Shown here: piece by piece, positions 1-49,086 of the stretch
Numbering within the stretch: position 1 is the first letter of the stretch
How the letters are laid out: the number at the start of each line of letters is the position of its first letter
The notes under the pieces: model-generated
Told to the model about the DNA's origin: nothing
The model's input: the letters and a program-made list of their open reading frames with translations, nothing else
Database searches by the model: none
Source: a virus
Length of the DNA: 49,086 nt
Direction: 5' to 3' (one strand)
IMG/VR virus record: IMGVR_UViG_3300045988_131209
Program-made: the position numbers and the translations under genes

Positions 1-119
1 TAAATTTGTATTATTCGCAAAGCCCATGATAAAGGCTCATACAACTATATCCGCCTTCCGGCTCAAACATGTCTGACATCGTATCATTACGATTTACATA
101 GTCAATGACTTCCTGCACA
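1..119. repeat. Terminal overlap, identical to 48968-49086 (circular assembly closure)
   Basis: Read directly: taaatttgtattattcgcaaagcccatgat...tcctgcaca occurs at both ends; lies inside the 3' end of the 11..901 CDS. Confidence 0.95.
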
Positions 120-901
120 GTAGGACAGCCATCGCCATACTTTTTGCAGAATCGTTCCGGGATATATCCTTTCGGAAAGAAGCCTGCATGACTCTTTTCG
201 CCCAAAGAGTCAACCTCCTTTTCTAAGGAGATAAGTCTATCTGTCATGATCTTATCTTTCGATAAAACTTTAATCTCTCCCTTACGACTCATTATGCACG
301 GGAAACATCCGACACGTGATGCTCCACGCTTGTAAAGTGGATTAGGCTGCTGTCCATTATCAAGAATATAATCAATTACCTGCTGAGCCGTCCAGTCAAA
401 TATCGGCCGGAAAACGGAAGCATCATGAGTTTTGCACCATTCTAACACTGCTGTTTTACGATATAATTTCATTCCTTTTTCAGCATTGAAATATTCTTTG
501 AAATATGAACATTCTGATTCCATCTTCGCACGAGATGCGCTTTCTTTTCCCCTAATTCCCTGAATGATGATAAAACTTTCATCTTGTGATATAACCCAAT
601 CAATCATAGGTTGTATTTTCAAAACCGATGTGCAAGCCCTGCGAGATGCAACAGGAAAGCATTTCATTCGCTTACATAGGTTCTGAAAGCTGCCTACTTT
701 TTCGTTGCGAATGATAACAAGCTTTACACCTAACTGGCTGCATACACCATGTATATGTTTATAAGTGTCGGGATGTTCCCATCCTGTATCGCAAAAAACG
801 GCTTCTATCTTATCTGCTCCGTATTGGTTTGCGGCTTGGATCAGACAAGCTTGACTATCCTTTCCACCAGAGAAACTAACTATTATCTTCATATAGCTCA
901 A
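11..901 (-). CDS. PAPS-reductase-like PP-loop ATP pyrophosphatase (DndC/CysH-like fold)
   Basis: N-terminal PP-loop SFSGGKDSQA; length about 296 aa; C-terminal Cys pair; 6 nt downstream of the methyltransferase. Confidence 0.75.
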   Translation of the reverse strand: MSYMKIIVSFSGGKDSQACLIQAANQYGADKIEAVFCDTGWEHPDTYKHIHGVCSQLGVKLVIIRNEKVGSFQNLCKRMKCFPVASRRACTSVLKIQPMIDWVISQDESFIIIQGIRGKESASRAKMESECSYFKEYFNAEKGMKLYRKTAVLEWCKTHDASVFRPIFDWTAQQVIDYILDNGQQPNPLYKRGASRVGCFPCIMSRKGEIKVLSKDKIMTDRLISLEKEVDSLGEKSHAGFFPKGYIPERFCKKYGDGCPTVQEVIDYVNRNDTMSDMFEPEGGYSCMSLYHGLCE

Positions 902-907
902 TTATTT

Positions 908-1561
908 TTAATCCTGAAATAATGTTGTTTGTATAAGCTTTTTCCCGTTTTTAAGGACTTGTTCTCCAAAGAGCTCCTCCTTAAATCGTTTCTCTTGAGC
1001 CTCGAAATAATCTTTATCTATCTCGGTTGCATAGAAGTCAAATCCCAATTTGTATGCTGCTATACGACTACTTCCACTCCCCAAATGGGTGTCCAATATC
1101 TTATCACCAGATTTTGCATAGTTTTTCAAAATCCAAGCGTACAAGGATATTGGCTTTTGAGTTGGGTGGATTCTTTTTAATTGATTAGGTGATTTTTTAA
1201 AAATCCTTGTACCTCCTGACCTACACCACGCATATTCGCATTCTGCAAAATCACGTCCATACATCGTTTCGCCTTTGTCCCATATAATAAAATATTGACT
1301 TTGCGGCAAATTGAAGTAGTTCCCTCCAAATATTATTTGATTCTTACTTACTCTAAATAACTCATCGAAATAGATTTTAGGAGGAATCGTACTATCCCAG
1401 TTTTTTGATTTATCTGGCCTTATTGTAATACGCCCCCCCATATTCATCGATGTAACATTGATTCCATATGGGGGATCAACGACGGCCAAATCGAAAAATT
1501 TGTCAGAAATATTTTTCATATATTCCATACAGTCTATATTGTACACTTCGCTTATTGGCAT
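908..1561 (-). CDS. Beta-class (CcrM-like) N6-adenine/N4-cytosine DNA methyltransferase, orphan
   Basis: Motif IV VVDPPYG near the N-terminus, then HPTQKP and motif I DTHLGSGSS (circularly permuted beta order). Confidence 0.85.
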   Translation of the reverse strand: MPISEVYNIDCMEYMKNISDKFFDLAVVDPPYGINVTSMNMGGRITIRPDKSKNWDSTIPPKIYFDELFRVSKNQIIFGGNYFNLPQSQYFIIWDKGETMYGRDFAECEYAWCRSGGTRIFKKSPNQLKRIHPTQKPISLYAWILKNYAKSGDKILDTHLGSGSSRIAAYKLGFDFYATEIDKDYFEAQEKRFKEELFGEQVLKNGKKLIQTTLFQD

Positions 1562-1574
1562 GACTCGTTATTAT

Positions 1575-1859
1575 TTAAATTATAATTGTCTTATCATAAA
1601 CTCTTGCAACCTCATACTCGGCAGTACAGCCCTTCGAACCATGCCAGCCGGGTGCAAGGTAAATAGCATCACATTCGAGTAGAGCCTTGATATCTTCACC
1701 CATATAATGAGCGTAAGACCGGTTCGGCTCATTACAAACATCAAACGGTGTAATAACTTCATAACCGTCTGCTTGTAACTCCTTCTTGTATTGTTCCGCC
1801 CGCTTCTTTACGATATTAAGCGGGAAACCGGTTATCGGTAAGCTTACATATACTTTCAT
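1575..1859 (-). CDS. DUF4406 / nucleoside 2-deoxyribosyltransferase-like small protein
   Basis: 94 aa; MKVYVSLPITG...AIYLAPGWHGSKGCTAEYEVA pattern typical of DUF4406. Confidence 0.6.
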   Translation of the reverse strand: MKVYVSLPITGFPLNIVKKRAEQYKKELQADGYEVITPFDVCNEPNRSYAHYMGEDIKALLECDAIYLAPGWHGSKGCTAEYEVARVYDKTIII

Positions 1860-2103
1860 GATCTTTTAAATTGAAACTTTTCATATACTCACAATCTCTA
1901 TCACAAGGGCAATTATCATCATAGCAACTATCGTTGTGACTGTTCCAGCAAGGGCATTGCTTATGATATGCCTCTAATTTGGCTTTATCTCGATCTGCTT
2001 TCATTTTAGCCTTAATATGATCCGGCAATGCTTCTTGTGCTACCGGATCGAAAGTGATACATTTCGTTTTATCCATAATGTTCAATTCCATTTTGTTATA
2101 CAT
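1816..2103 (-). CDS. Cys-rich hypothetical protein
   Basis: ORF with CPCWNSHNDSCYDDNCPCDRDC cluster; overlaps the downstream gene by 44 nt, start uncertain. Confidence 0.45.
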   Translation of the reverse strand: MYNKMELNIMDKTKCITFDPVAQEALPDHIKAKMKADRDKAKLEAYHKQCPCWNSHNDSCYDDNCPCDRDCEYMKSFNLKDHESICKLTDNRFPA

Positions 2104-2276
2104 ATCATTTTACTGTGAACATATCTCTTTCGGTTCTGTTCTTTTGAATTCTTTAATGCATTCGAAAAGACCCTTTAATTTGAAAAGGGGCATTCTTCTA
2201 CATTCTCCTCGCATATAGACATAAATGGTATTTTGAGCAATGCCATTTTTTTTAGTTTTTAGCTATTAATAATATG

Positions 2277-2630
2277 TCACTTTACTTCTATTACGTTTCT
2301 GTATATTCCTAAGTATGATAGTTCAACCCCACACACTCTGATCGTGTAAGTTGAATCTTTTTTCATTTTTCCAGCAAACTCAGGGTAAGCCAATAGCCCA
2401 CTGATATTGATACGGAAAGTCCCTTTATCTGAATATACAAGATAGTATATTTCTGTATTGAAACCGTCTTTATTTCCAGACATCTTTTCAATCTTATCAA
2501 CCTGATTCACTTTGATCTGTATATCCGTAGGATTATAAAAGGTCGTTAAATACAGGAAAGTCGTAACCACAATTGCGGCTGATAAATACATGAATACAGT
2601 TCTTTGTTTCATCTTTTGTATTATTTTCAT
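2277..2630 (-). CDS. Hypothetical membrane-anchored protein
   Basis: 117 aa with N-terminal hydrophobic segment VFMYLSAAIVVTTFLYL. Confidence 0.5.
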   Translation of the reverse strand: MKIIQKMKQRTVFMYLSAAIVVTTFLYLTTFYNPTDIQIKVNQVDKIEKMSGNKDGFNTEIYYLVYSDKGTFRINISGLLAYPEFAGKMKKDSTYTIRVCGVELSYLGIYRNVIEVK

Positions 2631-2654
2631 TTCCTTTTAATTATTAGTTTTTAA

Positions 2655-2975
2655 TCACCCTTTCATCCTCCCCAAAAACGACAGCCCCAACACGTCATAT
2701 TTCAAGCCGATAACAGCAAACTCTAACATTGCGTTTTCGTCTGCAAGGTCGTTAATGCGCAAAACTTGGTAACTGTTTTGAGAGGTCTCATAAAAGGCGT
2801 TCATATCGTCAATATACTCTATAACTTCCGCATAGCCTTTCCGGGCAAAGAATCCGTCCAAGCTCGCGATGATATGTCCTTCCAGGTAATCGCCACCATA
2901 AGCGGTGGCGATCTTGTCCTGTCTTCTTAATGCGTATCTCATTATTTTTCGATTTTTATAACAAGTTTGCGCCAC
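2655..2975 (-). CDS. Hypothetical protein
   Basis: 106-aa ORF on the operon strand, tightly packed. Confidence 0.5.
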   Translation of the reverse strand: MAQTCYKNRKIMRYALRRQDKIATAYGGDYLEGHIIASLDGFFARKGYAEVIEYIDDMNAFYETSQNSYQVLRINDLADENAMLEFAVIGLKYDVLGLSFLGRMKG

Positions 2976-3391
2976 CCGTATTTACCAGCCGGCGTGACCT
3001 CGTACGACCAAACATTTACGGGCAACAGTAGCCCGATCATTGAGAGATGTTCCCTCTGTGGGGGACATTCCGATTTTAAGCCGACAGATATTGTGTAGCT
3101 GTCATTTTGCTCTTGGATAACAGCATCCCTAAAGCCTACGTAACGCTCTAAAAAGTTTTTGACTTGAAAAACAAACCGTGGAAAATCGGGTAGGGGGACA
3201 AGTTCGTCCGCCTCTTCGTCCACATGGTAGCATTCCGGGCAGTAGTGCTTGCCATTGTGCTCAATCCAGTCGGATTCCATAGCGTTTTCTAAAACAGAGT
3301 CTTCATCTGTATAACCGTTGATTCCACTGGATTCAAACAGTTCTTTGCACCTGTCGCATATCAAGGTGTAGTAAATTTCAGGCTTTATCAT
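2942..3391 (-). CDS. Hypothetical zinc-ribbon protein
   Basis: CDRC...CPEC Cys pairs; ATGA-type coupling with neighbours. Confidence 0.5.
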   Translation of the reverse strand: MIKPEIYYTLICDRCKELFESSGINGYTDEDSVLENAMESDWIEHNGKHYCPECYHVDEEADELVPLPDFPRFVFQVKNFLERYVGFRDAVIQEQNDSYTISVGLKSECPPQREHLSMIGLLLPVNVWSYEVTPAGKYGWRKLVIKIEK

Positions 3392-3618
3392 ATCTTTTGG
3401 GTTTTAATCGTTAATGAGTCAGATATCAAAGTTCTGATATCCGGTTCTTTGCGCTCGTTCCAGGCCTTTTCGACATTGGTCAGAGCCTCTGTTATCATGC
3501 AAAAGAGCGTCAAAGGCATTTCACCGCAAGAGGGACAGTAAAAACATACATTCCCTTTTTTGTCTATCCGGTACTGCACTGACAGGCTTTTGACTTCGTT
3601 TGTGTTACTCTTTTCCAT
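3388..3618 (-). CDS. Hypothetical small protein (CxxC)
   Basis: 76 aa, CFYCPSCGE motif. Confidence 0.5.
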   Translation of the reverse strand: MEKSNTNEVKSLSVQYRIDKKGNVCFYCPSCGEMPLTLFCMITEALTNVEKAWNERKEPDIRTLISDSLTIKTQKI

Positions 3619-3754
3619 GCTCTATTTCCATTTCTTTCTTGATTCTATCTATCATTCTCTGAAACTTGGCTGCCACATACTCGCAATGGATAGCCAAGTT
3701 GCGATCGCGCTCCCTTTCGAGCCGCTTTAGTTCTTCTATCCTCCAGTCGTTCAT
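3605..3754 (-). CDS. Small hypothetical protein (49 aa, below ORF-track cutoff)
   Basis: ATG overlaps the stop of the upstream gene (ATGA at 3751-3754). Translates MNDWRIEELKRLERERDRNLAIHCEYVAAKFQRMIDRIKKEMEIEHGKE. Fills an otherwise empty gap. Confidence 0.4.
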   Translation of the reverse strand: MNDWRIEELKRLERERDRNLAIHCEYVAAKFQRMIDRIKKEMEIEHGKE

Positions 3755-4308
3755 TGTTTTTCTCCTGCTTTAATCTCATACTTGTCGTAATAAACCTTTT
3801 CCCGATCCGTAAACATCTTATCCCTAACGGTGTCGAGTAGGTGCATAAAGTCAATCTCATTGTTGACGAGATTGTTGTCGTCTTTAAAAAAGTGTTTTAC
3901 GAAATTCCGGTAGCCGATAACGGCTTTCCTTAATTCGCGCCTCTTCCGTTCCCATTCCGGCACAGGGACATATCCCCTGTCCTGCATGTAGGCAAAGAAC
4001 ATGTCGATATGGTAGAGCGCCATATCTGCCTCATTCAAAGAGAGTGAAAGAATCTTTCCGAACCACGACCTCAAAGACTTGTCCATGTTGCGGTTGTCTT
4101 CGTCGAATTTTACAAGCTCCATAGCGTATGACAGCTCTTCTCTCAGGTTGTCAGCCCGTTCTGCCAATATAGCTGCATCCATATAGCGGCCTTGGCGCAC
4201 GGCTTTCGCCGCCTTATCCATCGTTTCGCGGATATCGCGCTCAATGATGTATACCGGTCTCGTCTTCGTGTTCATGGCAACAATTGAGCTTCTGTGCATC
4301 TCACCCAC
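3751..4308 (-). CDS. Hypothetical protein
   Basis: 185-aa ORF on the operon strand. Confidence 0.55.
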   Translation of the reverse strand: MGEMHRSSIVAMNTKTRPVYIIERDIRETMDKAAKAVRQGRYMDAAILAERADNLREELSYAMELVKFDEDNRNMDKSLRSWFGKILSLSLNEADMALYHIDMFFAYMQDRGYVPVPEWERKRRELRKAVIGYRNFVKHFFKDDNNLVNNEIDFMHLLDTVRDKMFTDREKVYYDKYEIKAGEKQ

Positions 4309-4463
4309 TTGTAGCCGGAAAAAGAGATGCAGTTCGTGTTCCGGTCTATATCTGCTATCGTTCTAACTTTCCCCTTGTACAAGACCTTCGATCCGATCTT
4401 GCATTGGGTTCTAAAATCATTTATCTTCATGATATTAAGTCTATTTTCTTGATTCTGTAACAT
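4272..4463 (-). CDS. Hypothetical small protein
   Basis: 63-aa ORF. Confidence 0.4.
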   Translation of the reverse strand: MLQNQENRLNIMKINDFRTQCKIGSKVLYKGKVRTIADIDRNTNCISFSGYKWVRCTEAQLLP

Positions 4464-4915
4464 TCTCCGTTTATTTCTCGTATTTCAAAATCAGAAAAGG
4501 CTGCCTCTCCTTTTGATACCATCCTGCAAACCTCATTATACGAATGCAGCCTTGCTTTGCGGTCGAACCGTATGATATCCGCAACATTCAACTCCTTGTA
4601 GCCGAAGTTGTCTATCAGGTGGTTTATAGCATCTTTTAGCCGTTTTTCCGTAAACTTGTTTGCGTATATGCGTTCTGTTAGCAAGCTGAAAAACGCATCG
4701 CTCATCTTTGGAAATGCGCATTCAAGCCTCGCCATAGAACGCCCTATGCTTTCTATTGACGCGCGTTTGTCGGAATAGATGCTGATACTCTTTTCACCCG
4801 TTTCGCTCTTCGTAATCAGCACGGGCGATGCCTTCTGCAATTCCTTGGAAGAATTTTCCAAAGTCGCGACCGCTTGAGCGGTCATTTGTCCTATCGTTTC
4901 CGCTTTTGTTGTCAT
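4427..4915 (-). CDS. Hypothetical protein downstream of the replication organiser
   Basis: 162-aa ORF; 5' 120 nt overlap the upstream gene, true start may be internal. Confidence 0.5.
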   Translation of the reverse strand: MTTKAETIGQMTAQAVATLENSSKELQKASPVLITKSETGEKSISIYSDKRASIESIGRSMARLECAFPKMSDAFFSLLTERIYANKFTEKRLKDAINHLIDNFGYKELNVADIIRFDRKARLHSYNEVCRMVSKGEAAFSDFEIREINGECYRIKKIDLIS

Positions 4916-5705
4916 AATTGCCAGATATTACTTTTTCGAAATTCGTTGGTTTTATAAGCCAATCAAAAGAAGCCCGCCAGCCGTTTTTATTCTGCCCTTT
5001 AAGGAAATCGCTGTTTAACGCCTTTTGTATCATTTGGGCAAATGTTTCCTTGCCGTATGTCTTGATACGGGCATTGATCATCCCTTTCCGCTTGTCGGAT
5101 AGGGGCATTCGTATCACGCCGAATACGCCTTGCGTTTTTTCGTTAAAGAATTTTACAAGTTCGGAATAATCGATTCTTTCATCGTGCGGCTGGAAAGTCG
5201 CACATACAGGAGATTCGTTAGAATCTACTGTAATATTTTCTTTTCTTTTCTTTACTTTACTTTCCTTTGTGGTGTTTATGTCTACATTAATACCAGTTGA
5301 AGGTGTATTTATGTCTACATTAATTATCAAATAGGGGTATTCCTCCGATTTTTTTCTTCTTTTTATTGCTTCAAAATATCTTTTTTGGATTCCATGACTT
5401 GTTAAAATCTTTACCGAATCAAAAAGGTCTTTATCGAAAAAGCCCCATTTGACTAAGCGATTTGTAATTTGATCAAGTAAATCCGAACTGACACCCGGCA
5501 GATTTTTCAGTAGTTTCATTTTCAACATTTCATTCCACTCTATGAAGTATCCGTTTCGATATACCGCACAAAGCAGCTTTATTGTTGTTATTTCTCCTTT
5601 TATTCCGAATTCCCCGGATATAGCCTCTATCTTTTCATCGTTAAAGAAGTCCACATCGAAAGAAAAGTATTTCAATCCTTCTTCTTTAGGTCGTGCCATG
5701 CTCAT
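4794..5705 (-). CDS. DUF4373 / DnaD-like phage replisome organiser (replication initiation)
   Basis: N-terminus KYFSFDVDFFNDEKIEAISGEFGIKG (Lin1244/DUF4373-like); C-terminus WRASFDWLIKPTNFEKVISGNYDN (phage replication C-terminal domain pattern). Confidence 0.7.
   Translation of the reverse strand: MSMARPKEEGLKYFSFDVDFFNDEKIEAISGEFGIKGEITTIKLLCAVYRNGYFIEWNEMLKMKLLKNLPGVSSDLLDQITNRLVKWGFFDKDLFDSVKILTSHGIQKRYFEAIKRRKKSEEYPYLIINVDINTPSTGINVDINTTKESKVKKRKENITVDSNESPVCATFQPHDERIDYSELVKFFNEKTQGVFGVIRMPLSDKRKGMINARIKTYGKETFAQMIQKALNSDFLKGQNKNGWRASFDWLIKPTNFEKVISGNYDNKSGNDRTNDRSSGRDFGKFFQGIAEGIARADYEERNG
5275..5324. repeat. Two 17-bp direct repeats TTTATGTCTACATTAAT (33-bp period) inside the organiser gene; iteron/ori candidate
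   Basis: Exact copies at 5275-5291 and 5308-5324, next to a polypyrimidine (CTTTT)n tract; encode INVDINT twice. Confidence 0.4.
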
Positions 5706-5795
5706 TTCTTTTCGAGTACTCCATTTTATGTTGTATTTAATTTTTAGAGAATATTATTTAAGGGCAGACCTATTTGCTACCCTTAAAGGAATGAT

Positions 5796-6599
5796 TTATG
5801 CAAATACAGCGTGACTATTAACGTTCAGAAATTTATCTACAAAATAAATCTGACCCTTTCCTGTGACTTTTGTTGTTGTAGATACAAGTACAGATCCATC
5901 GGGCTTATTAATGGTCGTTTGCTTTATTTCAAATAGCCCTAATTCCATTGATTTTTGCGATGGCTGATTATAGTATTGCCCTTTTTGACATAGGTATCCG
6001 TTTTTACGGAGCCACTCGAATAATCTGTTTTGTCCGATCTTGATACCGTTTTGTTGTAATATCTTTGCCAACTCTGCTATCAGGCATGAGCGTCGGGATG
6101 TAGATACAGCATCGGCGAATAATACCTTGGGAGCGTCAGACTGAATCTTTTGCTCGGCCTTAATACGTTTTTGTTGTTCCTCTTTGAGGTTTGTGGCCAA
6201 TTGGATCAAGAAATCGGGTGAAGTCAAAGCCTTTTCCAATGTATTGTTTGTCATATATGCACCATGCTTGCGGATGGAAGGGAGAACCTCTCCGCATACC
6301 CAATCTTGAAATGGTTCGGCTTGTGGCTTGTCGGATCGCATGATTACTTTGTAGAGGTTTTGTTCGTTAATAAAAGTGAGCATCACTTCTTGCTCGGTAG
6401 TGACACCATACTGATTTGTTGTTTTTGAGACCCCCTTAATTAGACTAACCCCGTCTTGTTTTAATCTGTTTTTTGTCGGAGTGACTTGTAATTCCAATAC
6501 TTTACAGATGTCGGCTAAGCAGAATAAAGGGTTATCACTTGTCCCGGCTACTCTCACTTCGCCGAAACGTTCGTTCTTGAATATTTCAATTTCATTCAT
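5796..6599 (-). CDS. Antirepressor, Bro-N domain + KilA-C/ANT C-terminal domain
   Basis: N-terminus FKNERFGEVRVAGTSDNPLFCLADICKVLEL (Bro-N); C-terminus PKVLFADAVSTS...IAELAKIL...NRLFEWLRKNGYL (KilAC). Confidence 0.8.
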   Translation of the reverse strand: MNEIEIFKNERFGEVRVAGTSDNPLFCLADICKVLELQVTPTKNRLKQDGVSLIKGVSKTTNQYGVTTEQEVMLTFINEQNLYKVIMRSDKPQAEPFQDWVCGEVLPSIRKHGAYMTNNTLEKALTSPDFLIQLATNLKEEQQKRIKAEQKIQSDAPKVLFADAVSTSRRSCLIAELAKILQQNGIKIGQNRLFEWLRKNGYLCQKGQYYNQPSQKSMELGLFEIKQTTINKPDGSVLVSTTTKVTGKGQIYFVDKFLNVNSHAVFA

Positions 6600-6641
6600 G
6601 AGATATAATGTTTTATTTTTTTTGACAATATGATATACACT

Positions 6642-6659
6642 CCCCGGCCGAAACCGGGG
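6642..6659 (-). other. GC hairpin CCCCGG-N6-CCGGGG between the 6685 gene and the antirepressor gene
   Basis: Read directly; no U tract follows on the coding strand, so attenuator/processing site rather than a clear terminator. Confidence 0.3.
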
Positions 6660-6684
6660 CTGTAAATATGTGAGTAGGGTAGAC

Positions 6685-6942
6685 TTATTTAAATGTCTTT
6701 TTGATTTCGTCCAAAATCCTTTCTGTTGTCCTTCGGTTGTGCCAATTGCTCCATTCGGTGTATAAACCTTTATGGGTAAGGAAGAAGAAACAAGCGTTTT
6801 TCAGTTCTGCTTCCTGTGCAGACACGATACGAGACCATTTTAGCTGATCCCGAAGAAACTCAACTTCTTTTAAAAGATTCTCATTGGCTTTAATGAGTTT
6901 GTTAATCTTGATTGTTTGCTGACGTTGTGCAAAAGCAGTCAT
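6685..6942 (-). CDS. Hypothetical protein
   Basis: 85-aa ORF. Confidence 0.5.
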   Translation of the reverse strand: MTAFAQRQQTIKINKLIKANENLLKEVEFLRDQLKWSRIVSAQEAELKNACFFFLTHKGLYTEWSNWHNRRTTERILDEIKKTFK

Positions 6943-7199
6943 AACGCACCTCCTTTCTGTAGAAGGATTGCATCATACATCCCGGCAAGCAGGAACGCAA
7001 TGACTATTAACACTAACACCTTGGTGTAACCCTTAGCGTTTTCTATGGTTTCGCACTCGCATACGCCAAGTGGCATAGCGTTGTAGATACGGGCTACGGT
7101 AGCCCATGTGAAGAATTTAGTTTTCATCTGGCTGTGACAATTAGATGAATTAAACAAAAAAGCAGTTCTATATAATCCAAACTTGTCACAGCCACACAT
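6939..7199 (-). CDS. Hypothetical protein with C-terminal TM segment
   Basis: 86 aa, VLVLIVIAFLLAGMY hydrophobic stretch. Confidence 0.45.
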   Translation of the reverse strand: MCGCDKFGLYRTAFLFNSSNCHSQMKTKFFTWATVARIYNAMPLGVCECETIENAKGYTKVLVLIVIAFLLAGMYDAILLQKGGAL

Positions 7200-7297
7200 A
7201 TACAGAGATATATGAACGGATTATAATAGAACTGCCTATGCTTTCTATTATCTCTTAGCCTACTCGCTTGCAGTGCTTATGTATGACTGTGACACCG

Positions 7298-7305
7298 CAA
7301 AGATA
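7298..7305 (-). promoter_or_regulatory. Bacteroides-type -7 box TATCTTTG (internal early promoter)
   Basis: Plus-strand caaagata in the 145-bp intergenic gap 7200-7344. Confidence 0.4.
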
Positions 7306-7344
7306 ACCAAAATTCCGTAACGCCAAACAAAACGTAGATAAAAA

Positions 7345-7554
7345 TCACTTGCCATCCTTTACATAAACCGCCTTTGAATTGAGCGTCTTTACAACTCCTA
7401 TTTTGTCGGACTTGTAAAGGTCATTCAGTTCCGACCTTGCCGATTCAAGGACGGTGTTCATTATTTCAACTTCCGGCACATGGTCGGGTGTTATCTTATC
7501 CTTGCGCCTCTTTTCTTGCAGGCTGCGGATAAGTTTCAACATATCCATCTCCAT
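7345..7554 (-). CDS. Hypothetical small protein
   Basis: 69-aa ORF. Confidence 0.5.
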   Translation of the reverse strand: MEMDMLKLIRSLQEKRRKDKITPDHVPEVEIMNTVLESARSELNDLYKSDKIGVVKTLNSKAVYVKDGK

Positions 7555-7555
7555 A

Positions 7556-7930
7556 TCAATACCCGGTTTTATTAAGCCTTAATGATTCCTTTTCGTAACT
7601 CAACAGGCTTCGAAGCGAATCGAGTTGATGCACGCACGAAGCGTTAAGCCTGTCCAGACGGTCAACGAGATATGATTCCTCTTCCGCTATGCTGTCGAGC
7701 AGCGCGTTCTGCACCTTTGCCGACAAGCAGTTTTCTTTTGCAATGCGGATGATAGTGTTCTGTATCTCGTCAGATTTCTTCCGTCGGAGCTTTTTCTTGG
7801 CTTCTGCAAGCATCTCTCCGCTTCGCATCATGTAGACCATGATAACCGATATCCTTTCGGATATTTCCGCCGGGTTGGTCGAGCAGGTTATGTTGAGATA
7901 ATCGCTGATCTCTTTTATTTCGTCTTCCAT
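7556..7930 (-). CDS. Hypothetical protein
   Basis: 124-aa ORF. Confidence 0.5.
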   Translation of the reverse strand: MEDEIKEISDYLNITCSTNPAEISERISVIMVYMMRSGEMLAEAKKKLRRKKSDEIQNTIIRIAKENCLSAKVQNALLDSIAEEESYLVDRLDRLNASCVHQLDSLRSLLSYEKESLRLNKTGY

Positions 7931-7933
7931 ATA

Positions 7934-8341
7934 TCAAACGTCGTTTAAATATTCGTTGACCACTTTTATAAACTCCTCGATCGAGCGGATCACTACATAT
8001 TTGGCTCCGATCTTTCCAAATTCCCTTTCGTAATCCTTTTGGATTTCCTGTTGGTTGTTTTTACCGGCCTTCAGTTCGATTGCCAAAAAAGGGTGATCCT
8101 TGTTCGGAACGAGCAGGATAAGGTCGGGAAAGCCGGCACGGACACCCATCTGTTTAAACTTTGCAGCCTCTATCGGATTCCTTTTGCCGCCATTCGGGCT
8201 ATGGTGCAGAAGTAGCCGGTATTCGGGGTATTGCAAATCAAACCAACTAACACAGCTCTTTTGGAGCTGGTCTTCCAGATACCTTGGATGCCGTCTGACG
8301 TTCTGTCCGTTATATTTAGCTTTCAGTTCCTCGTATGTCAT
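7934..8341 (-). CDS. VRR-NUC domain nuclease (PD-(D/E)xK)
   Basis: GFPDLILLVP...FLAIELKAGKN motif (D...E-x-K). Confidence 0.75.
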   Translation of the reverse strand: MTYEELKAKYNGQNVRRHPRYLEDQLQKSCVSWFDLQYPEYRLLLHHSPNGGKRNPIEAAKFKQMGVRAGFPDLILLVPNKDHPFLAIELKAGKNNQQEIQKDYEREFGKIGAKYVVIRSIEEFIKVVNEYLNDV

Positions 8342-8945
8342 CTTTGTTGCTGTCTTCTTTTGGGGCCACTACCGTGTCCTTTCCTGTTTTGTCCACTATA
8401 AATGTATTTCCATCTATCGTTATTTCTGTTTTTTGCCCTTCCGGTAAGGACTGAAAAAATCTTTTAAACCCCGAATCTTCCACGGTGGGACTTTCTGTAT
8501 CTTTATCGTCCTCTCCGGCTTCGTAGGGAAAAACATCCATTAACTGTGTTTCCGTGACGGATGCAATCTCATAGTCGGCAAGCGTACCCCTCATACCTTC
8601 TTCCAGTACGGCGACGGCTTCTTTCAGGTTCGACGCTTGTGCCAGCATCTGTGCTGCGGTTTTCTTTTCGGCTCCGCTCTTTTCGTCGAGGGTGATGAAG
8701 TAAACTTTGACCTTATAGAAACGGTCACCGTTTTCGTTGAAAAACAACTCTGATATCTTTGCCCTTTTGATATCTTTTACGGTAAATTCACCGCTGATAA
8801 ACGGTGCGACCTCTTCAATAATGCGGGCTTCCGCCTCTGAGAACGAAAGCGCATCTACTAAATAGGCTTCCGTCACCGTTTTTTGTTTCCCGTCTTCCAT
8901 GATTTTCTCGAAGGAAACTTTACATTCGAAATATGTACTTGCCAT
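8316..8945 (-). CDS. DUF4494-like protein
   Basis: N-terminus YFECKVSFEKIMEDGKQKTVTEAYLVDALSFSEAEARI resembles the Bacteroidetes DUF4494 family. Confidence 0.5.
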   Translation of the reverse strand: MASTYFECKVSFEKIMEDGKQKTVTEAYLVDALSFSEAEARIIEEVAPFISGEFTVKDIKRAKISELFFNENGDRFYKVKVYFITLDEKSGAEKKTAAQMLAQASNLKEAVAVLEEGMRGTLADYEIASVTETQLMDVFPYEAGEDDKDTESPTVEDSGFKRFFQSLPEGQKTEITIDGNTFIVDKTGKDTVVAPKEDSNKDDIRGTES

Positions 8946-8971
8946 AATTATTTATTTGTTAAACACTATTG

Positions 8972-9053
8972 TGGACGGCGCCGGAATCGAACCGGCCTCT
9001 TTGCAAAAGGTGCGCACTTTGCAATGTTTCATTCCTTTGATCACTTACCGCCC
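8972..9053 (-). tRNA. tRNA-like RNA #1 (82 nt, non-canonical; anticodon not assignable by eye)
   Basis: 7-bp acceptor GGGCGGT/GCCGTCC with G3:U70, A73; T arm GCCGG-TTCGATT-CCGGC; the 50-nt interior does not give a standard D/anticodon arm. Confidence 0.55.
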
Positions 9054-9122
9054 CAAATCTCCGTATATCCTCACGGACGACGGGGAAATACTAATCTATA
9101 ATACCATGAAAAACAAAAAAAG

Positions 9123-9269
9123 TTATCCACGTTTTCTTAATTTGCCTACCATTTGCCTGCATCGCCTGGCAAGGTCAAGGTCGCGTGGCATTGAGCAGTT
9201 GGCCTCTATTACCTGTTGCGACTTGTCCAGTAATGCGATGATCGTTTTCAGGTCTGTCTTTCCTAACAT
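9123..9269 (-). CDS. Small hypothetical protein (48 aa, below track cutoff)
   Basis: ATG-initiated ORF MLGKTDLKTIIALLDKSQQVIEANCSMPRDLDLARRCRQMVGKLRKRG fills the gap between the DUF1351 gene and tRNA-like #1. Confidence 0.35.
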   Translation of the reverse strand: MLGKTDLKTIIALLDKSQQVIEANCSMPRDLDLARRCRQMVGKLRKRG

Positions 9270-9281
9270 ATCACCCTTAAT

Positions 9282-10229
9282 TCATGGGACTTCAATTTTG
9301 TCAAAGTCAATGCCCCTGTCATTCATAAAATTGCCAAGTGCAATGATGTTTTCCCGCGTTGTCGTGACCTTAAAGGCCCGTGTCAGTAGTTCGGGTTGTG
9401 CCGGTTGTGGATCCGGCTGTGGTTCGGCCGGGATAAAGGGAATGTTTCCTTGTGCTTGCATCTCCTGCCGTTTGGGCTGCTCTACCGTCTTTTGCCGTTC
9501 TTCTTCAATCCGTCTGCGCTCTTCCTCTGCCTTTATCCGTGCCTCTTCGGCTATCCGTGCCCGTTCGCGCTGCTCTTTGAGGCGGTTCGCGTACAGGATG
9601 GTCGCGGAGATGTTGAGCGTGTCCATGTAATAGGTTCGGAGCACATCGAAGTCCTCGCCGAACCCTTTGAGGGCTTCCATGTCGCTGTCGACCTTGGCAA
9701 AGATTTTCTCAATCTCCGCCTGTATGTATTTCATGCTCGCTGACTTGTTGAGCCATTCCGATTTGAAAACCTTACCAAAATCAATAAGGTTGGCATTGCC
9801 ATCGTCAAAATACGAGCGGATAACGGCTAACTTCCTATCCTTGTATTGCTGCTCGTTTTGCTTCACGACTGCATCGATTTTAGCGGAACAGTCACCGATC
9901 AACTTTACGGTTTCGGTGACAATATCCTTAAACTCGCCGAAGGGCTTCATAAACTCCTTCTCGATTTCGAGCCTTTTTTGATTCAGGGCTTTGGCCGCCT
10001 TATTAAGGGCGGCCTTGTCTTTCTTCGCCTGGTCAATGTTTTCGTCGTTATAGTTGGCGATATCGTACATTGGCAAAGCTGCTTTGACCATATCCCTAAT
10101 CTGGATAGCGTTTGTCGTAAGGCTACCCAATGTCTTTTCACTTACGATCAATTCAAGGTCGCTTTCTTTGATTGCTATAAGTTGTTGTGTTTCCATAATT
10201 TCAATTGATGATTTTGTTAATGAGTTCAT
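9282..10229 (-). CDS. DUF1351-like recombination-module protein
   Basis: 315 aa, coiled-coil, E/R-rich linker, C-terminal small domain; position next to exonuclease/annealase as in other phages. Confidence 0.5.
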   Translation of the reverse strand: MNSLTKSSIEIMETQQLIAIKESDLELIVSEKTLGSLTTNAIQIRDMVKAALPMYDIANYNDENIDQAKKDKAALNKAAKALNQKRLEIEKEFMKPFGEFKDIVTETVKLIGDCSAKIDAVVKQNEQQYKDRKLAVIRSYFDDGNANLIDFGKVFKSEWLNKSASMKYIQAEIEKIFAKVDSDMEALKGFGEDFDVLRTYYMDTLNISATILYANRLKEQRERARIAEEARIKAEEERRRIEEERQKTVEQPKRQEMQAQGNIPFIPAEPQPDPQPAQPELLTRAFKVTTTRENIIALGNFMNDRGIDFDKIEVP

Positions 10230-10866
10230 TCGCTAAACATACCCGCTTTTCCATTTCCGCAAAGACTCTTTCATCTGGGACTATGCGTACAATGTGGATC
10301 GGATCGGCCTGAAAAGGATTGTAGGCGATAAAAAATGTTTCTCTCGCCTCGGTACACATCATGTGTGCCATGCACTGATAGTAGTACTCGTACTTTACGC
10401 GTAGCAGAGATTCGTTGTCGTAAATCTCGTTTCGGTAGCGCATAAAGGTCGCCTGATTGGGACATTTTATCTCCAAGCACGACTTTATTCCGCTGCTTTC
10501 GTCGTAGCAAAACCCGTCCGGGCTGCTTGCAAAGTACGGGATGGTAGGATGCTTGCACGATCCGACCTCTACAATGTGCCGTCCGGTTATCTTTGCGAAA
10601 AGGTCACGGGCTTCTGCTTCTTGTTCGTTGCCCCATCTTATAGCCTTGCTGGTTACTTCGGTTTGCCTAATGTATTCGGCAAACAGTTCGTCGTCGGCGA
10701 TGATCACCGGATTCATTGCCCTTTCCGCTGCTACCTGATACAAGTAGCTTTTACCGGTTTCGGAAAAGGTCTCTGTGCGGCCGCTCTTCATCAGCAGTCC
10801 GACGTTACTGCCCGTTATGTGGCCACAACGGGCGCGGAACCAACCTAATGTATGTTGTGCATCCAT
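10201..10866 (-). CDS. YqaJ-like viral recombinase exonuclease (lambda Exo-type PD-(D/E)xK)
   Basis: N-terminus WFRARCGHITGSNVGLLM (YqaJ signature), 221 aa. Confidence 0.75.
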   Translation of the reverse strand: MDAQHTLGWFRARCGHITGSNVGLLMKSGRTETFSETGKSYLYQVAAERAMNPVIIADDELFAEYIRQTEVTSKAIRWGNEQEAEARDLFAKITGRHIVEVGSCKHPTIPYFASSPDGFCYDESSGIKSCLEIKCPNQATFMRYRNEIYDNESLLRVKYEYYYQCMAHMMCTEARETFFIAYNPFQADPIHIVRIVPDERVFAEMEKRVCLANELINKIIN

Positions 10867-11717
10867 TACAAAAGGGTTTTAGGTTGGGTTGGCTTCTTTT
10901 CTTTAATGGCACTCTCTTTTGCAATGTCGGCGATTTTGGTTTTTGACACTTCGCCACCCCGGAAAGGTTTCATCAAATCTTCCACGGTTGTATCGCCATC
11001 TTTTAAAGATTGTGCCATACCAAGCAACAAGGCAATCTCATTAGCCCTGATTTGATTAACAGTCTGCTTTCCACATAAGCGGATAACCTCTGCTTCCGTA
11101 ATGCCCCATTCTTCATTAAAATGGTTGATTGCGTCGATTCTCCGTTTAATCAGCTTTTCTTCGTCCGAAAGGTCTCCTGTAATAAATCTTTGTGCTGCCT
11201 TATAAACTTTGTCAACTACAGCCTTCGGAACCACCGAAAAAACAGCGTTACGGTAAGCGATTGAGTTTGCCGCATTCCCCGTAACAGTAATCATGTCGTC
11301 GGAATAACGTTTCCCTTTGCTATCCACGATGCTTCTGCGTACCTCAAATGCAGATGCCACATTTGCCTCTAAATCCCAACATGTACCACGGCTGATTATC
11401 TGCTTATCTGTGATTTGTACAACTTTCGCCTCGGTTCTCATGTTCCCCCAATTAGAGACTACTATTTTTGCCAAATGGACGGAAGGCCCTGTGATCGGTT
11501 TCCCTCCGCGGGGTAACGCATATCCGCAACTTTGTGCGGTTTCAGAGTCCATCGTAGCCATGACAATCGAATTGTCTATGCTGCGCTTTATGTTCCGGGG
11601 GTAACGCTTTGCCGTTGCCACCTGAGAGTCGACGTTTGCCCTCTCTACTGCATCAACCTGTACGACTTGTACCTCTTGTGCTTCTACAGGAAGCACTTCG
11701 TAATTTTCTAAATTCAT
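10866..11717 (-). CDS. Putative single-strand annealing protein (RecT/Redbeta-class partner of the exonuclease)
   Basis: 283 aa, start overlaps the exonuclease gene (ATGA); assignment is by synteny, no motif firmly recognised. Confidence 0.45.
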   Translation of the reverse strand: MNLENYEVLPVEAQEVQVVQVDAVERANVDSQVATAKRYPRNIKRSIDNSIVMATMDSETAQSCGYALPRGGKPITGPSVHLAKIVVSNWGNMRTEAKVVQITDKQIISRGTCWDLEANVASAFEVRRSIVDSKGKRYSDDMITVTGNAANSIAYRNAVFSVVPKAVVDKVYKAAQRFITGDLSDEEKLIKRRIDAINHFNEEWGITEAEVIRLCGKQTVNQIRANEIALLLGMAQSLKDGDTTVEDLMKPFRGGEVSKTKIADIAKESAIKEKKPTQPKTLL

Positions 11718-11741
11718 GGATAATTGATTTTAATATGTTTG

Positions 11742-11809
11742 TGGACGCCGGGGAATCGAACCCCGCCCTTTCCCTTTTGAAGAATGCTCTACCGTTGAGC
11801 TATGCGCCC
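11742..11809 (-). tRNA. tRNA-like RNA #2 (68 nt; canonical D and T arms, truncated anticodon loop)
   Basis: GGGCGC-A-TA-GCTC-AACGGTA-GAGC-A-TTCTT-CAAAA-GGGAA-AGGG-CGGGG-TTCGATT-CCCCG-GCGTCC-A; G3:U70, A73. Confidence 0.55.
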
Positions 11810-12073
11810 GTGCCGGTCTTCCCCGGCTGCCAGTATCAAAAACAAATAATAGCCTGCCTGCCTCCCGGCGGTAATATTTTAAATCTCATCCTACCGTGCT
11901 CCTGCCTACCGGACCATTGCAAACGTCAAGGTCTACCACTTTCAAGGGTTTGCGGTTGCCGGTCTGAGGCGCGGGTTACACCTTGGATGATATCTTTATC
12001 TATCGACCAAATACCTCTTTAAATTTTTTATCCAAGGCATTAAGTATTCTAATTCTTGTTGCCGGATCACAAC

Positions 12074-12439
12074 TTATATTATCAATCGAATAGATTCTAA
12101 CGAGAAGTTGTTCTCTTGAACCGCAGAAACATCCACAAGTATAAAAAGGGGCGATTTGGGGGGGTAATTGTGTTTATACCACATATGATTAGTTCCTTTT
12201 ATCGCCACATAGTTTTTAGTGACTACGAAATCGTAGGTTGTTTCTTTATAACCCGGTGTGTTAGGGTTCCCGGCTGCGCTACGGCGGACATCATAGTCGC
12301 TGTTTAAAATTTCATTCTTAGTCATCTCTATATATAATTTAGATTGAATATTAATCTTACCAATACATAGTTGTATTTTCCCATTCCCTCTGATATACAT
12401 CTTCGGGATCTTCCGTATCTTCGCATCCGTCAAAGTCAA
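12074..12439 (-). CDS. Hypothetical protein (start uncertain; ATG at 12325 gives 83 aa)
   Basis: ORF-track ORF. An alternative 39-aa acidic ORF (12357-12476) in another frame covers the 5' part. Confidence 0.4.
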   Translation of the reverse strand: MTLTDAKIRKIPKMYIRGNGKIQLCIGKINIQSKLYIEMTKNEILNSDYDVRRSAAGNPNTPGYKETTYDFVVTKNYVAIKGTNHMWYKHNYPPKSPLFILVDVSAVQENNFSLESIRLII

Positions 12440-12472
12440 TGTCGCCGTCGGGGGTGGTTATGTAGATATCTT

Positions 12473-12613
12473 TCATGCCTCAAATAATTTGAGTTTGCTC
12501 ACAGACAACCAGCATAGGCACAAGCCTATAACATTGGGTAAAAACGACTCGCTTTCCGACACTGTCAGAATAAATCCCGTGATTAGCAGGATTGCAAAAA
12601 ATACCTTTTTCAT
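12473..12613 (-). CDS. Small membrane protein (46 aa)
   Basis: MKKVFFAILLITGFILTV... hydrophobic N-terminus; its stop overlaps the next ATG (ATGA at 12473-12476). Confidence 0.35.
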   Translation of the reverse strand: MKKVFFAILLITGFILTVSESESFLPNVIGLCLCWLSVSKLKLFEA

Positions 12614-12922
12614 ATATAATGTTGATTTTAAAATTTCAAGATAAAGCCGGAGCGATCTTCACAGAGGGCTTCGGCTAACAAGTAAATGAATTGTTGTACC
12701 ATGTAATGTGGAGTGGCCATCCGGGCATTGAACCCGGTAATGCAAGCCTGTAGGGAACGTAATAAATAGAAACAACTAAATCCGGTCTCTCACCGGACGC
12801 CGTCCTTTACGGCGGAATTGGTTAATTAATAAATCATTTTTAATTGTCCCTACCTTCTTAGTTGGCCTTGCACCCTCCGGCTGATTCGATCAGCAGCATC
12901 GCGCCTTTTCAGAGGGTTTTCT

Positions 12923-12930
12923 TAACTTTG
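12923..12930 (+). promoter_or_regulatory. -7 box TAACTTTG for the lone rightward gene 12957..13160
   Basis: Exact TAnnTTTG 26 nt upstream of the ATG; the 12-mer TAACTTTGTGTC is shared with the late promoter at 20333. Confidence 0.45.
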
Positions 12931-12956
12931 TGTCGCCAAACATAAAAATTAAGAAA

Positions 12957-13160
12957 ATGAGTAATTTTATTGAAGTAATCAATTGTGGAGATGAAGAGAA
13001 AATATTAATCAATGTAGATTACATTGTTAAGATTGTACCTTATGAGGGACAATCAAGCACTATCTATTTGAACGTTAAAAGCATTAATAACTATTCTCTT
13101 CAAACAATAACAGTCAAACACTCTTATTCCGAAATTAAGAAGATGCTTGCTATTGAGTAA
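12957..13160 (+). CDS. Hypothetical small protein (67 aa), opposite strand to the surrounding operon
   Basis: ATG at 12957 within track ORF 12930..13160; own promoter box. Confidence 0.5.
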   Translation: MSNFIEVINCGDEEKILINVDYIVKIVPYEGQSSTIYLNVKSINNYSLQTITVKHSYSEIKKMLAIE

Positions 13161-13389
13161 CCCAATTGTAAAGCTGTTTGTATTTTTCAGCATTTTTGAT
13201 GCACCATATCCTGATTAGTAAATCTTCGTGGCATGGTGCATCACTCAGCCACTGAAATATCTTATTAAGACTGCTTTGAGGCAGCGTGTAACCAACAGCC
13301 TCAACAATTACCATTTTTAATTCCATGTCACTCATGTTTATTAGTATTTGATGGTTTGTGTACCCGGCAGCCGATCCGATCGACAGCAT
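13150..13389 (-). CDS. Hypothetical small protein (probable start at 13335, 61 aa)
   Basis: Track ORF; 3' end overlaps the convergent 12957..13160 gene by 11 nt. Confidence 0.45.
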   Translation of the reverse strand: MLSIGSAAGYTNHQILINMSDMELKMVIVEAVGYTLPQSSLNKIFQWLSDAPCHEDLLIRIWCIKNAEKYKQLYNWVTQ

Positions 13390-13660
13390 CGCGCCTTCGA
13401 AGCCGGGCTATATCTTGTAGCTGGATAGGTTAACCAATGTCCGAATCATAACACCTAAAGGATAGTCCAGCTTTTTTGTTATACAATGTATGTCACACAA
13501 GACTCCACGAAAAGAACGATTAAACAACATCGCGAGCGGGGAATATCTTCCCTCTTTTCATTTCACCTTGTACCGCCTTGTGATATCCCGATACCTCTTA
13601 CGTGTAACTTATGATATCGTTCAAGGACTTATATAAACCATGTCAAAGAACGCTTTTTTG

Positions 13661-13730
13661 TGGGCATCCGGGATTCGAACCCGGTCAGGAACGCTTCCCC
13701 TCACCAGCCGAACGCTTTCGGCTTATACCC
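13661..13730 (-). tRNA. tRNA-like RNA #3 (70 nt; acceptor + T arm only, body is two short hairpins)
   Basis: GGGTAT/ATGCCC acceptor (6 bp), A73; T arm CCGGG-TTCGAAT-CCCGG; interior AGCCGAA-AGCG-TTCGGCT and GGGAA-GCG-TTCCT hairpins. Confidence 0.45.
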
Positions 13731-14032
13731 TATAGATTGTTTACAGAATCAAAAGATTTGTATGCAGCTAAAGCCGCCTCGATTTCAAGCCTGGAATACA
13801 TCATGGGGGAATTTCTTCCCGTTCCATTTCTTTCCCCTTTTACATTGTGCTCCCTTTTCAACTCCTGGAGTAGCGAAGGTTTATGCCCCAGGGATTTCAG
13901 CCACCTGCAAACTTCCCGTTGGCTGATCCTATCGGAAGCCGGCGCCCGCCTCTTTTCCGCTGCTTCTGCTCCAAGCGTTGCCGCTTCGATGAGCAGGTTC
14001 TTTAGTTCAAAAAGCTCTATTTTTATCTTCAT
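13730..14032 (-). CDS. Putative excisionase-like / HTH DNA-binding protein
   Basis: 100 aa from the ATG at 14032; ISQREVCRWLKSLG...MMYSRLEIEAALA resembles HTH_17/Xis-type proteins; located in the switch-proximal early operon. Confidence 0.35.
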   Translation of the reverse strand: MKIKIELFELKNLLIEAATLGAEAAEKRRAPASDRISQREVCRWLKSLGHKPSLLQELKREHNVKGERNGTGRNSPMMYSRLEIEAALAAYKSFDSVNNL

Positions 14033-14034
14033 GG

Positions 14035-14223
14035 CTACATTGTTTTTCTCTGTATCACACATCCGTAATCTTTCAAGGCAATCTCCCGGATTAAATCGGG
14101 CTGTTCCCCTTCCGTCGCAAACCGAAGAGCGTTCCTTACGGTCTGCTCCGTTACGCCAAGTCTGGAGGCTAACTTTGTCACCATCCCTCTTTCGTACAGG
14201 ATTTTATACTTTACTATCTTCAT
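14035..14223 (-). CDS. Small HTH protein (Cro-like candidate)
   Basis: 62 aa, KLASRLGVTEQTVRNAL helix-turn-helix; second gene of the leftward operon. Confidence 0.5.
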   Translation of the reverse strand: MKIVKYKILYERGMVTKLASRLGVTEQTVRNALRFATEGEQPDLIREIALKDYGCVIQRKTM

Positions 14224-14244
14224 GTCTTTGTTTTTATATGGTTA

Positions 14245-14538
14245 TCAATCACCGTTATATCTGTTGTTTGCATAATAGTTTGTCAGCGTGTTTGCCATGA
14301 AAGCCATTGAACAAGTGCTGATGTTGCGTTTTGCATCCCGGTTTTCGCACTGCTTTTTGTTCATGTTGAAAAGCTGGTACATGCTCATTGCCTTGTTATA
14401 AGAAGTACGTTCCTCTTTCCATGCTTCTTTCATGCACTCCGCAAATGTCAACACGTGATTGCGGTACTTCTTGCCAGCTTTGAACATGTTCCAAGCTGTT
14501 TTCATGATTCTGCTTTTGTTGTACTTCGGTGCTTTCAT
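14245..14538 (-). CDS. Hypothetical protein, first gene of the leftward early operon
   Basis: 97-aa ORF divergent from the repressor gene. Confidence 0.5.
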   Translation of the reverse strand: MKAPKYNKSRIMKTAWNMFKAGKKYRNHVLTFAECMKEAWKEERTSYNKAMSMYQLFNMNKKQCENRDAKRNISTCSMAFMANTLTNYYANNRYNGD

Positions 14539-14708
14539 TTCTGTTTTTATTTTTTATATTTGCAAATCGCCGTTTTCTTTTTCGTTTGCAAAACGGATTT
14601 GCTTTTGATTACAGTGCAAATATAATATCCATATTTGGATATTTGCTATTTTTAATTGTTAAAAATAGCAATATATGGCTATTTAGAATCAGTCTAAATA
14701 ATATCAAC
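14539..14708. promoter_or_regulatory. Lysis-lysogeny switch region with palindromic operators and two TATATTTG -7 boxes
   Basis: -7 boxes at 14555-14562 (+) and 14617-14624 (-). Palindromes ATTTGCAAAT 14558-14567, TTTGCAAA 14585-14592, ATATCCA-N4-TGGATAT 14625-14642, and a 13-bp perfect IR TTGCTATTTTTAA-TTG-TTAAAAATAGCAA 14643-14671. Confidence 0.6.
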
Positions 14709-15164
14709 ATGGAAAATATTGTAAAACAGAGAATTAAAGAAGCAATTGAATTTAGAAAAACCAGTATTAACGCTATAAGTAAGGTGATAGGGGTGAAGCA
14801 AAATACCCTGTCAAGGCAAATTAATACAGATAATCCAATGCCGCTTAGCAATGTATTGCTATTGATTGATGCGTTAGAAATTGATCCGTCGTGGCTTCTT
14901 ACCGGCAAAGGCGAAATGACCAAGCAGCCCACGGACCAAGAGACACCAGTCAGTACCAATAACTCGGACATGAAATCTGCTTTTTTGAAAAAGGAAGCCT
15001 TTTATTTAAGGCAGATGAACGAACGGTTGGACGACCTCATTAAGGCTAACGAAACAATCGAAAATTTAAAGGAAGAGGTAGAATCTCTCAAAAAACAGCT
15101 GGAGTTGGCAGAACAAGATTCAAATAAAATGGCTGTAAATGTCGTAAAACATAAGTTCGCTTGA
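14709..15164 (+). CDS. cI-like repressor (XRE-family HTH + C-terminal coiled coil)
   Basis: ATG at 14709; IKEAIEFRKTSINAISKVIGVKQNTLSRQ HTH; divergent from the early operon. Confidence 0.75.
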   Translation: MENIVKQRIKEAIEFRKTSINAISKVIGVKQNTLSRQINTDNPMPLSNVLLLIDALEIDPSWLLTGKGEMTKQPTDQETPVSTNNSDMKSAFLKKEAFYLRQMNERLDDLIKANETIENLKEEVESLKKQLELAEQDSNKMAVNVVKHKFA

Positions 15165-15216
15165 AACGTTTTCCTCCCGGCCATTGTTTTATACAAACAA
15201 TGTAAACTTTATCACG

Positions 15217-15489
15217 ATGGAAGAAGAAGATAGTGAATTATTGGAAAGGCTCGTCGTAATCGAGCTTAAAATAGACGCAATCCTTAGAGAGTTAGCCTTG
15301 TCTATAAGTAAAGAAAAGAACTTGATGTCTGGGATGAATACCCTTTTGGAAGAAGCAAGGGCACGCAAAAACACGGATAATGCCGAAGGAAAGATGCTGC
15401 AAATGGAATGTAGGGTTGTTGATATGTTAAGTAAAGTTAATGGGGGGGGGGTAAACAGGCTCTTCTATAGGAGAAGCCACTATCTTTAA
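15217..15489 (+). CDS. Hypothetical coiled-coil protein containing a G10 homopolymer
   Basis: ATG at 15217; G10 run 15442-15451 encodes GGG. Confidence 0.45.
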   Translation: MEEEDSELLERLVVIELKIDAILRELALSISKEKNLMSGMNTLLEEARARKNTDNAEGKMLQMECRVVDMLSKVNGGGVNRLFYRRSHYL

Positions 15490-15726
15490 TAATGTATAAG
15501 GAGATTAAAGAAGGAAGCAAATTCAGGATACAAAATATTAAAATAATAATGATGGATGCTTTAGGATTTATATTCACGGTCGGAATAGTTGTAGTGGGTG
15601 GCATATTGATATGGACCAACACTAAGTCAGGTAAAAAATGGCTGGAGGGCCTATAGTGTTTTGCTTCGGTAAATGCAATTAGCAATTGCCAATAAAAGCC
15701 ACGAAATATGGCAAGATGGAGCAGAA

Positions 15727-15748
15727 GTTTCGCAATTGTTTCGCAAAT
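15727..15748 (+). repeat. 2 x 11-bp tandem GTTTCGCAA(T/A)T, arm-type site candidates (P arm)
   Basis: Read directly; same unit as 15950-15993. Confidence 0.6.
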
Positions 15749-15804
15749 AGGTTTTATACTGATTTGTAACATACAATATCATAGCCGATTAGGATGTTTT
15801 GGAA

Positions 15805-15852
15805 ATTAGATTCCGGTTCTGAAGGTCGTGGGTTTGAATCCCACCCTGGTCA
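15805..15852 (+). other. attP core: 3' part (anticodon arm to discriminator) of a tRNA-Arg(CCG)
   Basis: TTAGA-TTCCGGT-TCTGA anticodon arm (anticodon CCG), AGGTC variable loop, GTGGG-TTTGAAT-CCCAC T arm, CCTGGTC-A acceptor; no matching 5' acceptor strand upstream. Confidence 0.7.
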
Positions 15853-15882
15853 CAGGTTTAAAAATCAATGTTTTAGACATTT

Positions 15883-15920
15883 AAGCCGTATTTCTTTTAT
15901 AGATTTACGGCTTTTATTTT
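15883..15920 (+). terminator. Rho-independent terminator after the tRNA fragment
   Basis: AAGCCGTA-N15-TACGGCTT followed by TTATTTT. Confidence 0.55.
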
Positions 15921-15949
15921 GTTCACTTTTGCTCAAAATCGCTACATTT

Positions 15950-15993
15950 GTTTCGCAATTGTTTCGCAATTGTTTCGCAATTGTTTCGCAAAA
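15950..15993 (+). repeat. 4 x 11-bp tandem GTTTCGCAATT, arm-type sites (P' arm) / int leader operator
   Basis: Read directly; begins at the last base of a TACATTTG -7 box (15943-15950) and ends 13 nt before the int ATG. Confidence 0.65.
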
Positions 15994-16006
15994 AAAGAAT
16001 AAGGAT

Positions 16007-17233
16007 ATGGCAACATTTAAAGCAGAAGTGCAGAAGCAACGGAAAGATGGGACTTTTAATATAAAGATACTTGTCACTCATAACAGGCAGCTAAAGAGAT
16101 TGCCGACCGGCATTTACATAACCAAGGATGATATGACACGATCCGGCAAAATCAAAAACCAAAAAATACTGGATCAGATAGATGATTTAATAATGCGTTA
16201 CAGGAAGAAGACTAATGAGCTATCTGTTGCAATAAACAACATGTCTATCGATAAGCTGGCAAGATATCTATGCGAACCGGAGGTTGTCTCTATTGACTTC
16301 TTGGAAGTGTTCCGGGATTACATAGACGAAAATCCGGATAAGAAAGGGGTGAGGAATTACAAATCAGCTCTAAATTCCCTCGTCAAATTCCTTGGAAGAA
16401 ACAGTCTGGATATTTCAGAGATAACAGTTCCTTTCTTGGAAAAATATGCTGCTTCTCTTGGAAAAGGTCGTGCGGTGTCCTTGTATCTTGGCAGCATGAG
16501 GCATGTTTATTCTTATGCGAAGCAAAAATACAATGACGAAGACGCAAAAAGAATATTGATCCCTTATTCGCCATTTTCACGGTATAAAGTACCCCGTCAG
16601 AATGTAGCGGAAAAGAAGGCTATAAGTGCGGAGCTTATCCGAAAGATAATAGAACTTCCGTACGATGCCACTTCGCGCGGGAAAGATAAAGAGAATCGTT
16701 ATAATTTGGCAAAGGATTGCTTTATCCTGTCATTTAGCCTTATAGGCACTAACTCTGTTGATTTATATAATGCGGAGATTTACGAGAACGACGAAATTGT
16801 ATATTGCCGGACTAAAACGAAGGATCGCCGAAGCGATAAGGCAAGAATCCAAATAAAGGTGCACCCCCATATATTACCTATATTTAAAAAATACATGGAT
16901 AAAACAGGGAAAAGGGTTTTTCGCTTTTATCAGATGTATGCAGATCAATCGACATTTAATGCAGCTTTGAACAAAGGGTTGAAGGCTGTAGGGAAAAAGG
17001 TTGGCATTCCCGGCCTTAAATTTTATGCAGCCCGGCATTCCTGGGCCACAATAGCCAGGAACGACTTAAAGACGGACAAATCAACCATAGATGAGGCCCT
17101 GAATCATATAGATAAAAGATTGTCTGTTACAGACTTGTATATAAAAAAGGATTTTTCGATTATCAACGAGGTTAATAAATCGGTCTTGGACTATGTATTC
17201 AAATCCCGTAAACCTCGTAAATCCAAACAGTAA
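16007..17233 (+). CDS. int: Tyrosine integrase with N-terminal arm-DNA-binding domain
   Basis: ATG at 16007 (the track ORF's 5' extension covers the tRNA fragment); AARHSWAT, LNH and LYIKK catalytic-region motifs; N-terminus MATFKAEVQKQRKDGTFNIKILV arm-binding type. Confidence 0.85.
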   Translation: MATFKAEVQKQRKDGTFNIKILVTHNRQLKRLPTGIYITKDDMTRSGKIKNQKILDQIDDLIMRYRKKTNELSVAINNMSIDKLARYLCEPEVVSIDFLEVFRDYIDENPDKKGVRNYKSALNSLVKFLGRNSLDISEITVPFLEKYAASLGKGRAVSLYLGSMRHVYSYAKQKYNDEDAKRILIPYSPFSRYKVPRQNVAEKKAISAELIRKIIELPYDATSRGKDKENRYNLAKDCFILSFSLIGTNSVDLYNAEIYENDEIVYCRTKTKDRRSDKARIQIKVHPHILPIFKKYMDKTGKRVFRFYQMYADQSTFNAALNKGLKAVGKKVGIPGLKFYAARHSWATIARNDLKTDKSTIDEALNHIDKRLSVTDLYIKKDFSIINEVNKSVLDYVFKSRKPRKSKQ

Positions 17234-17376
17234 TGTGATTTTTGGCGGTCTCAAAAATGTTTATTGAGGTATTGTTTGATTCGTGATATTTTTATTTCTT
17301 TGTTCATCTGTAATCAATGGGAGGATTAAAATTTATAGTTTGGATATTGTTAAACTTATATAAATAATAAAAGTTC

Positions 17377-17817
17377 ATGTCTCTAATAGTATTAGTCGCG
17401 GTTTTTGCAATCCTGTTTTTTTCAGCCAAGGTATTGCTGTATTTAATCATTCATGATAATTCCAAGCGAAAACATAAGGCTGGATATTACAATCCATACA
17501 AGACAGTGGACGGTTACGAAAACCTTGAATTAAAAGGCATATATTACAGGAAACTGTCCAATCGCGATATGGGACTGTTTTATGGGTATGCCATGGCAGA
17601 ATCAGATAATCAATATGACAAATATGCGGTTTCTGTTTATAATGAAAGGGGTGTTCTTGTGGGATATGCTCCTGGTGGTAATTATTCGCTCCATGAATAT
17701 ATCTTGAAACATGGTGGAAGTGTGAGGGCTTTTGGTGCAATATGGAAAGATGAAGATGATGAAGATGAAGATGGCGAAGGGCGATTTAGAGGCCGCGTGA
17801 ACATACAATTTGATTAA
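17377..17817 (+). CDS. Membrane-anchored HIRAN-domain protein with acidic tail
   Basis: N-terminal TM LIVLVAVFAILFFSAKVLLYLII; HIRAN motifs LKGIYYR and AESDNQYDKYAVSVYNERGVLVGYAP; DEDDEDEDGEG tail. Confidence 0.65.
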   Translation: MSLIVLVAVFAILFFSAKVLLYLIIHDNSKRKHKAGYYNPYKTVDGYENLELKGIYYRKLSNRDMGLFYGYAMAESDNQYDKYAVSVYNERGVLVGYAPGGNYSLHEYILKHGGSVRAFGAIWKDEDDEDEDGEGRFRGRVNIQFD

Positions 17818-17854
17818 TCGTTATAGATAAAGGTAATTAAAATAATAATCAAAT

Positions 17855-18313
17855 ATGAAACGTATCAAGATTTTTACTATGCTATTAGTGTTAGTAGGTG
17901 CATGTGGGTGTTCTGCAATTAAATATCCATATATCCAAGATGCAGGGATGATCGACTATTCAAAGTATGCCGAAAAGGGATTTTTCATTACAGAATCTAA
18001 CTCTGTTAGTTTTGAATATATTCCTATCGGAAGCGTATCGGCCCGCTCCGTGAGTGGTTATGAGGCGGTTGGCATAAAAACTGGTAAAGAGTTATTAGGC
18101 GATGATATTTACCCTGTAAATCGCGACGAGAAAGCGAAAATAAAATATGGTAAGTTTATCGAAGGCACACCAGAAAGGGCGATAGAAGAGCTATATAAAA
18201 AGGCTGTAAAATGGAAGGCGAACGGAATCATCGGATTAACAATAACGCCGATAACAACCACTAATCCCGTATCAGAAGGTTTTTTTGTTACAGGCATGGC
18301 GATAAGAAAATGA
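17855..18313 (+). CDS. Lipoprotein with YbjQ/UPF0145-like C-terminal domain
   Basis: Signal peptide + lipobox LVGAC|G; C-terminus ANGIIGLTITPIT...GFFVTGMAIRK resembles UPF0145. Confidence 0.55.
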   Translation: MKRIKIFTMLLVLVGACGCSAIKYPYIQDAGMIDYSKYAEKGFFITESNSVSFEYIPIGSVSARSVSGYEAVGIKTGKELLGDDIYPVNRDEKAKIKYGKFIEGTPERAIEELYKKAVKWKANGIIGLTITPITTTNPVSEGFFVTGMAIRK

Positions 18314-18489
18314 TCATGAAAGCGTATTTTGTTATAGCGATGCTCTTTGAGCTGTTTTTGGTGTTGTACACGGGGGAGATGGTAGATAGAGGGCTTATCG
18401 GAACCGCGGTTACTACCGGATTATGCGCTATAATATTGGCGATAATTTGTGAGGCGTATATTGTGGTATGGGGACTCAAAAAGAAGTAG
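18310..18489 (+). CDS. Small two-TM membrane protein (59 aa, below track cutoff)
   Basis: ATGA overlap with the lipoprotein stop; MIMKAYFVIAMLFELFLVLY...GLCAIILAIICEAYIVVWGLKKK. Confidence 0.45.
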   Translation: MIMKAYFVIAMLFELFLVLYTGEMVDRGLIGTAVTTGLCAIILAIICEAYIVVWGLKKK

Positions 18490-18644
18490 GGGGATTATCA
18501 CCGGTACTATCACCGATATATACCCCTTTGATAAAAAATGCCCGAGCATCACTGCCCAGGCATTTTAAAAAAAATAAAAAAGTACATGAAATACATGCAC
18601 TTGGCAAATATATAAATTTATTTCGTAATTTAATATCACGAAGG

Positions 18645-18830
18645 TCATTCTTTTATGACAAGCTCTATATTGAGATATTCCAATATAGACTCAATCTTAT
18701 TTTGTCCCAGGTTCATTTTCCCGTTAAGGAATAGGGACATCGCGCTTTCCGAAAGCCCAATGTGCTCCGCAAGGTCTTTGCTTTTTACCTTGCGGAGCTT
18801 CATAGCCTCTTTTACAATATCTCTTATCAT
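18645..18830 (-). CDS. Small XRE-family HTH protein (Aca-like / antitoxin-like), cassette 1
   Basis: 61 aa, KSKDLAEHIGLSESAMSLFLNGK HTH. Confidence 0.7.
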   Translation of the reverse strand: MIRDIVKEAMKLRKVKSKDLAEHIGLSESAMSLFLNGKMNLGQNKIESILEYLNIELVIKE

Positions 18831-18832
18831 GA

Positions 18833-19117
18833 TTAAAAAACAACAATTTGGAGTTTGTAGCCGTTATTATCTGAAAATTGGTATACTTCGCAATTTTCAT
18901 TGCAATATTCGGACTCTTTTATGTCATCGCAAGCATCGACAAGCCCATCAAATGATGAGCCTTCTAATTCGGAGATAAAGTTGTTGATAATGTCATCATC
19001 TTGATTCTGCATAATATCAAGCCCGGAACCACCGTTGCCCAATGTTGCCAATACCAAAGAGTTGTTGCTTGACAATTCACTCTTTACAAATTCTATAACT
19101 TCCTTTTTTGTTCTCAT
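18833..19117 (-). CDS. Strongly acidic 94-aa protein (18 D/E vs 6 K/R), cassette 1
   Basis: Counted from the translation; no recognised domain; 2 nt upstream of the HTH gene. Confidence 0.55.
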   Translation of the reverse strand: MRTKKEVIEFVKSELSSNNSLVLATLGNGGSGLDIMQNQDDDIINNFISELEGSSFDGLVDACDDIKESEYCNENCEVYQFSDNNGYKLQIVVF

Positions 19118-19146
19118 GACTATTTATTTTTAATTGTTATTACTTG

Positions 19147-19170
19147 TTTTTGATTACACTACAAAGATAC
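19147..19170 (-). promoter_or_regulatory. Promoter copy 1: 24-bp identical block containing -7 box TATCTTTG
   Basis: TTTTTGATTACACTACAAAGATAC identical to 20071-20094. Upstream (minus sense) 2 x TTTAAGTAATACCAAA at 19177-19192 and 19210-19225. Confidence 0.55.
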
Positions 19171-19277
19171 GAAAAGTTTAAGTAATACCAAACTTTTAAA
19201 GGTGAAAAATTTAAGTAATACCAAATATTTAACATTTAGATGGTAATTCAATGTGTTAATTTCCGCCTATATCACCA

Positions 19278-19493
19278 TCAGACTAAATCGACTTTTTTTC
19301 CGAGTACGTTTGCTATGCTTTCAAGCAGGTCAAGCCGGACGGCGAATTTGCCCGCTTCGATCCGGTAAATAGTGCTTTGGGCTATGCCACAACGCGCCGC
19401 GAGATCGCGTTGTGATAAACCCGCTTGTTTTCTTAAATCTTCAATCCTTCGACCGATGCGTATTCGGTCGTTTAACTCGTAATTATCTTCCAT
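19278..19493 (-). CDS. Small XRE-family HTH protein (Aca-like), cassette 2
   Basis: 71 aa, LRKQAGLSQRDLAARCGIAQSTIYRIEAGK. Confidence 0.75.
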   Translation of the reverse strand: MEDNYELNDRIRIGRRIEDLRKQAGLSQRDLAARCGIAQSTIYRIEAGKFAVRLDLLESIANVLGKKVDLV

Positions 19494-19497
19494 ATTT

Positions 19498-20028
19498 TTA
19501 TTTATTAATTAGTTTTTCCACTGCTTTTACATAAGGAGCTGTTTTTTGTCTCTCCATGTAAGCTACATACTGTTTTGCTATATGTTCTTCCAGTCTATTG
19601 GCTTCTTGATCGGCTTCGGGGGATATTTTTCTTAATTCGGGGATATTGTATGTCATTCCGTCAATAACATACTCAAAACCGTTTAACAGGGCTGTCCATC
19701 CGTTTACCTCAAACTTAAAATCGCTGATTTTGCCCGTGTGAACAAGTTCAACAGCTTCTTCTAATGTCGGTACTGTTTCTTCTTTTTTTTCTTCTTCTTC
19801 CTGTTTTTCAGGTTCGTTCTCAACAAACTCAAAGACAACAGCTGCATTAAATTTTGATTGTCTTCTACCCGAATAGCATACGGAAGTAAAATTAGAATAA
19901 AACTCGTCAAATTCAGCCTGAGAATCGAAGTCTTTAGACCATGTTTTTGTAGACGGATCGTAAACGAATCCTTGGTTCTTCAGGCTTTCTTTTGCATTGA
20001 ATGTGTTTTTAACTGCTATTGCTTTCAT
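19498..20028 (-). CDS. Acidic 176-aa protein with poly-E linker, cassette 2
   Basis: ENEPEKQEEEEKKEETVPTLEE linker between two small domains; no recognised family. Confidence 0.55.
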   Translation of the reverse strand: MKAIAVKNTFNAKESLKNQGFVYDPSTKTWSKDFDSQAEFDEFYSNFTSVCYSGRRQSKFNAAVVFEFVENEPEKQEEEEKKEETVPTLEEAVELVHTGKISDFKFEVNGWTALLNGFEYVIDGMTYNIPELRKISPEADQEANRLEEHIAKQYVAYMERQKTAPYVKAVEKLINK

Positions 20029-20070
20029 TTTCTTACGCCGCTTATAGGTTGCCGCCCTGTTCTAATTGTT

Positions 20071-20094
20071 TTTTTGATTACACTACAAAGATAC
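20071..20094 (-). promoter_or_regulatory. Promoter copy 2 (same 24-bp block, -7 TATCTTTG) with adjacent 12-bp palindrome
   Basis: Identical to 19147-19170; TGCAAATTTGCA perfect palindrome at 20111-20122; AAATATTTAACA shared at 19223 and 20147. Confidence 0.55.
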
Positions 20095-20332
20095 AACTTT
20101 TTTATTTGAATGCAAATTTGCAGTCAAATATTTTTCGAGAAACGTAAATATTTAACACTGTTTAAATGTTTGGCGTTGCGGGGTATCCCGATTTGTAGCC
20201 CTAAGACGACAAAGGTATTTTTTCAAACAAAATGATAAGTAATGATAGGATATGATATAAAATGAAATGTTCAAAATGTATAATTAACTGTATTTTAGCA
20301 ATAAGTAATTTGTTATTTAGACTAATTCTAAA

Positions 20333-20340
20333 TAACTTTG
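20333..20340 (+). promoter_or_regulatory. -7 box TAACTTTG, candidate promoter of the rightward late operon
   Basis: Exact TAnnTTTG in the 400-bp divergent intergenic region. Confidence 0.4.
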
Positions 20341-20430
20341 TGTCAGTTTCATGGCTGCGGTATTTGTTGTTTTGATAATTTAACTATAGTTAAACGCGGA
20401 CACGAAACAAATTGTAGGATAGCGATTTAA

Positions 20431-20826
20431 TTGATTTTGCCGGACAAGAAAATGAAAAAAACGGATATATTTTCGATCAGGGTAGACTCTAACGACAGGT
20501 TAAGGATGGAAGAGTTAGCAAAGGTTTCCGGCGTGCCTGTTTCGTCCATAGTCAAGTTTGGCATATCACGGCTGCTGTCAGAAGTATATGACACCGACGG
20601 TAACCTGTTATCCCCGCTATCCGTCGGTGCAGCACGCAGGATTGACGCTAAAGATGGTTACTTTGAAATCGGCGTCATCTGTAAGACATTAGGCATTAGC
20701 AGGGATGCCATGCGAAAAATGGTTGTGCGTCGTGCTGTGCCATCTATCAGGTTGGGCAAAAAACTATATGTATCGTATAAAATAATTGAGTTATATGGCA
20801 AGGACAAACATGACGCGAGAGGGTGA
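20431..20826 (+). CDS. DNA-binding protein (RHH-like N-terminus + HTH_17-like C-terminus), first late-operon gene
   Basis: IFSIRVDSNDRLRMEELAKVSGVPVSSIVKFGISRLL and ICKTLGISRDAMRKMVVRRAVPSIRLGKKLYV; start may be the ATG at 20452. Confidence 0.5.
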   Translation: MILPDKKMKKTDIFSIRVDSNDRLRMEELAKVSGVPVSSIVKFGISRLLSEVYDTDGNLLSPLSVGAARRIDAKDGYFEIGVICKTLGISRDAMRKMVVRRAVPSIRLGKKLYVSYKIIELYGKDKHDARG

Positions 20827-21118
20827 TTGCGGTGTCCGGACAAAAGAGCTGATTGCGAGATATTACCTTACCCTTATGGGTGAGTTTAGGACGGGCAGCG
20901 GTATGTTATACCTGTCAATGGACAGCGCAGATATGTTTCACAATGCTATTACGCTGATATTGCAGGATAACGGTTTTAAAAAGCTGGTGACGGACGAAGA
21001 CATAATGAAGAAGATCAGGGCGAGGATAAGAGCTGTGATAAGCGAGATAAAACAAGATCATCACACTTTAAAACTGGAAGAGTATGCCGACAATTTACAA
21101 GCCAAAGAAGAAGAGTGA
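20786..21118 (+). CDS. Hypothetical protein
   Basis: 110-aa ORF, start uncertain. Confidence 0.45.
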   Translation: MSYMARTNMTREGDCGVRTKELIARYYLTLMGEFRTGSGMLYLSMDSADMFHNAITLILQDNGFKKLVTDEDIMKKIRARIRAVISEIKQDHHTLKLEEYADNLQAKEEE

Positions 21119-21392
21119 TAACAGCTACACCAGGAAAGAAAGGATGGCGGTGTATAATACTGCCAGGTGGAAGAGGTTAAGACTTGTCAAGCTAAGGGAC
21201 AATCCCCTGTGTGAGGTGTGCGAAAAGAAAGGGATAACAAAGATGGCTGATGACGTACACCATATCCAATCGTTTATGTCTGTGGATAATCCCGAAGCAA
21301 GAAAGGCGTTGGCCTTTGACTATGATAATTTGATGAGCTTGTGTGACGAATGCCATTCTGAGATACACAAAAGAAAGCGTTCGAGAGGTTAA
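21084..21392 (+). CDS. HNH endonuclease (packaging-associated)
   Basis: CEVCEKKG...VHHI...LMSLCDECHSEIH. Confidence 0.85.
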   Translation: MPTIYKPKKKSDNSYTRKERMAVYNTARWKRLRLVKLRDNPLCEVCEKKGITKMADDVHHIQSFMSVDNPEARKALAFDYDNLMSLCDECHSEIHKRKRSRG

Positions 21393-21533
21393 TAGGTGGA
21401 AGTTAGAGGGTTAACAGGGATACCCCCCCCCCGGCATTTTTTTAGGGCAAAGGATGCCTAAAACCACCACCGACTGAACTTCACACGCACGGCATTTTTT
21501 GAAAAAAGCCAAACATTTTAAATTTGTTAAATC
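21393..21533 (+). promoter_or_regulatory. Candidate cos/terminase-recognition region
   Basis: Between HNH and terS; C10 run 21423-21432; CGGCATTTTTT repeated at 21432-21442 and 21490-21500; small hairpins. Confidence 0.35.
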
Positions 21534-21938
21534 ATGGGCAAGTATTGTATCGTGGGCGGTAAGGCGACAATCTCCTTCCAGCTCCCCAAAACAATCAAGT
21601 ATAAGGAGACGCGCAGGGTCATTTGCAGCATTATCCGTGACCTTAGTGACAATGGCGGGTTGACTGTTGGCGATATCCCCCAATTACACCGTATGGCGAC
21701 GGCGTATGATAGCTACCTTAATTGCGTGGAGGTCATATCAGAAAAGGGAATGACAATGACCAATCTTAAAGGCGAGGTGGTGAAACGTCCGGAGGTGAAC
21801 ATCTTGAAAGAAAGTTGGTCGCAATATCTTGACATTGCAAAAGAGTACGGGTTTACGCCAAGGAGTCGGAAAATGACAAAAGGAATTGTTGAGAGCAAGG
21901 AGGAAACGGATGCGGATGATTTCTTCAACGGGAAATAA
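21534..21938 (+). CDS. terS: Terminase small subunit, P27 family
   Basis: 134 aa; ...EKGMTMTNLKGEVVKRPEVNILKESWSQYLDIAKEYGFTPRSRKM typical P27-family C-terminus. Confidence 0.8.
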   Translation: MGKYCIVGGKATISFQLPKTIKYKETRRVICSIIRDLSDNGGLTVGDIPQLHRMATAYDSYLNCVEVISEKGMTMTNLKGEVVKRPEVNILKESWSQYLDIAKEYGFTPRSRKMTKGIVESKEETDADDFFNGK

Positions 21939-23550
21939 GCCATATCTACAATACCCTGCCGATGTGCTGTCCGGCAAGGTGGTAGCCGGTGAACATATCC
22001 GCTTGGCTTGTGAGCGGTTCTTTTATTTGATGGAAGATGATCGCTATGAATTTAGGCCGGAATGCGTGGACAATGTGATAAGGCTATTTCACCATCTGAA
22101 GCATTTCAAAGGCCGGCATTCTGGCAGCCCGTTTATACTGGAACCGTGGCAAGCGTGGATCGTTGCCAGTATTTACGGCTTTTACAACCTATCCGATGGA
22201 AGCCGGCTAACGCAAACGGTCTACATAGAGGTAGCTCGAAAGAACGGAAAAACCGCACTTGCTGCCGGGATTGGATTAAACGCCTTGTTTAATGATGGGG
22301 AAGATGGCGCAGAGGTTTATTTTGCTGCCAACTCAAAGGATCAGGTAAAGATATCAGCATGGCCGCTATGCTCCAACTTTGCAAAAACGTTTGACCCGAA
22401 AGAAAAATACCTGAAGGTTTTTCGTGACACTATTAATTTTGACAAAAAATTGTCTTGGTTAAAAGTGTTGGCGGCTGACTCGACAAAGCTCGACGGCCCT
22501 AATCCGTCAACCTTTATTTTGGACGAATATCATGCAGCCAAAACCAACAGTTTGAAAGCCGTGTTGGAGTCCGGGCAGGGAACGCGTGAAAACCCGCTTG
22601 AAATAATCATTACGACTGCCGGATTCGACAAGCTAGGCCCATGTTACGAGCTTCGCACGACGGGCACGGAGATACTTAACGGATTGAAAGAGGATGATTC
22701 TTTTTTTATTGCTATTTATTCGCTTGATAAAGATGATGATTGGAAGGACGAAAAAGTTTGGATAAAGAGCAATCCCAACATGGACGTAACGGTAAAGTCC
22801 TCATACCTGAGAAAAGAAGTCCGAAAGGCCATGAACACACCCTCGGATGAGGTGAATGTAAAAACCAAGAACTTGAACCTATGGTGCGATAGCGCAGATG
22901 TGTGGATACCGGATGATTACATACTATCATGCTCCAGCCATATCGACTTTGACACTTTTACCGATCGGGATGATTGCTATGCCGGAATAGACCTTTCGGC
23001 AACGTCTGACCTTGCCTGCGTGTCCTTTATGTTTCCAAAAGAAAAATTTTACTTTAAGACGTTGTATTATTTGCCTGAAGAAGCCCTGCTTACGAAGAAA
23101 AACAAGGAACAATATAGCGAATGGGTACGTAATGGATATTTGAAGCTGACACCCGGAAATGTCGTTGACTATGATTATATCCTGGACGACCTTTTGCGGA
23201 TGGATAAACGTTTTTACCTGACGAAGGTTGGTTATGACTCCTGGAATGCCACCCAATTTGTGATCAATGCGACAGACGAAGGGTTGGCGATGGAACCGGT
23301 TAGTCAATCTATCGGCAATTTTAACCGTCCGACAAAAGAGATGGAACGAATAATACTGTCCGGCAACGCCGTGATAGACAACAATCCTATTACCCGCTTT
23401 TGCTTTAAAAATGTCGTAATGAAGATAGACAGCAACGGCAATACCAAGCCGTCCAAGGAATATAAAGATAAGAAGATCGACGGCGTTATAGCCATGATTG
23501 AGGCATTAGGCGTGTACCTGCTTACACCACAGTACAGCAACACTATTTGA
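21910..23550 (+). CDS. terL: Terminase large subunit (Terminase_1 family)
   Basis: HFKGRHSGSPFILEPWQAWIV, Walker A-like VARKNGKTALAAG, ILDEYH; start among the ATGs 21886-21916. Confidence 0.9.
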   Translation: MRMISSTGNKPYLQYPADVLSGKVVAGEHIRLACERFFYLMEDDRYEFRPECVDNVIRLFHHLKHFKGRHSGSPFILEPWQAWIVASIYGFYNLSDGSRLTQTVYIEVARKNGKTALAAGIGLNALFNDGEDGAEVYFAANSKDQVKISAWPLCSNFAKTFDPKEKYLKVFRDTINFDKKLSWLKVLAADSTKLDGPNPSTFILDEYHAAKTNSLKAVLESGQGTRENPLEIIITTAGFDKLGPCYELRTTGTEILNGLKEDDSFFIAIYSLDKDDDWKDEKVWIKSNPNMDVTVKSSYLRKEVRKAMNTPSDEVNVKTKNLNLWCDSADVWIPDDYILSCSSHIDFDTFTDRDDCYAGIDLSATSDLACVSFMFPKEKFYFKTLYYLPEEALLTKKNKEQYSEWVRNGYLKLTPGNVVDYDYILDDLLRMDKRFYLTKVGYDSWNATQFVINATDEGLAMEPVSQSIGNFNRPTKEMERIILSGNAVIDNNPITRFCFKNVVMKIDSNGNTKPSKEYKDKKIDGVIAMIEALGVYLLTPQYSNTI

Positions 23551-23553
23551 TAT

Positions 23554-23578
23554 GTGTAATACGCACCGGCGGTATATA
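23554..23578 (+). repeat. Intercistronic 25-nt element copy 1 GTGTAATACGCACCGGCGGTATATA
   Basis: Exact copies at 24801-24825 and 33983-34007. Confidence 0.9.
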
Positions 23579-23594
23579 GTAAAATATATACCGA

Positions 23595-24794
23595 ATGAAT
23601 TTATTTGGCTTTAAAATAGATATACGGAGAAAGCAGCAGAAAGAACCGGTCGAGTCGTTGATAAACGTCCGCAGGTTCGGCGGCTCGTCCAGTAAAAGCG
23701 CAATGGCGTTAGCTGCCGTCTACCGGTGTGTCAATGTCATTAGCGAAAGTGTGGCACAACTCCCAATCGAAATATTTCGAAAAGATGCAGACGGGTACAA
23801 GTCCCTGTATGTAAATCATCCTGCATTTGACCTTATCCGCGAGTTTCCAAGTCCGGATATGACACGCTTTACCTTCCTCAAAACGCTCGTTAGCTCTGTT
23901 CTGCTACAGGGCAACGGCTATGCGTACATAGACAGGGACGATTACGGAAACGCGCTGTCTATCCAATATTTACCTGCATCATTAGTAAGTATCGTTTACA
24001 TAAATGTCGAAGGTGTCCCCCGGATGCGCTACCAAGTGACAGGCTTTAAATATCTGGTGGAACCTATCGATATGATCCACGTACTTAATTTCAGCTACGA
24101 CGGCATAATTGGTATTTCAACTCTTCGGCATGCGATGAATACGATAGGCATTTCCAGCTCGGCTGAAAGCTATGCGAAAGAGTTTTTTTCCGAAGGCGGG
24201 AATGTCAGGGGTATACTGTCATTTGATACCAAGTTAAAAGAAGAACAGAAAGACCAGATAAAGAAGACTTGGGCGGATATGGTAAGCAAGGGCGGTGTAG
24301 GTGTATTGGAATCCAATAGCCACTATCAATCGATATCCATTAACCCGTCTGAGGCTCAAATGTTGGAAACAAGGGAATACAACGTAATTGATATTTGCCG
24401 CTTTTTCGGAGTTTCTCCCGTCAAAGCCTTTGACCTTAGCAAGTCCAGCTATTCGACTGTTGAAGCCACCCAACTTGCTTTTCTAACTGACACATTAGCT
24501 CCCATGTTGGAAAATATAGAGCTGGAGTTCAAACGCAAGATATTCCGACCTTCTGAACGTGCCTATATAGAGGTTAAGTTTAATACAGACAATCTGTTAC
24601 GTGCCGATAAAGCCGCACAGGCCACATGGGTTAAGACAAAAATAGAGGGTGGCCTGTCCACTATCAACGAGGCACGTCGAGAACTGGACTTACCAAAGGT
24701 GAAGAATGGTGATTATACGCTCGTAAACAATGCGATGGTCCCGTTGGAATATGTCGTAAACAAGAAGTTTGAACCATCCAAGACAACATCATGA
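23595..24794 (+). CDS. Portal protein, HK97 family
   Basis: 399 aa; position and length after terL; AVYRCVNVISESVAQLPI, GNGYAYI motifs. Confidence 0.85.
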   Translation: MNLFGFKIDIRRKQQKEPVESLINVRRFGGSSSKSAMALAAVYRCVNVISESVAQLPIEIFRKDADGYKSLYVNHPAFDLIREFPSPDMTRFTFLKTLVSSVLLQGNGYAYIDRDDYGNALSIQYLPASLVSIVYINVEGVPRMRYQVTGFKYLVEPIDMIHVLNFSYDGIIGISTLRHAMNTIGISSSAESYAKEFFSEGGNVRGILSFDTKLKEEQKDQIKKTWADMVSKGGVGVLESNSHYQSISINPSEAQMLETREYNVIDICRFFGVSPVKAFDLSKSSYSTVEATQLAFLTDTLAPMLENIELEFKRKIFRPSERAYIEVKFNTDNLLRADKAAQATWVKTKIEGGLSTINEARRELDLPKVKNGDYTLVNNAMVPLEYVVNKKFEPSKTTS

Positions 24795-24800
24795 AAAACG

Positions 24801-24825
24801 GTGTAATACGCACCGGCGGTATATA
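24801..24825 (+). repeat. Intercistronic 25-nt element copy 2
   Basis: Exact match to copy 1. Confidence 0.9.
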
Positions 24826-24844
24826 AGAAAGAAGCAATAAAGTT

Positions 24845-25444
24845 ATGAATGAAAAAAAAGAAATCAGGGGTTTTTCCTGCCGTGCTAATGTGAATGAAGA
24901 AACAAGGCACGTGGAGGGTTATGCTTTGCTTTTTAACAAGGACAGTCAGCCTATGTGGGGTGGAGATTTGATTGAGAGGATCGCACCTACAGCATTGGAC
25001 GGCGTGCTTGAAAAAAGCGATGTGCTGTGCCTCATGAACCACGATGAACGCCGGGGTGTATTGGCCCGGTATCGCATGGGTGAGGGATCATTGAAATTGG
25101 AGGTTGACGAAAAGGGACTTAGATACTCTTTTGACGCTCCTGTAACGGCTTTAGGGGATGAACTCATCGAGTCGCTGAAACGTGGTGATATCTCGGAATC
25201 ATCGTTTGCCTTTACAGTAAAAGATGAAACCTGGGACGAACGTGAAGACGGAACGTATGTCCGGACGATTTTAAAGTTTAATCGTCTCTTTGACGTAAGC
25301 CCTGTTTATTACCCCGCCTATGAAGATACAACGGTGGCTCTCCGATCAATTAATGAGCGTAAGGAAAAGGCACGCAAAGACCTTGAAGAAAGAAAAGAAA
25401 AAGAGATGAAAGAATATTTTAACAAATTACAAAACAGGTACTAA
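24845..25444 (+). CDS. Prohead maturation protease, HK97 family (S78)
   Basis: 199 aa between portal and capsid; MNHDERRGVLAR...SSFAF motifs. Confidence 0.8.
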   Translation: MNEKKEIRGFSCRANVNEETRHVEGYALLFNKDSQPMWGGDLIERIAPTALDGVLEKSDVLCLMNHDERRGVLARYRMGEGSLKLEVDEKGLRYSFDAPVTALGDELIESLKRGDISESSFAFTVKDETWDEREDGTYVRTILKFNRLFDVSPVYYPAYEDTTVALRSINERKEKARKDLEERKEKEMKEYFNKLQNRY

Positions 25445-25445
25445 C

Positions 25446-26678
25446 ATGGCAAAGAAAGAAATGACCGTTACCGAACTGAAAGACAAGCTCGGTGTATTGA
25501 GTGAAGAAAGAAAGAATATTTTCGCCGGTTTGCAGAAAGAGCAGCGCAAGGCGAGTGAGCAGGAAGAGAAGCGACTTGGGGAAATTGCTGCTGAAACTGC
25601 TGAAATCGAATATGAAATCAAGTTGGCGGAAGCGCGTAACAAGCAACGTCCGGTTATCAAAGCGCAGCAGGCGCCGAAAGGCAATCTGCTTGCACGGGCC
25701 ATTCGTGCTAAATTATCCGGCGAAGTTGACGACGAAATCGGGGCTTTGATGGAAGAAGGACGCAGAAGTATGACGGAAGCAGGGTTGAAAGCCGATTCCG
25801 GCTCTCTGATTATCCCTATGGAGTATAGAGGTGATTTTGTTTCTGCTAAAGTCACGGGCGATGGCACGGAGTTGATCACGACTGACCTGCTGGGTCTCTT
25901 GACTCCCATCAGAGACAGTCTTGTCATGGTAAAGGCTGGTGCCACATTCCTTACCGGACTTAAAGGTAATGTGGGTATTCCGTCTTATTCCGGATCAACC
26001 GTTTCGTGGAAGGGGGAAACCGCTACCGCTGCCAATGGTAAAGGTACTTTCTCGAAAGTCGAATTGTCTCCTAAGCGTTTGACCGCTTATCTCGACATTT
26101 CAAAGCAATTTTTGGCACAAGACACCATGTCTACCGATGCTATGTTAACAGCGGATTTGGCACGTGCGGTCGCTGTCAAGTTGCAATCGACAATTTTGGG
26201 TAAAGATGCCACGAGTGCTGACAAACCGGACGGATTCTTTACCGGCACGCCTACTTACGTGGTAAAAGGCGCGGCCTCTTTTGCTAACCTGATCGCCTTA
26301 GAAACAGCCGTTCCGGTTGACGAAGCATTGGTAAATAATTTGGCGTATATCACATCTGTCAAAGGTGCAGGTATCCTGAAATCAACTTTGCGTGCAGCAA
26401 ATGTAGCTGAAGGGTTTATCCTTGAAAAAGGGTTGGCAAACGGTTATCCGCTCTATGCGACTACCGGTATGGCTTCAGGATTGCAGACAGGAACCGACGA
26501 AGAGGGCATCGTCTTTGGTAACTGGGCTGACTTTGTTATCGGTCAGTGGGGTGCACTGGATATCACCGTTGATCCGTACACTAAGGCTGCTGATGGTGAG
26601 GTTCGCTTGGTAATCAATGCGTTCTTTGACGCTAAACCGCGTAGAGCAAGTTCTTTTGCTGTCGGATCACTGAAATAA
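25446..26678 (+). CDS. Major capsid protein, HK97 fold, with N-terminal coiled-coil delta domain
   Basis: 410 aa, position, K/E-rich N-terminal about 100 aa then a capsid-like body. Confidence 0.85.
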   Translation: MAKKEMTVTELKDKLGVLSEERKNIFAGLQKEQRKASEQEEKRLGEIAAETAEIEYEIKLAEARNKQRPVIKAQQAPKGNLLARAIRAKLSGEVDDEIGALMEEGRRSMTEAGLKADSGSLIIPMEYRGDFVSAKVTGDGTELITTDLLGLLTPIRDSLVMVKAGATFLTGLKGNVGIPSYSGSTVSWKGETATAANGKGTFSKVELSPKRLTAYLDISKQFLAQDTMSTDAMLTADLARAVAVKLQSTILGKDATSADKPDGFFTGTPTYVVKGAASFANLIALETAVPVDEALVNNLAYITSVKGAGILKSTLRAANVAEGFILEKGLANGYPLYATTGMASGLQTGTDEEGIVFGNWADFVIGQWGALDITVDPYTKAADGEVRLVINAFFDAKPRRASSFAVGSLK

Positions 26679-26686
26679 AAGAGGCT

Positions 26687-26992
26687 ATGATATTAACTCT
26701 TGAAGAAGCTAAAGCGCATTGCCGGGTGGATGAAGACTATACCGGCGATGACAGCTATATCGAAGGGTTAATCCCTGTTGCGGAGACGGACATTGCTAAC
26801 CGGATCAAGTACGACTCTTTGGATGAGGCTTTTCCGGACGGCAACATTCCCGCACCCGTAAAACATGCGGCAAAATTGATTTTGGCGCATTATTACGAAA
26901 ACCGGGAACCGGTTGCATTCGCTTCTTCGAGCAAGGTCGCAATGATGGTTGATAGTCTGTTGTTTCCGTATGTAAGGTACAAAAAGCCGTAA
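26687..26992 (+). CDS. Head-tail connector (gp6-like)
   Basis: LTLEEAKAHCRVDEDYTGDDSYIEGLI signature. Confidence 0.7.
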   Translation: MILTLEEAKAHCRVDEDYTGDDSYIEGLIPVAETDIANRIKYDSLDEAFPDGNIPAPVKHAAKLILAHYYENREPVAFASSSKVAMMVDSLLFPYVRYKKP

Positions 26993-26994
26993 AG

Positions 26995-27312
26995 ATGAGA
27001 GCTGGATTATTAAAAGACAGGATCACATTTCAAAAGCCGGTCAGCAATGAAACGGATTATTCCGCATCGGAACCGGCTTTTGAAAACGCTTTTTCGACCA
27101 ATGCGCGAGTCGTGCACTCGTCGGGGAGCAAGGTTATCGACGCAAACGAGGTGTTTACACAGTTTACCGTGAAGTTTGAGATCAGGAGATATCACAAAGT
27201 ATCGCCGGATATGGTTATCGTCCACGACGGAAACCGCTACCGGATATTAGATATCAACCCTGACAAAACGAGGAACGGTATAATCATAACAGCGGAGGTA
27301 ATAAATGAATGA
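26995..27312 (+). CDS. Head closure / head-tail adaptor protein
   Basis: LKDRITFQKPV... pattern, 105 aa, synteny. Confidence 0.65.
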   Translation: MRAGLLKDRITFQKPVSNETDYSASEPAFENAFSTNARVVHSSGSKVIDANEVFTQFTVKFEIRRYHKVSPDMVIVHDGNRYRILDINPDKTRNGIIITAEVINE

Positions 27313-27700
27313 TATACTTGCAATAGGCAAAGTGTTTAAGTCTCTGCTTACGGGTATCGACAAAGTGAACAAAGAGGTAAAAGGCCGTATTTTTCCGTCT
27401 CTTGCGGTGGAAAACACGCCTTTTCCATTTATCGTCTACAGAAGGACGGCAACCCAACTTGAAGGGACGAAGGACTGTTACGGACAGATTTGCGCCGCTT
27501 CGGTCGAGATAGTCGTATGTGGCAAAACTTATACGCAATCACTTGATATTGCATCCGCTATTGTTGACAATATACCTTGTGAAGACATTGGCGACGTGGA
27601 GGGCTTCGATGTTTCTTCGATTGAATTGACCGGTGCGTTTGAACAGTACAATGACGGTTCTTTCGAGCAGGTTTTATCCTATAACATAGAGCTTTATTAA
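27305..27700 (+). CDS. Neck/tail-completion protein (DUF3168-like)
   Basis: Synteny and size (131 aa). Confidence 0.45.
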   Translation: MNDILAIGKVFKSLLTGIDKVNKEVKGRIFPSLAVENTPFPFIVYRRTATQLEGTKDCYGQICAASVEIVVCGKTYTQSLDIASAIVDNIPCEDIGDVEGFDVSSIELTGAFEQYNDGSFEQVLSYNIELY

Positions 27701-27702
27701 CG

Positions 27703-28269
27703 ATGGCTAAAGGTGGAGGTTTTACAGTTGACGATAGTCAATTTATGCAGCTTGCACGAAGTTTGACGGGCCCGCAGATTAAGAGGGCTTATCGTAGGCA
27801 GCTAAAAAAGTCGGCCGAAATGCTTAAAAAGGAAACGGATCGGTTGTTTGCCGAAAATACGCATTTGAGCAAGCGTCATATCGAAGTCGTAAACCGGAAA
27901 GGAAAGGTTATCAAAGGGGTGGAAGCAGGCAAGGCGACCGTCCGTATCTATGTTGGGAAAAAGGATATGCCTCATGCCAAAGTACATATCATGGGTGACT
28001 ACATGATGAAATGGTTTGAGATGGGTACAAAGGAAAGAAAAACAAAAGGCTGGAAGATCATAGGCCAATACAAACGAAGAAAAGACGGGAAGAGGTGGTA
28101 CAATTGGCGAATCGGCAAAAGCAGAAGAACCGGTCGGATAAAACCAGAACATTTATTTGACCGTGCACAGAAGGCCACCGAAAGTGCTATTTTCCAAAGC
28201 ATGAAAGAGGGGCTAAAGCAGGAGATTATGAAAACATACAAAAGGGTAAACCGTAAAAGAAAAAAATAG
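27703..28269 (+). CDS. HK97 gp10-like tail-completion protein
   Basis: Synteny; basic C-terminus. Confidence 0.5.
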   Translation: MAKGGGFTVDDSQFMQLARSLTGPQIKRAYRRQLKKSAEMLKKETDRLFAENTHLSKRHIEVVNRKGKVIKGVEAGKATVRIYVGKKDMPHAKVHIMGDYMMKWFEMGTKERKTKGWKIIGQYKRRKDGKRWYNWRIGKSRRTGRIKPEHLFDRAQKATESAIFQSMKEGLKQEIMKTYKRVNRKRKK

Positions 28270-28281
28270 GAGGCTATAGAT

Positions 28282-28749
28282 ATGGCAGAGAAAAAAACAG
28301 TAGTAAAAGGCCGAGATTTGATGCTTTTCAAAGCATCCGGCAGTTCGCCCGATTATACATGGGCTGCATTCGGCGCCGCGCTCACGCACACATTGAATGT
28401 TAACACTGAAGAGCTGGACGTGTCGAATAAAGATACCGGCGAATGGGGTGACAGCGAAGCCGGGCTGATCACATGGGATTTGCAATGCAACTCCATGATG
28501 GTAGAGGCGGATTATGACGAGTTGCTCCAAGCACAGCTCAACAAAGAGGTATTTCACATCGCGTTTGCTCAGAAGAGCAATCCGGGTAGCACAAGCGCAG
28601 CTCCAGAAGGTGGTTGGACGATCGGAACCGGTGGATGGGAAGGTGATGTCATGATCACGTCCATTACGGCAACAGCCGCCCACAACGACAAAGCAACGTA
28701 TGACGTTACATTTAAAGGTAAAGGACCGCTCTCTAAGAGATCATCGTAA
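28282..28749 (+). CDS. Major tail protein
   Basis: 155 aa directly upstream of the chaperone pair and TMP. Confidence 0.7.
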   Translation: MAEKKTVVKGRDLMLFKASGSSPDYTWAAFGAALTHTLNVNTEELDVSNKDTGEWGDSEAGLITWDLQCNSMMVEADYDELLQAQLNKEVFHIAFAQKSNPGSTSAAPEGGWTIGTGGWEGDVMITSITATAAHNDKATYDVTFKGKGPLSKRSS

Positions 28750-29063
28750 TGGAAAAGAATGTAGTAAAAATAGGCGGGAAGAAGTACAAGATTGGCTGCA
28801 ATCTACGTACGCGGATTATGTACGAAAGGATGTGCGGTAAATTCTTCGGCGAAGATATGCACACCTTCGAGCAGGTTGTATTCTTTTTCTGTTCGCTTAT
28901 GACCTTCAATTCTGACTTTCAGATGGAATTTGAAGAGTTTATGGATATCCTCACTAAGGACGAAACCCCGCTTGGAGCGTTTTTCAAGTGGGAGGTATCC
29001 TATTTCAATCAGGTCGCATCCCTGTCAAAGGGAGCGGCCACCGACGATAAAAAAAAAGGATAA
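28749..29063 (+). CDS. Tail assembly chaperone (G-like)
   Basis: 104 aa, ends in the slippery run A9G (29049-29058). Confidence 0.75.
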   Translation: MEKNVVKIGGKKYKIGCNLRTRIMYERMCGKFFGEDMHTFEQVVFFFCSLMTFNSDFQMEFEEFMDILTKDETPLGAFFKWEVSYFNQVASLSKGAATDDKKKG

Positions 29064-29404
29064 GCGCATCTGAAACCTTTCAACTGCTCGTCATGGAGGG
29101 CGGTTTGCCCCCTGACTATGTATTAACCCAAATGCAACCTTTTGAGATCGAAATCGCTCTCGATGGGTTGCATTTGAAGCATAAGGACTTATGGGAGGCA
29201 ACGAGGATGATAATGTATGTCATTGCACAGGTAAACAGCCGAAGCCAACTTAACCCGAAAGATGTCCTATCCCTGCCGTGGGACTCTGATGCCGTGGATG
29301 AAGAGCCGGCCGGCGACAGATACGAGGAAATGAAAAAAGAAATGTCTAATCTTTTAAACAAGATGAATAATGCCAGCGGATTTAGTGACAAATCTTTGGC
29401 TTGA
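28749..29404 (+). CDS. Tail assembly chaperone G-T fusion via -1 programmed frameshift
   Basis: The -1 frame is open from 29051 and runs into ORF 29093..29404; shift on the AAAAAAAAAG run gives ...DDKKKRISASETFQLLVMEGG... Confidence 0.65.
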
Positions 29405-31859
29405 AAGCCAAGGGTTTGATAAGAATATAAATGCAAGCATGAAGCAGGTGGACAAATTTAAAAAGAAGTCTTCCGGGCTTTACTCACAAATAGCCGCTGT
29501 AAGCGGTAAGATAGATGCTCTTGGTGGCGGGGTGACTCGTTTTGCGGGTAACTTGGCAAAGATGGCCGTGGGGGCTACTGCTGCTATGGGCGTATCTACA
29601 GCCCTATCGGATGTCGTTCAAAAAAGCATGGAGTTTGAAAAATCAATGTCGTCGTTAAAGGCCCTTACAGGGGTGTCTGCTGAAGAGATGGAATACTTTC
29701 AACGGCAGGCGATAAAACTCGGTTCTACGTCGACGCAAACAGCGTCACAAGTGGTGGAGGCCTTTCAACTTATAGGATCGCAACAACCCGAACTTTTGAA
29801 AAACAAGGAGGCTTTAGCGGAAGTGACCAAACAAGCTATCATCTTGGCGGAAGCATCTGGGATGGACGTTCCGGAGGCAGCGCGCGCTCTTTCCGGCTCA
29901 ATCAATCAAATGGGAGAATCGGCTGACAAGGCGGGCGAGTATATCAACATATTGGCGGCCGCTTCACAGGCAGGTTCGGCAGATATCCCGTACCTGACAA
30001 AAGCTATTGAACGGTCGGGTGGTGCGGCAAGCTCTGTCGGGGTTAGATACAACGAGTTGGTTGCAGCTATCGAAGCCATTGCGCCAAAGGTGACGGAAGC
30101 AAGCGAGGCGGGAACCTACCTAAGAAATATATTTTTGACACTCGAAGCAAGCTCGGATCAAAAACTAAAACCGTCGGTTGTTGGGCTTACCGCCGCCTTG
30201 GAAAATTTAGCTGCAAAGAACCTTAACGCCACCCAAATGACAAAGATGTTTGGCAAAGAAAACGTAACGGCGGCACTTGCTATCGTCAACGCTAAAGATG
30301 AGTACAAAAAGTACGTAGATGCAATTACCGGAACCAATACAGCCCTTGAACAACAAAAAATCAATAATGATAATTTGGCTGGAGCTGTTAATAACGTGTC
30401 GTCCGCGTGGGAGGGTTTGATTTTAACGCTGAATAAGTCCAATGGCGCATTAAAAGACTCTGCTAACATGGCAGCAAGGCTGATCAACCAGTTTACAGAG
30501 CTTATAAAGACGGCCGAACAGAAGCAGCAGGAAATATTATCTGACTCCGTCGATAATGAAAAGAAAGGGCTTGAACGGGCTATTAAGTCGTATGAAGATT
30601 TTGGATATAGCAGGGCAGAGGCCATATCCAAAGTCATGGAGTTGCAGGAGCGCAATAATGCCGGCGGTGTCGGTTATGCGGCCCAGTTAAGAAAAGAACA
30701 GCTTACTTTGGCAGATTTGGAAGTACAGGAAAAATATTTGACAGACAAAGGAAAGGGTTACAATAGAAGAACTTATGATGAAGGTATTGAATTAGATAAT
30801 CTAAGAGAACAGATAAAGGCGCAAAAAGAAATTGTTTTTCAGGCAGAATTGAAAAACAAAGTTTATCAGGAGTCCGATAAGTACCTGAACGATGAGCTGA
30901 AAAAGGTATCCGAAATTGCGGAAAAGAATAAAGAAGCGAAAACAGGCACAGGAAATACGAGCGTTACCGACGACATGCGTAAGCAATTTAAAAAGGAGGA
31001 TTTGAAATTGAAGGCCTCTTTTGACTTTGAAAAGTCCATGAATGACGCTGGTGTATATATCCATAAGGAAATCAAAAAAATCGAGAAAGAAGCAGAAGAC
31101 GGATATGAAGTCCCTGTGCCGTTGAAGATGGTATATATGCCGGAAGTTGAGGAAGATGTCGAAACGGATTTGAAGGGCAGCATTGCCGGATACCAAAAGC
31201 AAATACAGGACTTGACGATATTGTATAACGAAGAAACGAACGAGTCGTTGAGGGCTATTTACGCGCAAAGAATTAAGGACCTTGAAAAGACGCTTGAAAA
31301 AATGACGGATGTCAATAACGGTATGGTCGAATTGTCAAGTGAAGTCCAATCACTGATCCAAAGCAGTGTAACATCCGTTTTTGAGGGGCTTGGAGATGCG
31401 TTAGCATCCGGTGATCCTTCGGAGGCTTTTAATAGCATGTTAATGAGCATGATGGACATGCTGAAACAATTCGGTTCGGCAATGGTCGCCGCCGGATTGG
31501 CTAAGATCGCGTTTGACAAATTGCTCATGAACCCCTTTGCCGCTATTGCTGCCGGTGGCGCATTGATCGTCGCTGCATCTGCTGCAAAAGCTGCACTGCA
31601 AAAATCGGTGAGCGGGAAATATGCTACCGGCGGTATCGTGCCGGGTATGAGCTATGCAGGTGACAAAGTCCCCGTTATGGCCAACTCAGGCGAAATGATA
31701 CTGAGCAGGGTACAGCAAGGCAGGTTATTTGATATACTTAATAATGGCGGTGGTGGCCGATCGTCCGATGTGCGCGTCACGGGCGAGTTGGTAGCGCGTG
31801 GGGATAATTTGGTTGCCGTAATTAGAAATAGTGAAAAACTTAACTCAAAAATGCGATGA
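29370..31859 (+). CDS. Tape measure protein
   Basis: 829 aa; TP901-type core MEFEKSMSSLKALTGVSAEEM...; coiled coils; C-terminal G-rich hydrophobic region. Confidence 0.9.
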   Translation: MPADLVTNLWLESQGFDKNINASMKQVDKFKKKSSGLYSQIAAVSGKIDALGGGVTRFAGNLAKMAVGATAAMGVSTALSDVVQKSMEFEKSMSSLKALTGVSAEEMEYFQRQAIKLGSTSTQTASQVVEAFQLIGSQQPELLKNKEALAEVTKQAIILAEASGMDVPEAARALSGSINQMGESADKAGEYINILAAASQAGSADIPYLTKAIERSGGAASSVGVRYNELVAAIEAIAPKVTEASEAGTYLRNIFLTLEASSDQKLKPSVVGLTAALENLAAKNLNATQMTKMFGKENVTAALAIVNAKDEYKKYVDAITGTNTALEQQKINNDNLAGAVNNVSSAWEGLILTLNKSNGALKDSANMAARLINQFTELIKTAEQKQQEILSDSVDNEKKGLERAIKSYEDFGYSRAEAISKVMELQERNNAGGVGYAAQLRKEQLTLADLEVQEKYLTDKGKGYNRRTYDEGIELDNLREQIKAQKEIVFQAELKNKVYQESDKYLNDELKKVSEIAEKNKEAKTGTGNTSVTDDMRKQFKKEDLKLKASFDFEKSMNDAGVYIHKEIKKIEKEAEDGYEVPVPLKMVYMPEVEEDVETDLKGSIAGYQKQIQDLTILYNEETNESLRAIYAQRIKDLEKTLEKMTDVNNGMVELSSEVQSLIQSSVTSVFEGLGDALASGDPSEAFNSMLMSMMDMLKQFGSAMVAAGLAKIAFDKLLMNPFAAIAAGGALIVAASAAKAALQKSVSGKYATGGIVPGMSYAGDKVPVMANSGEMILSRVQQGRLFDILNNGGGGRSSDVRVTGELVARGDNLVAVIRNSEKLNSKMR

Positions 31860-33979
31860 ACATAGCTTATTATTATGAATTTAGAGGGCTGGACAATGTT
31901 TTGAACCGGGTTGAAATATTGACGGCTAACAGTGTTACGCCCAAAGAGGTTACAGGCACAGGAACGCCTTTTACCTTGAAATATACCGACGTGGATAAAT
32001 TGGAACCTGTGCAGGGATCAGGCGCGACTATCGGGCTTGTGAGTCATGAAATATTTGAGTTTGTCTCACTGCATACGGATGACATGCAAGGCTACATGAT
32101 AAAGATGTATCGTTCCGGTAAGCTGTATTGGATAGGTTGGCTCGATCCGGAATTGTACGAAGAGCAGCTATCGGACTATCCCCCGTATCCTGTCGAATTT
32201 ACCGGTGCAGACTTTAACGTGTTGGAGCGGCTTAAATATAAGGATGCAAACGATAACAACTATACGGATATTGTCAGCATGATGGAGCATCTTAAAAGGT
32301 GTCTTTCCGCTTTGGCTCTTCCGTTCGGTAAGGTCTATATCGGTTGCAGTACGACGGCGGAAGGGATCACGATATCCGATGGCGAAACGGTATTGGACAA
32401 GTTATATGTGATGTCGGCGAACTTTTATGATGAGGATAACGAACCGATGTCGTGCCGGGAGGTAATAGAAAGCATATTGCAGCCGTTTGGGCTTATGATG
32501 GTGCAAAGGGATGGTAACATCTACATTTACGATTATAACACGGTTGATGGCGGGTTGTCTATGAAATGCTACAATTACGCTAATTGGACGTATGAGGGAT
32601 TGCAAACCCCCGAATATAATCATGGCGACTTGTCGAATATAGGCTTTGTGTCTACAGGGGGTAGCTATGGATTTGAGGAAATGAAAAACAATGTGACGAT
32701 TACAAGCTCTATTTACGCTCAGGTTGTACAACAAAACGCAAAAGTTGACGAAGAGTCAGTATCTGAGTTATTTACGCCAGATTTTACACCTCAATCAAGC
32801 ACAAACTATTACCAAAAGTGTAAAGGTATTGAGAATTTGCAATCGGATGGCTTTTTTGTTATTTACAACGATAGGAATCCTGCTTCATATGTTGGTAAAA
32901 TTGATTCGCTTGCTGGGATCTTTTCAGATTATACGCCAACCCCCAATTATATAAAACCGCTATTTCGGGTGAAATATCCGGCATATGTCATGGCAATTGA
33001 AAAGCCGTCGGGCAGGTCTAAATCACCATATTACATAAATCTTAAAGTCGAAGCCTATCCAAGCACTTTGGAACAACCTTTGTTAATGGATAGGGAAATT
33101 AAGGTTGATAATAGCGGTGTACTTAAAGTCTTTTGTAATTGGTATTATGTTGATGATAAAGGCAAAATCGTTGCTTACTATAACAATACAAATGAGGGGA
33201 CTTTCGGCTGGAATTATATTTCATCAAATTCGGAATTAGTGCAAGGAAGGTGTGTTTTGTGGTTTAGCACAGATAAGACAGATGAATCTATTGTTGACCA
33301 ATGGACAACAAACGCGGATATAGGGAGACCTATGGATGATTTGGAAGATCATACAAGGTTAAATTCAAAATTTGTTGGGAGTGGCTTATACCTTGAACCT
33401 GATATTTGCGGGTTCCCTATTTTTGAGATTACAAACAAAATACAACTATTAAATCCTGTTTCTAAAACATTGGCTGACGCTGAAAAAATAAAGATGGTTC
33501 TGTTTAATAATTTCAGCATCTCAATTTTGGATGTAAATCTGGAAAGCCCGTCTACCGACGATTACGAATTTAAAAGCTACGTAAACAAAAAGGTCAAGTC
33601 CGACCTTGGAGAGATCACATTAAAGTGCATATCGGCAAATGAAGAGAAAGCCCCGATCGGCAAAGCCAACATCCTGAAAAAGGTCGATAGCGGCTTTACA
33701 TTTCAACTCTCCTACACACGTTCCGGCCAAACAAACATCCTCGAACGGCTTTTGATGTGTACCATCCACTCGAACTACTCGCAAAAGCATGGGCAGTTTG
33801 GGTGCACTCTCCACCTTAAAGGCAACCCTGTTATGGGCTATGTCACTTACACCAAGTTTTTGCAGGGTAAGTATTTGGTGACGGGTGCAGAGCTTGATTT
33901 TCGCCGTGCGACAATGCAGCTCTCATGCGTGGGATTTAGTAAAGATGATGCAAAACTTAGTGATATACCGTACGAATAA
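31856..33979 (+). CDS. Distal tail / baseplate protein
   Basis: 707 aa, ATGA-coupled to the TMP; position only. Confidence 0.5.
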   Translation: MNIAYYYEFRGLDNVLNRVEILTANSVTPKEVTGTGTPFTLKYTDVDKLEPVQGSGATIGLVSHEIFEFVSLHTDDMQGYMIKMYRSGKLYWIGWLDPELYEEQLSDYPPYPVEFTGADFNVLERLKYKDANDNNYTDIVSMMEHLKRCLSALALPFGKVYIGCSTTAEGITISDGETVLDKLYVMSANFYDEDNEPMSCREVIESILQPFGLMMVQRDGNIYIYDYNTVDGGLSMKCYNYANWTYEGLQTPEYNHGDLSNIGFVSTGGSYGFEEMKNNVTITSSIYAQVVQQNAKVDEESVSELFTPDFTPQSSTNYYQKCKGIENLQSDGFFVIYNDRNPASYVGKIDSLAGIFSDYTPTPNYIKPLFRVKYPAYVMAIEKPSGRSKSPYYINLKVEAYPSTLEQPLLMDREIKVDNSGVLKVFCNWYYVDDKGKIVAYYNNTNEGTFGWNYISSNSELVQGRCVLWFSTDKTDESIVDQWTTNADIGRPMDDLEDHTRLNSKFVGSGLYLEPDICGFPIFEITNKIQLLNPVSKTLADAEKIKMVLFNNFSISILDVNLESPSTDDYEFKSYVNKKVKSDLGEITLKCISANEEKAPIGKANILKKVDSGFTFQLSYTRSGQTNILERLLMCTIHSNYSQKHGQFGCTLHLKGNPVMGYVTYTKFLQGKYLVTGAELDFRRATMQLSCVGFSKDDAKLSDIPYE

Positions 33980-33982
33980 GGT

Positions 33983-34007
33983 GTGTAATACGCACCGGCG
34001 GTATATA
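33983..34007 (+). repeat. Intercistronic 25-nt element copy 3
   Basis: Exact match to copies 1 and 2. Confidence 0.9.
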
Positions 34008-34026
34008 GTAAAGAGCGATTATTTGA

Positions 34027-36168
34027 ATGTCTATCGATATACAACATAGGAATGTCAAGAAAACAGCCTTTCCGCGCACAGGCAGGGCGTTAGACGCTGT
34101 CGGCAGTAATACGGGTGGTTCGTCCGGAGGATCAATATCCGGGGGATCATCTTTCACCGGTTACTGGACACTTGTCACAACCAATGCCGCCGGTGAAGCT
34201 CTGGAAGAAGGTAAAGAGTATATCCAATCAGACTACACTGCCGTCTCGAAAAAGGATGTTGTTGCCTATGGCGTGGGTGATGGTGAGGACTTCGGCTTTC
34301 CCGTCGCCACTGCATCCCAACTCGGCCTTGTCGGAGTAAAGTCCGGTGGCGGTGTCATAGTTGATGCCGACGGATACATAAGCATCGATCCGTCATACGC
34401 GGGCGGTGGCAGCGGGATCAGCCAGATAACATCATCCGGTACAGGTAATGCCGTAACGTCACTAACATACGACGAGAGCACAAAGACACTTACATATGTA
34501 AAAGGCAATACCTTTGCTTTAGCCTCTCAAATACCTACGTCCCTTAAAAATCCCTATGCCCTGTCCTGGAGCGGCTACAGTACCGGGACTTACGACGGCA
34601 GTGCGGCAAAAACCTTATCAATCCCGAACAACACAAACCAGCTCACCAACGGTGCGGGATTTATCAAGGACGGCAACGGCAATTTTACTACACTTACCGG
34701 ATCAGGTAGCAATACCAAGTACTTAGCCGGCAACGGGACATTTTACACCATTGCCTACAGCGAGCTTAGCGGTACGCCTGACCTCTCCATATATATGCCT
34801 AAAGCCGGAGGCACGTTTACCGGCAGCGTGAACATGAACACGGGAGGCACTTTTCCGTACTACCGCGTAACGAACTCAGTCGGTTGGGCACAATTGGCCG
34901 GAACGTCAGGCACATACCTTGGCAGTGCACTCAGCGGAATAATACAAAGCAGCTTGGCCTTTGCGATCATGGGACGCAATTCGAGTCCTAACATGGTCGT
35001 TTTCGACGGTGGCACTGTCAAAGCCTCAAAAGACGTTATAGCCTTTGCTACCTCTGATGCTGACGACCTTATAGCAATCGCCACGACCGACATGTACGGG
35101 TTAGTAAAGATTGACGGCACGACAATAAAGGTCAATTCGTCCGGTCAAATTTATTCGGCCGGTGGCGGTAGCACGGTCAGCGCATCCGCATCCTATACGA
35201 GTGGCACGAGCATAGGCGCGATAACCATAGACGGGACCAAGACGACATTTTACGTGCCTAACAAGGTCGGCACGAGTACCGTCGGTGGTACGGCCAAACC
35301 TATCTACCTGTCAAGCGGTACGCCTACGGCGTGCAGTTCGACCGTCGGTGGTACGTCAAAGCCTGTATATATGTCGTCCGGCACTGTTACGGCTTGTTCG
35401 GCCACGGTAGGATCAGCATCGCTGCCGGTGTATATGAGTAGTGGCAGCATTACCGCCTGCACCGCATCATCCCTCTTCAGCGCGTTGTCGTATAGCGGCA
35501 GCACACTAAGTATTACCGTGGCGGGGCAAACAAGGACGGCGACTATTTCGGGTGGATCGGGCAGTTGGAACGGGGGAACTATTACGAATAATCTAACTAT
35601 CAGCAAATCAAGTCCTGGTATATCTCTATCGGGTTCCAGCCCTTATATGTGGTTCGGTTCATATTGGAAAGTCACAGTCCCTTCAAACGATTTTTGTTTT
35701 TACTACAACAACGAATTAAGGGCTTACTTTTCATATGGGAGTACAGGCAATATGTGGATTAAAGGCTCATTAGTTCAAGGATCAGACATGAGGAGAAAAA
35801 ACTTATTAGGCGACCTTGATGATGTGCTTTCCGGGATGATGGTTTTATCCGTATTTCGGTATGCTTACAAAAATGATCCAGAGGCCACTGTGCGAATCGG
35901 TATGTCGGCACAGCAGGTTGTTCAATATTTCCCGGAATTTGTATTTACAGAACCGGACGGATATTATTCGATGGATTATTCAAGTATGTCAGCTTTGGCA
36001 ATAAGGGGTATTCAAGAGCTGTATCGCAAACATACAGCTCTTGACAATATCGTTCGTTCCCGGCAGCATTGGGAGCTGACGAAGGATCAGCAAATAAAGC
36101 ATCTGCAAGATACGGTGATCCGCTTGCAGAAAGAAATAGAGGATTTGAAAGGAGGGGTTGCAGCATGA
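34027..36168 (+). CDS. Tail fibre with C-terminal S74 intramolecular-chaperone (endosialidase chaperone) domain
   Basis: C-terminus SDMRRKN...FRYAYKNDPEATVRIGMSAQQV...YSMDYSSMSALAIRGIQEL; three 21-aa tandem repeats TVGGTxKPxYxSSGTxTACS (35278-35466). Confidence 0.8.
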   Translation: MSIDIQHRNVKKTAFPRTGRALDAVGSNTGGSSGGSISGGSSFTGYWTLVTTNAAGEALEEGKEYIQSDYTAVSKKDVVAYGVGDGEDFGFPVATASQLGLVGVKSGGGVIVDADGYISIDPSYAGGGSGISQITSSGTGNAVTSLTYDESTKTLTYVKGNTFALASQIPTSLKNPYALSWSGYSTGTYDGSAAKTLSIPNNTNQLTNGAGFIKDGNGNFTTLTGSGSNTKYLAGNGTFYTIAYSELSGTPDLSIYMPKAGGTFTGSVNMNTGGTFPYYRVTNSVGWAQLAGTSGTYLGSALSGIIQSSLAFAIMGRNSSPNMVVFDGGTVKASKDVIAFATSDADDLIAIATTDMYGLVKIDGTTIKVNSSGQIYSAGGGSTVSASASYTSGTSIGAITIDGTKTTFYVPNKVGTSTVGGTAKPIYLSSGTPTACSSTVGGTSKPVYMSSGTVTACSATVGSASLPVYMSSGSITACTASSLFSALSYSGSTLSITVAGQTRTATISGGSGSWNGGTITNNLTISKSSPGISLSGSSPYMWFGSYWKVTVPSNDFCFYYNNELRAYFSYGSTGNMWIKGSLVQGSDMRRKNLLGDLDDVLSGMMVLSVFRYAYKNDPEATVRIGMSAQQVVQYFPEFVFTEPDGYYSMDYSSMSALAIRGIQELYRKHTALDNIVRSRQHWELTKDQQIKHLQDTVIRLQKEIEDLKGGVAA

Positions 36169-37253
36169 TATTTCCATCGAAATCTGTAGGGCAATTTTAC
36201 CATGTAGCCCGCACATTAGGTGAGGTGGTAAACGGCAAGCTGGATACCCGGCTGTCTACGCTATGCACAAGCAGCAAGATTAACCAGTTTTCCAAGTGGA
36301 AGCCTGTTAATTACGATGGGATCGAAATTAACGCTACCATCCTGAAAAATATAAATTACGGGCTGACGATAACCTCTGCAAGCACAGTGGAGCAACTTGT
36401 AAGCCTGATTGACGAAAACGGCACGCACACTTATAACAGGCCTATCGGAGGTTTAAAGTCCCCTTATAGATTGGGTGATTTTAGAAACTACAATACGGAT
36501 GCGCCTATACCTGTCATGCCGATGGGCGTGCGTGATATCGACAACGCGGGAAATGCTACAACGATGTTGATCAACATCGAGAACCAAGGCGACGATACGA
36601 CTTTGGGCAAAAACGACCTGTACTACTTGACGGACGAAAGCGGCAACGAGGTGACTTTGTACAGAGGAATATATATGATCAACGCCAACGGTGACAAGGC
36701 TTGGTGCACGGATGAAATAGATTGGGCCAACATCCCTAAAAAAGCCTATTGGAATACCGGCGAAATCACCTGCTATGACTTTTACACCAATGTACAGAAA
36801 ACTATAGGCGGAGTCCATACGTCAAGTGCCGAAGACGTGTTTTTTGCCATTGTGTCGGACAGGTTTAACCCTAATCCGTATAAATGGTATCTGACGGGAG
36901 AAGAACCGGCCGGTAGCAAGAAGTACTTTTTTACTGTTACCGCCATACTTAACAGTGCGGGAACAAGCGTGTCGTATAAGGTCACCATGAGTTCTATCGG
37001 TGACGTGTATGTGGGTGGTTCCGCGTCAAACATAGCTATCCAATTACACACATCTTTGAATGGCACGAGCTTTATAAATGCCGTATCTCTTGACACTCAA
37101 AGGTATATCGGAGAAGAGGAAACATACAGCTGGAATGGCACGATGTCCATACCATCTGCCTATCAAGGGCGTGCGCTATTTGTACAAGTATATGCCGACA
37201 ATAAGCTGCAAGTCAAAAGCGGCGTAATGACAGATTCGGGAGGAAAAGAATAA
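36165..37253 (+). CDS. Tail/receptor-binding-module protein
   Basis: ATG at 36165 overlaps the fibre stop (ATGA); 362 aa. Confidence 0.5.
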   Translation: MIFPSKSVGQFYHVARTLGEVVNGKLDTRLSTLCTSSKINQFSKWKPVNYDGIEINATILKNINYGLTITSASTVEQLVSLIDENGTHTYNRPIGGLKSPYRLGDFRNYNTDAPIPVMPMGVRDIDNAGNATTMLINIENQGDDTTLGKNDLYYLTDESGNEVTLYRGIYMINANGDKAWCTDEIDWANIPKKAYWNTGEITCYDFYTNVQKTIGGVHTSSAEDVFFAIVSDRFNPNPYKWYLTGEEPAGSKKYFFTVTAILNSAGTSVSYKVTMSSIGDVYVGGSASNIAIQLHTSLNGTSFINAVSLDTQRYIGEEETYSWNGTMSIPSAYQGRALFVQVYADNKLQVKSGVMTDSGGKE

Positions 37254-37280
37254 GATAACAACCATAAAAAGACAAAGAAT

Positions 37281-37559
37281 ATGAAACAGATTAGCAACAA
37301 AAGGACAATAGCAGACGTGGTCTATGGAAACGAACAGATCACGCTTACCGGCCAGGTGGAAATCAACACGAACACAGGCCAAGTTATGTCTGTCAACGGT
37401 GATGCAAGACTGATTGACGGGGTGACGTATATCGGTAATTACTCCATGTTAGGAATTAACATCAATGATATCGCATATGTGCAGTACCGTACGGACATTT
37501 CGGAGTTGCTTGACGAGATGGTACAGGCAATAAACAATCAAACAATCGAGGAGGCTTGA
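37281..37559 (+). CDS. Hypothetical protein
   Basis: 92-aa ORF. Confidence 0.5.
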   Translation: MKQISNKRTIADVVYGNEQITLTGQVEINTNTGQVMSVNGDARLIDGVTYIGNYSMLGININDIAYVQYRTDISELLDEMVQAINNQTIEEA

Positions 37560-37561
37560 TC

Positions 37562-38044
37562 ATGAAAACAATCGAAGCAGTAGAACTATTTGCTGTCCTG
37601 AAGGATTTGAAGCTCTCCGGTCTGAACACAACCGACCGGCTGAAAATAATCAAGAACCTTCGCGCATTGCGGGAGGTGGCAGACAAGTATAATAACGACA
37701 TAGAGCTTGTAAAAGAACGGCTCAAACCAGACGGTTATGATGAGTTAATAATGAAAATGCTCGAAAGTAACGAGGCGGTGGCAGCCGGTGGTAACCGGAC
37801 CGTTTCAAACTTGGAACTTGCGTCATTTAATCGGATGCACGAGGGGTTTAATCGGGGTTTGAACGCCATTCAAACGGGTGTCTTTAATAAAGACAAGGAC
37901 TGTTTTGAAGGCGGTATGAATGATGAACCTGTAGAGGTAACACTCGAAACCCTCACGGAATCCGCTTTTGATAAGCTCTTAGATACTAACAAGGATGTGC
38001 CGGCCGGTGCATTGGCAGTGTTGTACGATAAAATGGTAAAGTGA
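37562..38044 (+). CDS. Hypothetical protein
   Basis: ATG at 37562 within the track ORF. Confidence 0.5.
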   Translation: MKTIEAVELFAVLKDLKLSGLNTTDRLKIIKNLRALREVADKYNNDIELVKERLKPDGYDELIMKMLESNEAVAAGGNRTVSNLELASFNRMHEGFNRGLNAIQTGVFNKDKDCFEGGMNDEPVEVTLETLTESAFDKLLDTNKDVPAGALAVLYDKMVK

Positions 38045-38045
38045 T

Positions 38046-38351
38046 ATGGAATTGCAGGATTTGACTTTTAACAAAGAAGGTGATTTGTGGGTTTGCGAGT
38101 TTGAAGCAGCAGGCCCGTTTAATATCAAAATCACACGGGCGAATGTTCCGGGCGCGTATGGTGCGTTACCCGGAACGCTCAGTATGCAGCAGTCGTTGAC
38201 AGGTGAGGACTTTGTACCCGTCCCGCTACCGCCGGCATGGCCATTGATGGCAAAACTGGACTTTGAAGTCCCAAACGTCCCTGAAGGTATGCACATTCGC
38301 ATTGAGAGCGGGGCGGAAGTTACAACCTGTAAAATCGCATATCAGTCATGA
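38046..38351 (+). CDS. Hypothetical protein
   Basis: 101-aa ORF. Confidence 0.5.
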   Translation: MELQDLTFNKEGDLWVCEFEAAGPFNIKITRANVPGAYGALPGTLSMQQSLTGEDFVPVPLPPAWPLMAKLDFEVPNVPEGMHIRIESGAEVTTCKIAYQS

Positions 38352-40315
38352 TCGGTTTGAACAAAATAGGGTTAAATCAGGTGCAGTTAAACCAATTGTA
38401 CCTAAACACCTTGTGCGCCTGTCAGAAAAGTTCTGGCGGTGACGGTTTTCCCCGTCTTCCCGGCGATGTAACGAGGTGGAGTTTTAAAGGGCTCACCAAT
38501 GAACAGATGTCCAAGAATCCAAGGTTGGAGGATGCAGACCATAAAGGGAGGTTCTTAACTTTCAAGAATTTCGCTTGGAGTGGAATGTCTGGTTGTGGTG
38601 GATATCTACCATCTAAAGAGACTTTTAGTTATACCCCTGATATTTATAGTTTCAACTTTATTGATCCAGGAAGGGGATTGAAAATATTTGATGTTTATTT
38701 TCAATTAATTGGTTTAGAAGAAAATTCGGGTGTAACTTTTAATCTTGATATCAGAGAATCTGGTACTTCAAAAAGAATAAAAAGAGAAACATATACGAAA
38801 GACGGAATTTATCATTTTGAGTACAAATCCGAAGATGATGCAACTAACTTGTATATGATTGGATATAATGGAGTTGGTGAAGGTAGAACTACTTTTACTG
38901 TCAAGATTTTACCTTATTACGCTGGTGCACTTGTCTTTGATGGTGTAGATGATTATGGTATCTGTGAAAATTTCCCTATCCTGACTAAGGAAAAGGGGTA
39001 TACGGTTGTAGCGTTGAGAAAGTGGTTGACACCAGAAAATAAAACAAACAATGAGGTTCTTGTTGCGAATTTAAAAAGTGAGAATTGGAGTGGTGTAAGT
39101 TTAGGGGCGTTGGGTTGTGAAATAAAATACAATAAATTTAATCCCAAAGAAGTAAGGTCTATGTCTTTCGGGCCGGAGTCAATTATAAATATAAATGAAA
39201 ACGATCCGTTATTTTATCAAACCTCAAATAATTACAACGGAGTTGAGATAGTAAAAGGCAACACTACAGGTGGATCCTATTTGTTTGTTGGATCAGGTGG
39301 TGCATCGTATTTTGCCAAAGCAGCCATCTGGGAACTCATCATCCTTGATCACGATGCAACCGAAGAAGAACTGACCAAGATCAAAAACTACTTTATTAAA
39401 ACCTATCCTTGGTTGTTCTTCGATCAGGCTTGGACAGTAGTTGGAAAATCCAATGAAGACACAAACAGGAATACCATTGCCAACATTACAGGTAATGGAA
39501 ATAATCTCGTTTTATCAAACTTTGGGTTTGCAGGGAATAGTGGATATGGGGAGTACCCGACAACGAAGTCTAAATATGAATTCCAGTACGAGATAATTGC
39601 CCTTCGATTTACTCCGACCGATAATATAAAAAACATAAGAATCAAATTTGTACTAACAGGTTTATCTGAAGCTAATGGTGAACAATTTGCTATGACAATA
39701 AGAAATAGTCAAGATAAGCAGATTGATAAGGAAATTTATACAAAAGATGGTACTTATGTTTTTACATATGAATATACTGGCGAAGATCAAATCTCCGTAT
39801 GGGGTTATAATTGGGTTAAAAATTCTGAAACAAACTATACCGTAGACATCGTCCCCGATCACGAAGGTTACTTAGTGACTGATGGGGTGGATGATAAGAT
39901 TACCTCGTCTAATTTCACATTGGGTAAGAAATTCACTGTTGTGGGAGAAAACAAGATATTAAGTAATACTTATGCAAATGCAGGGATTGTAAAAGTATCA
40001 TCTTTCTTTGTTTTTCCAAATAGTATTGGAGTTACCTGCTATATAAATAGACAGTCCAAAGGATTAGCGATACCAAGTAAACGACTAAAATCAATTTGTT
40101 CTGATGGTAGAATTTATTATGATGATTGGGCAGAAGAAATTGATGTTGGAGGGAATATGGAGTCGAACAATCCAACACCACTGTTTTTGGGATATCAAAA
40201 AAATGAGTTTACCCGTTTTGCTTTCAAAAACTTGGCGATATATAACAATAAGACATTGTCAAAAGAAGATGCTATCAAAGCATATATCTATTTACAAACC
40301 CTAAAAGCAAAATAA
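38348..40315 (+). CDS. Receptor-binding protein with an internally duplicated module ending in LamG-like (DGVDD) domains
   Basis: Two paralogous units: ...TKDGIYHFEYKSEDD...TFTVKILPYYAGALVFDGVDDYG and ...TKDGTYVFTYEYTGED...NYTVDIVPDHEGYLVTDGVDDKI. Confidence 0.6.
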   Translation: MIGLNKIGLNQVQLNQLYLNTLCACQKSSGGDGFPRLPGDVTRWSFKGLTNEQMSKNPRLEDADHKGRFLTFKNFAWSGMSGCGGYLPSKETFSYTPDIYSFNFIDPGRGLKIFDVYFQLIGLEENSGVTFNLDIRESGTSKRIKRETYTKDGIYHFEYKSEDDATNLYMIGYNGVGEGRTTFTVKILPYYAGALVFDGVDDYGICENFPILTKEKGYTVVALRKWLTPENKTNNEVLVANLKSENWSGVSLGALGCEIKYNKFNPKEVRSMSFGPESIININENDPLFYQTSNNYNGVEIVKGNTTGGSYLFVGSGGASYFAKAAIWELIILDHDATEEELTKIKNYFIKTYPWLFFDQAWTVVGKSNEDTNRNTIANITGNGNNLVLSNFGFAGNSGYGEYPTTKSKYEFQYEIIALRFTPTDNIKNIRIKFVLTGLSEANGEQFAMTIRNSQDKQIDKEIYTKDGTYVFTYEYTGEDQISVWGYNWVKNSETNYTVDIVPDHEGYLVTDGVDDKITSSNFTLGKKFTVVGENKILSNTYANAGIVKVSSFFVFPNSIGVTCYINRQSKGLAIPSKRLKSICSDGRIYYDDWAEEIDVGGNMESNNPTPLFLGYQKNEFTRFAFKNLAIYNNKTLSKEDAIKAYIYLQTLKAK

Positions 40316-40317
40316 TT

Positions 40318-40974
40318 ATGACATACGCAATTGTTGATTTATTATGGGCAAAGTCCCACGGTATTGAGATTTTACCCGAAATGAGAACAAGTGTAGATCA
40401 AAGCAAAGTGATCCTGCACGAAGAGATGCTGTTACCATTTAGTGACGAAGATTTTCCGAGATATTCGTTTAGTGACACAAAGTTTATTGACCTTTTATCA
40501 AGCGACGAATGGACTTATCCGGAAGGAGAAGAACCTGTAATTAACAGAGATTTTAGTCGTATACTGGCTTTAAACATCCTTGATGAAGAAGTGGCTAAGA
40601 ATATAAATACATACGAGTTAACTCCAAGTGAAGCGTTGCAGGTAAAAGATCGTTACCCAGAATGGGTTTCTGGTATTACTGTTAAAGTGGGAGAAAGGTA
40701 TTTATCTGATGATATTCTTTGGGAGTGTATCCAGGGCCACACCACGCAGGAAAACTGGCGGCCCGGAACATCAACCGCGAGTCTGTGGAAAGTGGTGGAC
40801 GAAGAGCACGCCGGCACAATAGCCGATCCAATCCCCTATGTTACGCCGATGGAGCTGTTTAATGGGAAATATTACCGGCAGGACGGTGTAACTTATAAAT
40901 GCACAAGAGATAGCGGAATCCCTCTCGTACAAGATTTGTCCGCATTAATCGGACTTTATGTTGAACTTGCATAA
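40318..40974 (+). CDS. Protein with CBM5/12-like carbohydrate-binding repeats
   Basis: GERYLSDDILWECIQGHTTQENWRPGTSTASLWKVV pattern, plus a second weaker copy. Confidence 0.5.
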   Translation: MTYAIVDLLWAKSHGIEILPEMRTSVDQSKVILHEEMLLPFSDEDFPRYSFSDTKFIDLLSSDEWTYPEGEEPVINRDFSRILALNILDEEVAKNINTYELTPSEALQVKDRYPEWVSGITVKVGERYLSDDILWECIQGHTTQENWRPGTSTASLWKVVDEEHAGTIADPIPYVTPMELFNGKYYRQDGVTYKCTRDSGIPLVQDLSALIGLYVELA

Positions 40975-41016
40975 CTATTTAGAACCTTACGGTGTACAGG
41001 CAACCGTAACTACAAA

Positions 41017-41409
41017 ATGAAAAAGATTTTATTTTACATCATGTGCATGATCACATTGGTAACAGGCAACATTTACGCACAGGGTATCGTAACCGATCCT
41101 ACGACCTCTTTTGTAATCGACTTAGGCACATTTACCGGTATTGTCGCCCTCACGTCCTCTTTGGTCACACAGATAGCAAAGCGTATCCCGGCTATCTCGT
41201 TGCACAAGCTGGCAAAGATCGGCGTATCAGTTGCCGTCGGCGTGATCGTCTGCATGGTATCATGGACGTTGCAGTTGACACCGCTGCTTGACGGTTATGT
41301 ATGGTGGCAGGTATTGATATACGGTGTAGCTGCCGGTCTGTCCGGTTGCGGATTTTACGACGTTGTTAAGGCTATCGGAGCTTTATTCAAGGCAAAAGAG
41401 ACGAATTAA
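41017..41409 (+). CDS. Multi-TM membrane protein (holin candidate)
   Basis: 130 aa; N-terminal signal-like segment plus about 3 TM segments; start of the lysis region. Confidence 0.45.
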   Translation: MKKILFYIMCMITLVTGNIYAQGIVTDPTTSFVIDLGTFTGIVALTSSLVTQIAKRIPAISLHKLAKIGVSVAVGVIVCMVSWTLQLTPLLDGYVWWQVLIYGVAAGLSGCGFYDVVKAIGALFKAKETN

Positions 41410-41475
41410 GTTTAGGTTATCAATTGAAAGAGGGGGCGGTTCCACAGCCGCCTCTTTTCAGAAAAGATTGAAGAC

Positions 41476-42081
41476 ATGGGAATAGAAGAAGCGGTAACGA
41501 CTGCAAAAGGAATTAGTGATTTTGGGATGATGGCAATTACTGCCGCCTTTTTTCTTATTTTGTCCGCCGGGCTTATGATAGCCTGCTTTAAGTGGTTTAA
41601 ATCCATCATTAACACGATCATCAAAGATAACAAAGGCACGATGCACGAACTGCTGGAGGAGACAAGGGCGCAAAACTCGATGTTGGCCTCAATGACGGAA
41701 GGATTGCGGCCGGAAACTCAACTCCGTATCAAGAACATCTCCGGGGCTTATTTTGACTTGGCAAAATACCATGTTTGCGAGATGATAAAGCGAGTCAGGA
41801 AAGAAAACCATATCATTGACCACGAAGCGACGGCAAAGAAAATCCGGGGATTATTGCATAATATTTATGAAGACCGTAACAGCCGTTTCGACAGCTTTAC
41901 ATACAGGGGCAAGAAATTGTCGACTTACACGTCCTCTGAGTGGGTGGAAAAGGTCGCTTTGGTCGTGGAGAGTGAGATATACAATGAGAGCGGCCCCAAC
42001 GACAGCCGTGCCTACACAAACGTGTCGTCGGTTTATGACGATATCAAGATTGATTTTTACCACAGGTTAAACAACGAGTAA
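41476..42081 (+). CDS. N-terminally membrane-anchored protein
   Basis: FGMMAITAAFFLILSAGLMIACF TM segment. Confidence 0.45.
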   Translation: MGIEEAVTTAKGISDFGMMAITAAFFLILSAGLMIACFKWFKSIINTIIKDNKGTMHELLEETRAQNSMLASMTEGLRPETQLRIKNISGAYFDLAKYHVCEMIKRVRKENHIIDHEATAKKIRGLLHNIYEDRNSRFDSFTYRGKKLSTYTSSEWVEKVALVVESEIYNESGPNDSRAYTNVSSVYDDIKIDFYHRLNNE

Positions 42082-42084
42082 AAT

Positions 42085-42498
42085 GTGAAGAAGAATAATA
42101 AAGAACTACCGCGTGGCCTTAGGAACAACAATCCGGGAAATATCCGGATCAACAGCGACCTGTTTCAAGGCGAAGTAAGGCCAAGCCCGGACAAAGAGTT
42201 TAAGCACTTTAAAACGATGGCTTACGGCTACCGTGCCATTTTCCGGACGCTGCTAACCTACTATCGGATTTACCGGCTGGAGACGATCCGCCAAATGATA
42301 ACCCGGTGGGCGCCGCCAAAGGAAAATAAAACTGATGCCTATATCAAAGCCGTATCGGACTATGCAGGAATCCCCGCTGATGATCACCTAATCTTTGAGC
42401 GTGAGCAGATGATCCGTATCGTTGCCGGGATGAGCAAGGTAGAGAATGGAAGAGAAGCTGATATGGCGGATGTTATTGAGGGGTGGAATTTGTTATGA
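42085..42498 (+). CDS. NNPGNIR-motif protein (family often labelled structural protein P5); possible lysin
   Basis: GTG start; LRNNNPGNIR...MAYGYRA...TRWAPPKENKTDAY; the role is inferred from position only. Confidence 0.4.
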   Translation: MKKNNKELPRGLRNNNPGNIRINSDLFQGEVRPSPDKEFKHFKTMAYGYRAIFRTLLTYYRIYRLETIRQMITRWAPPKENKTDAYIKAVSDYAGIPADDHLIFEREQMIRIVAGMSKVENGREADMADVIEGWNLL

Positions 42499-42564
42499 TA
42501 TGCGTGTTGCCTACGTATAAAAGGCAAAGAGTTCTTTGACATGGTGGGATAGTTGCTATATTGG

Positions 42565-42617
42565 TAGAAAAATAGTTATCTTTTCTTTTGCTAATGATAG
42601 AAAAATAGTTATCTTTG
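42565..42617 (+). promoter_or_regulatory. hicAB promoter: 2 x 19-bp direct repeat TAGAAAAATAGTTATCTTT, second copy forms -7 box TATCTTTG
   Basis: Copies at 42565-42583 and 42598-42616; box 42610-42617. Confidence 0.5.
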
Positions 42618-42673
42618 TGCCGTTATCCATGTAGCCAAGAGAGGCTATTTCGTTTAATTAAACTTTTTCTTGA

Positions 42674-42883
42674 ATGAAGACAGCAAAAGTAAAGGCGGTA
42701 ATATCCGTTTTAGAAGCGAAAGGGTGGATTAATGTAAGAATGCGCGGTGATCATCGGATATTCCGGAAAGATGGAGAACCCAGGCCTATTCCGGTTCCGG
42801 GAGGGTTGAATGATGACTTAGCAATCGGCACATTGAAATCAATACTAAAACAGGCCGGTATTTCGGAATCGGAATTGGATTAG
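42674..42883 (+). CDS. hicA: HicA mRNA-interferase toxin
   Basis: 69 aa; LEAKGWINVRMRGDHRIFRKDGEPRPIPVPGG...LAIGTLKSILKQAGI. Confidence 0.85.
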   Translation: MKTAKVKAVISVLEAKGWINVRMRGDHRIFRKDGEPRPIPVPGGLNDDLAIGTLKSILKQAGISESELD

Positions 42884-42987
42884 TGTTTTGATCACCCAAG
42901 AACGGCAGGGTAAGATTAGCCAACCCTGCTATTCTTTGGTGGTAAACAGAAAGAATAACGATTAACGTAATAAATAAAGAAAAACAA

Positions 42988-43392
42988 ATGAAACCAGTTG
43001 TAGTTATCATCGAGAGGGCAGAGAATAATTACTCTGCTTACTTGGAAGGAATTGATGGTATATTTGCAGTAGGGAAAAGCGTAGATGAGATAAAAAAAGG
43101 TATTATCGATTCTATAGAGGTCCTTAAAGAAGAATGCAAAGAGTTTGGAGGAGAAATACCGGAAGCCCTTAAAGGTGATTATGAGCTTATCTTTAAGATG
43201 GATGTAAGATCGGTATTGGACTTTTATTCGAACTTGTTTACAAAGTCTGGACTTGAACGTATAACCGGCATTAATCAAAAGCAATTGTGGCATTATGCAT
43301 CTGGGCTTAGAAATCCCAGGCCTGAACAATCGTTAAAGCTGGAAAAAGCGTTACATAAATTAGGAGAAGAATTATTGGCTATCAATCTATAG
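42988..43392 (+). CDS. hicB: HicB antitoxin (UPF0150 fold + C-terminal HTH)
   Basis: VVVIIERAENNYSAYLEGIDGIFAVGKSVDEIKKGI; C-terminal HTH GINQKQLWHYASG. Confidence 0.8.
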   Translation: MKPVVVIIERAENNYSAYLEGIDGIFAVGKSVDEIKKGIIDSIEVLKEECKEFGGEIPEALKGDYELIFKMDVRSVLDFYSNLFTKSGLERITGINQKQLWHYASGLRNPRPEQSLKLEKALHKLGEELLAINL

Positions 43393-43419
43393 TGTCGTTC
43401 TTTCGCTTCTGAGAACTTT

Positions 43420-43459
43420 GGCGGCTATCCCATCATTTATGGTTTGGCCGCCTTTTTTT
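43420..43459 (+). terminator. Rho-independent terminator after hicB
   Basis: GGCGGC...(CCAT/ATGG inner stem)...GCCGCC followed by T7. Confidence 0.7.
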
Positions 43460-43508
43460 ATCCGGGCGGTATCTAAATACGGATATAAAAAGAAAAAATT
43501 GCAGACAA

Positions 43509-43972
43509 TGAAATCTTGGCACGTCATATTGCTTTTAGCTCTTTGCGCCCTTTGTTTTTTCTTCGGCCGGCACACGAAGGAAACAGAGGCAGGGTTTGCC
43601 GCCAAGACTGACACGGTTATCCTACGTGATACGATCCGGGACAGCATCCCTTATCCTATCTATGAAACGGTGATCCAGGAAGTGCCGGAACTGTTCCCCG
43701 TTTATATCACCTTGGCGGGCGACACGGTCCGGGAACCCGTAATCGTCCCGATCCGGATCACGCAAAAAGAATACCAGACGGACGATTACCACGCATGGGT
43801 ATCGGGATATAACCCTGCTCTTGACAGCATCCATATTTTCCGAAAGACATTGTCCGTAACCCAAAAGCAACCGTCCCGCCGTTTTGGAATCGGCATAACC
43901 GCCGGTTACGGGATTGGCAAAAACGGGCTATCCCCGTACGTCGGGGTAGGCGGTTATTATAGGATTTGGTAG
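43509..43972 (+). CDS. Signal-anchored protein (lysis accessory / spanin-like candidate)
   Basis: ATG at 43509: MKSWHVILLLALCALCFFFG; Gly-rich C-terminus. Confidence 0.45.
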
Positions 43973-44096
43973 TAGTAAGCTATTTGTTCATAATCCGGGG
44001 CCGTCCGTGAGGATTGCTTCGAAATGGAAGGAAAAAGAAAGCCTTCCAAACCAAAATTTAAAAACGACCCTGGGAAGTAGTTTTTTAAATTGCGTT

Positions 44097-44136
44097 GCAC
44101 GGCTGGAAGGCTCTAAATCTTTCGGCCGTGCTTTTT
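44097..44136 (+). terminator. Rho-independent terminator ending the late/lysis transcription unit
   Basis: GCACGGC-N21-GCCGTGC followed by TTTTT. Confidence 0.65.
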
Positions 44137-44152
44137 ATGCCCGGCTCTCTGT

Positions 44153-44476
44153 ATGTATAACAAAGCAACAACAAAAAAGTTTATGCAACGGGTGGAAATT
44201 TATTACAAAAAAGTGGTGATGGCCGTTTGCCGGGTGATAGGGACTGATCCGGCAATGCTGCTATCGAGCAACAAGGAGAAGAACGTGGACGGCCGGGGAA
44301 TCGTCATAGCTATCTTGACAGAACACAAATACAGCGATGGAACCATAGCGATACTTACGGGGATGACGCGTCAGGCAGTTAACCGGATAAAGAACATCTA
44401 TCCCGATCGGATAAAGAGGAGCTACTATTTGCGCAGCGTGTTAAGCGGGGTGAAGGATGAGTTGGTAGAAGAGTGA
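44153..44476 (+). CDS. DnaA-domain-IV-like HTH protein (start possibly 44183)
   Basis: ...GRGIVIAILTEHKYSDGTIAILTGMTRQAVNRIKNI resembles the DnaA C-terminal DNA-binding domain. Confidence 0.4.
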   Translation: MYNKATTKKFMQRVEIYYKKVVMAVCRVIGTDPAMLLSSNKEKNVDGRGIVIAILTEHKYSDGTIAILTGMTRQAVNRIKNIYPDRIKRSYYLRSVLSGVKDELVEE

Positions 44477-44606
44477 AAAGCCTGTCAAAGAATTAGCAAC
44501 AAAGTCGCAACGACTTAGCAAACAACTATTTAATTAGCAATGCACTTATGGCGATGTTTGTGGTGTCCGGGATAACCCGGATATAACCAAAAAAAACATC
44601 AATAAT

Positions 44607-45449
44607 ATGGAAGCAGAAAAAATTATTTGTTGCGACAGAGGTGACAATGACAATGCTCTTGCTGCTGCTATTTTAGCAGGCAACAACCGTCGGGACAATG
44701 ATCCTATGGCAATGGCAGCCATGCTGAATGGCGGTATGAGCCAATGGATGAACAACCCGTTTGCCTACATGATGATCATGGCAATGATGCGTTTTATGTA
44801 CGGTGACGGATGGAACCAGGGCGGTAATTTCCAAAGTGCCGAAATACAAGGGCAATTGAACGCTCTTCGTACGCAGATGGCTGACAACCAAAACAGCAAT
44901 TTGTTAATGGATGCTGTCAAGGGCAATAACATCGCCATCGGTCAGTTGGCTAATAACCTGAATTGTGACTTCAATACGTTGCAACAGGCTATCTGTTCAG
45001 TTCGTGGTGGTATTGATTCTTTGGCCGGTCAGGTCGGATTCTCAGCAGAGCGCGTAATCAACGCCGTCAACATGGGAGACAGCAACATTATCCAGGCCCT
45101 GAAAGACTGCTGCTGCCAAACTCAGCAATCCATCCTCAGAATGAGCTACGAACAACAGCTTGCTACCTGTCAGCAGACAGGCGAACTTCGGAACGGTCAT
45201 CGCGACCTTGGTTCGATTATTACACAGGGATTTTCGTCTACAGCCTTCCAAGCACAGCAAGACAAATGCGATATCATTCGCGCCGGGCAGGACAACACGC
45301 AGCGCATCATAGATACGCTCAATAACCACTGGAATGCCGATTTGCAGCAACGCTACAATGACGCACGTCTCGAACTCAGTCAGCTTCGTCAGAACGCTAC
45401 TCTCATCGCCGCTCTTCGTACGACAACGACAACAACGGCTACCGCGTAA
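44607..45449 (+). CDS. Q/N/M-rich protein of unknown function
   Basis: 280 aa; Met-rich hydrophobic N-terminal stretch, Q/N-rich helical body, CCC motif, poly-Thr tail. Confidence 0.55.
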   Translation: MEAEKIICCDRGDNDNALAAAILAGNNRRDNDPMAMAAMLNGGMSQWMNNPFAYMMIMAMMRFMYGDGWNQGGNFQSAEIQGQLNALRTQMADNQNSNLLMDAVKGNNIAIGQLANNLNCDFNTLQQAICSVRGGIDSLAGQVGFSAERVINAVNMGDSNIIQALKDCCCQTQQSILRMSYEQQLATCQQTGELRNGHRDLGSIITQGFSSTAFQAQQDKCDIIRAGQDNTQRIIDTLNNHWNADLQQRYNDARLELSQLRQNATLIAALRTTTTTTATA

Positions 45450-45514
45450 CAGGTTATTTACCCCTAAAGAGCCGGAAGTTCACGCCTCCGGCTCGATTAT
45501 TAAAAAGATAGGTT

Positions 45515-46003
45515 ATGTTATTCAAGGATTTAAAGGCTGGTTATCCGGTCTACATATTAGTAAAAGGCAACGAACTTAAAGCGGTGCAGGGCAAGGTTAT
45601 CAACGTCTCAAAGCCCTATTTCCCGAACTTGCAGCCGGGGCAAATCCCATCCACACAGACCGCACAAATGTTGGTAGACGTAACGATTGAGGCGGAAGGC
45701 AAGAACCTAACCTATTCAATCCCGGAAACCCTGTCGGTGACGTACGCCAATAACATCGTGCTATCGACTGACCGCGACGGGATTCTTCGCGACGTCGAAG
45801 CAACAAAGACTCAAAGTATGGAAGTTTTAAGCTCCGTCGAGAAACACAAGTCCATTATGGAAGGCTGTGATAAGATACTCGAAGAATGGAATCCTGCTTT
45901 TGCTGAAAAGAAGGAACAGGACAAGCGAATTTCCGGCCTTGAATCGGAAGTGAAGGGGTTGTCTAAAATGTTGGCTGATTTTATCAACGAATTTAAAAAG
46001 TAA
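45515..46003 (+). CDS. Hypothetical protein
   Basis: 162-aa ORF with C-terminal coiled coil. Confidence 0.5.
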   Translation: MLFKDLKAGYPVYILVKGNELKAVQGKVINVSKPYFPNLQPGQIPSTQTAQMLVDVTIEAEGKNLTYSIPETLSVTYANNIVLSTDRDGILRDVEATKTQSMEVLSSVEKHKSIMEGCDKILEEWNPAFAEKKEQDKRISGLESEVKGLSKMLADFINEFKK

Positions 46004-46009
46004 AAGGTC

Positions 46010-46366
46010 ATGAAGGTTTACTGTGCATTTGTGAAGGTCAAGGAAAGGGAAGAATCCCCACTGCATTTTGACGAAGAGTCTGCTAAAAAGGCTGTGTCTC
46101 GTATCCATTATACGGACCGGGCCGGGGTGGAACATAAAGGAGCGCATTGGACACCGGAACAAATCGAAGTTGTCACGGCTTCGATGAAGTTTCCGGAAGG
46201 AACGACCAAATGGGATAAATATGTAGCATTTAATTCTCTGTATGCCGACCTGAACAAGGTTTTTGACGAAGCCGCGATAATCAAAGCTGCTCTATCATTT
46301 TATTTCGCGGACGAAGATGCCCCGATGGGCAAAATCAAAAGGTACATTGACGCAATGGACAAATGA
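46010..46366 (+). CDS. Hypothetical protein
   Basis: 118-aa ORF. Confidence 0.5.
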   Translation: MKVYCAFVKVKEREESPLHFDEESAKKAVSRIHYTDRAGVEHKGAHWTPEQIEVVTASMKFPEGTTKWDKYVAFNSLYADLNKVFDEAAIIKAALSFYFADEDAPMGKIKRYIDAMDK

Positions 46367-46588
46367 AAGACAAGAGTTACATAGACTATTTGATCGACAT
46401 GGCCGACAGCCTTCCGTACATGGATTACTGCCGGCTTGTGTCAGTTTTGTATTGGAATTTGTAGGACAACCCCGTCAGGGCAATAAAGCAAATCCCCGTA
46501 TACCCACTTCCGGGACGTGATAGCTTCATTTTCAACTTTTACGCGATCGGGCGCCAATCCTCTAAATTTAATTGTTCTTGTTTCCATA

Positions 46589-47428
46589 TCAATCTATAAA
46601 TTCTGTGTTGTCATTAACCTGATTGTCATCAGTTACTTTCACGATTGCCCCATCTGTAGGTTTCAAGATACATTCTTGTATCTCTCGCATTCCTATAATA
46701 ACACAAGAGGCACAAGAATTAGATGAGTATAGGTATTCCCCATCCCAAGACCAAATACCCCCATGAATATCGATAAATGCACCGACATACGGATTTAGGG
46801 TTTGTAGCACTGCTTTTCTTCCAACGTTCGTCATTTTGGCAAAAGCAGGGTGATCGAGGTTCAGTGCTTTCACCTTATCAAACAGAGCAGGATCAAGATC
46901 CTTTAACCACTGCAAAAACTTAGGAATTTCCTTCTCTTGATAGTCCCATATAACTACACCCATAAGAGCCCTTGGATGGAAATTAACAATCCGTTTAGAA
47001 ATAAACTCTTCATTATCAAAATCTGATCGTTTAATAATAGGAAGGTTGTTTGAGAAGAAACCTCCTCCACTCACAAACTCTATGTTCTCATTTAATCCTA
47101 AAAATGAGATTGGAATATAAACCAGGTCCATGAAATATTCCATCTTTCCAGGTTGTGTTAATTTGGCATTGCAAGCATCTTTATGCTTGTCCATAAACTC
47201 ATATATCCAAGAACTAAATTTTCTTGCCATTCTCGAATACCCTACAGTTGTATTTTTGGAACCGTAAGGACAATAATTTTTGAGCATTACACAATTACCT
47301 TTAGCGTATAGTTCGCATTTCTCCGGGCATTTACAGCTATAGATATACCCTACGGCTTTCTCTGACTTCTTTTGTTTGAAAAGTGCATTTTCTGGGTTCC
47401 ACACCCAGGCGTATATCTCTTTTTCCAT
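46589..47428 (-). CDS. Cys-rich hypothetical protein, last gene of the leftward operon
   Basis: 279 aa; CKCPEKCELYAKGNCVMLKNYCPYG cluster; no recognised family. Confidence 0.55.
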   Translation of the reverse strand: MEKEIYAWVWNPENALFKQKKSEKAVGYIYSCKCPEKCELYAKGNCVMLKNYCPYGSKNTTVGYSRMARKFSSWIYEFMDKHKDACNAKLTQPGKMEYFMDLVYIPISFLGLNENIEFVSGGGFFSNNLPIIKRSDFDNEEFISKRIVNFHPRALMGVVIWDYQEKEIPKFLQWLKDLDPALFDKVKALNLDHPAFAKMTNVGRKAVLQTLNPYVGAFIDIHGGIWSWDGEYLYSSNSCASCVIIGMREIQECILKPTDGAIVKVTDDNQVNDNTEFID

Positions 47429-47440
47429 ATTGCATGTCTT

Positions 47441-47791
47441 TTAGTTATTAATTAAAGATTTAACCACATATCCCTTTCCACGTAAACGTCCTTCATCGTC
47501 CCATATGGGCGTTACTGTGACTTCCGGGATAGATGCTACTATTTTGTATATTTTGTAGTTGCTCCAACCAAGGTATTTTCTGATCCTGCTTTTGGTGATT
47601 GGGTAGTAAATATCCCTTTCACCGGAGAGAGTATTGTAGGCGTATATGACCGCCGTCAGTAACTCTTCGTCGGATAATCCTGCTGGATTGATATATTTGA
47701 CATTCCACGTGCCTTGCACGGCGATGTCATTTAAACCGGTCCTGCTCTCTGATATCCGTCCTTTTATTTTTTCAAGGTCTATTTTGCACAT
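47441..47791 (-). CDS. Hypothetical protein
   Basis: 116-aa ORF. Confidence 0.5.
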   Translation of the reverse strand: MCKIDLEKIKGRISESRTGLNDIAVQGTWNVKYINPAGLSDEELLTAVIYAYNTLSGERDIYYPITKSRIRKYLGWSNYKIYKIVASIPEVTVTPIWDDEGRLRGKGYVVKSLINN

Positions 47792-47807
47792 GTACGCTTA
47801 TTTTTAA

Positions 47808-48109
47808 TTATCCCTCTGTATTAGGTAGTAAATCCCTGATGTATGCCCAACGAATTATATTAAGATCTCGTGCAAATTCCTCCCAATTTACCGAATCTAC
47901 AAATGAGTCAAACCCGTCATCACCAACCTGTGCAATGTACCATGTATCCCGGCGTGGTTGTTCTTTTGCATCATGCCACACGCTATTAATGCGCCATTCT
48001 GCACCAACCATAAAACCATTGGCAAATTCAAACACTTCCTCGAAATCATCACATGCCTTTTTGCCGTTTCTATCGCTGCTTTTTCAATATCTTCTATTTT
48101 CATATTCAT
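47808..48109 (-). pseudogene. Small W-rich protein split by a -1 frame change at an A5 run (programmed shift, indel or sequencing error)
   Basis: N-terminal ORF MNMKIEDIEKAAIETAK... and a C-terminal ORF lacking an ATG join as ...ETAKKACDDFEEVFEFANGFMVGAEW... if one base is slipped at 48058-48062. Confidence 0.4.
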
Positions 48110-48267
48110 TCTATTCCAAACTTTCTACAATTTCTTCAAGAGAGCCTCGTACAAAGGCTGTTGTTTCATCACTGCATCGACCTAAGAAGTTCAATAATGT
48201 ACTCTGAATATTGTACCATTCATTTAACTCCTGCTGTAAATATTCTTTTCCCATAATTTATTAATTG

Positions 48268-48582
48268 TTAATTAATTATCAAAATCTCTCTATACGAGAT
48301 GTATATCTCTCGTGATACCGTATTTTCATCATGACACCAGCATAAATACCATTTGCGATTGCCGCAAGAATTATACTGAGCCTTCCACATTTTGCCGTTA
48401 TACTTGCCGGTCGGTTCCGAACCTGTGTAATCTGGCAGCATCTCAAAATCCCGTCTATACATCACGGCATATTTGTCATCAAGCACCAGATTGTTTCTGT
48501 CCGGTTGTTTCCATGCTATCCCCCAGGGATGTGTCATAGGCGGGATAACGTTTTCATCTAATACAACTTTGCGCATTTCCAT
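48268..48582 (-). CDS. Hypothetical protein
   Basis: 104-aa ORF. Confidence 0.5.
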   Translation of the reverse strand: MEMRKVVLDENVIPPMTHPWGIAWKQPDRNNLVLDDKYAVMYRRDFEMLPDYTGSEPTGKYNGKMWKAQYNSCGNRKWYLCWCHDENTVSREIYISYREILIIN

Positions 48583-48585
48583 ATC

Positions 48586-48960
48586 TCAGTTATTTTTTAT
48601 ATTTTTAAGGGAACATGACTGGCTCAAATCAGATATAAATCCTGATTTGCCTTGAATTTTTGTGTCAAGAGTAGTTGCAACATTGGATATATTTTCTGAT
48701 CCATCGGAAATCCCTATATTGCTAACAAAAGACTTTTTTGATTCTGCGGCGAACGGTTTACTACGTAAGATCATATTATATATAGGGATTTCGTGCATTA
48801 TTTCACATAAATATTCAAACATTCGTTTGTTTCTTTTTTTGTAATACTTTTGCACTGCTTTTTCCCTCTGATGCTTAGAATACGAATAAAACCGACCATA
48901 ACCGGACGAAAAATGTAAGTAGCAGACTTTCATTATTTTTTTGGCAATTCTAATATTCAT
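48586..48960 (-). CDS. Hypothetical basic protein
   Basis: 124-aa ORF immediately downstream (across the circle junction) of the PAPS-reductase-like gene. Confidence 0.5.
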   Translation of the reverse strand: MNIRIAKKIMKVCYLHFSSGYGRFYSYSKHQREKAVQKYYKKRNKRMFEYLCEIMHEIPIYNMILRSKPFAAESKKSFVSNIGISDGSENISNVATTLDTKIQGKSGFISDLSQSCSLKNIKNN

Positions 48961-48967
48961 GTTTTTT

Positions 48968-49086
48968 TAAATTTGTATTATTCGCAAAGCCCATGATAAA
49001 GGCTCATACAACTATATCCGCCTTCCGGCTCAAACATGTCTGACATCGTATCATTACGATTTACATAGTCAATGACTTCCTGCACA
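48968..49086. repeat. Terminal overlap, identical to 1-119
   Basis: Read directly. Confidence 0.95.

What the first reader, a model, noticed from the sequence alone, without database searches (positions are those of the whole stretch)
8972..9053. tRNA-like RNA #1: textbook acceptor and T arm with the alanine identity set, but no drawable anticodon arm
The minus strand 9053->8972 reads GGGCGGT | AAGTGATCAAAGGAATGAAACATTGCAAAGTGCGCACCTTTTGCAAAGAG | GCCGG-TTCGATT-CCGGC | GCCGTCC | A. The 7-bp acceptor stem has G1-C72, G2-C71, G3:U70 and discriminator A73. That is the set AlaRS recognises independently of the anticodon, and the one tmRNA uses. The T arm is perfect. By eye I could not fold the 50-nt interior into a D arm plus a 5-bp/7-nt anticodon arm. 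The two TTGCAAA stretches fold best as short hairpins closed by GCAA tetraloops (CATT-GCAA-AGTG and CTTTT-GCAA-AGAG). The only 7-nt-loop option (TTGCAAA, anticodon GCA) would leave no variable loop and would overlap the T stem. The element lies in an intergenic gap on the coding strand of the early operon.
Basis: partly seen in the sequence, partly recalled or inferred. Interest (0 to 1): 0.72.

Follow-up and report, generated by a model that had tools for sequence, protein, structure and literature searches.

The report
Phage tRNA-Ala relic with overlong anticodon stem
A gut Bacteroidales phage carries a conserved RNA element that is a tRNA-Ala(CGC) gene whose anticodon stem is 3 bp too long to decode, so it probably serves as an RNA-processing or tRNA-mimic module rather than as an ordinary tRNA.

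Summary
ARAGORN and Rfam do not call it.

The claim of "no drawable anticodon arm" is wrong. The two UUGCAAAG stretches pair with each other into an 8-bp stem capped by a 7-nt loop, U-G-CGC-A-C. Deleting any 3 bp of that stem in silico makes ARAGORN call tRNA-Ala(CGC). Real tRNA-Ala(CGC) genes share its acceptor stem and T stem. It is therefore a tRNA-Ala(CGC) derivative with a stem 3 bp too long, G33 and A8, and almost certainly does not decode.

- **Conservation:** ten distinct variants occur in related temperate Bacteroidales phages.
- **Loss:** two close relatives lack it through a clean 125-nt deletion.
- **Shorter forms:** more distant relatives carry 61-62-nt versions at the same site, without an anticodon arm and without G3:U70.
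- **What is kept:** only the acceptor/T minihelix is maintained, with 5 of 12 pairs showing compensatory changes. A GUGA-tetraloop hairpin upstream is also conserved.

My best reading is a tRNA-derived module that RNase P and RNase Z excise in the 5' leader of the DUF4494 gene. This version could probably be charged by AlaRS. A decoy or anti-defence role is not excluded. Interest is moderate.

The parts
8972..9053 (-). tRNA-like RNA #1: a tRNA-Ala(CGC)-derived cloverleaf with an 8-bp anticodon-position stem. Acceptor 5' strand 9053..9047, acceptor 3' strand 8979..8973, discriminator A at 8972.
   Evidence: Sequence read, fold. Ten variants. ARAGORN calls tRNA-Ala(cgc) after a 3-bp in-silico deletion.
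9026..9044 (-). Irregular D-arm equivalent: G10-C28, U11-A27, then UCA/UGA closing a loop AAGGAA with the conserved GG. It is preceded by A8 A9.
   Evidence: MFE fold. The GG is invariant and C28->U keeps a G.U pair. An alternative 3-bp register (GUG/CAU) is equally compatible with the variants.
9001..9024 (-). Anticodon-position arm: 8-bp stem UUGCAAAG/CUUU(U)GCAA with loop UGCGCAC at 9016..9010. G is at position 33, the triplet is CGC, and A is at position 37.
   Evidence: All 8 pairs are invariant in 10 variants. The extra U is absent in 5 variants. The loop is CGC in 9 variants and CAC in L068.
8980..8996 (-). T arm GCCGG-UUCGAUU-CCGGC. The 4-nt variable loop ARAG lies at 9000..8997.
   Evidence: The T stem covaries across element types: GCCGG/CCGGC, AGCGG/CCGCU and GGAGG/CCUCC.
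9061..9083 (-). Leader hairpin: outer stem CCGU/ACGG, bulged C, inner stem GUCC/GGAU closed by a GUGA tetraloop (9074..9071), and an AU bulge. It ends 7 nt before the tRNA-like 5' end.
   Evidence: Fold. The core C-GUCC-GUGA-GGAU-AU is invariant in 42 loci, while the outer stem changes (UUGC/GCAG plus CCCC/GGGG in the 62-nt group).
8961..9085 (-). The 125-nt block (leader hairpin, tRNA-like and trailer CAAUAGUGUUU) that is cleanly absent from close relatives L002 and L111. It is bounded by the imperfect direct repeat AGTATTT/AGTGTTT.
9086..9117 (-). Conserved T-rich block TTTGTTTTTCATGGTATTATAGATTAGTATTT upstream of the module. It is either a Bacteroidetes-type promoter or a transcribed sequence resembling the R1 seed of FopS/GibS sRNAs.
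   Evidence: Conserved in all element-bearing and element-lacking relatives. Weak Rfam hits to the first 21 positions of FopS and GibS. R1 seed described in PMC11697453.
8946..8971 (-). 26-nt A/U-rich trailer between the discriminator and the ATG of the DUF4494 gene (ATG at 8945). No CCA is encoded; the sequence after A73 is CAA.
11741..11810 (-). tRNA-like #2. It also has G3:U70 and A73, with a canonical D arm, but its anticodon loop is only 5-6 nt. It sits 23 nt upstream of the phrog_3657 gene and is preceded by the hairpin GCCGG-GGAAGA-CCGGC.
   Evidence: Relatives carry interchangeable bodies that ARAGORN labels Phe(aaa), Ser(gga), ???(ggaa) and Ser(act), between conserved flanks.
13661..13730 (-). 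tRNA-like #3: 6-bp acceptor GGGUAU/AUGCCC, T arm CCGGG-UUCGAAU-CCCGG, and an interior of two short hairpins.
   Evidence: L068 has a 48-nt version with a compensating T stem, CCAGG/CCUGG.

Best explanation
**What it is (well supported).** The element is a tRNA gene derivative of the tRNA-Ala(CGC) type. It keeps a full cloverleaf:
- a 7-bp acceptor stem with G3:U70 and A73;
- a loose D arm with GG;
- a 4-nt variable loop;
- a perfect T arm.

Its anticodon stem is 8 bp instead of 5. Position 33 is G and position 8 is A. This geometry cannot place the CGC triplet and the 3' end correctly on the ribosome, so it is a non-decoding tRNA-like RNA.

**How it most likely works (inferred).**
1. It is transcribed with the early leftward operon of a temperate Bacteroidales phage, or from the promoter-like block just upstream.
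2. It folds into an L-shape. Host RNase P cuts at G1 and RNase Z cuts after A73, since no CCA is encoded.
3. The upstream RNA is left ending in the conserved GUGA hairpin.
4. The downstream DUF4494/VRR-NUC/.../Ant mRNA is released with a short A/U-rich leader of 26 nt.
5. The excised 82-nt RNA would receive CCA. Because it has G3:U70 and A73, AlaRS could charge it.

Across homologous elements, selection acts on the 12-bp acceptor/T minihelix, not on the anticodon arm or on the alanine identity. The conserved job is therefore one the minihelix performs: processing, or tRNA mimicry towards enzymes that bind the acceptor end.
For: **Identity**
- Deleting the inner or the outer 3 bp of the stem gives a default ARAGORN call of tRNA-Ala(cgc), 75 nt.
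- A genome scan with only the T arm and the 3' acceptor strand returned 24 canonical tRNAs, all tRNA-Ala(CGC). An example is GGGCGGC..UUCGCAA..GCCGG-UUCGAGC-CCGGU-GCCGUCC-A. The anticodon was not part of the query.

**Selection**
- Ten distinct variants keep 99.2% of cells paired. Four of the five stem substitutions keep pairing through G.U.
- Homologous elements at the same slot are 82, 62 and 61 nt long, plus the L112 and L120 forms. They share the leader hairpin and the T loop, and they show compensatory changes in 5 of 12 minihelix pairs. Pairing is 93% against 75% in shuffles (0/500 shuffles reach it).
- The 61-62-nt forms have no anticodon arm and have G3-C70.

**Context**
- The element is on the coding strand, 26 nt before the DUF4494 ATG.
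- Two further minihelix-type tRNA-likes sit in other gaps of the same operon. Their anticodon loops are degenerate, at 5-6 nt.
- The element is dispensable: L002 and L111 have a clean 125-nt deletion.

**Precedent**
- RNase P processes phage non-tRNA RNAs (M3 RNA, the P1/P7 C4 antisense RNA) and polycistronic mRNAs (PMC11143913).
Against: - There is no expression, cleavage or charging data. The mechanism is entirely inferred.
- The anticodon-position arm is invariant in all ten #1-type variants. Its loop holds a 6-8-nt palindrome (GUGCGCAC). A pure processing role does not explain either feature.
- At slot #2, different tRNA-like bodies are swapped between nearly identical flanks. That pattern looks more like diversifying selection, as in arms-race cargo, than like a passive processing signal.
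- Most prophage relatives have DUF4494 with no such element, so processing there is not needed.
- The transcription start is unknown.
- The #1-type variants are 95% identical, so within that type there are no double compensatory changes.
Confidence: 0.45

Rival explanations
1. It is a tRNA mimic used as a decoy or effector, for example in anti-defence. The excised, CCA-tailed and possibly alanylated RNA would bind or titrate a host factor that recognises the acceptor/T half of tRNAs. Candidates are toxins that modify the tRNA 3' end, tRNA nucleases, AlaRS and EF-Tu. Alternatively it would donate Ala to a non-ribosomal acceptor. Being unable to decode would be the point of the design.
For: - The G3:U70/A73 set is invariant within the #1 type and is also present in tRNA-like #2.
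- The anticodon arms are disabled in three different ways: +3 bp, 5-6-nt loops, or deletion.
- The element shows presence/absence polymorphism. Whole bodies are exchanged between conserved flanks at slot #2.
- In relatives the same region hosts the anti-Gabija gene Gad2 and a homing endonuclease.
- An unrelated 89-nt tRNA-like with the identical acceptor stem sits in the early operon of a different temperate phage lineage, in about 57 IMG/VR contigs.
Against: - G3:U70 is not kept in the homologous 61-62-nt elements.
- No tRNA-related enzyme or known defence/anti-defence partner was found next to it.
- No literature precedent was found.
Confidence: 0.2
2. It is a working tRNA-Ala(CGC) that decodes GCG despite its odd anticodon arm. 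The short, loose D stem would offset the longer anticodon stem, so that the D/anticodon limb keeps roughly its normal length.
For: - The loop is 7 nt with CGC in the middle and A37, matching the alanine acceptor identity.
- In one register the D stem (3 bp) plus the anticodon stem (7 bp) gives 10 stacked layers, the same as the canonical 4+1+5 (my own reading).
Against: - G33 replaces the near-universal U33, and A8 replaces U8.
- The stem is 8 bp in all variants.
- The L068 variant has CAC, which would put Ala at Val codons.
- Homologues at the same slot lack the arm altogether.
- Rfam's tRNA model gives nothing even at E<=10.
- The companion tRNA-likes have 5-6-nt loops.
Confidence: 0.06
3. 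It is a decaying tRNA pseudogene with no function, carried along in the intergenic gap. It could be a remnant of a tRNA/homing-endonuclease cassette.
For: - It is dispensable in L002 and L111.
- An HNH endonuclease cassette is inserted right after its 3' end in L064 and L120.
- Variants L064 and L116 carry a G.A mismatch in the T stem.
Against: - The minihelix is kept by compensatory changes across phages whose DUF1351 proteins are only about 70-77% identical.
- The T loop is invariant.
- The leader hairpin core is invariant in 42 loci.
- Substitutions avoid or preserve the stems.
Confidence: 0.1
4. It is a cis- or trans-acting regulatory RNA of the early operon, of the P1 C4 or P4 CI kind. 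RNase P would release a small RNA whose loops pair with phage or host mRNAs. Alternatively the functional sRNA is the upstream FopS/GibS-like seed plus hairpin, and the tRNA-like only defines its 3' end, as mascRNA does for MALAT1.
For: - The upstream block matches the FopS R1 seed consensus at 17 of 17 positions (seed function in PMC11697453).
- An antirepressor gene (Bro-N/KilAC) lies downstream in the same operon.
- The loop holds the palindrome GUGCGCAC.
- The motif ACATTGCAAAAG, similar to the 5' strand of the stem, is over-represented in the window: 18 matches against 8.4 expected, 0/100 shuffles.
Against: - The Rfam hits are far below gathering scores (E 2.6 and 8.1).
- The same block can be read as a promoter.
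- No convincing complementary target of 10 nt or more was found on the same-strand transcripts beyond chance.
- The block persists when the hairpin and tRNA-like are deleted.
Confidence: 0.12

Closest known systems
Canonical bacterial tRNA-Ala(CGC) (Rfam RF00005)
   Same: - The acceptor stem GGGCGGY/GCCGUCC with G3:U70 and A73.
- The T stem GCCGG/CCGGY.
- The T loop UUCGANY.
- GG in the D loop, a 4-5-nt variable loop, and CGC plus A37 in a 7-nt loop.
   Different: - The anticodon stem is 8 bp, not 5.
- G33 replaces U33 and A8 replaces U8.
- The D stem is irregular.
- CCA is not encoded.
- ARAGORN and Rfam do not detect it.
Non-tRNA RNase P substrates in phages and operons (P1/P7 C4 antisense RNA precursor, phage M3 RNA, polycistronic mRNAs) and the MALAT1-mascRNA arrangement
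   Same: It is a tRNA-like fold embedded in a longer transcript, where cleavage at its 5' side would define the ends of neighbouring RNAs. It sits in the early operon of a temperate phage that also encodes an antirepressor.
   Different: - Here the mimic is a nearly complete cloverleaf of clear tRNA-Ala descent.
- No antisense target was found.
- Cleavage has not been tested.
tmRNA tRNA-like domain
   Same: G3:U70 with A73 alanine identity, a T arm, and no functional anticodon.
   Different: - It is 82 nt with a simple hairpin in the interior.
- It has no pseudoknots and no tag reading frame.
- ARAGORN makes no tmRNA call. Rfam matches only the 17-nt T arm.
Phage tRNAs with altered anticodon loops that evade host anticodon nucleases (from my own knowledge of the literature, not checked here)
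   Same: Both are phage-borne tRNA genes with non-standard anticodon arms.
   Different: Those tRNAs still decode with 7-nt loops on 5-bp stems. This element and its companions have stems or loops of the wrong size.

Membership tests
canonical tRNA (RF00005) | 7-bp acceptor stem plus discriminator, and a 5-bp T stem with a 7-nt UUCRANY loop | tested here: met
   100% of acceptor-stem cells and 96% of T-stem cells are paired in 10 variants.
canonical tRNA (RF00005) | 5-bp anticodon stem with a 7-nt loop carrying U33 and a purine at position 37 | tested here: not met
   The stem is 8 bp in all 10 variants. The loop is UGCGCAC, with G33 and A37.
canonical tRNA (RF00005) | Recognised by tRNA detectors | tested here: not met
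   No ARAGORN call at default settings. No Rfam tRNA hit at gathering scores or at E<=10. Relaxed ARAGORN settings give mutually inconsistent calls (Thr, Arg with intron, Val with intron).
canonical tRNA (RF00005) | D arm of 3-4 bp with G18 G19 | tested here: inconclusive
   The GG is invariant. Two alternative weak stem registers both fit the variants.
AlaRS substrates (tRNA-Ala identity) | G3:U70 wobble pair, with A73 and G2-C71 | tested here: met
   G3.U70 is present in 10 of 10 variants and A73 in 9 of 10.
AlaRS substrates (tRNA-Ala identity) | Actual aminoacylation with alanine after CCA addition | not testable with these tools
   This needs in-vitro charging or acid-gel Northern blots.
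tmRNA | mRNA-like tag reading frame with a resume codon and stop, plus pseudoknots, between the halves of the tRNA-like domain | tested here: not met
   The 50-nt interior forms one hairpin plus a D-like region. ARAGORN's tmRNA search is negative. Rfam gives only a T-arm local hit.
RNase P / RNase Z processed tRNA-like elements | A coaxial acceptor/T minihelix of about 12 bp with a T loop, a single-stranded 5' leader next to the cut site, and no CCA after the discriminator (for RNase Z) | tested here: met
   The 12-bp minihelix is maintained by covariation. There is a 7-nt spacer after the leader hairpin. The trailer begins CAA or CGA.
RNase P / RNase Z processed tRNA-like elements | Demonstrated cleavage at the predicted sites | not testable with these tools
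   This needs end-mapping or in-vitro cleavage.
FopS/GibS sRNAs of Bacteroides (RF04319, RF04182), for the upstream block only | Single-stranded 5' R1 seed followed by a terminator hairpin, scoring above the Rfam gathering score | tested here: not met
   Scores are 16.8 bits against a gathering score of 56, and 15.1 against 115. Only the first ~21 model positions align.

The most novel reading that the evidence does not exclude
Temperate gut phages deliberately keep tRNA-Ala-derived RNAs that AlaRS can charge but that cannot decode. The variants include a lengthened anticodon stem, shrunken loops, and an 89-nt form in another phage lineage with the identical acceptor stem. On this reading they form a class of tRNA mimics that act on host factors binding the tRNA acceptor end, for example to blunt tRNA-directed defence toxins or to perturb alanine or translation signalling early in infection.
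Probability: 0.15. Interest if true: 0.8.

Novelty: new variant of a known kind. Interest (0 to 1): 0.5.

Why it matters
If the RNA is made and processed as proposed, phages of a major gut phylum use tRNA relics as transcript-punctuation or mimicry modules, and standard annotation would miss a whole set of such elements. This phage alone has three or more, and ARAGORN labels some of them as Phe, Ser or ??? tRNAs. A naturally conserved tRNA-Ala with a +3-bp anticodon stem would also be a ready-made probe. It keeps every acceptor-end function (RNase P, RNase Z, CCA addition, AlaRS, EF-Tu) while being separated from decoding.

Tried and rejected
- **Standard detectors.** ARAGORN and Rfam (gathering scores and E<=10) found no tRNA, tmRNA, Y RNA or other family at the site.
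Rejected on energy and pair probability, although the natural variants do not exclude them.
- **Recent capture of a host tRNA, or an attP copy.** The T-arm/acceptor 24-mer has no match in any Bacteroidota representative genome. The real attP-like tRNA fragment is elsewhere, at 15787-15853 next to the integrase gene.
- **A functional link to DUF4494.**
  - Its homologues in Bacteroides and Parabacteroides genomes are prophage genes with no tRNA-like element upstream.
  - The protein has no informative relative among solved structures.
- **Antisense targets.** Complementary stretches of 9-13 nt in the window are about what chance predicts. The exception is a second copy of the leader-hairpin core.
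- **Partner enzymes.** Pfam, PHROGs and PADLOC scans of neighbouring and early-operon proteins found no tRNA-processing, aaRS-like or defence-related protein.
- **Phage GenBank records.** Only distant matches, to Parabacteroides phages PF672P1/P2 within the DUF4494 gene. The 89-nt family locus gave none.
- **Literature searches for phage tRNA-like decoys or Bacteroides phage tRNA-like RNAs.** Nothing relevant was found.
- **Within-type covariation.** The sequences are too similar (95% identity) to give double compensatory changes.

Full report
**1. Checking the observation**

It lies in a 177-nt gap on the coding strand. Upstream is a 48-aa ORF (9123..9269) and downstream is a DUF4494 gene (8316..8945). 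The surrounding module reads phrog_3657 / YqaJ exonuclease / DUF1351 / [gap] / DUF4494 / VRR-NUC, with an antirepressor gene further downstream.

ARAGORN calls no tRNA or tmRNA at the site. Rfam gives nothing at gathering scores. At E<=10 on a 251-nt slice, the only tRNA-clan match is a 17-nt local hit to the T arm.

The bare pattern is not rare by chance. A crude scan for a T-loop motif, a 5-bp stem and a 7-bp acceptor with G.U allowed gives 0.39 hits per simulated window. The case for a real element therefore rests on conservation.

**2. The anticodon arm exists**

RNAfold pairs the two UUGCAAAG stretches with each other into an 8-bp stem. The pair probabilities are 0.57-0.89.

Relatives fetched through the neighbouring proteins give ten distinct variants. 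In five of them one U of the UUUU run is missing. That leaves a perfect 8-bp stem with the 7-nt loop U-G-C-G-C-A-C.

The whole RNA reads as a cloverleaf:
- acceptor stem, 7 bp;
- A8 A9;
- a loose D arm with an invariant GG;
- one linker nucleotide;
- an 8-bp stem with a 7-nt loop;
- a 4-nt variable loop, ARAG;
- the T arm.

Deleting either the outer or the inner 3 bp of the long stem in silico makes ARAGORN, at default settings, call a 75-nt tRNA-Ala(cgc).

An independent test agrees. I scanned species-representative genomes with only the T arm and the 3' acceptor strand. This returned 24 canonical tRNAs, all tRNA-Ala(CGC), mostly from Acidobacteriota, and none from Bacteroidota. They have the same acceptor stem (GGGCGGC/GCCGUCC) and the same T stem.

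The element is therefore a tRNA-Ala(CGC) derivative with a +3-bp anticodon stem, G33 and A8. It is not a recent copy of a host tRNA.

**3. Conservation and what is under selection**

Within the 82-nt type the variants are 95% identical. 99.2% of cells are paired, and the substitutions C4U, U7C, C77U and C28U all preserve pairing through G.U. There are no double compensations. The loop triplet is CGC in nine variants and CAC in one, L068.

Two close relatives, L002 and L111, lack a 125-nt block (9085..8961). The block comprises a leader hairpin, the tRNA-like and an 11-nt trailer, and it lies between the imperfect repeats AGTATTT and AGTGTTT.

Phages whose DUF1351 proteins are about 70-77% identical carry a shorter element at the same slot, behind the same leader hairpin. 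It is 61-62 nt long and has the acceptor stem and T arm, but only about a 30-nt interior without a consistent fold. It has G3-C70, not G3:U70.

I aligned the 12-bp minihelices of all the slot-1 types. Five pairs show compensatory changes. 93% of cells are paired against 75% in shuffles (0/500 shuffles reach it), and slid controls give 40-56%.

Selection therefore maintains the acceptor/T minihelix and the T loop across the family. It does not maintain the anticodon arm or the alanine identity.

**4. The surroundings**

*Leader hairpin.* It spans 9083..9061 and has an invariant core, C-GUCC-GUGA-GGAU-AU. The tetraloop is of the GNRA type. The outer stem changes sequence between groups.

A second copy of this hairpin lies on the plus strand at 43996..44021. 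It follows a similar T-rich block and is followed by another hairpin and a terminator-like structure. The hairpin is therefore a motif in its own right, possibly a site that acts on transcription or RNA stability.

*Upstream block.* The block at 9117..9086 is conserved even where the module is deleted. It can be read as a Bacteroidetes promoter. It also matches the R1 seed of FopS/GibS sRNAs at 17 consecutive positions (seed function in PMC11697453). I cannot decide between these readings without a transcription start.

*Other tRNA-likes in the operon.*
- tRNA-like #2 (11810..11741) has G3:U70 and A73 and a good D arm that covaries, but its anticodon loop is only 5-6 nt. In relatives, different bodies are swapped between near-identical flanks. 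ARAGORN labels them Phe(aaa), Ser(gga), ???(ggaa) and Ser(act).
- tRNA-like #3 (13730..13661) has a covarying T stem and a 48-nt short form in L068.
- A lone T-arm-like hairpin lies at 12737..12721.

*Homing endonuclease.* In L064 and L120 a cassette of about 1.1 kb with an HNH homing endonuclease gene is inserted right after the tRNA-like 3' end. L064's element is a recombinant carrying the 3' end of the other type.

**5. Mechanism**

*Shown.* The RNA descends from tRNA-Ala. Its anticodon arm has the wrong size. The minihelix is conserved. It sits 26 nt before an ORF on the coding strand. It is dispensable.

*Inferred.* The features that are kept are the ones read by RNase P, RNase Z, the CCA-adding enzyme and, in this version, AlaRS:
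- a 12-bp coaxial helix;
- the T loop and GG elbow;
- a single-stranded spacer before G1;
- no CCA after the discriminator.

My best reading is that the RNA is excised from the early transcript. This would leave the upstream RNA ending in the GUGA hairpin and give the downstream mRNA a short A/U-rich leader. RNase P is known to process phage non-tRNA RNAs and operon mRNAs (PMC11143913). A stem 3 bp too long and G33 argue strongly against decoding.

Rival readings remain open:
- a tRNA-mimic decoy or effector, favoured by the body swapping at slot #2 and by the neighbouring accessory genes such as Gad2 in relatives;
- a regulatory sRNA arrangement;
- a relic with no function;
- a working but odd tRNA-Ala.

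**6. A wider pattern**

I scanned IMG/VR for the same acceptor stem with any interior. No canonical tRNA came back. About 57 contigs carry an 88-90-nt element with the identical acceptor stem (G3:U70, A73), a perfect T arm, a tiny D hairpin and a long irregular arm in the anticodon position. ARAGORN and Rfam do not detect it. It sits in the early operon of an unrelated, GC-richer temperate phage, upstream of YqaJ and RecT. The shared acceptor was imposed by my query, so this is a lead, not proof of a class.

**7. Comparison, novelty and verdict**

The closest known kind is a tRNA gene. The element fails the anticodon-arm criterion and the detector criteria, so it should be filed as a tRNA-like derivative and not as a tRNA. 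It is not a tmRNA.

It would work most like the known RNase P-processed tRNA-like elements, but cleavage is untested. I found no description of such elements in Bacteroidales phages.

I rate it a new variant of a known kind and of moderate interest.

Noticed in passing
window 43996..44021 (+), with context 43980..44140: There is a second copy of the leader-hairpin motif: CGGGGC-C-GUCC-GUGA-GGAU-U-GCUUCG. The 13-nt core is identical to 9079..9067 on the other strand. It follows a TATTTGTTCATAAT block and is followed by a GGAAGG/CCUUCC hairpin and a terminator-like hairpin with a U-run (about 44108..44136). It could be a nut/put/qut-like regulatory site or a small RNA gene.
   Followed up: partly
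window 9096..9116 (-): UUGUUUUUCAUGGUAUUAUAG matches the 5' R1 seed consensus of the Bacteroides FopS/GibS sRNAs, which repress susC translation, at 17 consecutive positions. The Rfam scores are far below gathering. The block is conserved in relatives and could equally be a promoter.
   Followed up: partly
window 11741..11810 (-); L001 137-206, L002 249-330, L066 473-542, L068 3119-3199: The 'tRNA-Phe(aaa)' called by ARAGORN and Rfam has G3:U70 and A73 but only a 5-6-nt anticodon loop. Relatives carry different bodies (68, 69 or 81 nt; labelled Ser(gga), ???(ggaa), Ser(act)) between nearly identical flanks. It is another non-decoding tRNA-like and should not be annotated as tRNA-Phe.
   Followed up: partly
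window 13661..13730 (-) and 12721..12737 (-): A third tRNA-like has a 6-bp acceptor stem, a T arm and two short hairpins. L068 carries a 48-nt short form with a compensating T stem. Separately, there is a lone T-arm-like hairpin, CCGGG-UUCAAUG-CCCGG, followed by AUGGCCA.
   Followed up: partly
window 15787..15853 (+): The borderline 'tRNA-Arg(ccg)' (29.1 bits) abuts the start of a tyrosine integrase gene (15794..17233; Phage_int_SAM_5 and Arm-DNA-bind_5 domains). It is probably the attP copy of a host tRNA-Arg 3' part and not a phage tRNA.
   Followed up: no
L064 4960..5998 and L120 (same sequence after ..CCCACAAAAG): A cassette of about 1.1 kb is inserted immediately after the tRNA-like 3' end in two different element backgrounds. 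It has a canonical Bacteroides promoter (TTTG-N19-TATCTTTG) and an HNH/NUMOD4 homing endonuclease gene. L064's element carries the 3' end of the other type, which suggests co-conversion.
   Followed up: partly
L006 7861..7949 and about 56 other IMG/VR loci (L007-L063): An 88-90-nt undetected tRNA-like has the same acceptor stem (GGGCGGU/GCCGUCC, A73) and the T arm CACGG-UUCGAYU-CCGUG, plus a long irregular arm. It sits in the early operon of an unrelated temperate phage, between a terminator-like hairpin and YqaJ/RecT genes.
   Followed up: partly
window 7735..7746 (-), 10916..10927 (-), 21832..21843 (+): The 12-mer ACATTGCAAAAG resembles the 5' strand of the element's long stem and recurs on the sense strand of three genes. 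With up to 2 mismatches allowed there are 18 matches against 8.4 expected (0/100 shuffles). Its meaning is unknown.
   Followed up: no
L066 2080-2742, L069 3072-3734, L194 857-1525: In some relatives a Gad2 (anti-Gabija) gene is inserted between the YqaJ and DUF1351 genes. This stretch of the early operon is therefore a hot spot for accessory and anti-defence cargo.
   Followed up: no

What the first reader, a model, noticed from the sequence alone, without database searches (positions are those of the whole stretch)
11742..11809. tRNA-like RNA #2: canonical D and T arms plus G3:U70/A73, but an anticodon loop shortened to 5 nt
The minus strand 11809->11742 reads GGGCGC-A-TA-GCTC-AACGGTA-GAGC-A-TTCTT-CAAAA-GGGAA-AGGG-CGGGG-TTCGATT-CCCCG-GCGTCC-A (68 nt). 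Only 20 nt separate the D and T stems, against 22-23 in a class I tRNA. The stem TTCTT/GGGAA therefore closes a 5-nt loop, or a 3-bp stem closes a 9-nt loop. The acceptor stem is 6 bp with G3:U70 and A73, as in element #1. The 5' half (GGGCGCATAGCTCA...) looks tRNA-Ala-derived. An alanine-accepting molecule without a normal anticodon loop is unexpected. It could be a decoy, a processing signal, or a decoder with an expanded or contracted loop.
Basis: partly seen in the sequence, partly recalled or inferred. Interest (0 to 1): 0.7.

Follow-up and report, generated by a model that had tools for sequence, protein, structure and literature searches.

The report
Anticodon-less tRNA mimic in phage operon
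A conserved tRNA-shaped RNA with no usable anticodon sits about 24 bases upstream of the recombination genes of a temperate gut Bacteroidales phage, and it is most likely a handle for the host's tRNA-processing enzymes rather than a decoder or a decayed gene.

Summary
Window 11809->11742 (minus strand) is a 68-nt cloverleaf scoring 42.7 bits on Rfam tRNA. It has canonical D and T arms, G3:U70 and A73, a 5-nt "anticodon" loop, and one base missing from the 3' acceptor/T strand.

It is not a private deletion. I found 21 sequence variants in 55 loci (IMG/VR phages, gut metagenomes, three Parabacteroides prophages). All four helices covary. The loop is 4 nt in 19 variants and never 7.

The element always lies 19-24 nt upstream of a start codon, in front of at least six different genes. 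In related phages, including Bacteroides phage BF1-TP2, a bare acceptor/T-arm minihelix occupies the same slot. Only the tRNA "top half" therefore seems to matter.

Upstream lies a ~100-nt covarying RNA core that matches no Rfam family. Two more tRNA-like elements sit on the same strand (9053->8972 and 13730->13661).

Best reading (inferred, not shown): a non-decoding tRNA mimic that RNase P, RNase Z and the CCA enzyme use to cut the early transcript. This would mature the upstream RNA and give the downstream mRNA a short leader.

Alanine identity is possible but not conserved: 4 variants have G3:C70. The 5' half matches phage tRNA-Met(CAU) genes among others, and none of the matches is tRNA-Ala.

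The parts
11742..11809 (-). tRNA-like element #2 (class A), 68 nt. Acceptor 11809-11804 with 11748-11743 (G3:U70 = 11807:11745). Unpaired A7 at 11803. D arm 11800-11786. Short 'anticodon' hairpin: stem 11784-11780 with 11774-11770, loop CAAAA 11779-11775. T arm 11765-11749, T loop UUCGAUU 11760-11754. Discriminator A73 at 11742.
   Evidence: Sequence; Rfam tRNA 42.7 bits; fold. Covariation over 16 variants: 99% of cells paired, 5 of 19 pairs with compensatory changes, slid controls 46-66% paired. Final census: 21 variants in 55 loci.
11718..11741 (-). A/U-rich 24-nt leader between A73 and the ATG (11717-11715) of the 283-aa ORF. C74 follows A73 in the class A variants; no CCA is encoded.
   Evidence: The distance from A73 to the ATG is 19-24 nt in 41 of 44 class A loci, whichever of six gene types follows.
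10866..11717 (-). Downstream gene: 283-aa protein (phrog_3657, no Pfam hit). It is followed by a YqaJ-type exonuclease (10201-10866) and a DUF1351 protein (9282-10229), which together look like a recombination module.
11812..11827 (-). Hairpin D (GCCGG-GGAAGA-CCGGC), ending 2 nt before G1 of the tRNA-like element.
   Evidence: Conserved as GCCGG-GAAAGA-CCGGC directly upstream of class A elements in most relatives, including loci that lack the core such as L123.
11857..11871 (-). Hairpin E (CCGCC-GGGA-GGC(A)GG), followed by a U-rich spacer (11856-11828).
   Evidence: The stem covaries: CCGCU/AGCAGG in L109, and an inserted U pairs with the otherwise bulged A in L127. A GAGA loop occurs in L158.
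11887..11989 (-). Conserved structured RNA core (~103 nt). It is closed by P1 (CAUCC 11989-11985 with GGAUG 11891-11887). It carries the invariant strings CAGACCGGCAACCG, AGUGGUAG and CACGGUA.
   Evidence: Shared with Bacteroides phage BF1-TP2 upstream of its Erf-like gene and with 107 IMG/VR stretches. RNAalifold predicts 28 pairs, 15 with compensatory changes. No Rfam family matches.
8972..9053 (-). Second tRNA-like element on the same strand (class B, 82 nt). It has a 7-bp acceptor with G3:U70, A73, a canonical T arm, and a long arm with an 8-nt loop. It lies 26 nt upstream of the ATG (8945) of the DUF4494 gene and is preceded by a conserved hairpin (about 9060-9092).
   Evidence: Model R1 scores 25.8 bits, E=5.9e-6. 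Relatives and flanks; fold; Pfam.
13661..13730 (-). Third tRNA-like element on the same strand (class C, 70 nt). It has a 6-bp acceptor plus a 5-bp T stem, an unpaired A7, and A73.
   Evidence: Model R1 scores 19.9 bits, E=5e-4. Conserved copies occur in L038, L042, L043, L109 and L127. Fold z=-2.48. The C -> A -> B/E order is also seen on one strand in L120, L126 and L128.

Best explanation
Element #2 is a conserved, non-decoding tRNA mimic embedded in the leftward early transcript of a temperate Bacteroides/Parabacteroides phage.

Shown:
- The cloverleaf is under purifying selection as RNA.
- The 'anticodon' arm is just a short capped hairpin.
- The elbow-forming bases (G18, G19, T loop UUCGAUU), the acceptor/T stack and A73 are kept.
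- In sister phages a bare acceptor/T-arm minihelix occupies the same slot.
- The element always sits 19-24 nt upstream of a start codon and usually downstream of a novel ~100-nt structured RNA.

Inferred mechanism: the host's tRNA-maturation enzymes recognise the tRNA top half.
- RNase P cuts at G1. This releases the upstream RNA (the core, ending in hairpin D or directly in P1) with a defined, hairpin-protected 3' end.
- RNase Z, which acts on CCA-less precursors, cuts after A73. This leaves the recombination-gene mRNA with a short, unstructured, A/U-rich leader.
- The excised 68-nt piece may then receive CCA and, in the G3:U70 variants, possibly alanine, as a by-product or a secondary function.

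Together with the two other tRNA-like elements on the same strand, this amounts to tRNA-type punctuation of a phage operon.
For: - Real and selected: Rfam 42.7 bits. There are 21 variants in 55 loci. 99% of cells pair, 5 of 19 pairs show compensatory change, and slid controls pair only 46-66%.
- Not a decoder: loops are 4, 5 or 6 nt and never 7, and ARAGORN calls on relatives are inconsistent.
- Only the top half is needed: the cloverleaf (44 loci) and the BF1-type minihelix UCCGGG-UUCGACU-CCCGGA-GGCUG-A (89 loci) occupy the same position behind the same core. They sit in front of overlapping sets of genes (MERS[E/D]SIK..., MPILKKTD...).
- Fixed position: A73 to ATG is 19-24 nt before six unrelated N-termini. 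The orientation always matches the gene.
- Coupling to the upstream RNA: nearly all core-bearing loci carry a cloverleaf or minihelix 3' of it (63 of 66 unique sequences). The tRNA-like element also occurs without an intact core in L123 and L115. This is the expected asymmetry if the tRNA-like part serves the upstream RNA.
- A stable hairpin ends 2-5 nt before G1 in classes A and B.
- Repetition: three same-strand tRNA-like elements occur in the window. The same C -> A -> B/E order is seen in L120, L126 and L128.
- No CCA is encoded. A host-type tRNA-Val gene on L043 also lacks CCA, so an RNase Z/CCA-adding route is plausible in these hosts.
Against: - There are no transcript-end or cleavage data; every enzymatic step is inference.
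- The acceptor/T stack has 11 rather than 12 layers. The base at -1 is not conserved and only C74 of the CCA is present, so it may be a poor RNase P substrate.
- A pure processing role does not explain why G3:U70 with A73 is kept in 17 of 21 variants and recurs in class B.
- Class C (13730->13661) is not directly upstream of an ORF, so 'leader maker' cannot be the whole story.
- Most intergenic gaps of the operon have no such element.
- The acceptor-like helix of the BF1 minihelix is only 4-5 bp and is not recovered by minimum-energy folding.
Confidence: 0.5

Rival explanations
1. Alanine-accepting tRNA mimic. After excision and CCA addition the element is charged by AlaRS through G3:U70/A73. 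It then acts in trans as an anticodon-less Ala carrier. Possible roles: interfering with or exploiting tmRNA/SmpB-type ribosome rescue, titrating AlaRS or EF-Tu, or feeding a tRNA-dependent transferase.
For: - G3:U70 plus A73 occurs in the window, in 17 of 21 variants (43 of 55 loci), and again in the class B element at 9053->8972.
- The divergent P. segnis copy changes pairs 5:68 and 6:67 but keeps G3:U70.
- Established knowledge: AlaRS charges minihelices that carry G3:U70.
- In a metagenome scan, unrelated tRNA-likes with shortened anticodon arms often had G3:U70: 11 of 21 parsed hits with 22-nt D-to-T spacing, against 2 of 33 with 23 nt. Redundancy was not removed.
Against: - Four otherwise intact variants (12 loci) have G3:C70.
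- The interchangeable BF1 minihelix has its G.U at 2:71 or none at all.
- No CCA is encoded, and the 11-layer stack deviates from AlaRS and EF-Tu substrates.
- G:U versus G:C at one pair is also what neutral drift in a helix gives.
- The likely ancestor is not tRNA-Ala.
Confidence: 0.15
2. Retained 5' structure. The element is not removed, or is cut only on its 5' side. It stays at the 5' end of the mRNA as a protective cap-like fold against 5'-end-dependent RNases. Alternatively it acts as a docking or standby structure that helps Shine-Dalgarno-independent initiation in Bacteroidetes.
For: - The element keeps a strict 19-24 nt spacing to the ATG, with an A/U-rich leader, in front of many different genes.
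- The 5' end is buried in the acceptor helix.
Against: - This does not explain why a tRNA shape specifically, with invariant T loop and D-loop GG, is conserved rather than any stable hairpin.
- Class C is not next to a start codon.
Confidence: 0.15
3. Decoy or sponge for host factors that recognise the tRNA body. Candidates are toxins or defence enzymes acting on the acceptor end or elbow, and tRNA-modifying enzymes.
For: - The elbow and acceptor/T features are conserved while the anticodon is dispensable.
- Several copies occur per phage.
- The element sits in the early operon, which is expressed when defences act.
Against: - No defence or anti-defence gene is linked to it.
- The fixed position before start codons and behind the core RNA is not required of a decoy.
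- Copy number is low.
- Anticodon nucleases, the best known tRNA-targeting defences, could not be decoyed by it.
Confidence: 0.08
4. Non-functional remnant or DNA-level element. Candidates are a decaying phage tRNA gene, an att-site fragment, or a conserved junction sequence that merely serves homologous recombination between gene modules.
For: - The element lies at a mosaic junction, with different genes downstream of the same element.
- Phage genomes do carry tRNA fragments, such as element #1.
Against: - Compensatory changes in four helices and 99% pairing indicate selection on RNA structure.
- The short loop is maintained across Bacteroides and Parabacteroides phages.
- The integrase and its own attP-like tRNA fragment lie 4 kb away.
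Confidence: 0.05
5. Working decoder: tRNA-Phe(AAA) as ARAGORN calls it, or a tRNA with a contracted or expanded loop that reads unusual codons.
For: ARAGORN call. A 4-bp stem with the 7-nt loop UCAAAAG can be drawn for the window lineage only.
Against: - That drawing has C33, an unmodifiable-looking A34, an A.A stem mismatch and a C.A acceptor pair.
- 19 of 21 variants have 4-nt loops, which can only open to 6 or 8 nt.
- No anticodon is shared among relatives.
- ORFs in the window read normally in code 11.
Confidence: 0.02

Closest known systems
mascRNA / MEN-beta tRNA-like elements at the 3' ends of MALAT1 and NEAT1 (vertebrate nuclear lncRNAs)
   Same: A cloverleaf with good acceptor and T arms but a short, non-conserved anticodon arm. 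It lies immediately 3' of a structured non-coding RNA. It is used there as an RNase P/RNase Z/CCA-enzyme substrate to make the upstream RNA's 3' end. The leading GG with a weakened acceptor stem is the known trigger for CCACCA tagging.
   Different: No homology: Rfam mascRNA-menRNA scores 18.7 bits against a gathering score of 42.5. The host here is a bacterial virus. The element is also the 5' boundary of a protein-coding mRNA. Processing has not been shown.
tRNA punctuation of polycistronic transcripts (animal mitochondria; bacterial operons with embedded tRNAs such as tufB; synthetic tRNA-gRNA arrays)
   Same: tRNA-shaped units lie between functional RNAs on one strand. Their position implies cutting by RNase P and RNase Z. 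Several units occur per transcript (three in this window).
   Different: Those punctuation marks are real decoding tRNAs. Here they are anticodon-less mimics or bare minihelices, and only some gene junctions carry one.
Phage P1/P7 C4 and P4 CI immunity RNAs (Rfam C4 antisense RNA)
   Same: Small structured phage RNAs cut out of the leader of an early or immunity operon, with RNase P making an end. They sit in the same general genomic neighbourhood, the early leftward operon of a temperate phage.
   Different: Rfam lists no C4 match. C4 and CI act by antisense loops. I found no complementarity of 12 nt or more between the element or core and the same-strand transcript.
tmRNA tRNA-like domain and tRNA-Ala acceptor/T minihelices
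   Same: G3:U70 with A73, a canonical T arm, and no anticodon.
   Different: There is no tag reading frame and no pseudoknots. ARAGORN finds no tmRNA, and the only Rfam tmRNA hit is weak and off-target (10.3 bits at 13667-13700, gathering 47). A full D arm is present. G3:U70 is not universal in the family.
Plant-virus 3' tRNA-like structures (TYMV, BMV, TMV)
   Same: A viral RNA element that mimics the tRNA top half to recruit host tRNA enzymes.
   Different: Those sit at the 3' end of an RNA genome, are pseudoknotted and are aminoacylated in place. This one is internal, lies 5' of a gene in a DNA phage transcript, and is a plain cloverleaf.
Phage attP sites overlapping tRNA genes
   Same: tRNA-derived sequence in a temperate phage.
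   Different: This window has such a site at element #1 (15787-15853), next to the integrase and flanked by arm-type repeats. Element #2 is 4 kb away, is a complete cloverleaf, and evolves by compensatory change.

Membership tests
Canonical decoding tRNA | Rfam RF00005 score above the gathering threshold | tested here: met
   42.7 bits against 29. This shows tRNA shape, not decoding ability.
Canonical decoding tRNA | 7-nt anticodon loop with U33 and a purine at 37, closed by a 5-bp stem | tested here: not met
   The window has the 5-nt loop CAAAA. Loops are 4 nt in 19 of 21 variants, 6 nt in one, and never 7. ARAGORN's 7-nt alternative has C33 and a 4-bp stem with an A.A mismatch.
Canonical decoding tRNA | The same anticodon in orthologous copies | tested here: not met
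   ARAGORN gives Phe(aaa) for the window, Ser(gga) for L010, 'tRNA-???' with two-base anticodons in 12 loci, and no call at the element in 6.
Canonical decoding tRNA | 7-bp acceptor plus 5-bp T stem (12 stacked pairs) | tested here: not met
   The 3' strand from T loop to A73 is 11 nt in all 21 variants, and A7 is unpaired or opposite a purine.
Canonical decoding tRNA | D-loop G18 G19 and T loop U54-U55-C56...A58 (elbow) | tested here: met
   The GG of the D loop and UUCGAUU are invariant in alignment A2. Only the divergent P. segnis copy has UCCGACU.
tRNA-Ala / AlaRS substrate | G3:U70 wobble pair | tested here: inconclusive
   Present in the window and in 17 of 21 variants. It is G3:C70 in 4 variants (12 loci). 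It is absent at 3:70 in the BF1-type minihelix.
tRNA-Ala / AlaRS substrate | A73 discriminator and a free 3' CCA end | tested here: inconclusive
   A73 is invariant. CCA is not encoded; A73 is followed by CAA, CAC or CGA. A free end would require processing, which cannot be tested here.
tRNA-Ala / AlaRS substrate | Sequence relationship to tRNA-Ala genes | tested here: not met
   The identical 5' half occurs in phage tRNA-Met(CAT) three times, Ile(TAT), Gln(TTG) and Leu(TAA). Model R1 scores those genes 41-52 bits (the Gln gene 32.7) and a phage tRNA-Ala(TGC) 27.7 bits.
tRNA-Ala / AlaRS substrate | Actual alanylation | not testable with these tools
   Needs an in vitro charging assay or an acid-gel Northern blot.
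tmRNA | Split tRNA-like domain, tag-peptide reading frame, pseudoknots | tested here: not met
   ARAGORN finds no tmRNA. The only Rfam tmRNA hit is a 10.3-bit fragment at 13667-13700, against a gathering score of 47.
mascRNA-type processing module (works-like comparison, not homology) | tRNA-like fold with a degenerate anticodon arm directly 3' of a structured ncRNA | tested here: met
   The core RNA at 11989-11887 has 15 of 28 pairs covarying. It is followed by the tRNA-like element or minihelix in nearly all core loci (63 of 66 unique sequences).
mascRNA-type processing module (works-like comparison, not homology) | Cleavage by RNase P and RNase Z, and CCA addition | not testable with these tools
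mascRNA-type processing module (works-like comparison, not homology) | Membership of Rfam RF01684 | tested here: not met
   18.7 bits against 42.5, E=1.5.
C4/CI phage antisense RNAs | Match to the Rfam C4 model; loops complementary to sites in the same operon | tested here: not met
   Rfam lists no C4 match at gathering or at E<=5. No same-strand complement of 12 nt or more was found.
attP tRNA fragment | Adjacent to the integrase, flanked by arm-type repeats, usually only the 3' part of a tRNA | tested here: not met
   The integrase gene is at about 16008-17233, with its own tRNA fragment and GTTTCGCAATT repeats. Element #2 is a complete cloverleaf inside the recombination operon.

The most novel reading that the evidence does not exclude
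The excised element is a genuinely alanine-charged, anticodon-less tRNA mimic that acts in trans, for example on ribosome rescue, AlaRS or EF-Tu, or a tRNA-dependent transferase. On this reading it belongs to a wider, unrecognised class of G3:U70 tRNA-likes whose anticodon loop is replaced by a small capped hairpin. Unrelated examples turned up next to ordinary tRNA genes in environmental metagenomes. Its co-transcription with a novel ~100-nt structured RNA would then make the pair a new two-part phage riboregulator rather than simple punctuation.
Probability: 0.12. Interest if true: 0.85.

Novelty: new variant of a known kind. Interest (0 to 1): 0.62.

Why it matters
Viral RNAs that borrow the tRNA shape are known from plant RNA viruses, from tmRNA and from vertebrate lncRNA processing. 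A conserved family of anticodon-less tRNA mimics and minihelices placed before genes in DNA-phage operons is not in Rfam, and I did not find it in the searchable literature.

If these elements recruit RNase P and RNase Z, abundant human-gut Bacteroidales phages cut their early transcripts with the host's tRNA machinery. That would be a natural counterpart of mitochondrial tRNA punctuation and of engineered tRNA-gRNA arrays. It would also tie into how genes are expressed in a phylum that lacks Shine-Dalgarno-dependent initiation.

The finding has a practical side as well. tRNA finders call these elements as odd tRNAs (Phe, Ser or '???'), which pollutes phage tRNA and codon-usage or recoding analyses.

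The linked ~100-nt core RNA is a well-supported new structured RNA with a cultured model system, BF1-TP2 on B. fragilis.

Tried and rejected
- Known RNA families. Rfam found only tRNA at gathering score over the whole window. A permissive scan (E<=5) of 11600-13700 and a separate scan (E<=1) of L011, L003 and L007 found nothing real for the core or the hairpins.
- Antisense targets. I looked for 10-mers of the core and tRNA-like region complementary to the same-strand transcript. Only scattered 10-11-mers appeared, so a C4/CI-like model was dropped.
- Isolated phages. blastn of the element with its flank against 50,697 GenBank phage records gave no match. The core with minihelix matches only BF1-TP2, where it is not annotated as an RNA (the match overlaps only a 'hypothetical protein' CDS).
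- BF1-TP2 itself. It has no class A, B or D element: R1 and ARAGORN found nothing, and I inspected the gap upstream of its DUF4494 gene.
- Genome scan. 34 of 37 hits were chance matches in GC-rich genomes. Only three Parabacteroides prophages were real.
- Promoter in the spacer. The sigma-70 scan was at background level (6 sites against 5.8 expected). I saw no conserved Bacteroides-type -7 motif between hairpin E and hairpin D, so transcription from upstream is assumed.
- Coding explanations. The overlapping plus-strand ORF 11609-12022 is incompatible with the indels and large insertions seen among relatives.
- Literature. Five successful full-text searches found no description of this element. 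The 2023 catalogue of about 10,000 candidate structured RNAs in viruses and phages mentions tRNA-like candidates, but its tables are not held, so overlap could not be checked.
Full report
**1. The observation**

Rfam's tRNA model matches it end to end at 42.7 bits, against a gathering score of 29 and with E=7.9e-6 for the window. The thermodynamic optimum is the same cloverleaf at -25.4 kcal/mol, z=-2.44, with 3 of 200 shuffles as good.

The D arm (GCUC/AACGGUA/GAGC) and the T arm (CGGGG/UUCGAUU/CCCCG) are canonical. The acceptor has six pairs with G3:U70, and A73 follows. The middle arm is UUCUU/GGGAA around a five-base loop.

There is a second anomaly. The 3' strand between the T loop and A73 has 11 bases instead of 12, so A7 has no Watson-Crick partner.

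ARAGORN does report 'tRNA-Phe (aaa)'. Its drawing needs a C.A pair on top of the acceptor, three bases before the D stem, an A.A mismatch in a four-pair anticodon stem, and a loop UCAAAAG with C33. I treat that as a forced fit.

**2. It is a conserved family, and the short arm is the conserved state**

The flanking non-coding DNA matched one cultured phage, Bacteroides phage BF1-TP2, upstream of its Erf-like gene. Pattern scans then recovered the following:
- 107 IMG/VR stretches with the shared upstream motif.
- 54 stretches with the T-arm/acceptor pattern.
- Three prophages, in Parabacteroides hominis, P. segnis and P. leei.
- Further copies in gut metagenome assemblies.

In all, the cloverleaf occurs as 21 distinct sequences in 55 loci.

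On 16 of these variants, 99.0% of pair cells are standard pairs. Five of 19 pairs show compensatory changes (16 cells). No shuffle out of 500 reached the observed pairing or covariation score. Sliding the 3' partners by 1-3 columns drops pairing to 46-66%.

The middle stem covaries (UUCUU/GGGAA, UUCUU/AGGAA, UCCCC/GGGGA, UUCCC/GGGAA, UCACC/GGUGA). Its loop is four bases in 19 variants, five only in the window lineage, six in one, and never seven. ARAGORN accordingly labels relatives 'tRNA-???' with two-base anticodons, or Ser, or nothing.

The truncation is conserved, so it is functional design and neither a private deletion nor an assembly error. It also removes any decoding role.

**3. Ancestry and alanine identity**

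A scan for the 24-base 5' half found the tRNA-like copies. It also found ordinary phage tRNA genes with 7-nt loops: Met(CAT) in three contigs, Ile(TAT), Gln(TTG) and Leu(TAA), but no Ala. The covariance model of the family (R1) scores those tRNAs 41-52 bits (the Gln gene 32.7) and a phage tRNA-Ala 27.7 bits. The Met-type genes have G3:C70 and A7:U66.

The element therefore looks like a remodelled phage tRNA of that general type rather than a tRNA-Ala derivative. G3:U70 is present in 17 variants (43 loci) and is G3:C70 in four (12 loci). A73 is invariant. Alanine identity is possible in most copies, but the family does not require it.

**4. Context: what travels with it**

The element is always in the sense orientation. 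It lies 19-24 nt upstream of an ATG across an A/U-rich leader. The genes that follow have at least six unrelated N-termini. In the window the gene is a 283-aa phrog_3657 protein, followed by a YqaJ exonuclease and a DUF1351 protein, which together look like a recombination module.

In BF1-type phages the same slot holds only a T-arm hairpin with a short acceptor-like helix and a discriminator A (UCCGGG-UUCGACU-CCCGGA-GGCUG-A). That is 11 bases on the 3' side again. It occurs in 89 loci, 19-30 nt before the ATG in nearly all, and partly before the same genes.

The D arm and middle arm are therefore dispensable. What is kept is the acceptor/T 'top half', the part recognised by RNase P, RNase Z, the CCA-adding enzyme, AlaRS and EF-Tu (established knowledge).

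Several other conserved RNA features surround it:
- A small hairpin (GCCGG-GRAAGA-CCGGC) ends 2-4 nt before G1 in most cloverleaf loci.
- Upstream lies a ~103-nt core (11989-11887). RNAalifold supports 28 pairs, 15 with compensatory changes. No Rfam family matches it.
- Nearly every core is followed by a cloverleaf or minihelix (63 of 66 unique sequences). The cloverleaf can also occur without an intact core, as in L123 and L115.
- Between core and cloverleaf, different phages carry optional modules: an intrinsic-terminator-like hairpin pair, a covarying GNRA hairpin (11871-11857), and an A/U-rich spacer.

**5. It is not alone in this genome**

Searching the window with R1, with filters off, found two more tRNA-like elements on the same strand.
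- 9053->8972 scores 25.8 bits. It has a 7-bp acceptor with G3:U70 and A73. It lies 26 nt before the ATG of the DUF4494 gene and is preceded by a conserved hairpin.
- 13730->13661 scores 19.9 bits. It has a 6+5-bp stack, an unpaired A7, and A73.

Both have conserved relatives and fold as cloverleaf-like structures. An independent acceptor/T-arm scan found the same three elements and no comparably convincing candidate. The same left-to-right order of classes recurs in other contigs: L120, L126 and L128. BF1-type phages have yet another class, 13 nt before a small ORF. There are also 51-60-nt minimal versions made of a 5-bp acceptor and a 6-bp T arm.

It is a 3' tRNA fragment flanked by GTTTCGCAATT repeats and a terminator hairpin, just upstream of the real integrase start. 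That makes it an attP-type site, and it has U3:G70.

**6. Mechanism**

Shown: this is a selected, non-decoding tRNA mimic whose top half alone is interchangeable. It is fixed in position before start codons and behind a structured RNA, and it is repeated along one operon.

Inferred: the host's tRNA-maturation enzymes use it as a cutting site. RNase P at G1 would leave the upstream RNA with a hairpin-protected 3' end. RNase Z after A73 would leave the downstream mRNA with a roughly 20-nt unstructured leader. No CCA is encoded in the element, and a host-type tRNA-Val on L043 also lacks it.

This is how MALAT1/mascRNA and mitochondrial tRNA punctuation work, but there is no homology to either. 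I put this at about 0.5.

The main unexplained residue is the frequent G3:U70/A73. It keeps an alanylation-dependent role alive at about 0.15. A metagenome scan lends it some interest, because unrelated tRNA-likes with capped, shortened anticodon arms often carried G3:U70. Those counts are small and were not corrected for redundancy.

The remaining readings rank as follows:
- Retained 5' protective or ribosome-docking structure: about 0.15.
- Decoy for tRNA-binding host factors: about 0.08.
- Remnant or DNA-level junction element: about 0.05.
- Working decoder: about 0.02.

**7. Novelty and verdict**

The kind of thing, a viral tRNA mimic or tRNA-like processing signal, is known. This family is absent from Rfam, is not annotated as an RNA in the one cultured phage that carries its minihelix form, and does not appear in the literature I could search. 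The same holds for its minihelix equivalents, its placement before genes in Bacteroidales phage early operons, and the linked core RNA.

I rate it a new variant of a known kind, with moderate to high interest (0.62). The caveat is that every enzymatic step remains to be demonstrated.

Noticed in passing
window 11887-11989 (-); L001 about 4000-4110; 107 IMG/VR loci: A ~100-nt structured RNA core with P1, P2 and P3 helices and the invariant strings CAGACCGGCAACCG, AGUGGUAG and CACGGUA. 15 of 28 predicted pairs show compensatory changes, and no Rfam family matches. It lies upstream of SSAP, ATPase or SbcC-like genes in Bacteroides and Parabacteroides temperate phages.
   Followed up: partly
window 8972-9053 (-), with upstream hairpin at about 9060-9092: A second tRNA-like element (82 nt, G3:U70, A73, 8-bp middle stem with an 8-nt loop), 26 nt before the DUF4494 gene. 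It is preceded by a hairpin with the conserved loop UCCGUGAGGAUAU, which also precedes minimal 51-60-nt tRNA-likes in other phages (L037, L118).
   Followed up: partly
window 13661-13730 (-): A third tRNA-like element (6-bp acceptor plus 5-bp T stem, unpaired A7, A73), directly after the stop of ORF 13730..14062. It is followed by a conserved block with inverted repeats (GATATC...), possibly an operator/promoter region. It overlaps the plus-strand ORF 13611-14300, which is therefore doubtful.
   Followed up: partly
window 15728-16010 (+): Element #1 (15787-15853) is a 3' tRNA fragment. GTTTCGCAATT repeats lie upstream (15728-15750) and occur four times downstream (about 15950-15990), and a terminator-like hairpin sits at about 15885-15915. 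The integrase probably starts at ATG 16008, not 15794. This looks like a classic attP, and it has U3:G70, not G3:U70.
   Followed up: partly
window 13362-13412 (-) and 12868-12925 (-): Two copies of another motif: GAA(A)AGGCGCGAUGCUG plus a small hairpin (UCGAU/AUCGG versus CUGAU/AUCAG). Each is enclosed by a helix that differs between the copies (CCCGGC/GCCGGG versus CCCUC/GAGGG). No Rfam match.
   Followed up: no
window 12770-12830 (-) and 12715-12740 (-): A hairpin pair UUCCGCCGUAAAGGACGGCG / UCCGGUGAGAGACCGGA followed by a U-rich run, which looks like an intrinsic terminator. The same module sits between core and tRNA-like element in L011-type phages. It is followed by a T-arm-like hairpin ACCGGG-UUCAAUG-CCCGGA.
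   Followed up: no
window 12000-12476 (-): A 39-aa ORF (12476..12357) is homologous to BF1-TP2 gp2. The conserved peptide ...SCDPATRIRILNALDKKFKEVFGR* ends at 12000 and is out of frame with ORF 12439..12074. This could be a frameshift, a separate small gene or a mis-called ORF.
   Followed up: no
L121, L132, L137 (unrelated IMG/VR contigs): Mini tmRNA-like tRNA domains: GGGCGU...GGAUUCGACG, a short hairpin, a T arm and ACGUCCACCA, in about 65 nt. No mRNA-like part is evident.
   Followed up: no
L203, L211, L272, L276, L285; L247, L260; L298; L273, L275 (metagenome contigs): Unrelated tRNA-like genes whose anticodon loop is replaced by a tetraloop-capped stem (GAGA, GCAA, GAAA, GUAA and others). 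Several lie next to normal tRNA genes, and many have G3:U70. G3:U70 occurred in 11 of 21 parsed hits with 22-nt D-to-T spacing, against 2 of 33 with 23 nt. Redundancy was not removed.
   Followed up: partly
L048 and L123 (same contig IMGVR_UViG_3300029575_000004): One phage carries two class A cloverleaves. One lies behind the core. The other has no core, lies behind a terminator-like hairpin pair and lies before a different gene.
   Followed up: partly

What the first reader, a model, noticed from the sequence alone, without database searches (positions are those of the whole stretch)
11742..13735. ORF-poor, structure-rich RNA island with tRNA-like modules punctuating the polycistronic early operon
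Within 2 kb there are three long gaps without credible ORFs: 11810-12073, 12614-12922 and 13390-13660. All three are GC-richer than their surroundings and full of stem-loops. Examples are GCCGG-TCTTCC-CCGGC at 11822-11837, CGCCGT-N5-ACGGCG and TCCGG-N7-CCGGA at about 12780-12820, and AGCCG...CGGCT at about 12645-12678. Gap 2 holds a fourth, degenerate copy of the T-arm/3'-acceptor module at 12713-12737 (gtggccatccgggcattgaacccgg, versus gtgggcatccgggattcgaacccgg in element #3). All tRNA-like modules are on the same strand as the genes and lie between cistrons. My hypothesis is that they act as RNase P/Z 'punctuation' sites that cut the long early transcript, and/or yield stable tRNA-mimic RNAs such as decoys for tRNA-targeting host defences. 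Element #1 (8972-9053) would belong to the same family.
Basis: inference. Interest (0 to 1): 0.68.

Follow-up and report, generated by a model that had tools for sequence, protein, structure and literature searches.

The report
tRNA-like punctuation in phage operon
A gut Bacteroidales phage carries anticodon-less tRNA look-alikes and two conserved folded RNAs between its early genes, placed so that the host's tRNA-trimming enzymes would probably cut the long early message into ready-to-translate pieces, much as in mitochondria, though no cutting has been observed.

Summary
Three stretches (11810-12073, 12614-12922, 13390-13660) lack credible ORFs under any stop-codon model.

The tRNA-like modules lie on the gene (minus) strand:
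- Three are full cloverleaf-like elements without a usable anticodon loop: 8972-9053, 11742-11809 and 13661-13730.
- One is only a T-arm/3'-acceptor remnant (12714-12748).

Related IMG/VR phages carry dozens of such elements with one architecture: stable hairpin, 4-9 nt, intact acceptor/T-arm, about 25 nt, then ATG. ARAGORN does not of 51 as tRNAs. Element #3 sits where 35 of 59 relatives have a real tRNA-Arg(CCU).

Gap 1 and gap 3 each hold a conserved structured RNA absent from Rfam. One is a 107-nt rod and the other contains a three-way junction. Both show compensatory changes, and together they bracket a variable small-ORF region in 32 of 32 loci. Gap 2 is a mosaic junction.

Best explanation: tRNA-derived RNase P/Z processing signals, like plant mitochondrial t-elements. 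This is inferred from anatomy, not from transcript ends. The anticodon-nuclease decoy idea is not supported. Enrichment of G3·U70 with A73 leaves open a charged tRNA-mimic role.

The parts
8972..9053 (-). tRNA-like element #1 (82 nt). Acceptor GGGCGGU/GCCGUCC with G3·U70 and A73. T-arm GCCGG-UUCGAUU-CCGGC. The 'anticodon' arm is an 8-bp stem with loop UGCGCACC. The next ATG (8945) is 26 nt downstream.
   Evidence: ARAGORN does not call this element in the window; relatives with UGCG-containing loops are called 'tRNA-??? (tgcg)'
9058..9086 (-). Stable hairpin with GUGA (GNRA) loop ending 4 nt upstream of element #1
   Evidence: -10.4 kcal/mol; same module class in 82% of elements
11742..11809 (-). 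tRNA-like element #2 (68 nt). It has a canonical D-arm and T-arm, G3·U70 and A73. The anticodon arm is a 5-bp stem with a 3-5-nt loop. The RecT-like gene starts at 11717.
   Evidence: Rfam tRNA 42.7 bits; ARAGORN 'Phe-aaa'; fold; family variants with D-stem covariation and different short loops
11812..11827 (-). Hairpin GCCGG-GGAAGA-CCGGC, 2 nt upstream of element #2
   Evidence: conserved in L003-L005 and L358
11885..11991 (-). Gap-1 'rod' RNA: a 107-nt irregular long hairpin with apex AAGUGGUAG. It is conserved in Bacteroides phage BF1-TP2 and in 73 fetched sequences (72 loci plus the window).
   Evidence: 8 of 27 pairs compensatory; nhmmer E 1.5e-32
12645..12676 (-). Hairpin with CUGUGAAGAU apex (GUGA loop), followed by an AU-rich spacer and the ATG at 12613. 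It is the same hairpin class that precedes tRNA-like elements elsewhere.
12714..12748 (-). Element #4: a T-arm plus 3' acceptor remnant, or minihelix. It is 77% identical to the 3' half of #3 and has no cloverleaf.
   Evidence: (D3, D7)
12781..12815 (-). Double-hairpin module followed by a U-rich tail. It is the only terminator-like site on the gene strand in the island, and it is a mobile module.
12873..12916 (.). Copy A of the 'GAAGGCG' stem-loop motif (part of the 39-nt direct repeat). It adjoins the plus-strand -7 box TAACTTTG (12923-12930) of the moron ORF 12957-13160.
   Evidence: (D4)
13363..13407 (-). Copy B of the 'GAAGGCG' stem-loop motif, at the 3' edge of the conserved gap-3 block. 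About 24 nt upstream of ATG 13338. Downstream sequence differs between relatives.
13489..13658 (-). Gap-3 conserved RNA. It contains the invariant GUUCUUUGAC (13642-13651), the CCUUG...CAAGG domain (13576-13626) and a three-way junction (13505-13562).
   Evidence: 13 of 27 pairs compensatory; nhmmer E 2.3e-40; 91 hits, 90 loci plus the window; T-arm just upstream in 88 of 91
13661..13730 (-). tRNA-like element #3 (70 nt). Acceptor GGGUAU/AUGCCC and T-arm CCGGG-UUCGAAU-CCCGG. The D and anticodon arms are replaced by hairpins with AGCG tetraloops. It occupies the slot of tRNA-Arg(CCU) in relatives.
   Evidence: (35 of 59 relatives have tRNA-Arg CCU)

Best explanation
The tRNA-like modules are tRNA-derived processing signals built into the minus-strand early transcript of a temperate Bacteroidales phage.

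Each keeps the half of a tRNA that host RNase P and RNase Z recognise: the acceptor stem stacked on the T-arm, and often the D-loop elbow. Each has lost the anticodon loop.

Proposed mechanism:
- RNase P cuts at the 5' end of the element. This leaves the upstream RNA ending in a stable hairpin that protects it from 3' exonucleases.
- tRNA genes here do not encode CCA, so RNase Z would cut after the discriminator. This frees a downstream mRNA, or the gap-3 RNA, whose leader is about 25 nt long, the preferred 5' UTR length in Bacteroides.

The gaps are not empty spacers. Gap 1 and gap 3 each hold a conserved structured RNA attached to a tRNA-like element. Gap 2 is a junction between swapped cassettes.

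Shown: the elements, their conservation, their architecture, and the covariation in the two gap RNAs.
Inferred: transcription as one unit, cleavage by RNase P and RNase Z, and the benefit to the phage.
For: - All four modules in the window are on the gene strand. In the window plus 80 related loci there are 54 unique elements on the gene strand against 11 on the other strand.
- ARAGORN does not of 51 unique elements as tRNAs. The T-loop is nonetheless UUCGAnU in 46 of 51, GG is present in the D-loop region in 44 of 51, and U8 in 34 of 51.
- The anticodon arms are short-looped struts that differ between close relatives, while the D-stem covaries: GCUC/GAGC, GAUC/GAUC and GCUU/AAGC.
- Some relatives reduce the element to a bare acceptor/T-arm minihelix (BF1-TP2 type).
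- 82% of elements have a hairpin of -10 kcal/mol or stronger in the 40 nt upstream, against 6.7% of random windows (Mann-Whitney p 8e-24). The hairpin ends 4-9 nt before position +1.
- The next ATG lies a median 26 nt after the discriminator, with a mode of 23-28 nt. The modal 5' UTR in B. thetaiotaomicron is 23 nt and the median is 32 nt (PMC7366714).
- Element #3 occupies the slot of a genuine tRNA-Arg(CCU) in 35 of 59 homologous loci, all followed by the same conserved RNA.
- Phages with 98-100% identical RecT carry three different tRNA-like elements at the same spot. Shape matters, not sequence.
- Neither the phage tRNAs nor the att tRNA encode CCA. From established knowledge of B. subtilis RNase Z, that implies endonucleolytic 3' processing.
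Against: - No transcript 5' or 3' ends were available, so cleavage is not shown.
- A terminator-like double hairpin on the gene strand (12798-12780) may split the 'polycistronic' transcript inside the island.
- Any co-transcribed tRNA-like RNA would be cut by RNase P by default, so processing could be incidental rather than selected.
- G·U is specifically enriched at acceptor pair 3:70: 24 of 51 elements, against 14% or less at every other acceptor position. A pure processing role does not explain this.
- The elements do not precede a fixed gene. Only 3 of 25 DUF4494 homologues have one upstream.
- The functions of the rod RNA and the three-way-junction RNA remain unexplained.
Confidence: 0.45

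Rival explanations
1. The released elements act in trans as stable, aminoacylatable tRNA mimics. About a third of the families carry the alanine identity set (G3·U70, A73, G1-C72, G2-C71). Others carry a tRNA-Leu-type D-arm. AlaRS and LeuRS both ignore the anticodon. After CCA addition the RNAs could therefore be charged. They could then titrate or redirect AlaRS, EF-Tu, SmpB or aminoacyl-tRNA transferases, or enter stalled ribosomes as the tmRNA tRNA-like domain does.
For: - G·U occurs at pair 3:70 in 24 of 51 unique elements (8 of 26 distinct acceptor stems, against 3 with G-C). Every other acceptor position has 14% or less.
- A73 is present in 18 of 26 distinct stems.
- Several long elements have tRNA-Leu-like D-arms, GUGGCGGAAUUGGUAGACGC.
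- An IMG/VR scan found more than 120 GGGC...GUCCACA elements. ARAGORN does not of 118 as tRNAs.
- Some of these are tmRNA tRNA-like-domain-only 'mini-tmRNAs' that pass the Rfam tmRNA threshold.
- That AlaRS charges G3·U70 minihelices is established knowledge (Hou and Schimmel; Francklyn and Schimmel).
Against: - Within the element #2 family U70 is not fixed: GUCC in three variants, GCCC in two and AUCC in one.
- Element #3 has G3-C70.
- The G3·U70 families may simply descend from phage tRNA-Ala genes, which are present in the same scan.
- Free swapping of unrelated elements at one site argues against a sequence-specific trans target.
- The window elements do not match the tmRNA model.
Confidence: 0.15
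2. They are decaying phage tRNA genes and integration scars with no present function. Phage tRNA genes such as tRNA-Arg(CCU) or tRNA-Ala lost their anticodon arms by drift. Element #4 would be the displaced 3' half left when a cassette inserted into a tRNA(-like) gene.
For: - Genuine tRNA-Arg(CCU) sits at the orthologous site of element #3.
- Element #4 is a 3'-half copy lying 947 nt downstream of #3 on the transcript, 77% identical to it.
- The DNA between them includes a cassette that is swapped in L001.
- Partial tRNA copies are typical att scars (PMC9897764).
Against: - Drift should destroy acceptor and T-arm pairing as readily as the anticodon arm. Instead the top half and the elbow are kept in dozens of divergent families, with compensatory changes.
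- The strand bias, upstream hairpin and fixed spacing to the ATG are not expected of junk.
- No integrase lies between #3 and #4.
Confidence: 0.12
3. The structured modules act in cis on transcription or mRNA fate, rather than as RNase P/Z sites. This would cover the GNRA hairpins, rod, three-way junction, GAAGGCG stem-loop and tRNA-likes. Possible roles are put/nut-like processive antitermination signals that read through the gap-2 terminator, RNase III sites as in T7 early mRNA, or 5' stabilisers and ribosome-loading platforms for the downstream ORF.
For: - The rod and the three-way-junction RNAs are conserved with covariation.
- They keep a fixed order on the gene strand in 32 of 32 loci that have both.
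- The rod precedes the first gene of non-homologous recombination modules: RecT-like, Erf or ATPases.
- A terminator-like site lies between the two RNAs.
- Hairpin loops of GNRA type (GUGA, GCGA), plus a GGAAGA loop, recall lambda boxB (from memory, not tested).
Against: - No antiterminator protein or boxA-like element was identified.
- This reading does not explain why the tRNA top half specifically is retained, or why a real tRNA can substitute.
- It is compatible with the main explanation rather than exclusive of it.
Confidence: 0.15
4. The modules act at the DNA level as module-boundary sequences. Conserved non-coding blocks would serve as homologous-recombination joints or landing pads that shuffle small-ORF cassettes between phages, like the T4 promoter-early stem-loop (PeSL) cassettes.
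For: - Mosaic breakpoints coincide with the edges of the modules. Sequence downstream of the GAAGGCG motif diverges into at least five different genes.
- Downstream of the BF1-type minihelix there are four different genes.
- The tRNA-like element itself is swapped between phages with identical RecT.
- Cassette 12957-13361 is swapped in L001.
- The double hairpin is found at different sites in different phages.
Against: Recombination joints need sequence identity, not strand-specific RNA folds. Compensatory base changes and the strong gene-strand bias point to selection at the RNA level. Mosaicism is more likely a consequence than the function.
Confidence: 0.1

Closest known systems
Plant mitochondrial t-elements and the mitochondrial tRNA-punctuation model
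   Same: These are tRNA-like structures without decoding function, embedded in longer transcripts. Cleavage by RNase P and RNase Z defines the mRNA 5' and 3' ends (PMC1920247). Orientation and placement between cistrons match.
   Different: Here the setting is a bacterial virus using host enzymes. Each element has a dedicated upstream hairpin and a fixed spacer of about 25 nt to the start codon. Cleavage has not been shown.
MALAT1/MEN-beta mascRNA and murine gammaherpesvirus 68 tRNA-miRNA-encoded RNAs (TMERs)
   Same: A tRNA-like module is attached to another non-coding RNA, and RNase P or RNase Z cleavage separates the two. The pairing of element #3 (or tRNA-Arg) with the gap-3 RNA looks like this.
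   Different: There is no sequence relationship: the Rfam mascRNA model scores 18.7 bits against a threshold of 42.5. The hosts are eukaryotic. The downstream RNA here is a junction-containing motif of about 170 nt with unknown role.
Ordinary phage-encoded tRNA genes (for example tRNA-Arg CCU or tRNA-Ala UGC)
   Same: These are the likely ancestors. They share the genomic slot, the acceptor/T-arm, the absence of encoded CCA and the ACA/ACU trailer.
   Different: Elements #1 to #3 have no 7-nt anticodon loop with U33. Only #2 passes the Rfam tRNA threshold.
T7 early-mRNA RNase III processing hairpins
   Same: These are host-nuclease sites between the cistrons of a phage early polycistronic RNA, and they leave protective 3' hairpins. 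The 107-nt rod is an irregular long duplex of that general shape.
   Different: A different nuclease is proposed for the tRNA-like parts. RNase III cleavage of the rod is pure conjecture.
tmRNA tRNA-like domain, including reduced tmRNAs
   Same: It has G3·U70 with A73, an acceptor plus T-arm, and no anticodon. Mini-tmRNA genes exist in other IMG/VR phages.
   Different: The window elements lack the tmRNA D-loop signature GGnUUCGAC and do not hit the tmRNA model.
T4-type PeSL mobile regulatory cassettes
   Same: Short conserved regulatory or structural modules flank small ORFs in a hyperplastic early region and coincide with the joints where genes are shuffled.
   Different: PeSLs are a promoter plus a stem-loop. 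Here the modules are tRNA-like elements and larger folded RNAs, with no promoter consensus.

Membership tests
Canonical tRNA (Rfam RF00005) | Score at or above the Rfam gathering threshold (29 bits) | tested here: inconclusive
   Element #2 scores 42.7 bits. Elements #1, #3 and #4 give no tRNA hit even at E up to 10.
Canonical tRNA (Rfam RF00005) | 5-bp anticodon stem with a 7-nt loop, U33 and a 3-nt anticodon | tested here: not met
   Element #2 has a 3-5-nt loop, which ARAGORN forces to 'aaa'. Element #1 has an 8-nt loop on an 8-bp stem. Element #3 has an AGCG tetraloop. ARAGORN does not of 51 related elements as tRNAs.
Canonical tRNA (Rfam RF00005) | 7-bp acceptor stem plus 5-bp T-stem with a UUCRANY T-loop | tested here: met
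   Present in elements #1 to #3. Element #2 has an A7·G66 mismatch. The T-loop is UUCGAnU in 46 of 51 relatives.
tRNA-like processing elements (t-elements, mascRNA type) | Non-decoding tRNA-like fold inside a longer transcript, in sense orientation, next to mRNA or ncRNA boundaries | tested here: met
   Gene-strand, intergenic, with 54 elements on the gene strand against 11 on the other. The spacer to the next ATG is 23-28 nt. Co-transcription is inferred from the lack of promoters and the operon layout.
tRNA-like processing elements (t-elements, mascRNA type) | Cleavage by RNase P at the 5' end and RNase Z at the 3' end | not testable with these tools
   This needs transcript-end mapping or in-vitro cleavage.
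tmRNA (Rfam RF00023) | Match to the tmRNA covariance model, with the tRNA-like domain carrying the GGnUUCGAC D-loop analogue and G3·U70 | tested here: not met
   There is no tmRNA hit in 8500-16500. Only a 12.4-bit fragment matches beta_tmRNA. As a positive control, mini-tmRNA L100 scores 62.8 bits.
AlaRS substrates (alanine identity) | G3·U70 wobble pair with A73 in an acceptor helix | tested here: inconclusive
   Elements #1 and #2 have it; element #3 does not. It is enriched in relatives, 24 of 51, but is not fixed within the element #2 family. Charging itself is not testable here.
att-site tRNA fragment (integration scar) | Partial 3' copy of a tRNA gene that matches a full copy across an inserted element carrying or served by an integrase | tested here: inconclusive
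   Element #4 is a 3'-half copy, 77% identical to #3 and 947 nt away. The DNA between them is partly a swapped cassette. There is no integrase there and the identity is low.
Known Rfam families for the gap RNAs | Any covariance-model match to the rod (11885-11991) or the gap-3 RNA (13489-13658) | tested here: not met
   cmscan of 8500-16500 at E up to 10 gave no match to the rod. The only match touching the gap-3 RNA is mitochondrion-like noise far below threshold: SNORA2 does not reach it, and the listed weak hits (SNORA2, snoRNAs) lie elsewhere in the island.

The most novel reading that the evidence does not exclude
The phage releases anticodon-less tRNA mimics that are still chargeable. 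The families are biased towards identity sets read by synthetases that ignore the anticodon: G3·U70 with A73 for AlaRS, and Leu-type D-arms for LeuRS. This would make them a new class of viral aminoacyl-RNA effectors. They could be tmRNA-domain-like ribosome-rescue modulators, or sinks and donors for aminoacyl-tRNA-dependent enzymes. The TLD-only mini-tmRNAs seen in other phages would be relatives.
Probability: 0.12. Interest if true: 0.88.

Novelty: new variant of a known kind. Interest (0 to 1): 0.66.

Why it matters
If the elements are cut as proposed, this would be a bacterial-virus counterpart of mitochondrial tRNA punctuation. Host RNase P and RNase Z would be used to carve an early operon into mRNAs with the leader length that SD-less Bacteroidetes ribosomes prefer.

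That would explain how gut Bacteroidales phages express mosaic early regions. It would also give annotators a rule for dozens of 'tRNA-???' calls.

The work also defines two conserved phage RNA motifs that are absent from Rfam 15: the rod and the three-way-junction RNA. Both are abundant in human-gut viromes.

Finally, the G3·U70 bias and the mini-tmRNAs point to a testable possibility that phages deploy charged, non-decoding tRNA mimics.

Tried and rejected
- Rfam at gathering threshold and at E up to 10 gave nothing for the gaps or for elements #1, #3 and #4.
- Coding readings of the gaps were rejected. There are no Pfam or PHROG hits, no open frame under single stop reassignment, and ATG is followed directly by TAG in homologues.
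- A GTDB genome scan for the gap-3 core pattern returned 73 hits across unrelated phyla. That is about the number I estimate by chance for 17 fixed bases in 596 Gb. It therefore gave no host or chromosomal context.
- One IMG/VR scan was mis-specified, with too long a gap, and found only unrelated tRNA-Gln genes.
- The idea that the elements mark a specific gene was rejected. Only 3 of 25 unique DUF4494 upstream regions have a T-arm.
- GTTCTTTGAC as a standard Bacteroides promoter (TTTG, 17-23 nt, TAnnTTTG) did not fit at gap 3. A sigma-70 reading also lacks a -10 box.
- A hammerhead or other ribozyme reading of the three-way junction was rejected by eye, because the junction strands are 0, 5 and 0 nt.
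- Palindromic apices of some 'anticodon' hairpins (GUGCGCAC, GGUGCACC) were considered as kissing-loop dimer sites. I left this as unproven, since short hairpin apices are often palindromic.
- No phage-encoded RNA-processing enzyme was found among the 20 early-region proteins scanned against Pfam, 10 of them downstream of the island.
- Literature searches found no description of these elements. A virome-wide catalogue mentions tRNA-like candidates only generically (PMC10690425).


Full report
**Context.** The window is a temperate Bacteroidales phage.
- A tyrosine integrase (15794-17233, +) sits next to an attP-like tRNA-Arg(CCG) (15787-15852). A cI-like HTH gene lies at 14529-15164 (+).
- A long minus-strand early operon starts near the -7 box at 14617-14624. 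It runs leftwards through HTH genes, a RecT-like gene (10866-11717), YqaJ, DUF1351, DUF4494, VRR-NUC, an antirepressor, a replication-like gene and a methylase.
- The nearest cultured relatives are Parabacteroides phages PF672P1 and PF672P2 and Bacteroides phage BF1-TP2.
The elements are therefore on the minus strand, the strand of the genes.

**The observation.**
- The three gaps contain only short ORFs with no family match. No gene-strand frame opens if TGA or TAG alone is reassigned.
- Homologous sequences differ by 1-2-nt indels and by paired substitutions. The gaps are non-coding.
- The quoted stem-loops are present. One coordinate is off by 10 nt: the hairpin is at 11812-11827.
- GC content is 0.466, 0.437 and 0.413 for the gaps, against 0.425 for the window. 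The gaps are richer only than the AT-rich small-ORF segments between them.
- By single-sequence folding only gap 2 is unusually stable: z is -3.7, against -0.9 and -1.4 for gaps 1 and 3.

**The tRNA-like elements.**
- Element #2 (11742-11809) passes the Rfam tRNA threshold at 42.7 bits, and ARAGORN calls it tRNA-Phe(aaa). Its anticodon arm, however, is a 5-bp stem closed by a loop of only 3-5 nt.
- Element #1 (8972-9053) and element #3 (13661-13730) fold as cloverleaf-like RNAs with a proper acceptor stem and T-arm. They have odd inner arms: an 8-bp stem with an 8-nt loop in #1, and two hairpins with AGCG tetraloops in #3.
- Element #4 (12714-12748) is only a T-arm plus 3' acceptor strand. At best it forms a bulged minihelix.

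**Relatives.** I fetched 80 IMG/VR loci through the RecT-like protein.
- They carry many similar elements, almost all on the gene strand. There are 54 unique elements of 125 nt or less, against 11 on the other strand and 6-15 in shuffles.
- ARAGORN fails to of 51 as tRNAs. Several are reported as 'tRNA-???' with 2- or 4-base anticodons.
- The T-loop is UUCGAnU in 46 of 51. GG is present in the D-loop region in 44 of 51.
- Within the element #2 family the D-stem covaries (GCUC/GAGC, GAUC/GAUC, GCUU/AAGC). The 'anticodon' strut is UUCUU-CAAAA-GGGAA, UUCUU-UGG-AAGAG or UCCCC-UACC-GGGGA.
- Phages whose RecT is 98-100% identical carry three unrelated tRNA-like elements at the same site. The fold is what is kept, not the sequence.

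**A fixed architecture.**
- 82% of elements have a hairpin of -10 kcal/mol or stronger in the 40 nt upstream, against 6.7% of random windows (p 8e-24). The hairpin often has a GNRA loop (apex CUGUGAAGAU) and ends 4-9 nt before position +1.
- The next ATG-started ORF begins a median 26 nt after the discriminator, with a mode of 23-28 nt.
- In B. thetaiotaomicron most mRNAs have a 23-nt 5' UTR, with a median of 32 nt, and there is no Shine-Dalgarno sequence (PMC7366714).
- Neither the phage tRNAs nor the att tRNA encode CCA. In bacteria such as B. subtilis that implies endonucleolytic 3' cleavage by RNase Z (established knowledge).
- A cut there would give the downstream cistron a leader of the host-typical length. 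An RNase P cut at +1 would leave the upstream RNA ending in a protective hairpin.

**Gap 3.**
- Directly after element #3 lies a conserved RNA (13489-13658). It is found in 89 IMG/VR stretches, almost all from human gut. nhmmer finds one copy per locus.
- It begins with an invariant GUUCUUUGAC. It contains a CCUUG...CAAGG domain and a three-way junction at 13505-13562.
- In three subfamilies 13 of 27 predicted pairs show compensatory changes, for example an outer stem of GAAAAGA/UCUUUUC against ACCGGAA/UUCCGGU.
- A T-arm lies just upstream in 88 of 91 hits.
- In 35 of 59 unique loci that upstream element is a genuine tRNA-Arg(CCU). In 23, including the window, it is an anticodon-less element of the #3 type. 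Element #3 is therefore a functional stand-in for, and probably a descendant of, a phage tRNA.
- The conserved block ends in a 'GAAGGCG' stem-loop (13363-13407). Beyond it the sequence diverges into at least five different genes, each 20-35 nt downstream.

**Gap 1.**
- Positions 11885-11991 form a 107-nt irregular hairpin. It is conserved in BF1-TP2, where it lies upstream of an Erf gene, and it is found in 73 fetched sequences (72 loci plus the window).
- Eight of 27 pairs are compensatory, for example GCAAAC/GUUUGC against GAUAUC/GAUAUC. These changes lie mostly between two clades, so independent events are few.
- In BF1-type phages the rod is followed by a bare acceptor/T-arm minihelix, about 22 nt of spacer, and the ATG of different first genes of the recombination module.
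- In all 32 loci that have both RNAs, the gap-3 RNA lies upstream of the rod on the same strand, 1.2-5.1 kb away.

**Gap 2.** This is a junction.
- It holds a second copy of the GAAGGCG stem-loop (12873-12916).
- It holds a Bacteroides -7 box (12923-12930) for the AT-rich plus-strand ORF 12957-13160.
- It holds a mobile double hairpin with a U-rich tail (12781-12815). This is the only terminator-like site on the gene strand.
- It also holds element #4 and a CUGUGAAGAU hairpin (12645-12676).
- Segment 12957-13361 is replaced in the otherwise near-identical L001. The double hairpin sits elsewhere in other phages.

**Interpretation.**
- The evidence best fits tRNA-derived processing signals. Only the parts recognised by RNase P, RNase Z and the CCA-adding enzyme are conserved, and the placement is what a punctuation system needs.
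- This is inference. No transcript ends were available, and the gap-2 terminator may divide the transcript.
- The decoy idea fails for anticodon nucleases.
- One feature is not explained by processing alone. G·U is found at acceptor pair 3:70 in 24 of 51 elements, against 14% or less at other acceptor positions, usually together with A73. Other families have tRNA-Leu-type D-arms. AlaRS and LeuRS do not read the anticodon.
- An IMG/VR scan for GGGC...GUCCACA returned more than 120 elements. ARAGORN does not of 118 as tRNAs. The set includes 81-nt tmRNA-domain-only genes that pass the Rfam tmRNA threshold.
- U70 is not fixed within the element #2 family, and descent from phage tRNA-Ala could explain the bias. 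I therefore rate a charged-mimic role as possible but unproven.

**Comparison with known systems.**
- The closest analogues are plant mitochondrial t-elements and mitochondrial tRNA punctuation, mascRNA and MHV68 TMERs, and T7 RNase III sites.
- The elements are not members of the tRNA family in the functional sense, because they lack an anticodon loop. They are not members of the tmRNA family either.
- The rod and the three-way-junction RNAs match nothing in Rfam 15.
- I found no paper describing them. A virome-wide catalogue mentions tRNA-like candidates only in general terms.

**Verdict.** This is a real, conserved and only partly understood non-coding system. It is a new variant of a known kind, of moderately high interest.

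Noticed in passing
L100 7262-7342 (-); L127 2612-2692 (-): Environmental IMG/VR phage contigs encode 'mini-tmRNA' genes of about 81 nt. They consist of the tmRNA tRNA-like domain only. In L100 the 304 internal model positions are replaced by 12 nt, and the Rfam tmRNA score is 62.8 bits (threshold 47). L127 scores 37.7 bits.
   Followed up: partly
window 13636-13655 (-) and 42528-42547 (+): The 20-nt motif AAAGnGTTCTTTGACATGGT occurs in two intergenic places. The second lies 18 nt upstream of a near-consensus Bacteroides -7 box (TATATTGG, 42557-42564). It may be a protein-binding or promoter element. GTTCTTTGAC is invariant in all gap-3 RNA homologues.
   Followed up: partly
window 15727-15992: An attP-like tRNA-Arg(CCG) (15787-15852, 29.1 bits) abuts the integrase ORF. 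It is flanked by 11-bp repeats GTTTCGCAATT at 15727-15747 and 15950-15992, which are probably integrase arm-type or regulator sites.
   Followed up: no
window 12957-13361: This is a cassette with a plus-strand 67-aa ORF (GC about 0.30, with its own TAACTTTG -7 box) and the minus-strand ORF 13150-13338. It is replaced by unrelated DNA in L001, which is otherwise 99.5% and 91% identical on the two sides. It is a moron-type swap bounded by the two GAAGGCG stem-loop copies.
   Followed up: partly
window 12781-12815; L221, L225, L293, L300: The double-hairpin module (CCGCCGU-AAAGG-ACGGCG, then UCCGGU-GAGAG-ACCGGA, then a U-rich tail) is mobile. In other phages it sits inside the loop of a hairpin of the gap-1-type RNA.
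   Followed up: partly
L015-L079, several (e.g. L062 3757, L049 4435, L079 4495): These are long (104-167 nt) tRNA-like elements with a tRNA-Leu-type D-arm (GUGGCGGAAUUGGUAGACGC). Inserts of 30-100 nt replace the anticodon and variable region. They are too short to be group I introns.
   Followed up: no
window 9013-9020 (apex of the element #1 hairpin) and relatives (C4, C7, C11 families): Several 'anticodon' hairpins have fully palindromic 8-nt apices: GUGCGCAC, GGUGCACC, UUGCGCAA and UGAGCUCA. They may be kissing-loop dimerisation sites, or simply hairpin apices.
   Followed up: no
window 12930-12775 (-): A minus-strand -7 box (TATGTTTG, 12944-12937) plus the double-hairpin terminator could define a separate small RNA of about 150 nt across gap 2. 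The -33 element is weak.
   Followed up: no

Follow-up and report, generated by a model that had tools for sequence, protein, structure and literature searches.

An integrase-proximal exchangeable slot in a Bacteroidota-type temperate phage carries separately mobile envelope cargo with a possible role in superinfection exclusion

Three small genes behind the integrase of the window (the whole 49,086-nt stretch of viral DNA analysed here) occupy one exchangeable cargo block, and their distribution elsewhere indicates that they are separately mobile accessory cargo, not an obligate three-component machine. We propose that positions 17338-18522 form a cargo ('moron') cassette in the variable slot next to the integrase of a temperate, Bacteroidota-type phage, and that this cassette stacks envelope genes that would move separately. 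The best explanation, which we advance tentatively and would not yet call probable as a whole, is a modular envelope cargo that is expressed in the lysogen and probably serves superinfection exclusion. The modular-cargo anatomy of the slot is much more certain than its function. The features are as follows.

15729-15995, + strand: probable attP region, with a tRNA-Arg(CCG)-like core, repeats and a -7 box
16007-17233, + strand: tyrosine integrase, with Arm-DNA-bind_5 and Phage_int_SAM_5 (Pfam and PHROG hits)
17338-18522, + strand: exchangeable cargo slot holding genes A, B and C, bounded by homology breakpoints against L205, L206 and L207
17377-17817, + strand: gene A, 146 aa, predicted TM-anchored HIRAN protein
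17855-18313, + strand: gene B, 152 aa, predicted lipoprotein with a remote YbjQ/UPF0145-like fold, PHROG 19292
18310-18489, + strand: gene C, predicted 59-aa two-TM peptide
18535-18566: hairpin flanked by T and A runs, lying in the conserved right flank and likely to terminate transcription in both directions

The boundaries of the slot were set by comparison with three sister phages. Homology of the window to L205, L206 and L207 ends by position 17337 (17213 in L207) and restarts at 18523, and the integrases of these phages are 97-100% identical to that of the window. Genes A, B and C fill the slot in the window, L002 and L128. The slot of L207 holds a 136-aa B-family lipoprotein and a pair of HATPase-like and STAS-like (DUF4325) genes, and the slots of L205 and L206 hold two small membrane proteins and the same pair. 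The same flanks with different cargos between them indicate that 17338-18522 is a hot spot whose cargo can be exchanged as one block. Similarity to the N-terminus of DrmA was found for the 302-aa HATPase-like protein (E 4.5e-8), and the presence of this pair suggests that the slot collects conflict-type cargo. A slot with sharp boundaries and alternative cargos is also a natural experiment for finding lysogen-expressed conflict genes in Bacteroidales phages.

The layout of the cassette agrees with the original prediction, in which three co-directional open reading frames lay on the lysogeny side next to the integrase, with an ATGA overlap at 18310-18313 and a hairpin at 18535-18566; all of these are found where they had been placed. 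Genes A, B and C lie 3' of the integrase, gene A directly so, and the B stop and the C start share the ATGA as read in the sequence, through which gene C is predicted to be translationally coupled to the lipoprotein gene. The hairpin lies outside the slot, in the right flank conserved from 18523, and likely acts as a bidirectional terminator that closes the cassette; the fold of the 116 nt that include it (18485-18600) has a minimum free energy of -27.3 kcal/mol and a z-score of -3.4. A minus-strand terminator at 18602-18580 ends a convergent HTH gene. Upstream of the integrase, the tRNA-Arg(CCG)-like core at 15787-15853, flanked by 11-bp TTTCGCAATTG repeats, is a probable attP.

Upstream of the integrase and genes A, B and C there is a single consensus promoter box, of the Bacteroides -7 type, at 15943-15950, and no exact Bacteroides -7 box was found between the integrase and gene A. 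Because the only exact -7 box 5' of gene A precedes the integrase, the cassette may be read through from the integrase gene; expression in the lysogen would come from this read-through or from an unrecognised promoter. A sigma-70 promoter scan gave fewer sites than shuffled controls, the sigma-70 model being uninformative for Bacteroidota. Compared with relatives of 95-96% DNA identity, the synonymous:nonsynonymous differences are 4-5:1 in gene A, 9-11:5-6 in gene B and 6:2 in gene C, where the count cannot separate gene C from an antisense open reading frame (18288-18479) because their wobble positions coincide. No DNA match to positions 15000-20000 was found among GenBank phages.

The predicted TM anchor of gene A covers about residues 2-25 and its HIRAN domain about residues 45-146; between them lie a basic KRKHK stretch next to the membrane and a short linker. 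The anchor and the domain had both been predicted from the sequence, and profile and fold searches confirm the domain. Gene A meets the gathering score of Pfam HIRAN PF08797 (27.1 versus 24.7 bits, E 3.8e-6), and its cluster representative also has a precomputed PF08797 hit. The AlphaFold2 model, built on 48 relatives, has a pLDDT of 91.2 and opens with a long helix (residues 2-28) that a short linker joins to a beta-barrel. In a Foldseek search of this model against the PDB, the top 17 matches are the HIRAN domain of HLTF or the stand-alone bacterial HIRAN protein lp_0118, with probabilities of 0.90-1.00 and E values down to 1.5e-4. The DEDDEDEDGEG stretch, originally described as a tail, turned out to be an insertion, confined to this lineage and missing from the closest relatives, in the final beta-hairpin of the HIRAN fold. 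A tblastn search with gene A gave no significant match among GenBank phages even at E 10.

The residues that contact DNA ends in HLTF were compared with those of gene A. N78, Y80 and D81 of gene A (the NxYD motif) align with N91, Y93 and D94 of HLTF, and N78 and D81 are kept in at least 90% of the gene A family; judged by its position relative to the motif, Y57 would correspond to Y72 of HLTF. The HLTF HIRAN domain is specific for 3'-OH ends, with D94 reading the 3'-OH and Y72 and Y93 pinching the terminal bases (PMC5773155). By this alignment, gene A is predicted to retain the residues of the 3'-OH-end pocket.

A membrane-tethered, stand-alone HIRAN protein had been regarded as unusual, and the family search does not support that view: the proteins form what is, by sequence, a large and already named family. 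An exhaustive search gave 256 representatives at 50% identity with E <= 1e-3, including 68 with E <= 1e-10. An N-terminal hydrophobic helix (residues 1-25) is present in 130 of the 150 best relatives of gene A; tandem HIRAN domains or 2-3 TM helices also occur among the relatives. A pneumococcal prophage gene of the same architecture and location is already known as thaL, and the study that named it gives it no function (PMC12637031). Lysine and arginine are richer after the helix than before it in 116 of 131 relatives, with a median N-tail of 0 residues, which by the positive-inside rule would place the HIRAN domain on the cytoplasmic face. The anchor helix shows no sequence conservation beyond hydrophobicity, and the linker between helix and HIRAN domain is polar, varies from 20 to more than 100 residues and looks like a tether.

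TM-HIRAN genes are strictly tied to prophage lysogeny modules and prophage ends. They lie directly after CI-like repressors (L003, L104, L118, L150 and L201), adjoin tyrosine or serine integrases (L177, L184 and the window, where the integrase is of the tyrosine type) or stand at the very end of prophages (L111 and L124). The 176-aa TM-HIRAN of the L111 type is the commonest in gut metagenomes, and it stands alone.

Gene B is predicted to encode a lipoprotein with a signal peptide and a lipobox at Cys19. The original prediction had also called a lipoprotein, with the lipobox read as LVGAC (C17), and the alignment moves the lipobox cysteine to C19, which is invariant across 49 B homologs. Position 16 varies between A, V and I among close relatives, and C17 is not the lipobox cysteine because V or I is disallowed at lipobox position -1. 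A weak LPAM_1 match was obtained for the relative in L117. The B family comprises at least 80 protein clusters, more than 100 IMG/VR loci and 25 Bacteroidota genomes, and the 80 clusters share the invariant cysteine and the motifs FFITESNSVSFEY, ANGIINL and TGMAIK. Gene B belongs to phrog_19292 (E 1e-16), a PHROG without an assigned function, and among GenBank phages a single unannotated record matches it.

The other half of the claim for gene B, a UPF0145-like domain, holds only as remote similarity, because the match to YbjQ_1 PF01906 falls below the gathering threshold (14.4 versus 23 bits, E 0.058) and covers only the C-terminal 41 residues. Searching the PDB with the B-family profile returned UPF0145 structures as four of the five best matches, all weak (E 0.02-0.8). 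With the structure model of gene B (pLDDT 86), the top eight Foldseek matches are UPF0145/DUF74 pentamers (1vr4, 1y2i, 3qkb) at probabilities of 0.96-0.99, and these too are weak, with E values of 0.06-0.3 and TM-scores of 0.35-0.40 normalised to the query. Lipoproteins of 341-358 aa beside the 312-aa TM-HIRANs of L110 and L125 were considered as further members and rejected; they are unrelated to the B family and have no Pfam match.

The coherent trio that had been suggested for genes A, B and C breaks up when other loci are compared. Co-occurrence of the three genes was not seen beyond near-identical copies, and A and B are usually apart. In a search of 5.8 billion clusters, all relatives of gene C are at least 89% identical, and none of the other loci examined, about 200 in number, contains gene C. 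In L273 and L275 a frameshift or truncation shortens its product to 40-44 aa, and the gene looks dispensable. Gene C lies directly behind a short lipoprotein gene in L275 and L274. The cassette of L275, which follows a different integrase, has a 119-aa B-family lipoprotein and gene C with the same ATGA junction, and its slot, which is fully in view, contains no HIRAN gene, indicating that gene C travels with B and not with A. In L002, gene C has 1 difference in 180 nt, versus 24 in the flanking non-coding DNA.

Genes A and B are likewise found with other third genes (L003, L104 and L107), and most often each is found without the other. HIRAN is absent from 99 of 108 lipoprotein loci. In the reverse direction, about 16 TM-HIRAN lineages were collected with a degenerate DNA motif for AExDNxYDxYA[VI], independent of the lipoprotein; 12 have no YbjQ-like neighbour at all and about 4 (25%) have one. 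One 281-aa TM-HIRAN is accompanied by the lipoprotein in L114 and L117 but not in L108, L113 and L121, and near-identical phages differ by one gene (L108 versus L114; L104 versus L105, where the gene is the HIRAN). The 69 integrase-related loci represent about 41 arrangements, with HIRAN in 1 and the lipoprotein in 2. Across the paired loci, no co-divergence of HIRAN and lipoprotein was detected (Spearman -0.04, Mantel p 0.53).

The strongest rival to a set of separate cargos is that the TM-HIRAN and the YbjQ-like protein form a true two-component module with gene C as an optional accessory, and we consider this doubtful. The two would cooperate as a pair across the envelope or near the membrane; the lipoprotein could, for example, sense or plug at the envelope while HIRAN acts on the entering DNA. 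The adjacency of the two genes recurs beyond what simple stacking would predict, which counts against our best explanation: about 7 divergent lineages have them tightly adjacent on the same strand, in either order and with gaps of 5-61 nt (the window, L003, L104, L013, L088, L114/L117, and L107, where a single small TM gene intervenes). The TM-anchored HIRANs in lipoprotein loci are all at most one gene from the lipoprotein, and in L116 the TM-HIRAN has a canonical cytosolic YbjQ_1 protein beside it (E 7.8e-28). A YbjQ-like neighbour in about 25% of TM-HIRAN lineages also exceeds the occurrence of the lipoprotein in the integrase-related arrangements (2 of about 41), although this enrichment comes from small numbers. 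Against a module, each gene is mostly found alone, the two do not co-diverge, and near-identical phages vary in the presence of one gene. The predicted compartments differ as well, the HIRAN being cytoplasmic, the lipoprotein periplasmic and the YbjQ protein of L116 cytosolic. In slots as short as those of lysogeny modules, any two cargo genes become adjacent, and we read the HIRAN-YbjQ adjacency as repeated juxtaposition of separately mobile cargo. Among open papers, nothing relevant was found on HIRAN with YbjQ or on YbjQ with phages. The only exception to the proximity of HIRAN and lipoprotein is an anchor-less HIRAN open reading frame about 3 kb off in L003.

In the separate-cargo account that we prefer, gene A would be held in the inner membrane by its single N-terminal helix, and its HIRAN domain would face the cytoplasm on a polar tether. 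Gene B would be a periplasmic lipoprotein with a remote YbjQ-like fold, and gene C a small two-TM peptide made by coupled translation with B. The cassette genes may act at the envelope as superinfection-exclusion-type functions; the role in superinfection exclusion or abortive infection that was originally suggested is a reasonable hypothesis. By trapping the 3' end of incoming DNA at the inner membrane, the tethered HIRAN would block its entry or circularisation, and lipoprotein B may act alone in the periplasm, like known phage exclusion lipoproteins. We treat an exclusion function in which the tethered HIRAN is a DNA 3'-end trap as a working idea, credible but short of probable. Profile searches with Pfam, PADLOC, PHROG and NCBIfam detected no similarity of A, B or C to a characterised exclusion protein or defence system. 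A conserved 3'-OH pocket on a cytoplasmic membrane tether nevertheless gives a concrete and cheaply testable hypothesis, namely DNA-end capture at the site of entry.

The TM-HIRAN family, with at least 256 clusters at 50% identity, is tied to lysogeny modules in gut Bacteroidota, which gives this hypothesis a wider setting. ThaL-like proteins could be a widespread class of exclusion factors that trap incoming 3' ends and that, in Bacteroidota, are repeatedly teamed with YbjQ-like proteins; this generalisation is rather unlikely on present evidence. The incoming DNA would then be a superinfecting phage genome or transforming ssDNA, and the mechanism, if true, would be new, relying on the recognition of DNA ends and not on the blocking of receptors or channels.

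It is improbable, in our judgement, that the three genes serve lysogenic conversion or host fitness and have nothing to do with incoming DNA, in which case the finding would be routine moron biology. Under such a reading, the lipoprotein would alter envelope physiology and the HIRAN would act on host or prophage DNA; control of induction and membrane attachment of the prophage region are examples of the latter. B homologs are found in core chromosomal settings, in the men operon of Dysgonomonas (L097) and near tsaB/gmk in Muribaculaceae (L101), and these housekeeping contexts suggest that B may serve host physiology and not exclusion. The phage members of the B family also sit at many sites, some behind tape-measure or terminase genes and others within lysogeny modules. 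However, the strict confinement of TM-HIRAN genes to lysogeny modules and prophage ends does not fit a host-fitness role, nor does the defence-like cargo held by the same slot in sister phages.

A slightly less probable alternative is that the TM-HIRAN guards the prophage against other incoming DNA, not against phages. In competence the 3' end of transforming ssDNA leads during uptake, so a trap for such ends at the membrane could prevent 'chromosomal curing' of the prophage. For most Bacteroidales hosts natural competence is, to our knowledge, not an established trait, which counts against this alternative. The specificity of HIRAN for 3'-OH ends is in its favour (PMC5773155), as is the appearance of thaL in a study of the conflict between prophages and transformation, although that study gives thaL no function (PMC12637031). 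Nothing in the window bears on transformation.

Least probable is a one-protein abortive-infection sensor-effector, in which the anchors would cluster on binding many phage DNA 3' ends and so damage the membrane; the architecture of a sensor domain plus TM helices does resemble known membrane effectors, and some relatives have several TM helices or tandem HIRAN domains, but gene A has a single helix conserved in hydrophobicity alone and a variable polar tether, which fit a passive anchor better than a pore, and PADLOC gives no match beyond the HIRAN core.

We compared the cassette with known systems, beginning with the defence candidates. The original prediction had recognised no named system, and the PADLOC search likewise yields none: its only match to gene A is a domain-level one to PDC-M03B (E 4e-4) over 27-29 residues of the HIRAN core. 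PDC-M03 is a candidate system of HipA plus HIRAN (PMC13245101), and the HIRAN protein in its model has no TM anchor, whereas gene A is predicted to be TM-anchored. No HipA-like kinase gene was found in the cassette or its flanks, and identity with PDC-M03 was rejected because this partner is missing. NCBIfam returned nothing for A, B or C, and neither PADLOC nor PHROGs gave a named system or function.

Classical exclusion genes such as T5 Llp, phi80/N15 Cor, TP-J34 Ltp, lactococcal Sie2009, P22 SieA and T4 Imm are small membrane-protein or lipoprotein genes, and on general knowledge the cassette resembles them by position (in or beside the lysogeny module, adjacent to the integrase or the repressor or between the two), by type and by the expression expected from the prophage. 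No sequence or profile similarity of A, B or C to Llp, Cor, Ltp, Sie2009, SieA or Imm was detected, and we know of no HIRAN or YbjQ-like domain in any of the six. Gene B shares the C-terminal motif G-A-N/D-G-I/V-I ... G-T/M-A-I/V-K with the YbjQ/UPF0145 (DUF74) pentamers (1vr4, 1y2i, 3qkb) and differs from them in scoring under the Pfam threshold, in its predicted export as a lipoprotein and in its distinct conserved N-terminal half (FFITESNSVSFEY).

For gene A, pneumococcal thaL is comparable: it too is a temperate-phage gene of the lysogeny module, and its product joins an N-terminal membrane anchor to a HIRAN domain. The study of thaL mentions no YbjQ-like neighbour (PMC12637031), and the host of thaL is Gram-positive whereas the window belongs to a Bacteroidota-type phage; the two are likened by architecture and location alone. 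The HIRAN domain of HLTF is a module of a fork-remodelling enzyme, whereas gene A has no catalytic partner, and HLTF and lp_0118 are soluble while gene A is predicted to be membrane-tethered. All three nevertheless share one fold, with gene A matching the HLTF HIRAN and lp_0118 structures (PDB 4s0n, 6kcs, 3k2y) at a Foldseek probability of 1.00 and with the same N, Y and D of the NxYD motif.

The gene families represented in the window by the membrane-anchored HIRAN protein (TM-HIRAN) and by the B-family lipoprotein are also found at a second cargo slot, in phages having window 19147-20174 in common.

L113 2098-2943 and L117 1127-2350, second cargo slot, past the point equal to window 20174

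This slot holds a 281-aa TM-HIRAN, which is preceded by a 121-aa B-family lipoprotein in some of the phages and lacks it in others, indicating that related phages have two hot spots for the same two gene families. The TM-HIRAN can also be solitary. A single 176-aa form was found at 26 loci, namely 5 of the 20 viral-contig hits (L111, L119, and L122-L124) and 21 of the 78 metagenome hits to the HIRAN DNA motif, and it lies at the outermost end of the prophage, behind several consecutive HTH genes; in L124, it adjoins host tRNA and lon.

Further relatives of the two families are found in other settings.

L116 777-1718, minus strand, canonical YbjQ_1 domain protein, 313 aa
L116 309-719, minus strand, TM-HIRAN, 136 aa
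L097 3025-3402, lipoprotein homolog, 125 aa, menD-menB interval of a Dysgonomonas chromosome

In L116, a CI-like repressor, the YbjQ_1 protein, which bears a C-terminal extension of about 200 aa, and the TM-HIRAN are arranged in this order, as they also are in the gut metagenome contigs L174 and L189. The homolog between menD and menB shows that the lipoprotein family includes cellular, non-phage members.

The region upstream of the window integrase gene (int) contains the following features.

Window 15787-15853, tRNA-Arg(CCG)-like gene, immediately 5' of int
Window 15729-15750 (2 copies) and 15950-15995 (4 tandem copies), 11-bp TTTCGCAATTG repeats on both sides of this gene
Window 15943-15950, Bacteroides-type -7 box TACATTTG

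The tRNA-like gene and the repeats (15729-15995) probably constitute the attP core and the integrase arm sites. On the minus strand of the early-gene region, ARAGORN also predicts a tRNA-Phe (window 11741-11810), whose AAA anticodon is unusual.

Behind integrases 97-100% identical to that of the window, two related loci carry alternative cargo. In a divergent phage, the HIRAN and lipoprotein pair is followed by a different third gene.

L205 5282-7434 and L207 1882-3855, alternative cargo, slot equal to window 17338-18522
L205 7713-8003 and L207 4134-4775, minus strand, ORF immediately right of the slot
L003 6830-7507, third gene, next to the HIRAN and lipoprotein pair of the divergent phage, 225-aa protein

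In the minus-strand ORF, the peptide QSEGGTPTR is repeated in tandem, and L205 and L207 have different numbers of copies. The L003 protein has two N-terminal TM helices and shows weak, sub-threshold matches to S_4TM, STING_LBD, and LeoBC (E 3e-4 to 0.05). The alternative cargo consists of a 302-aa HATPase-like protein and a 116-aa STAS-like DUF4325 protein, preceded by two small membrane proteins in L205 and by a 136-aa B-family lipoprotein in L207. The HATPase-like protein shows similarity to the DrmA N-terminus (E 4.5e-8), and the pair could possibly be a two-gene conflict system.
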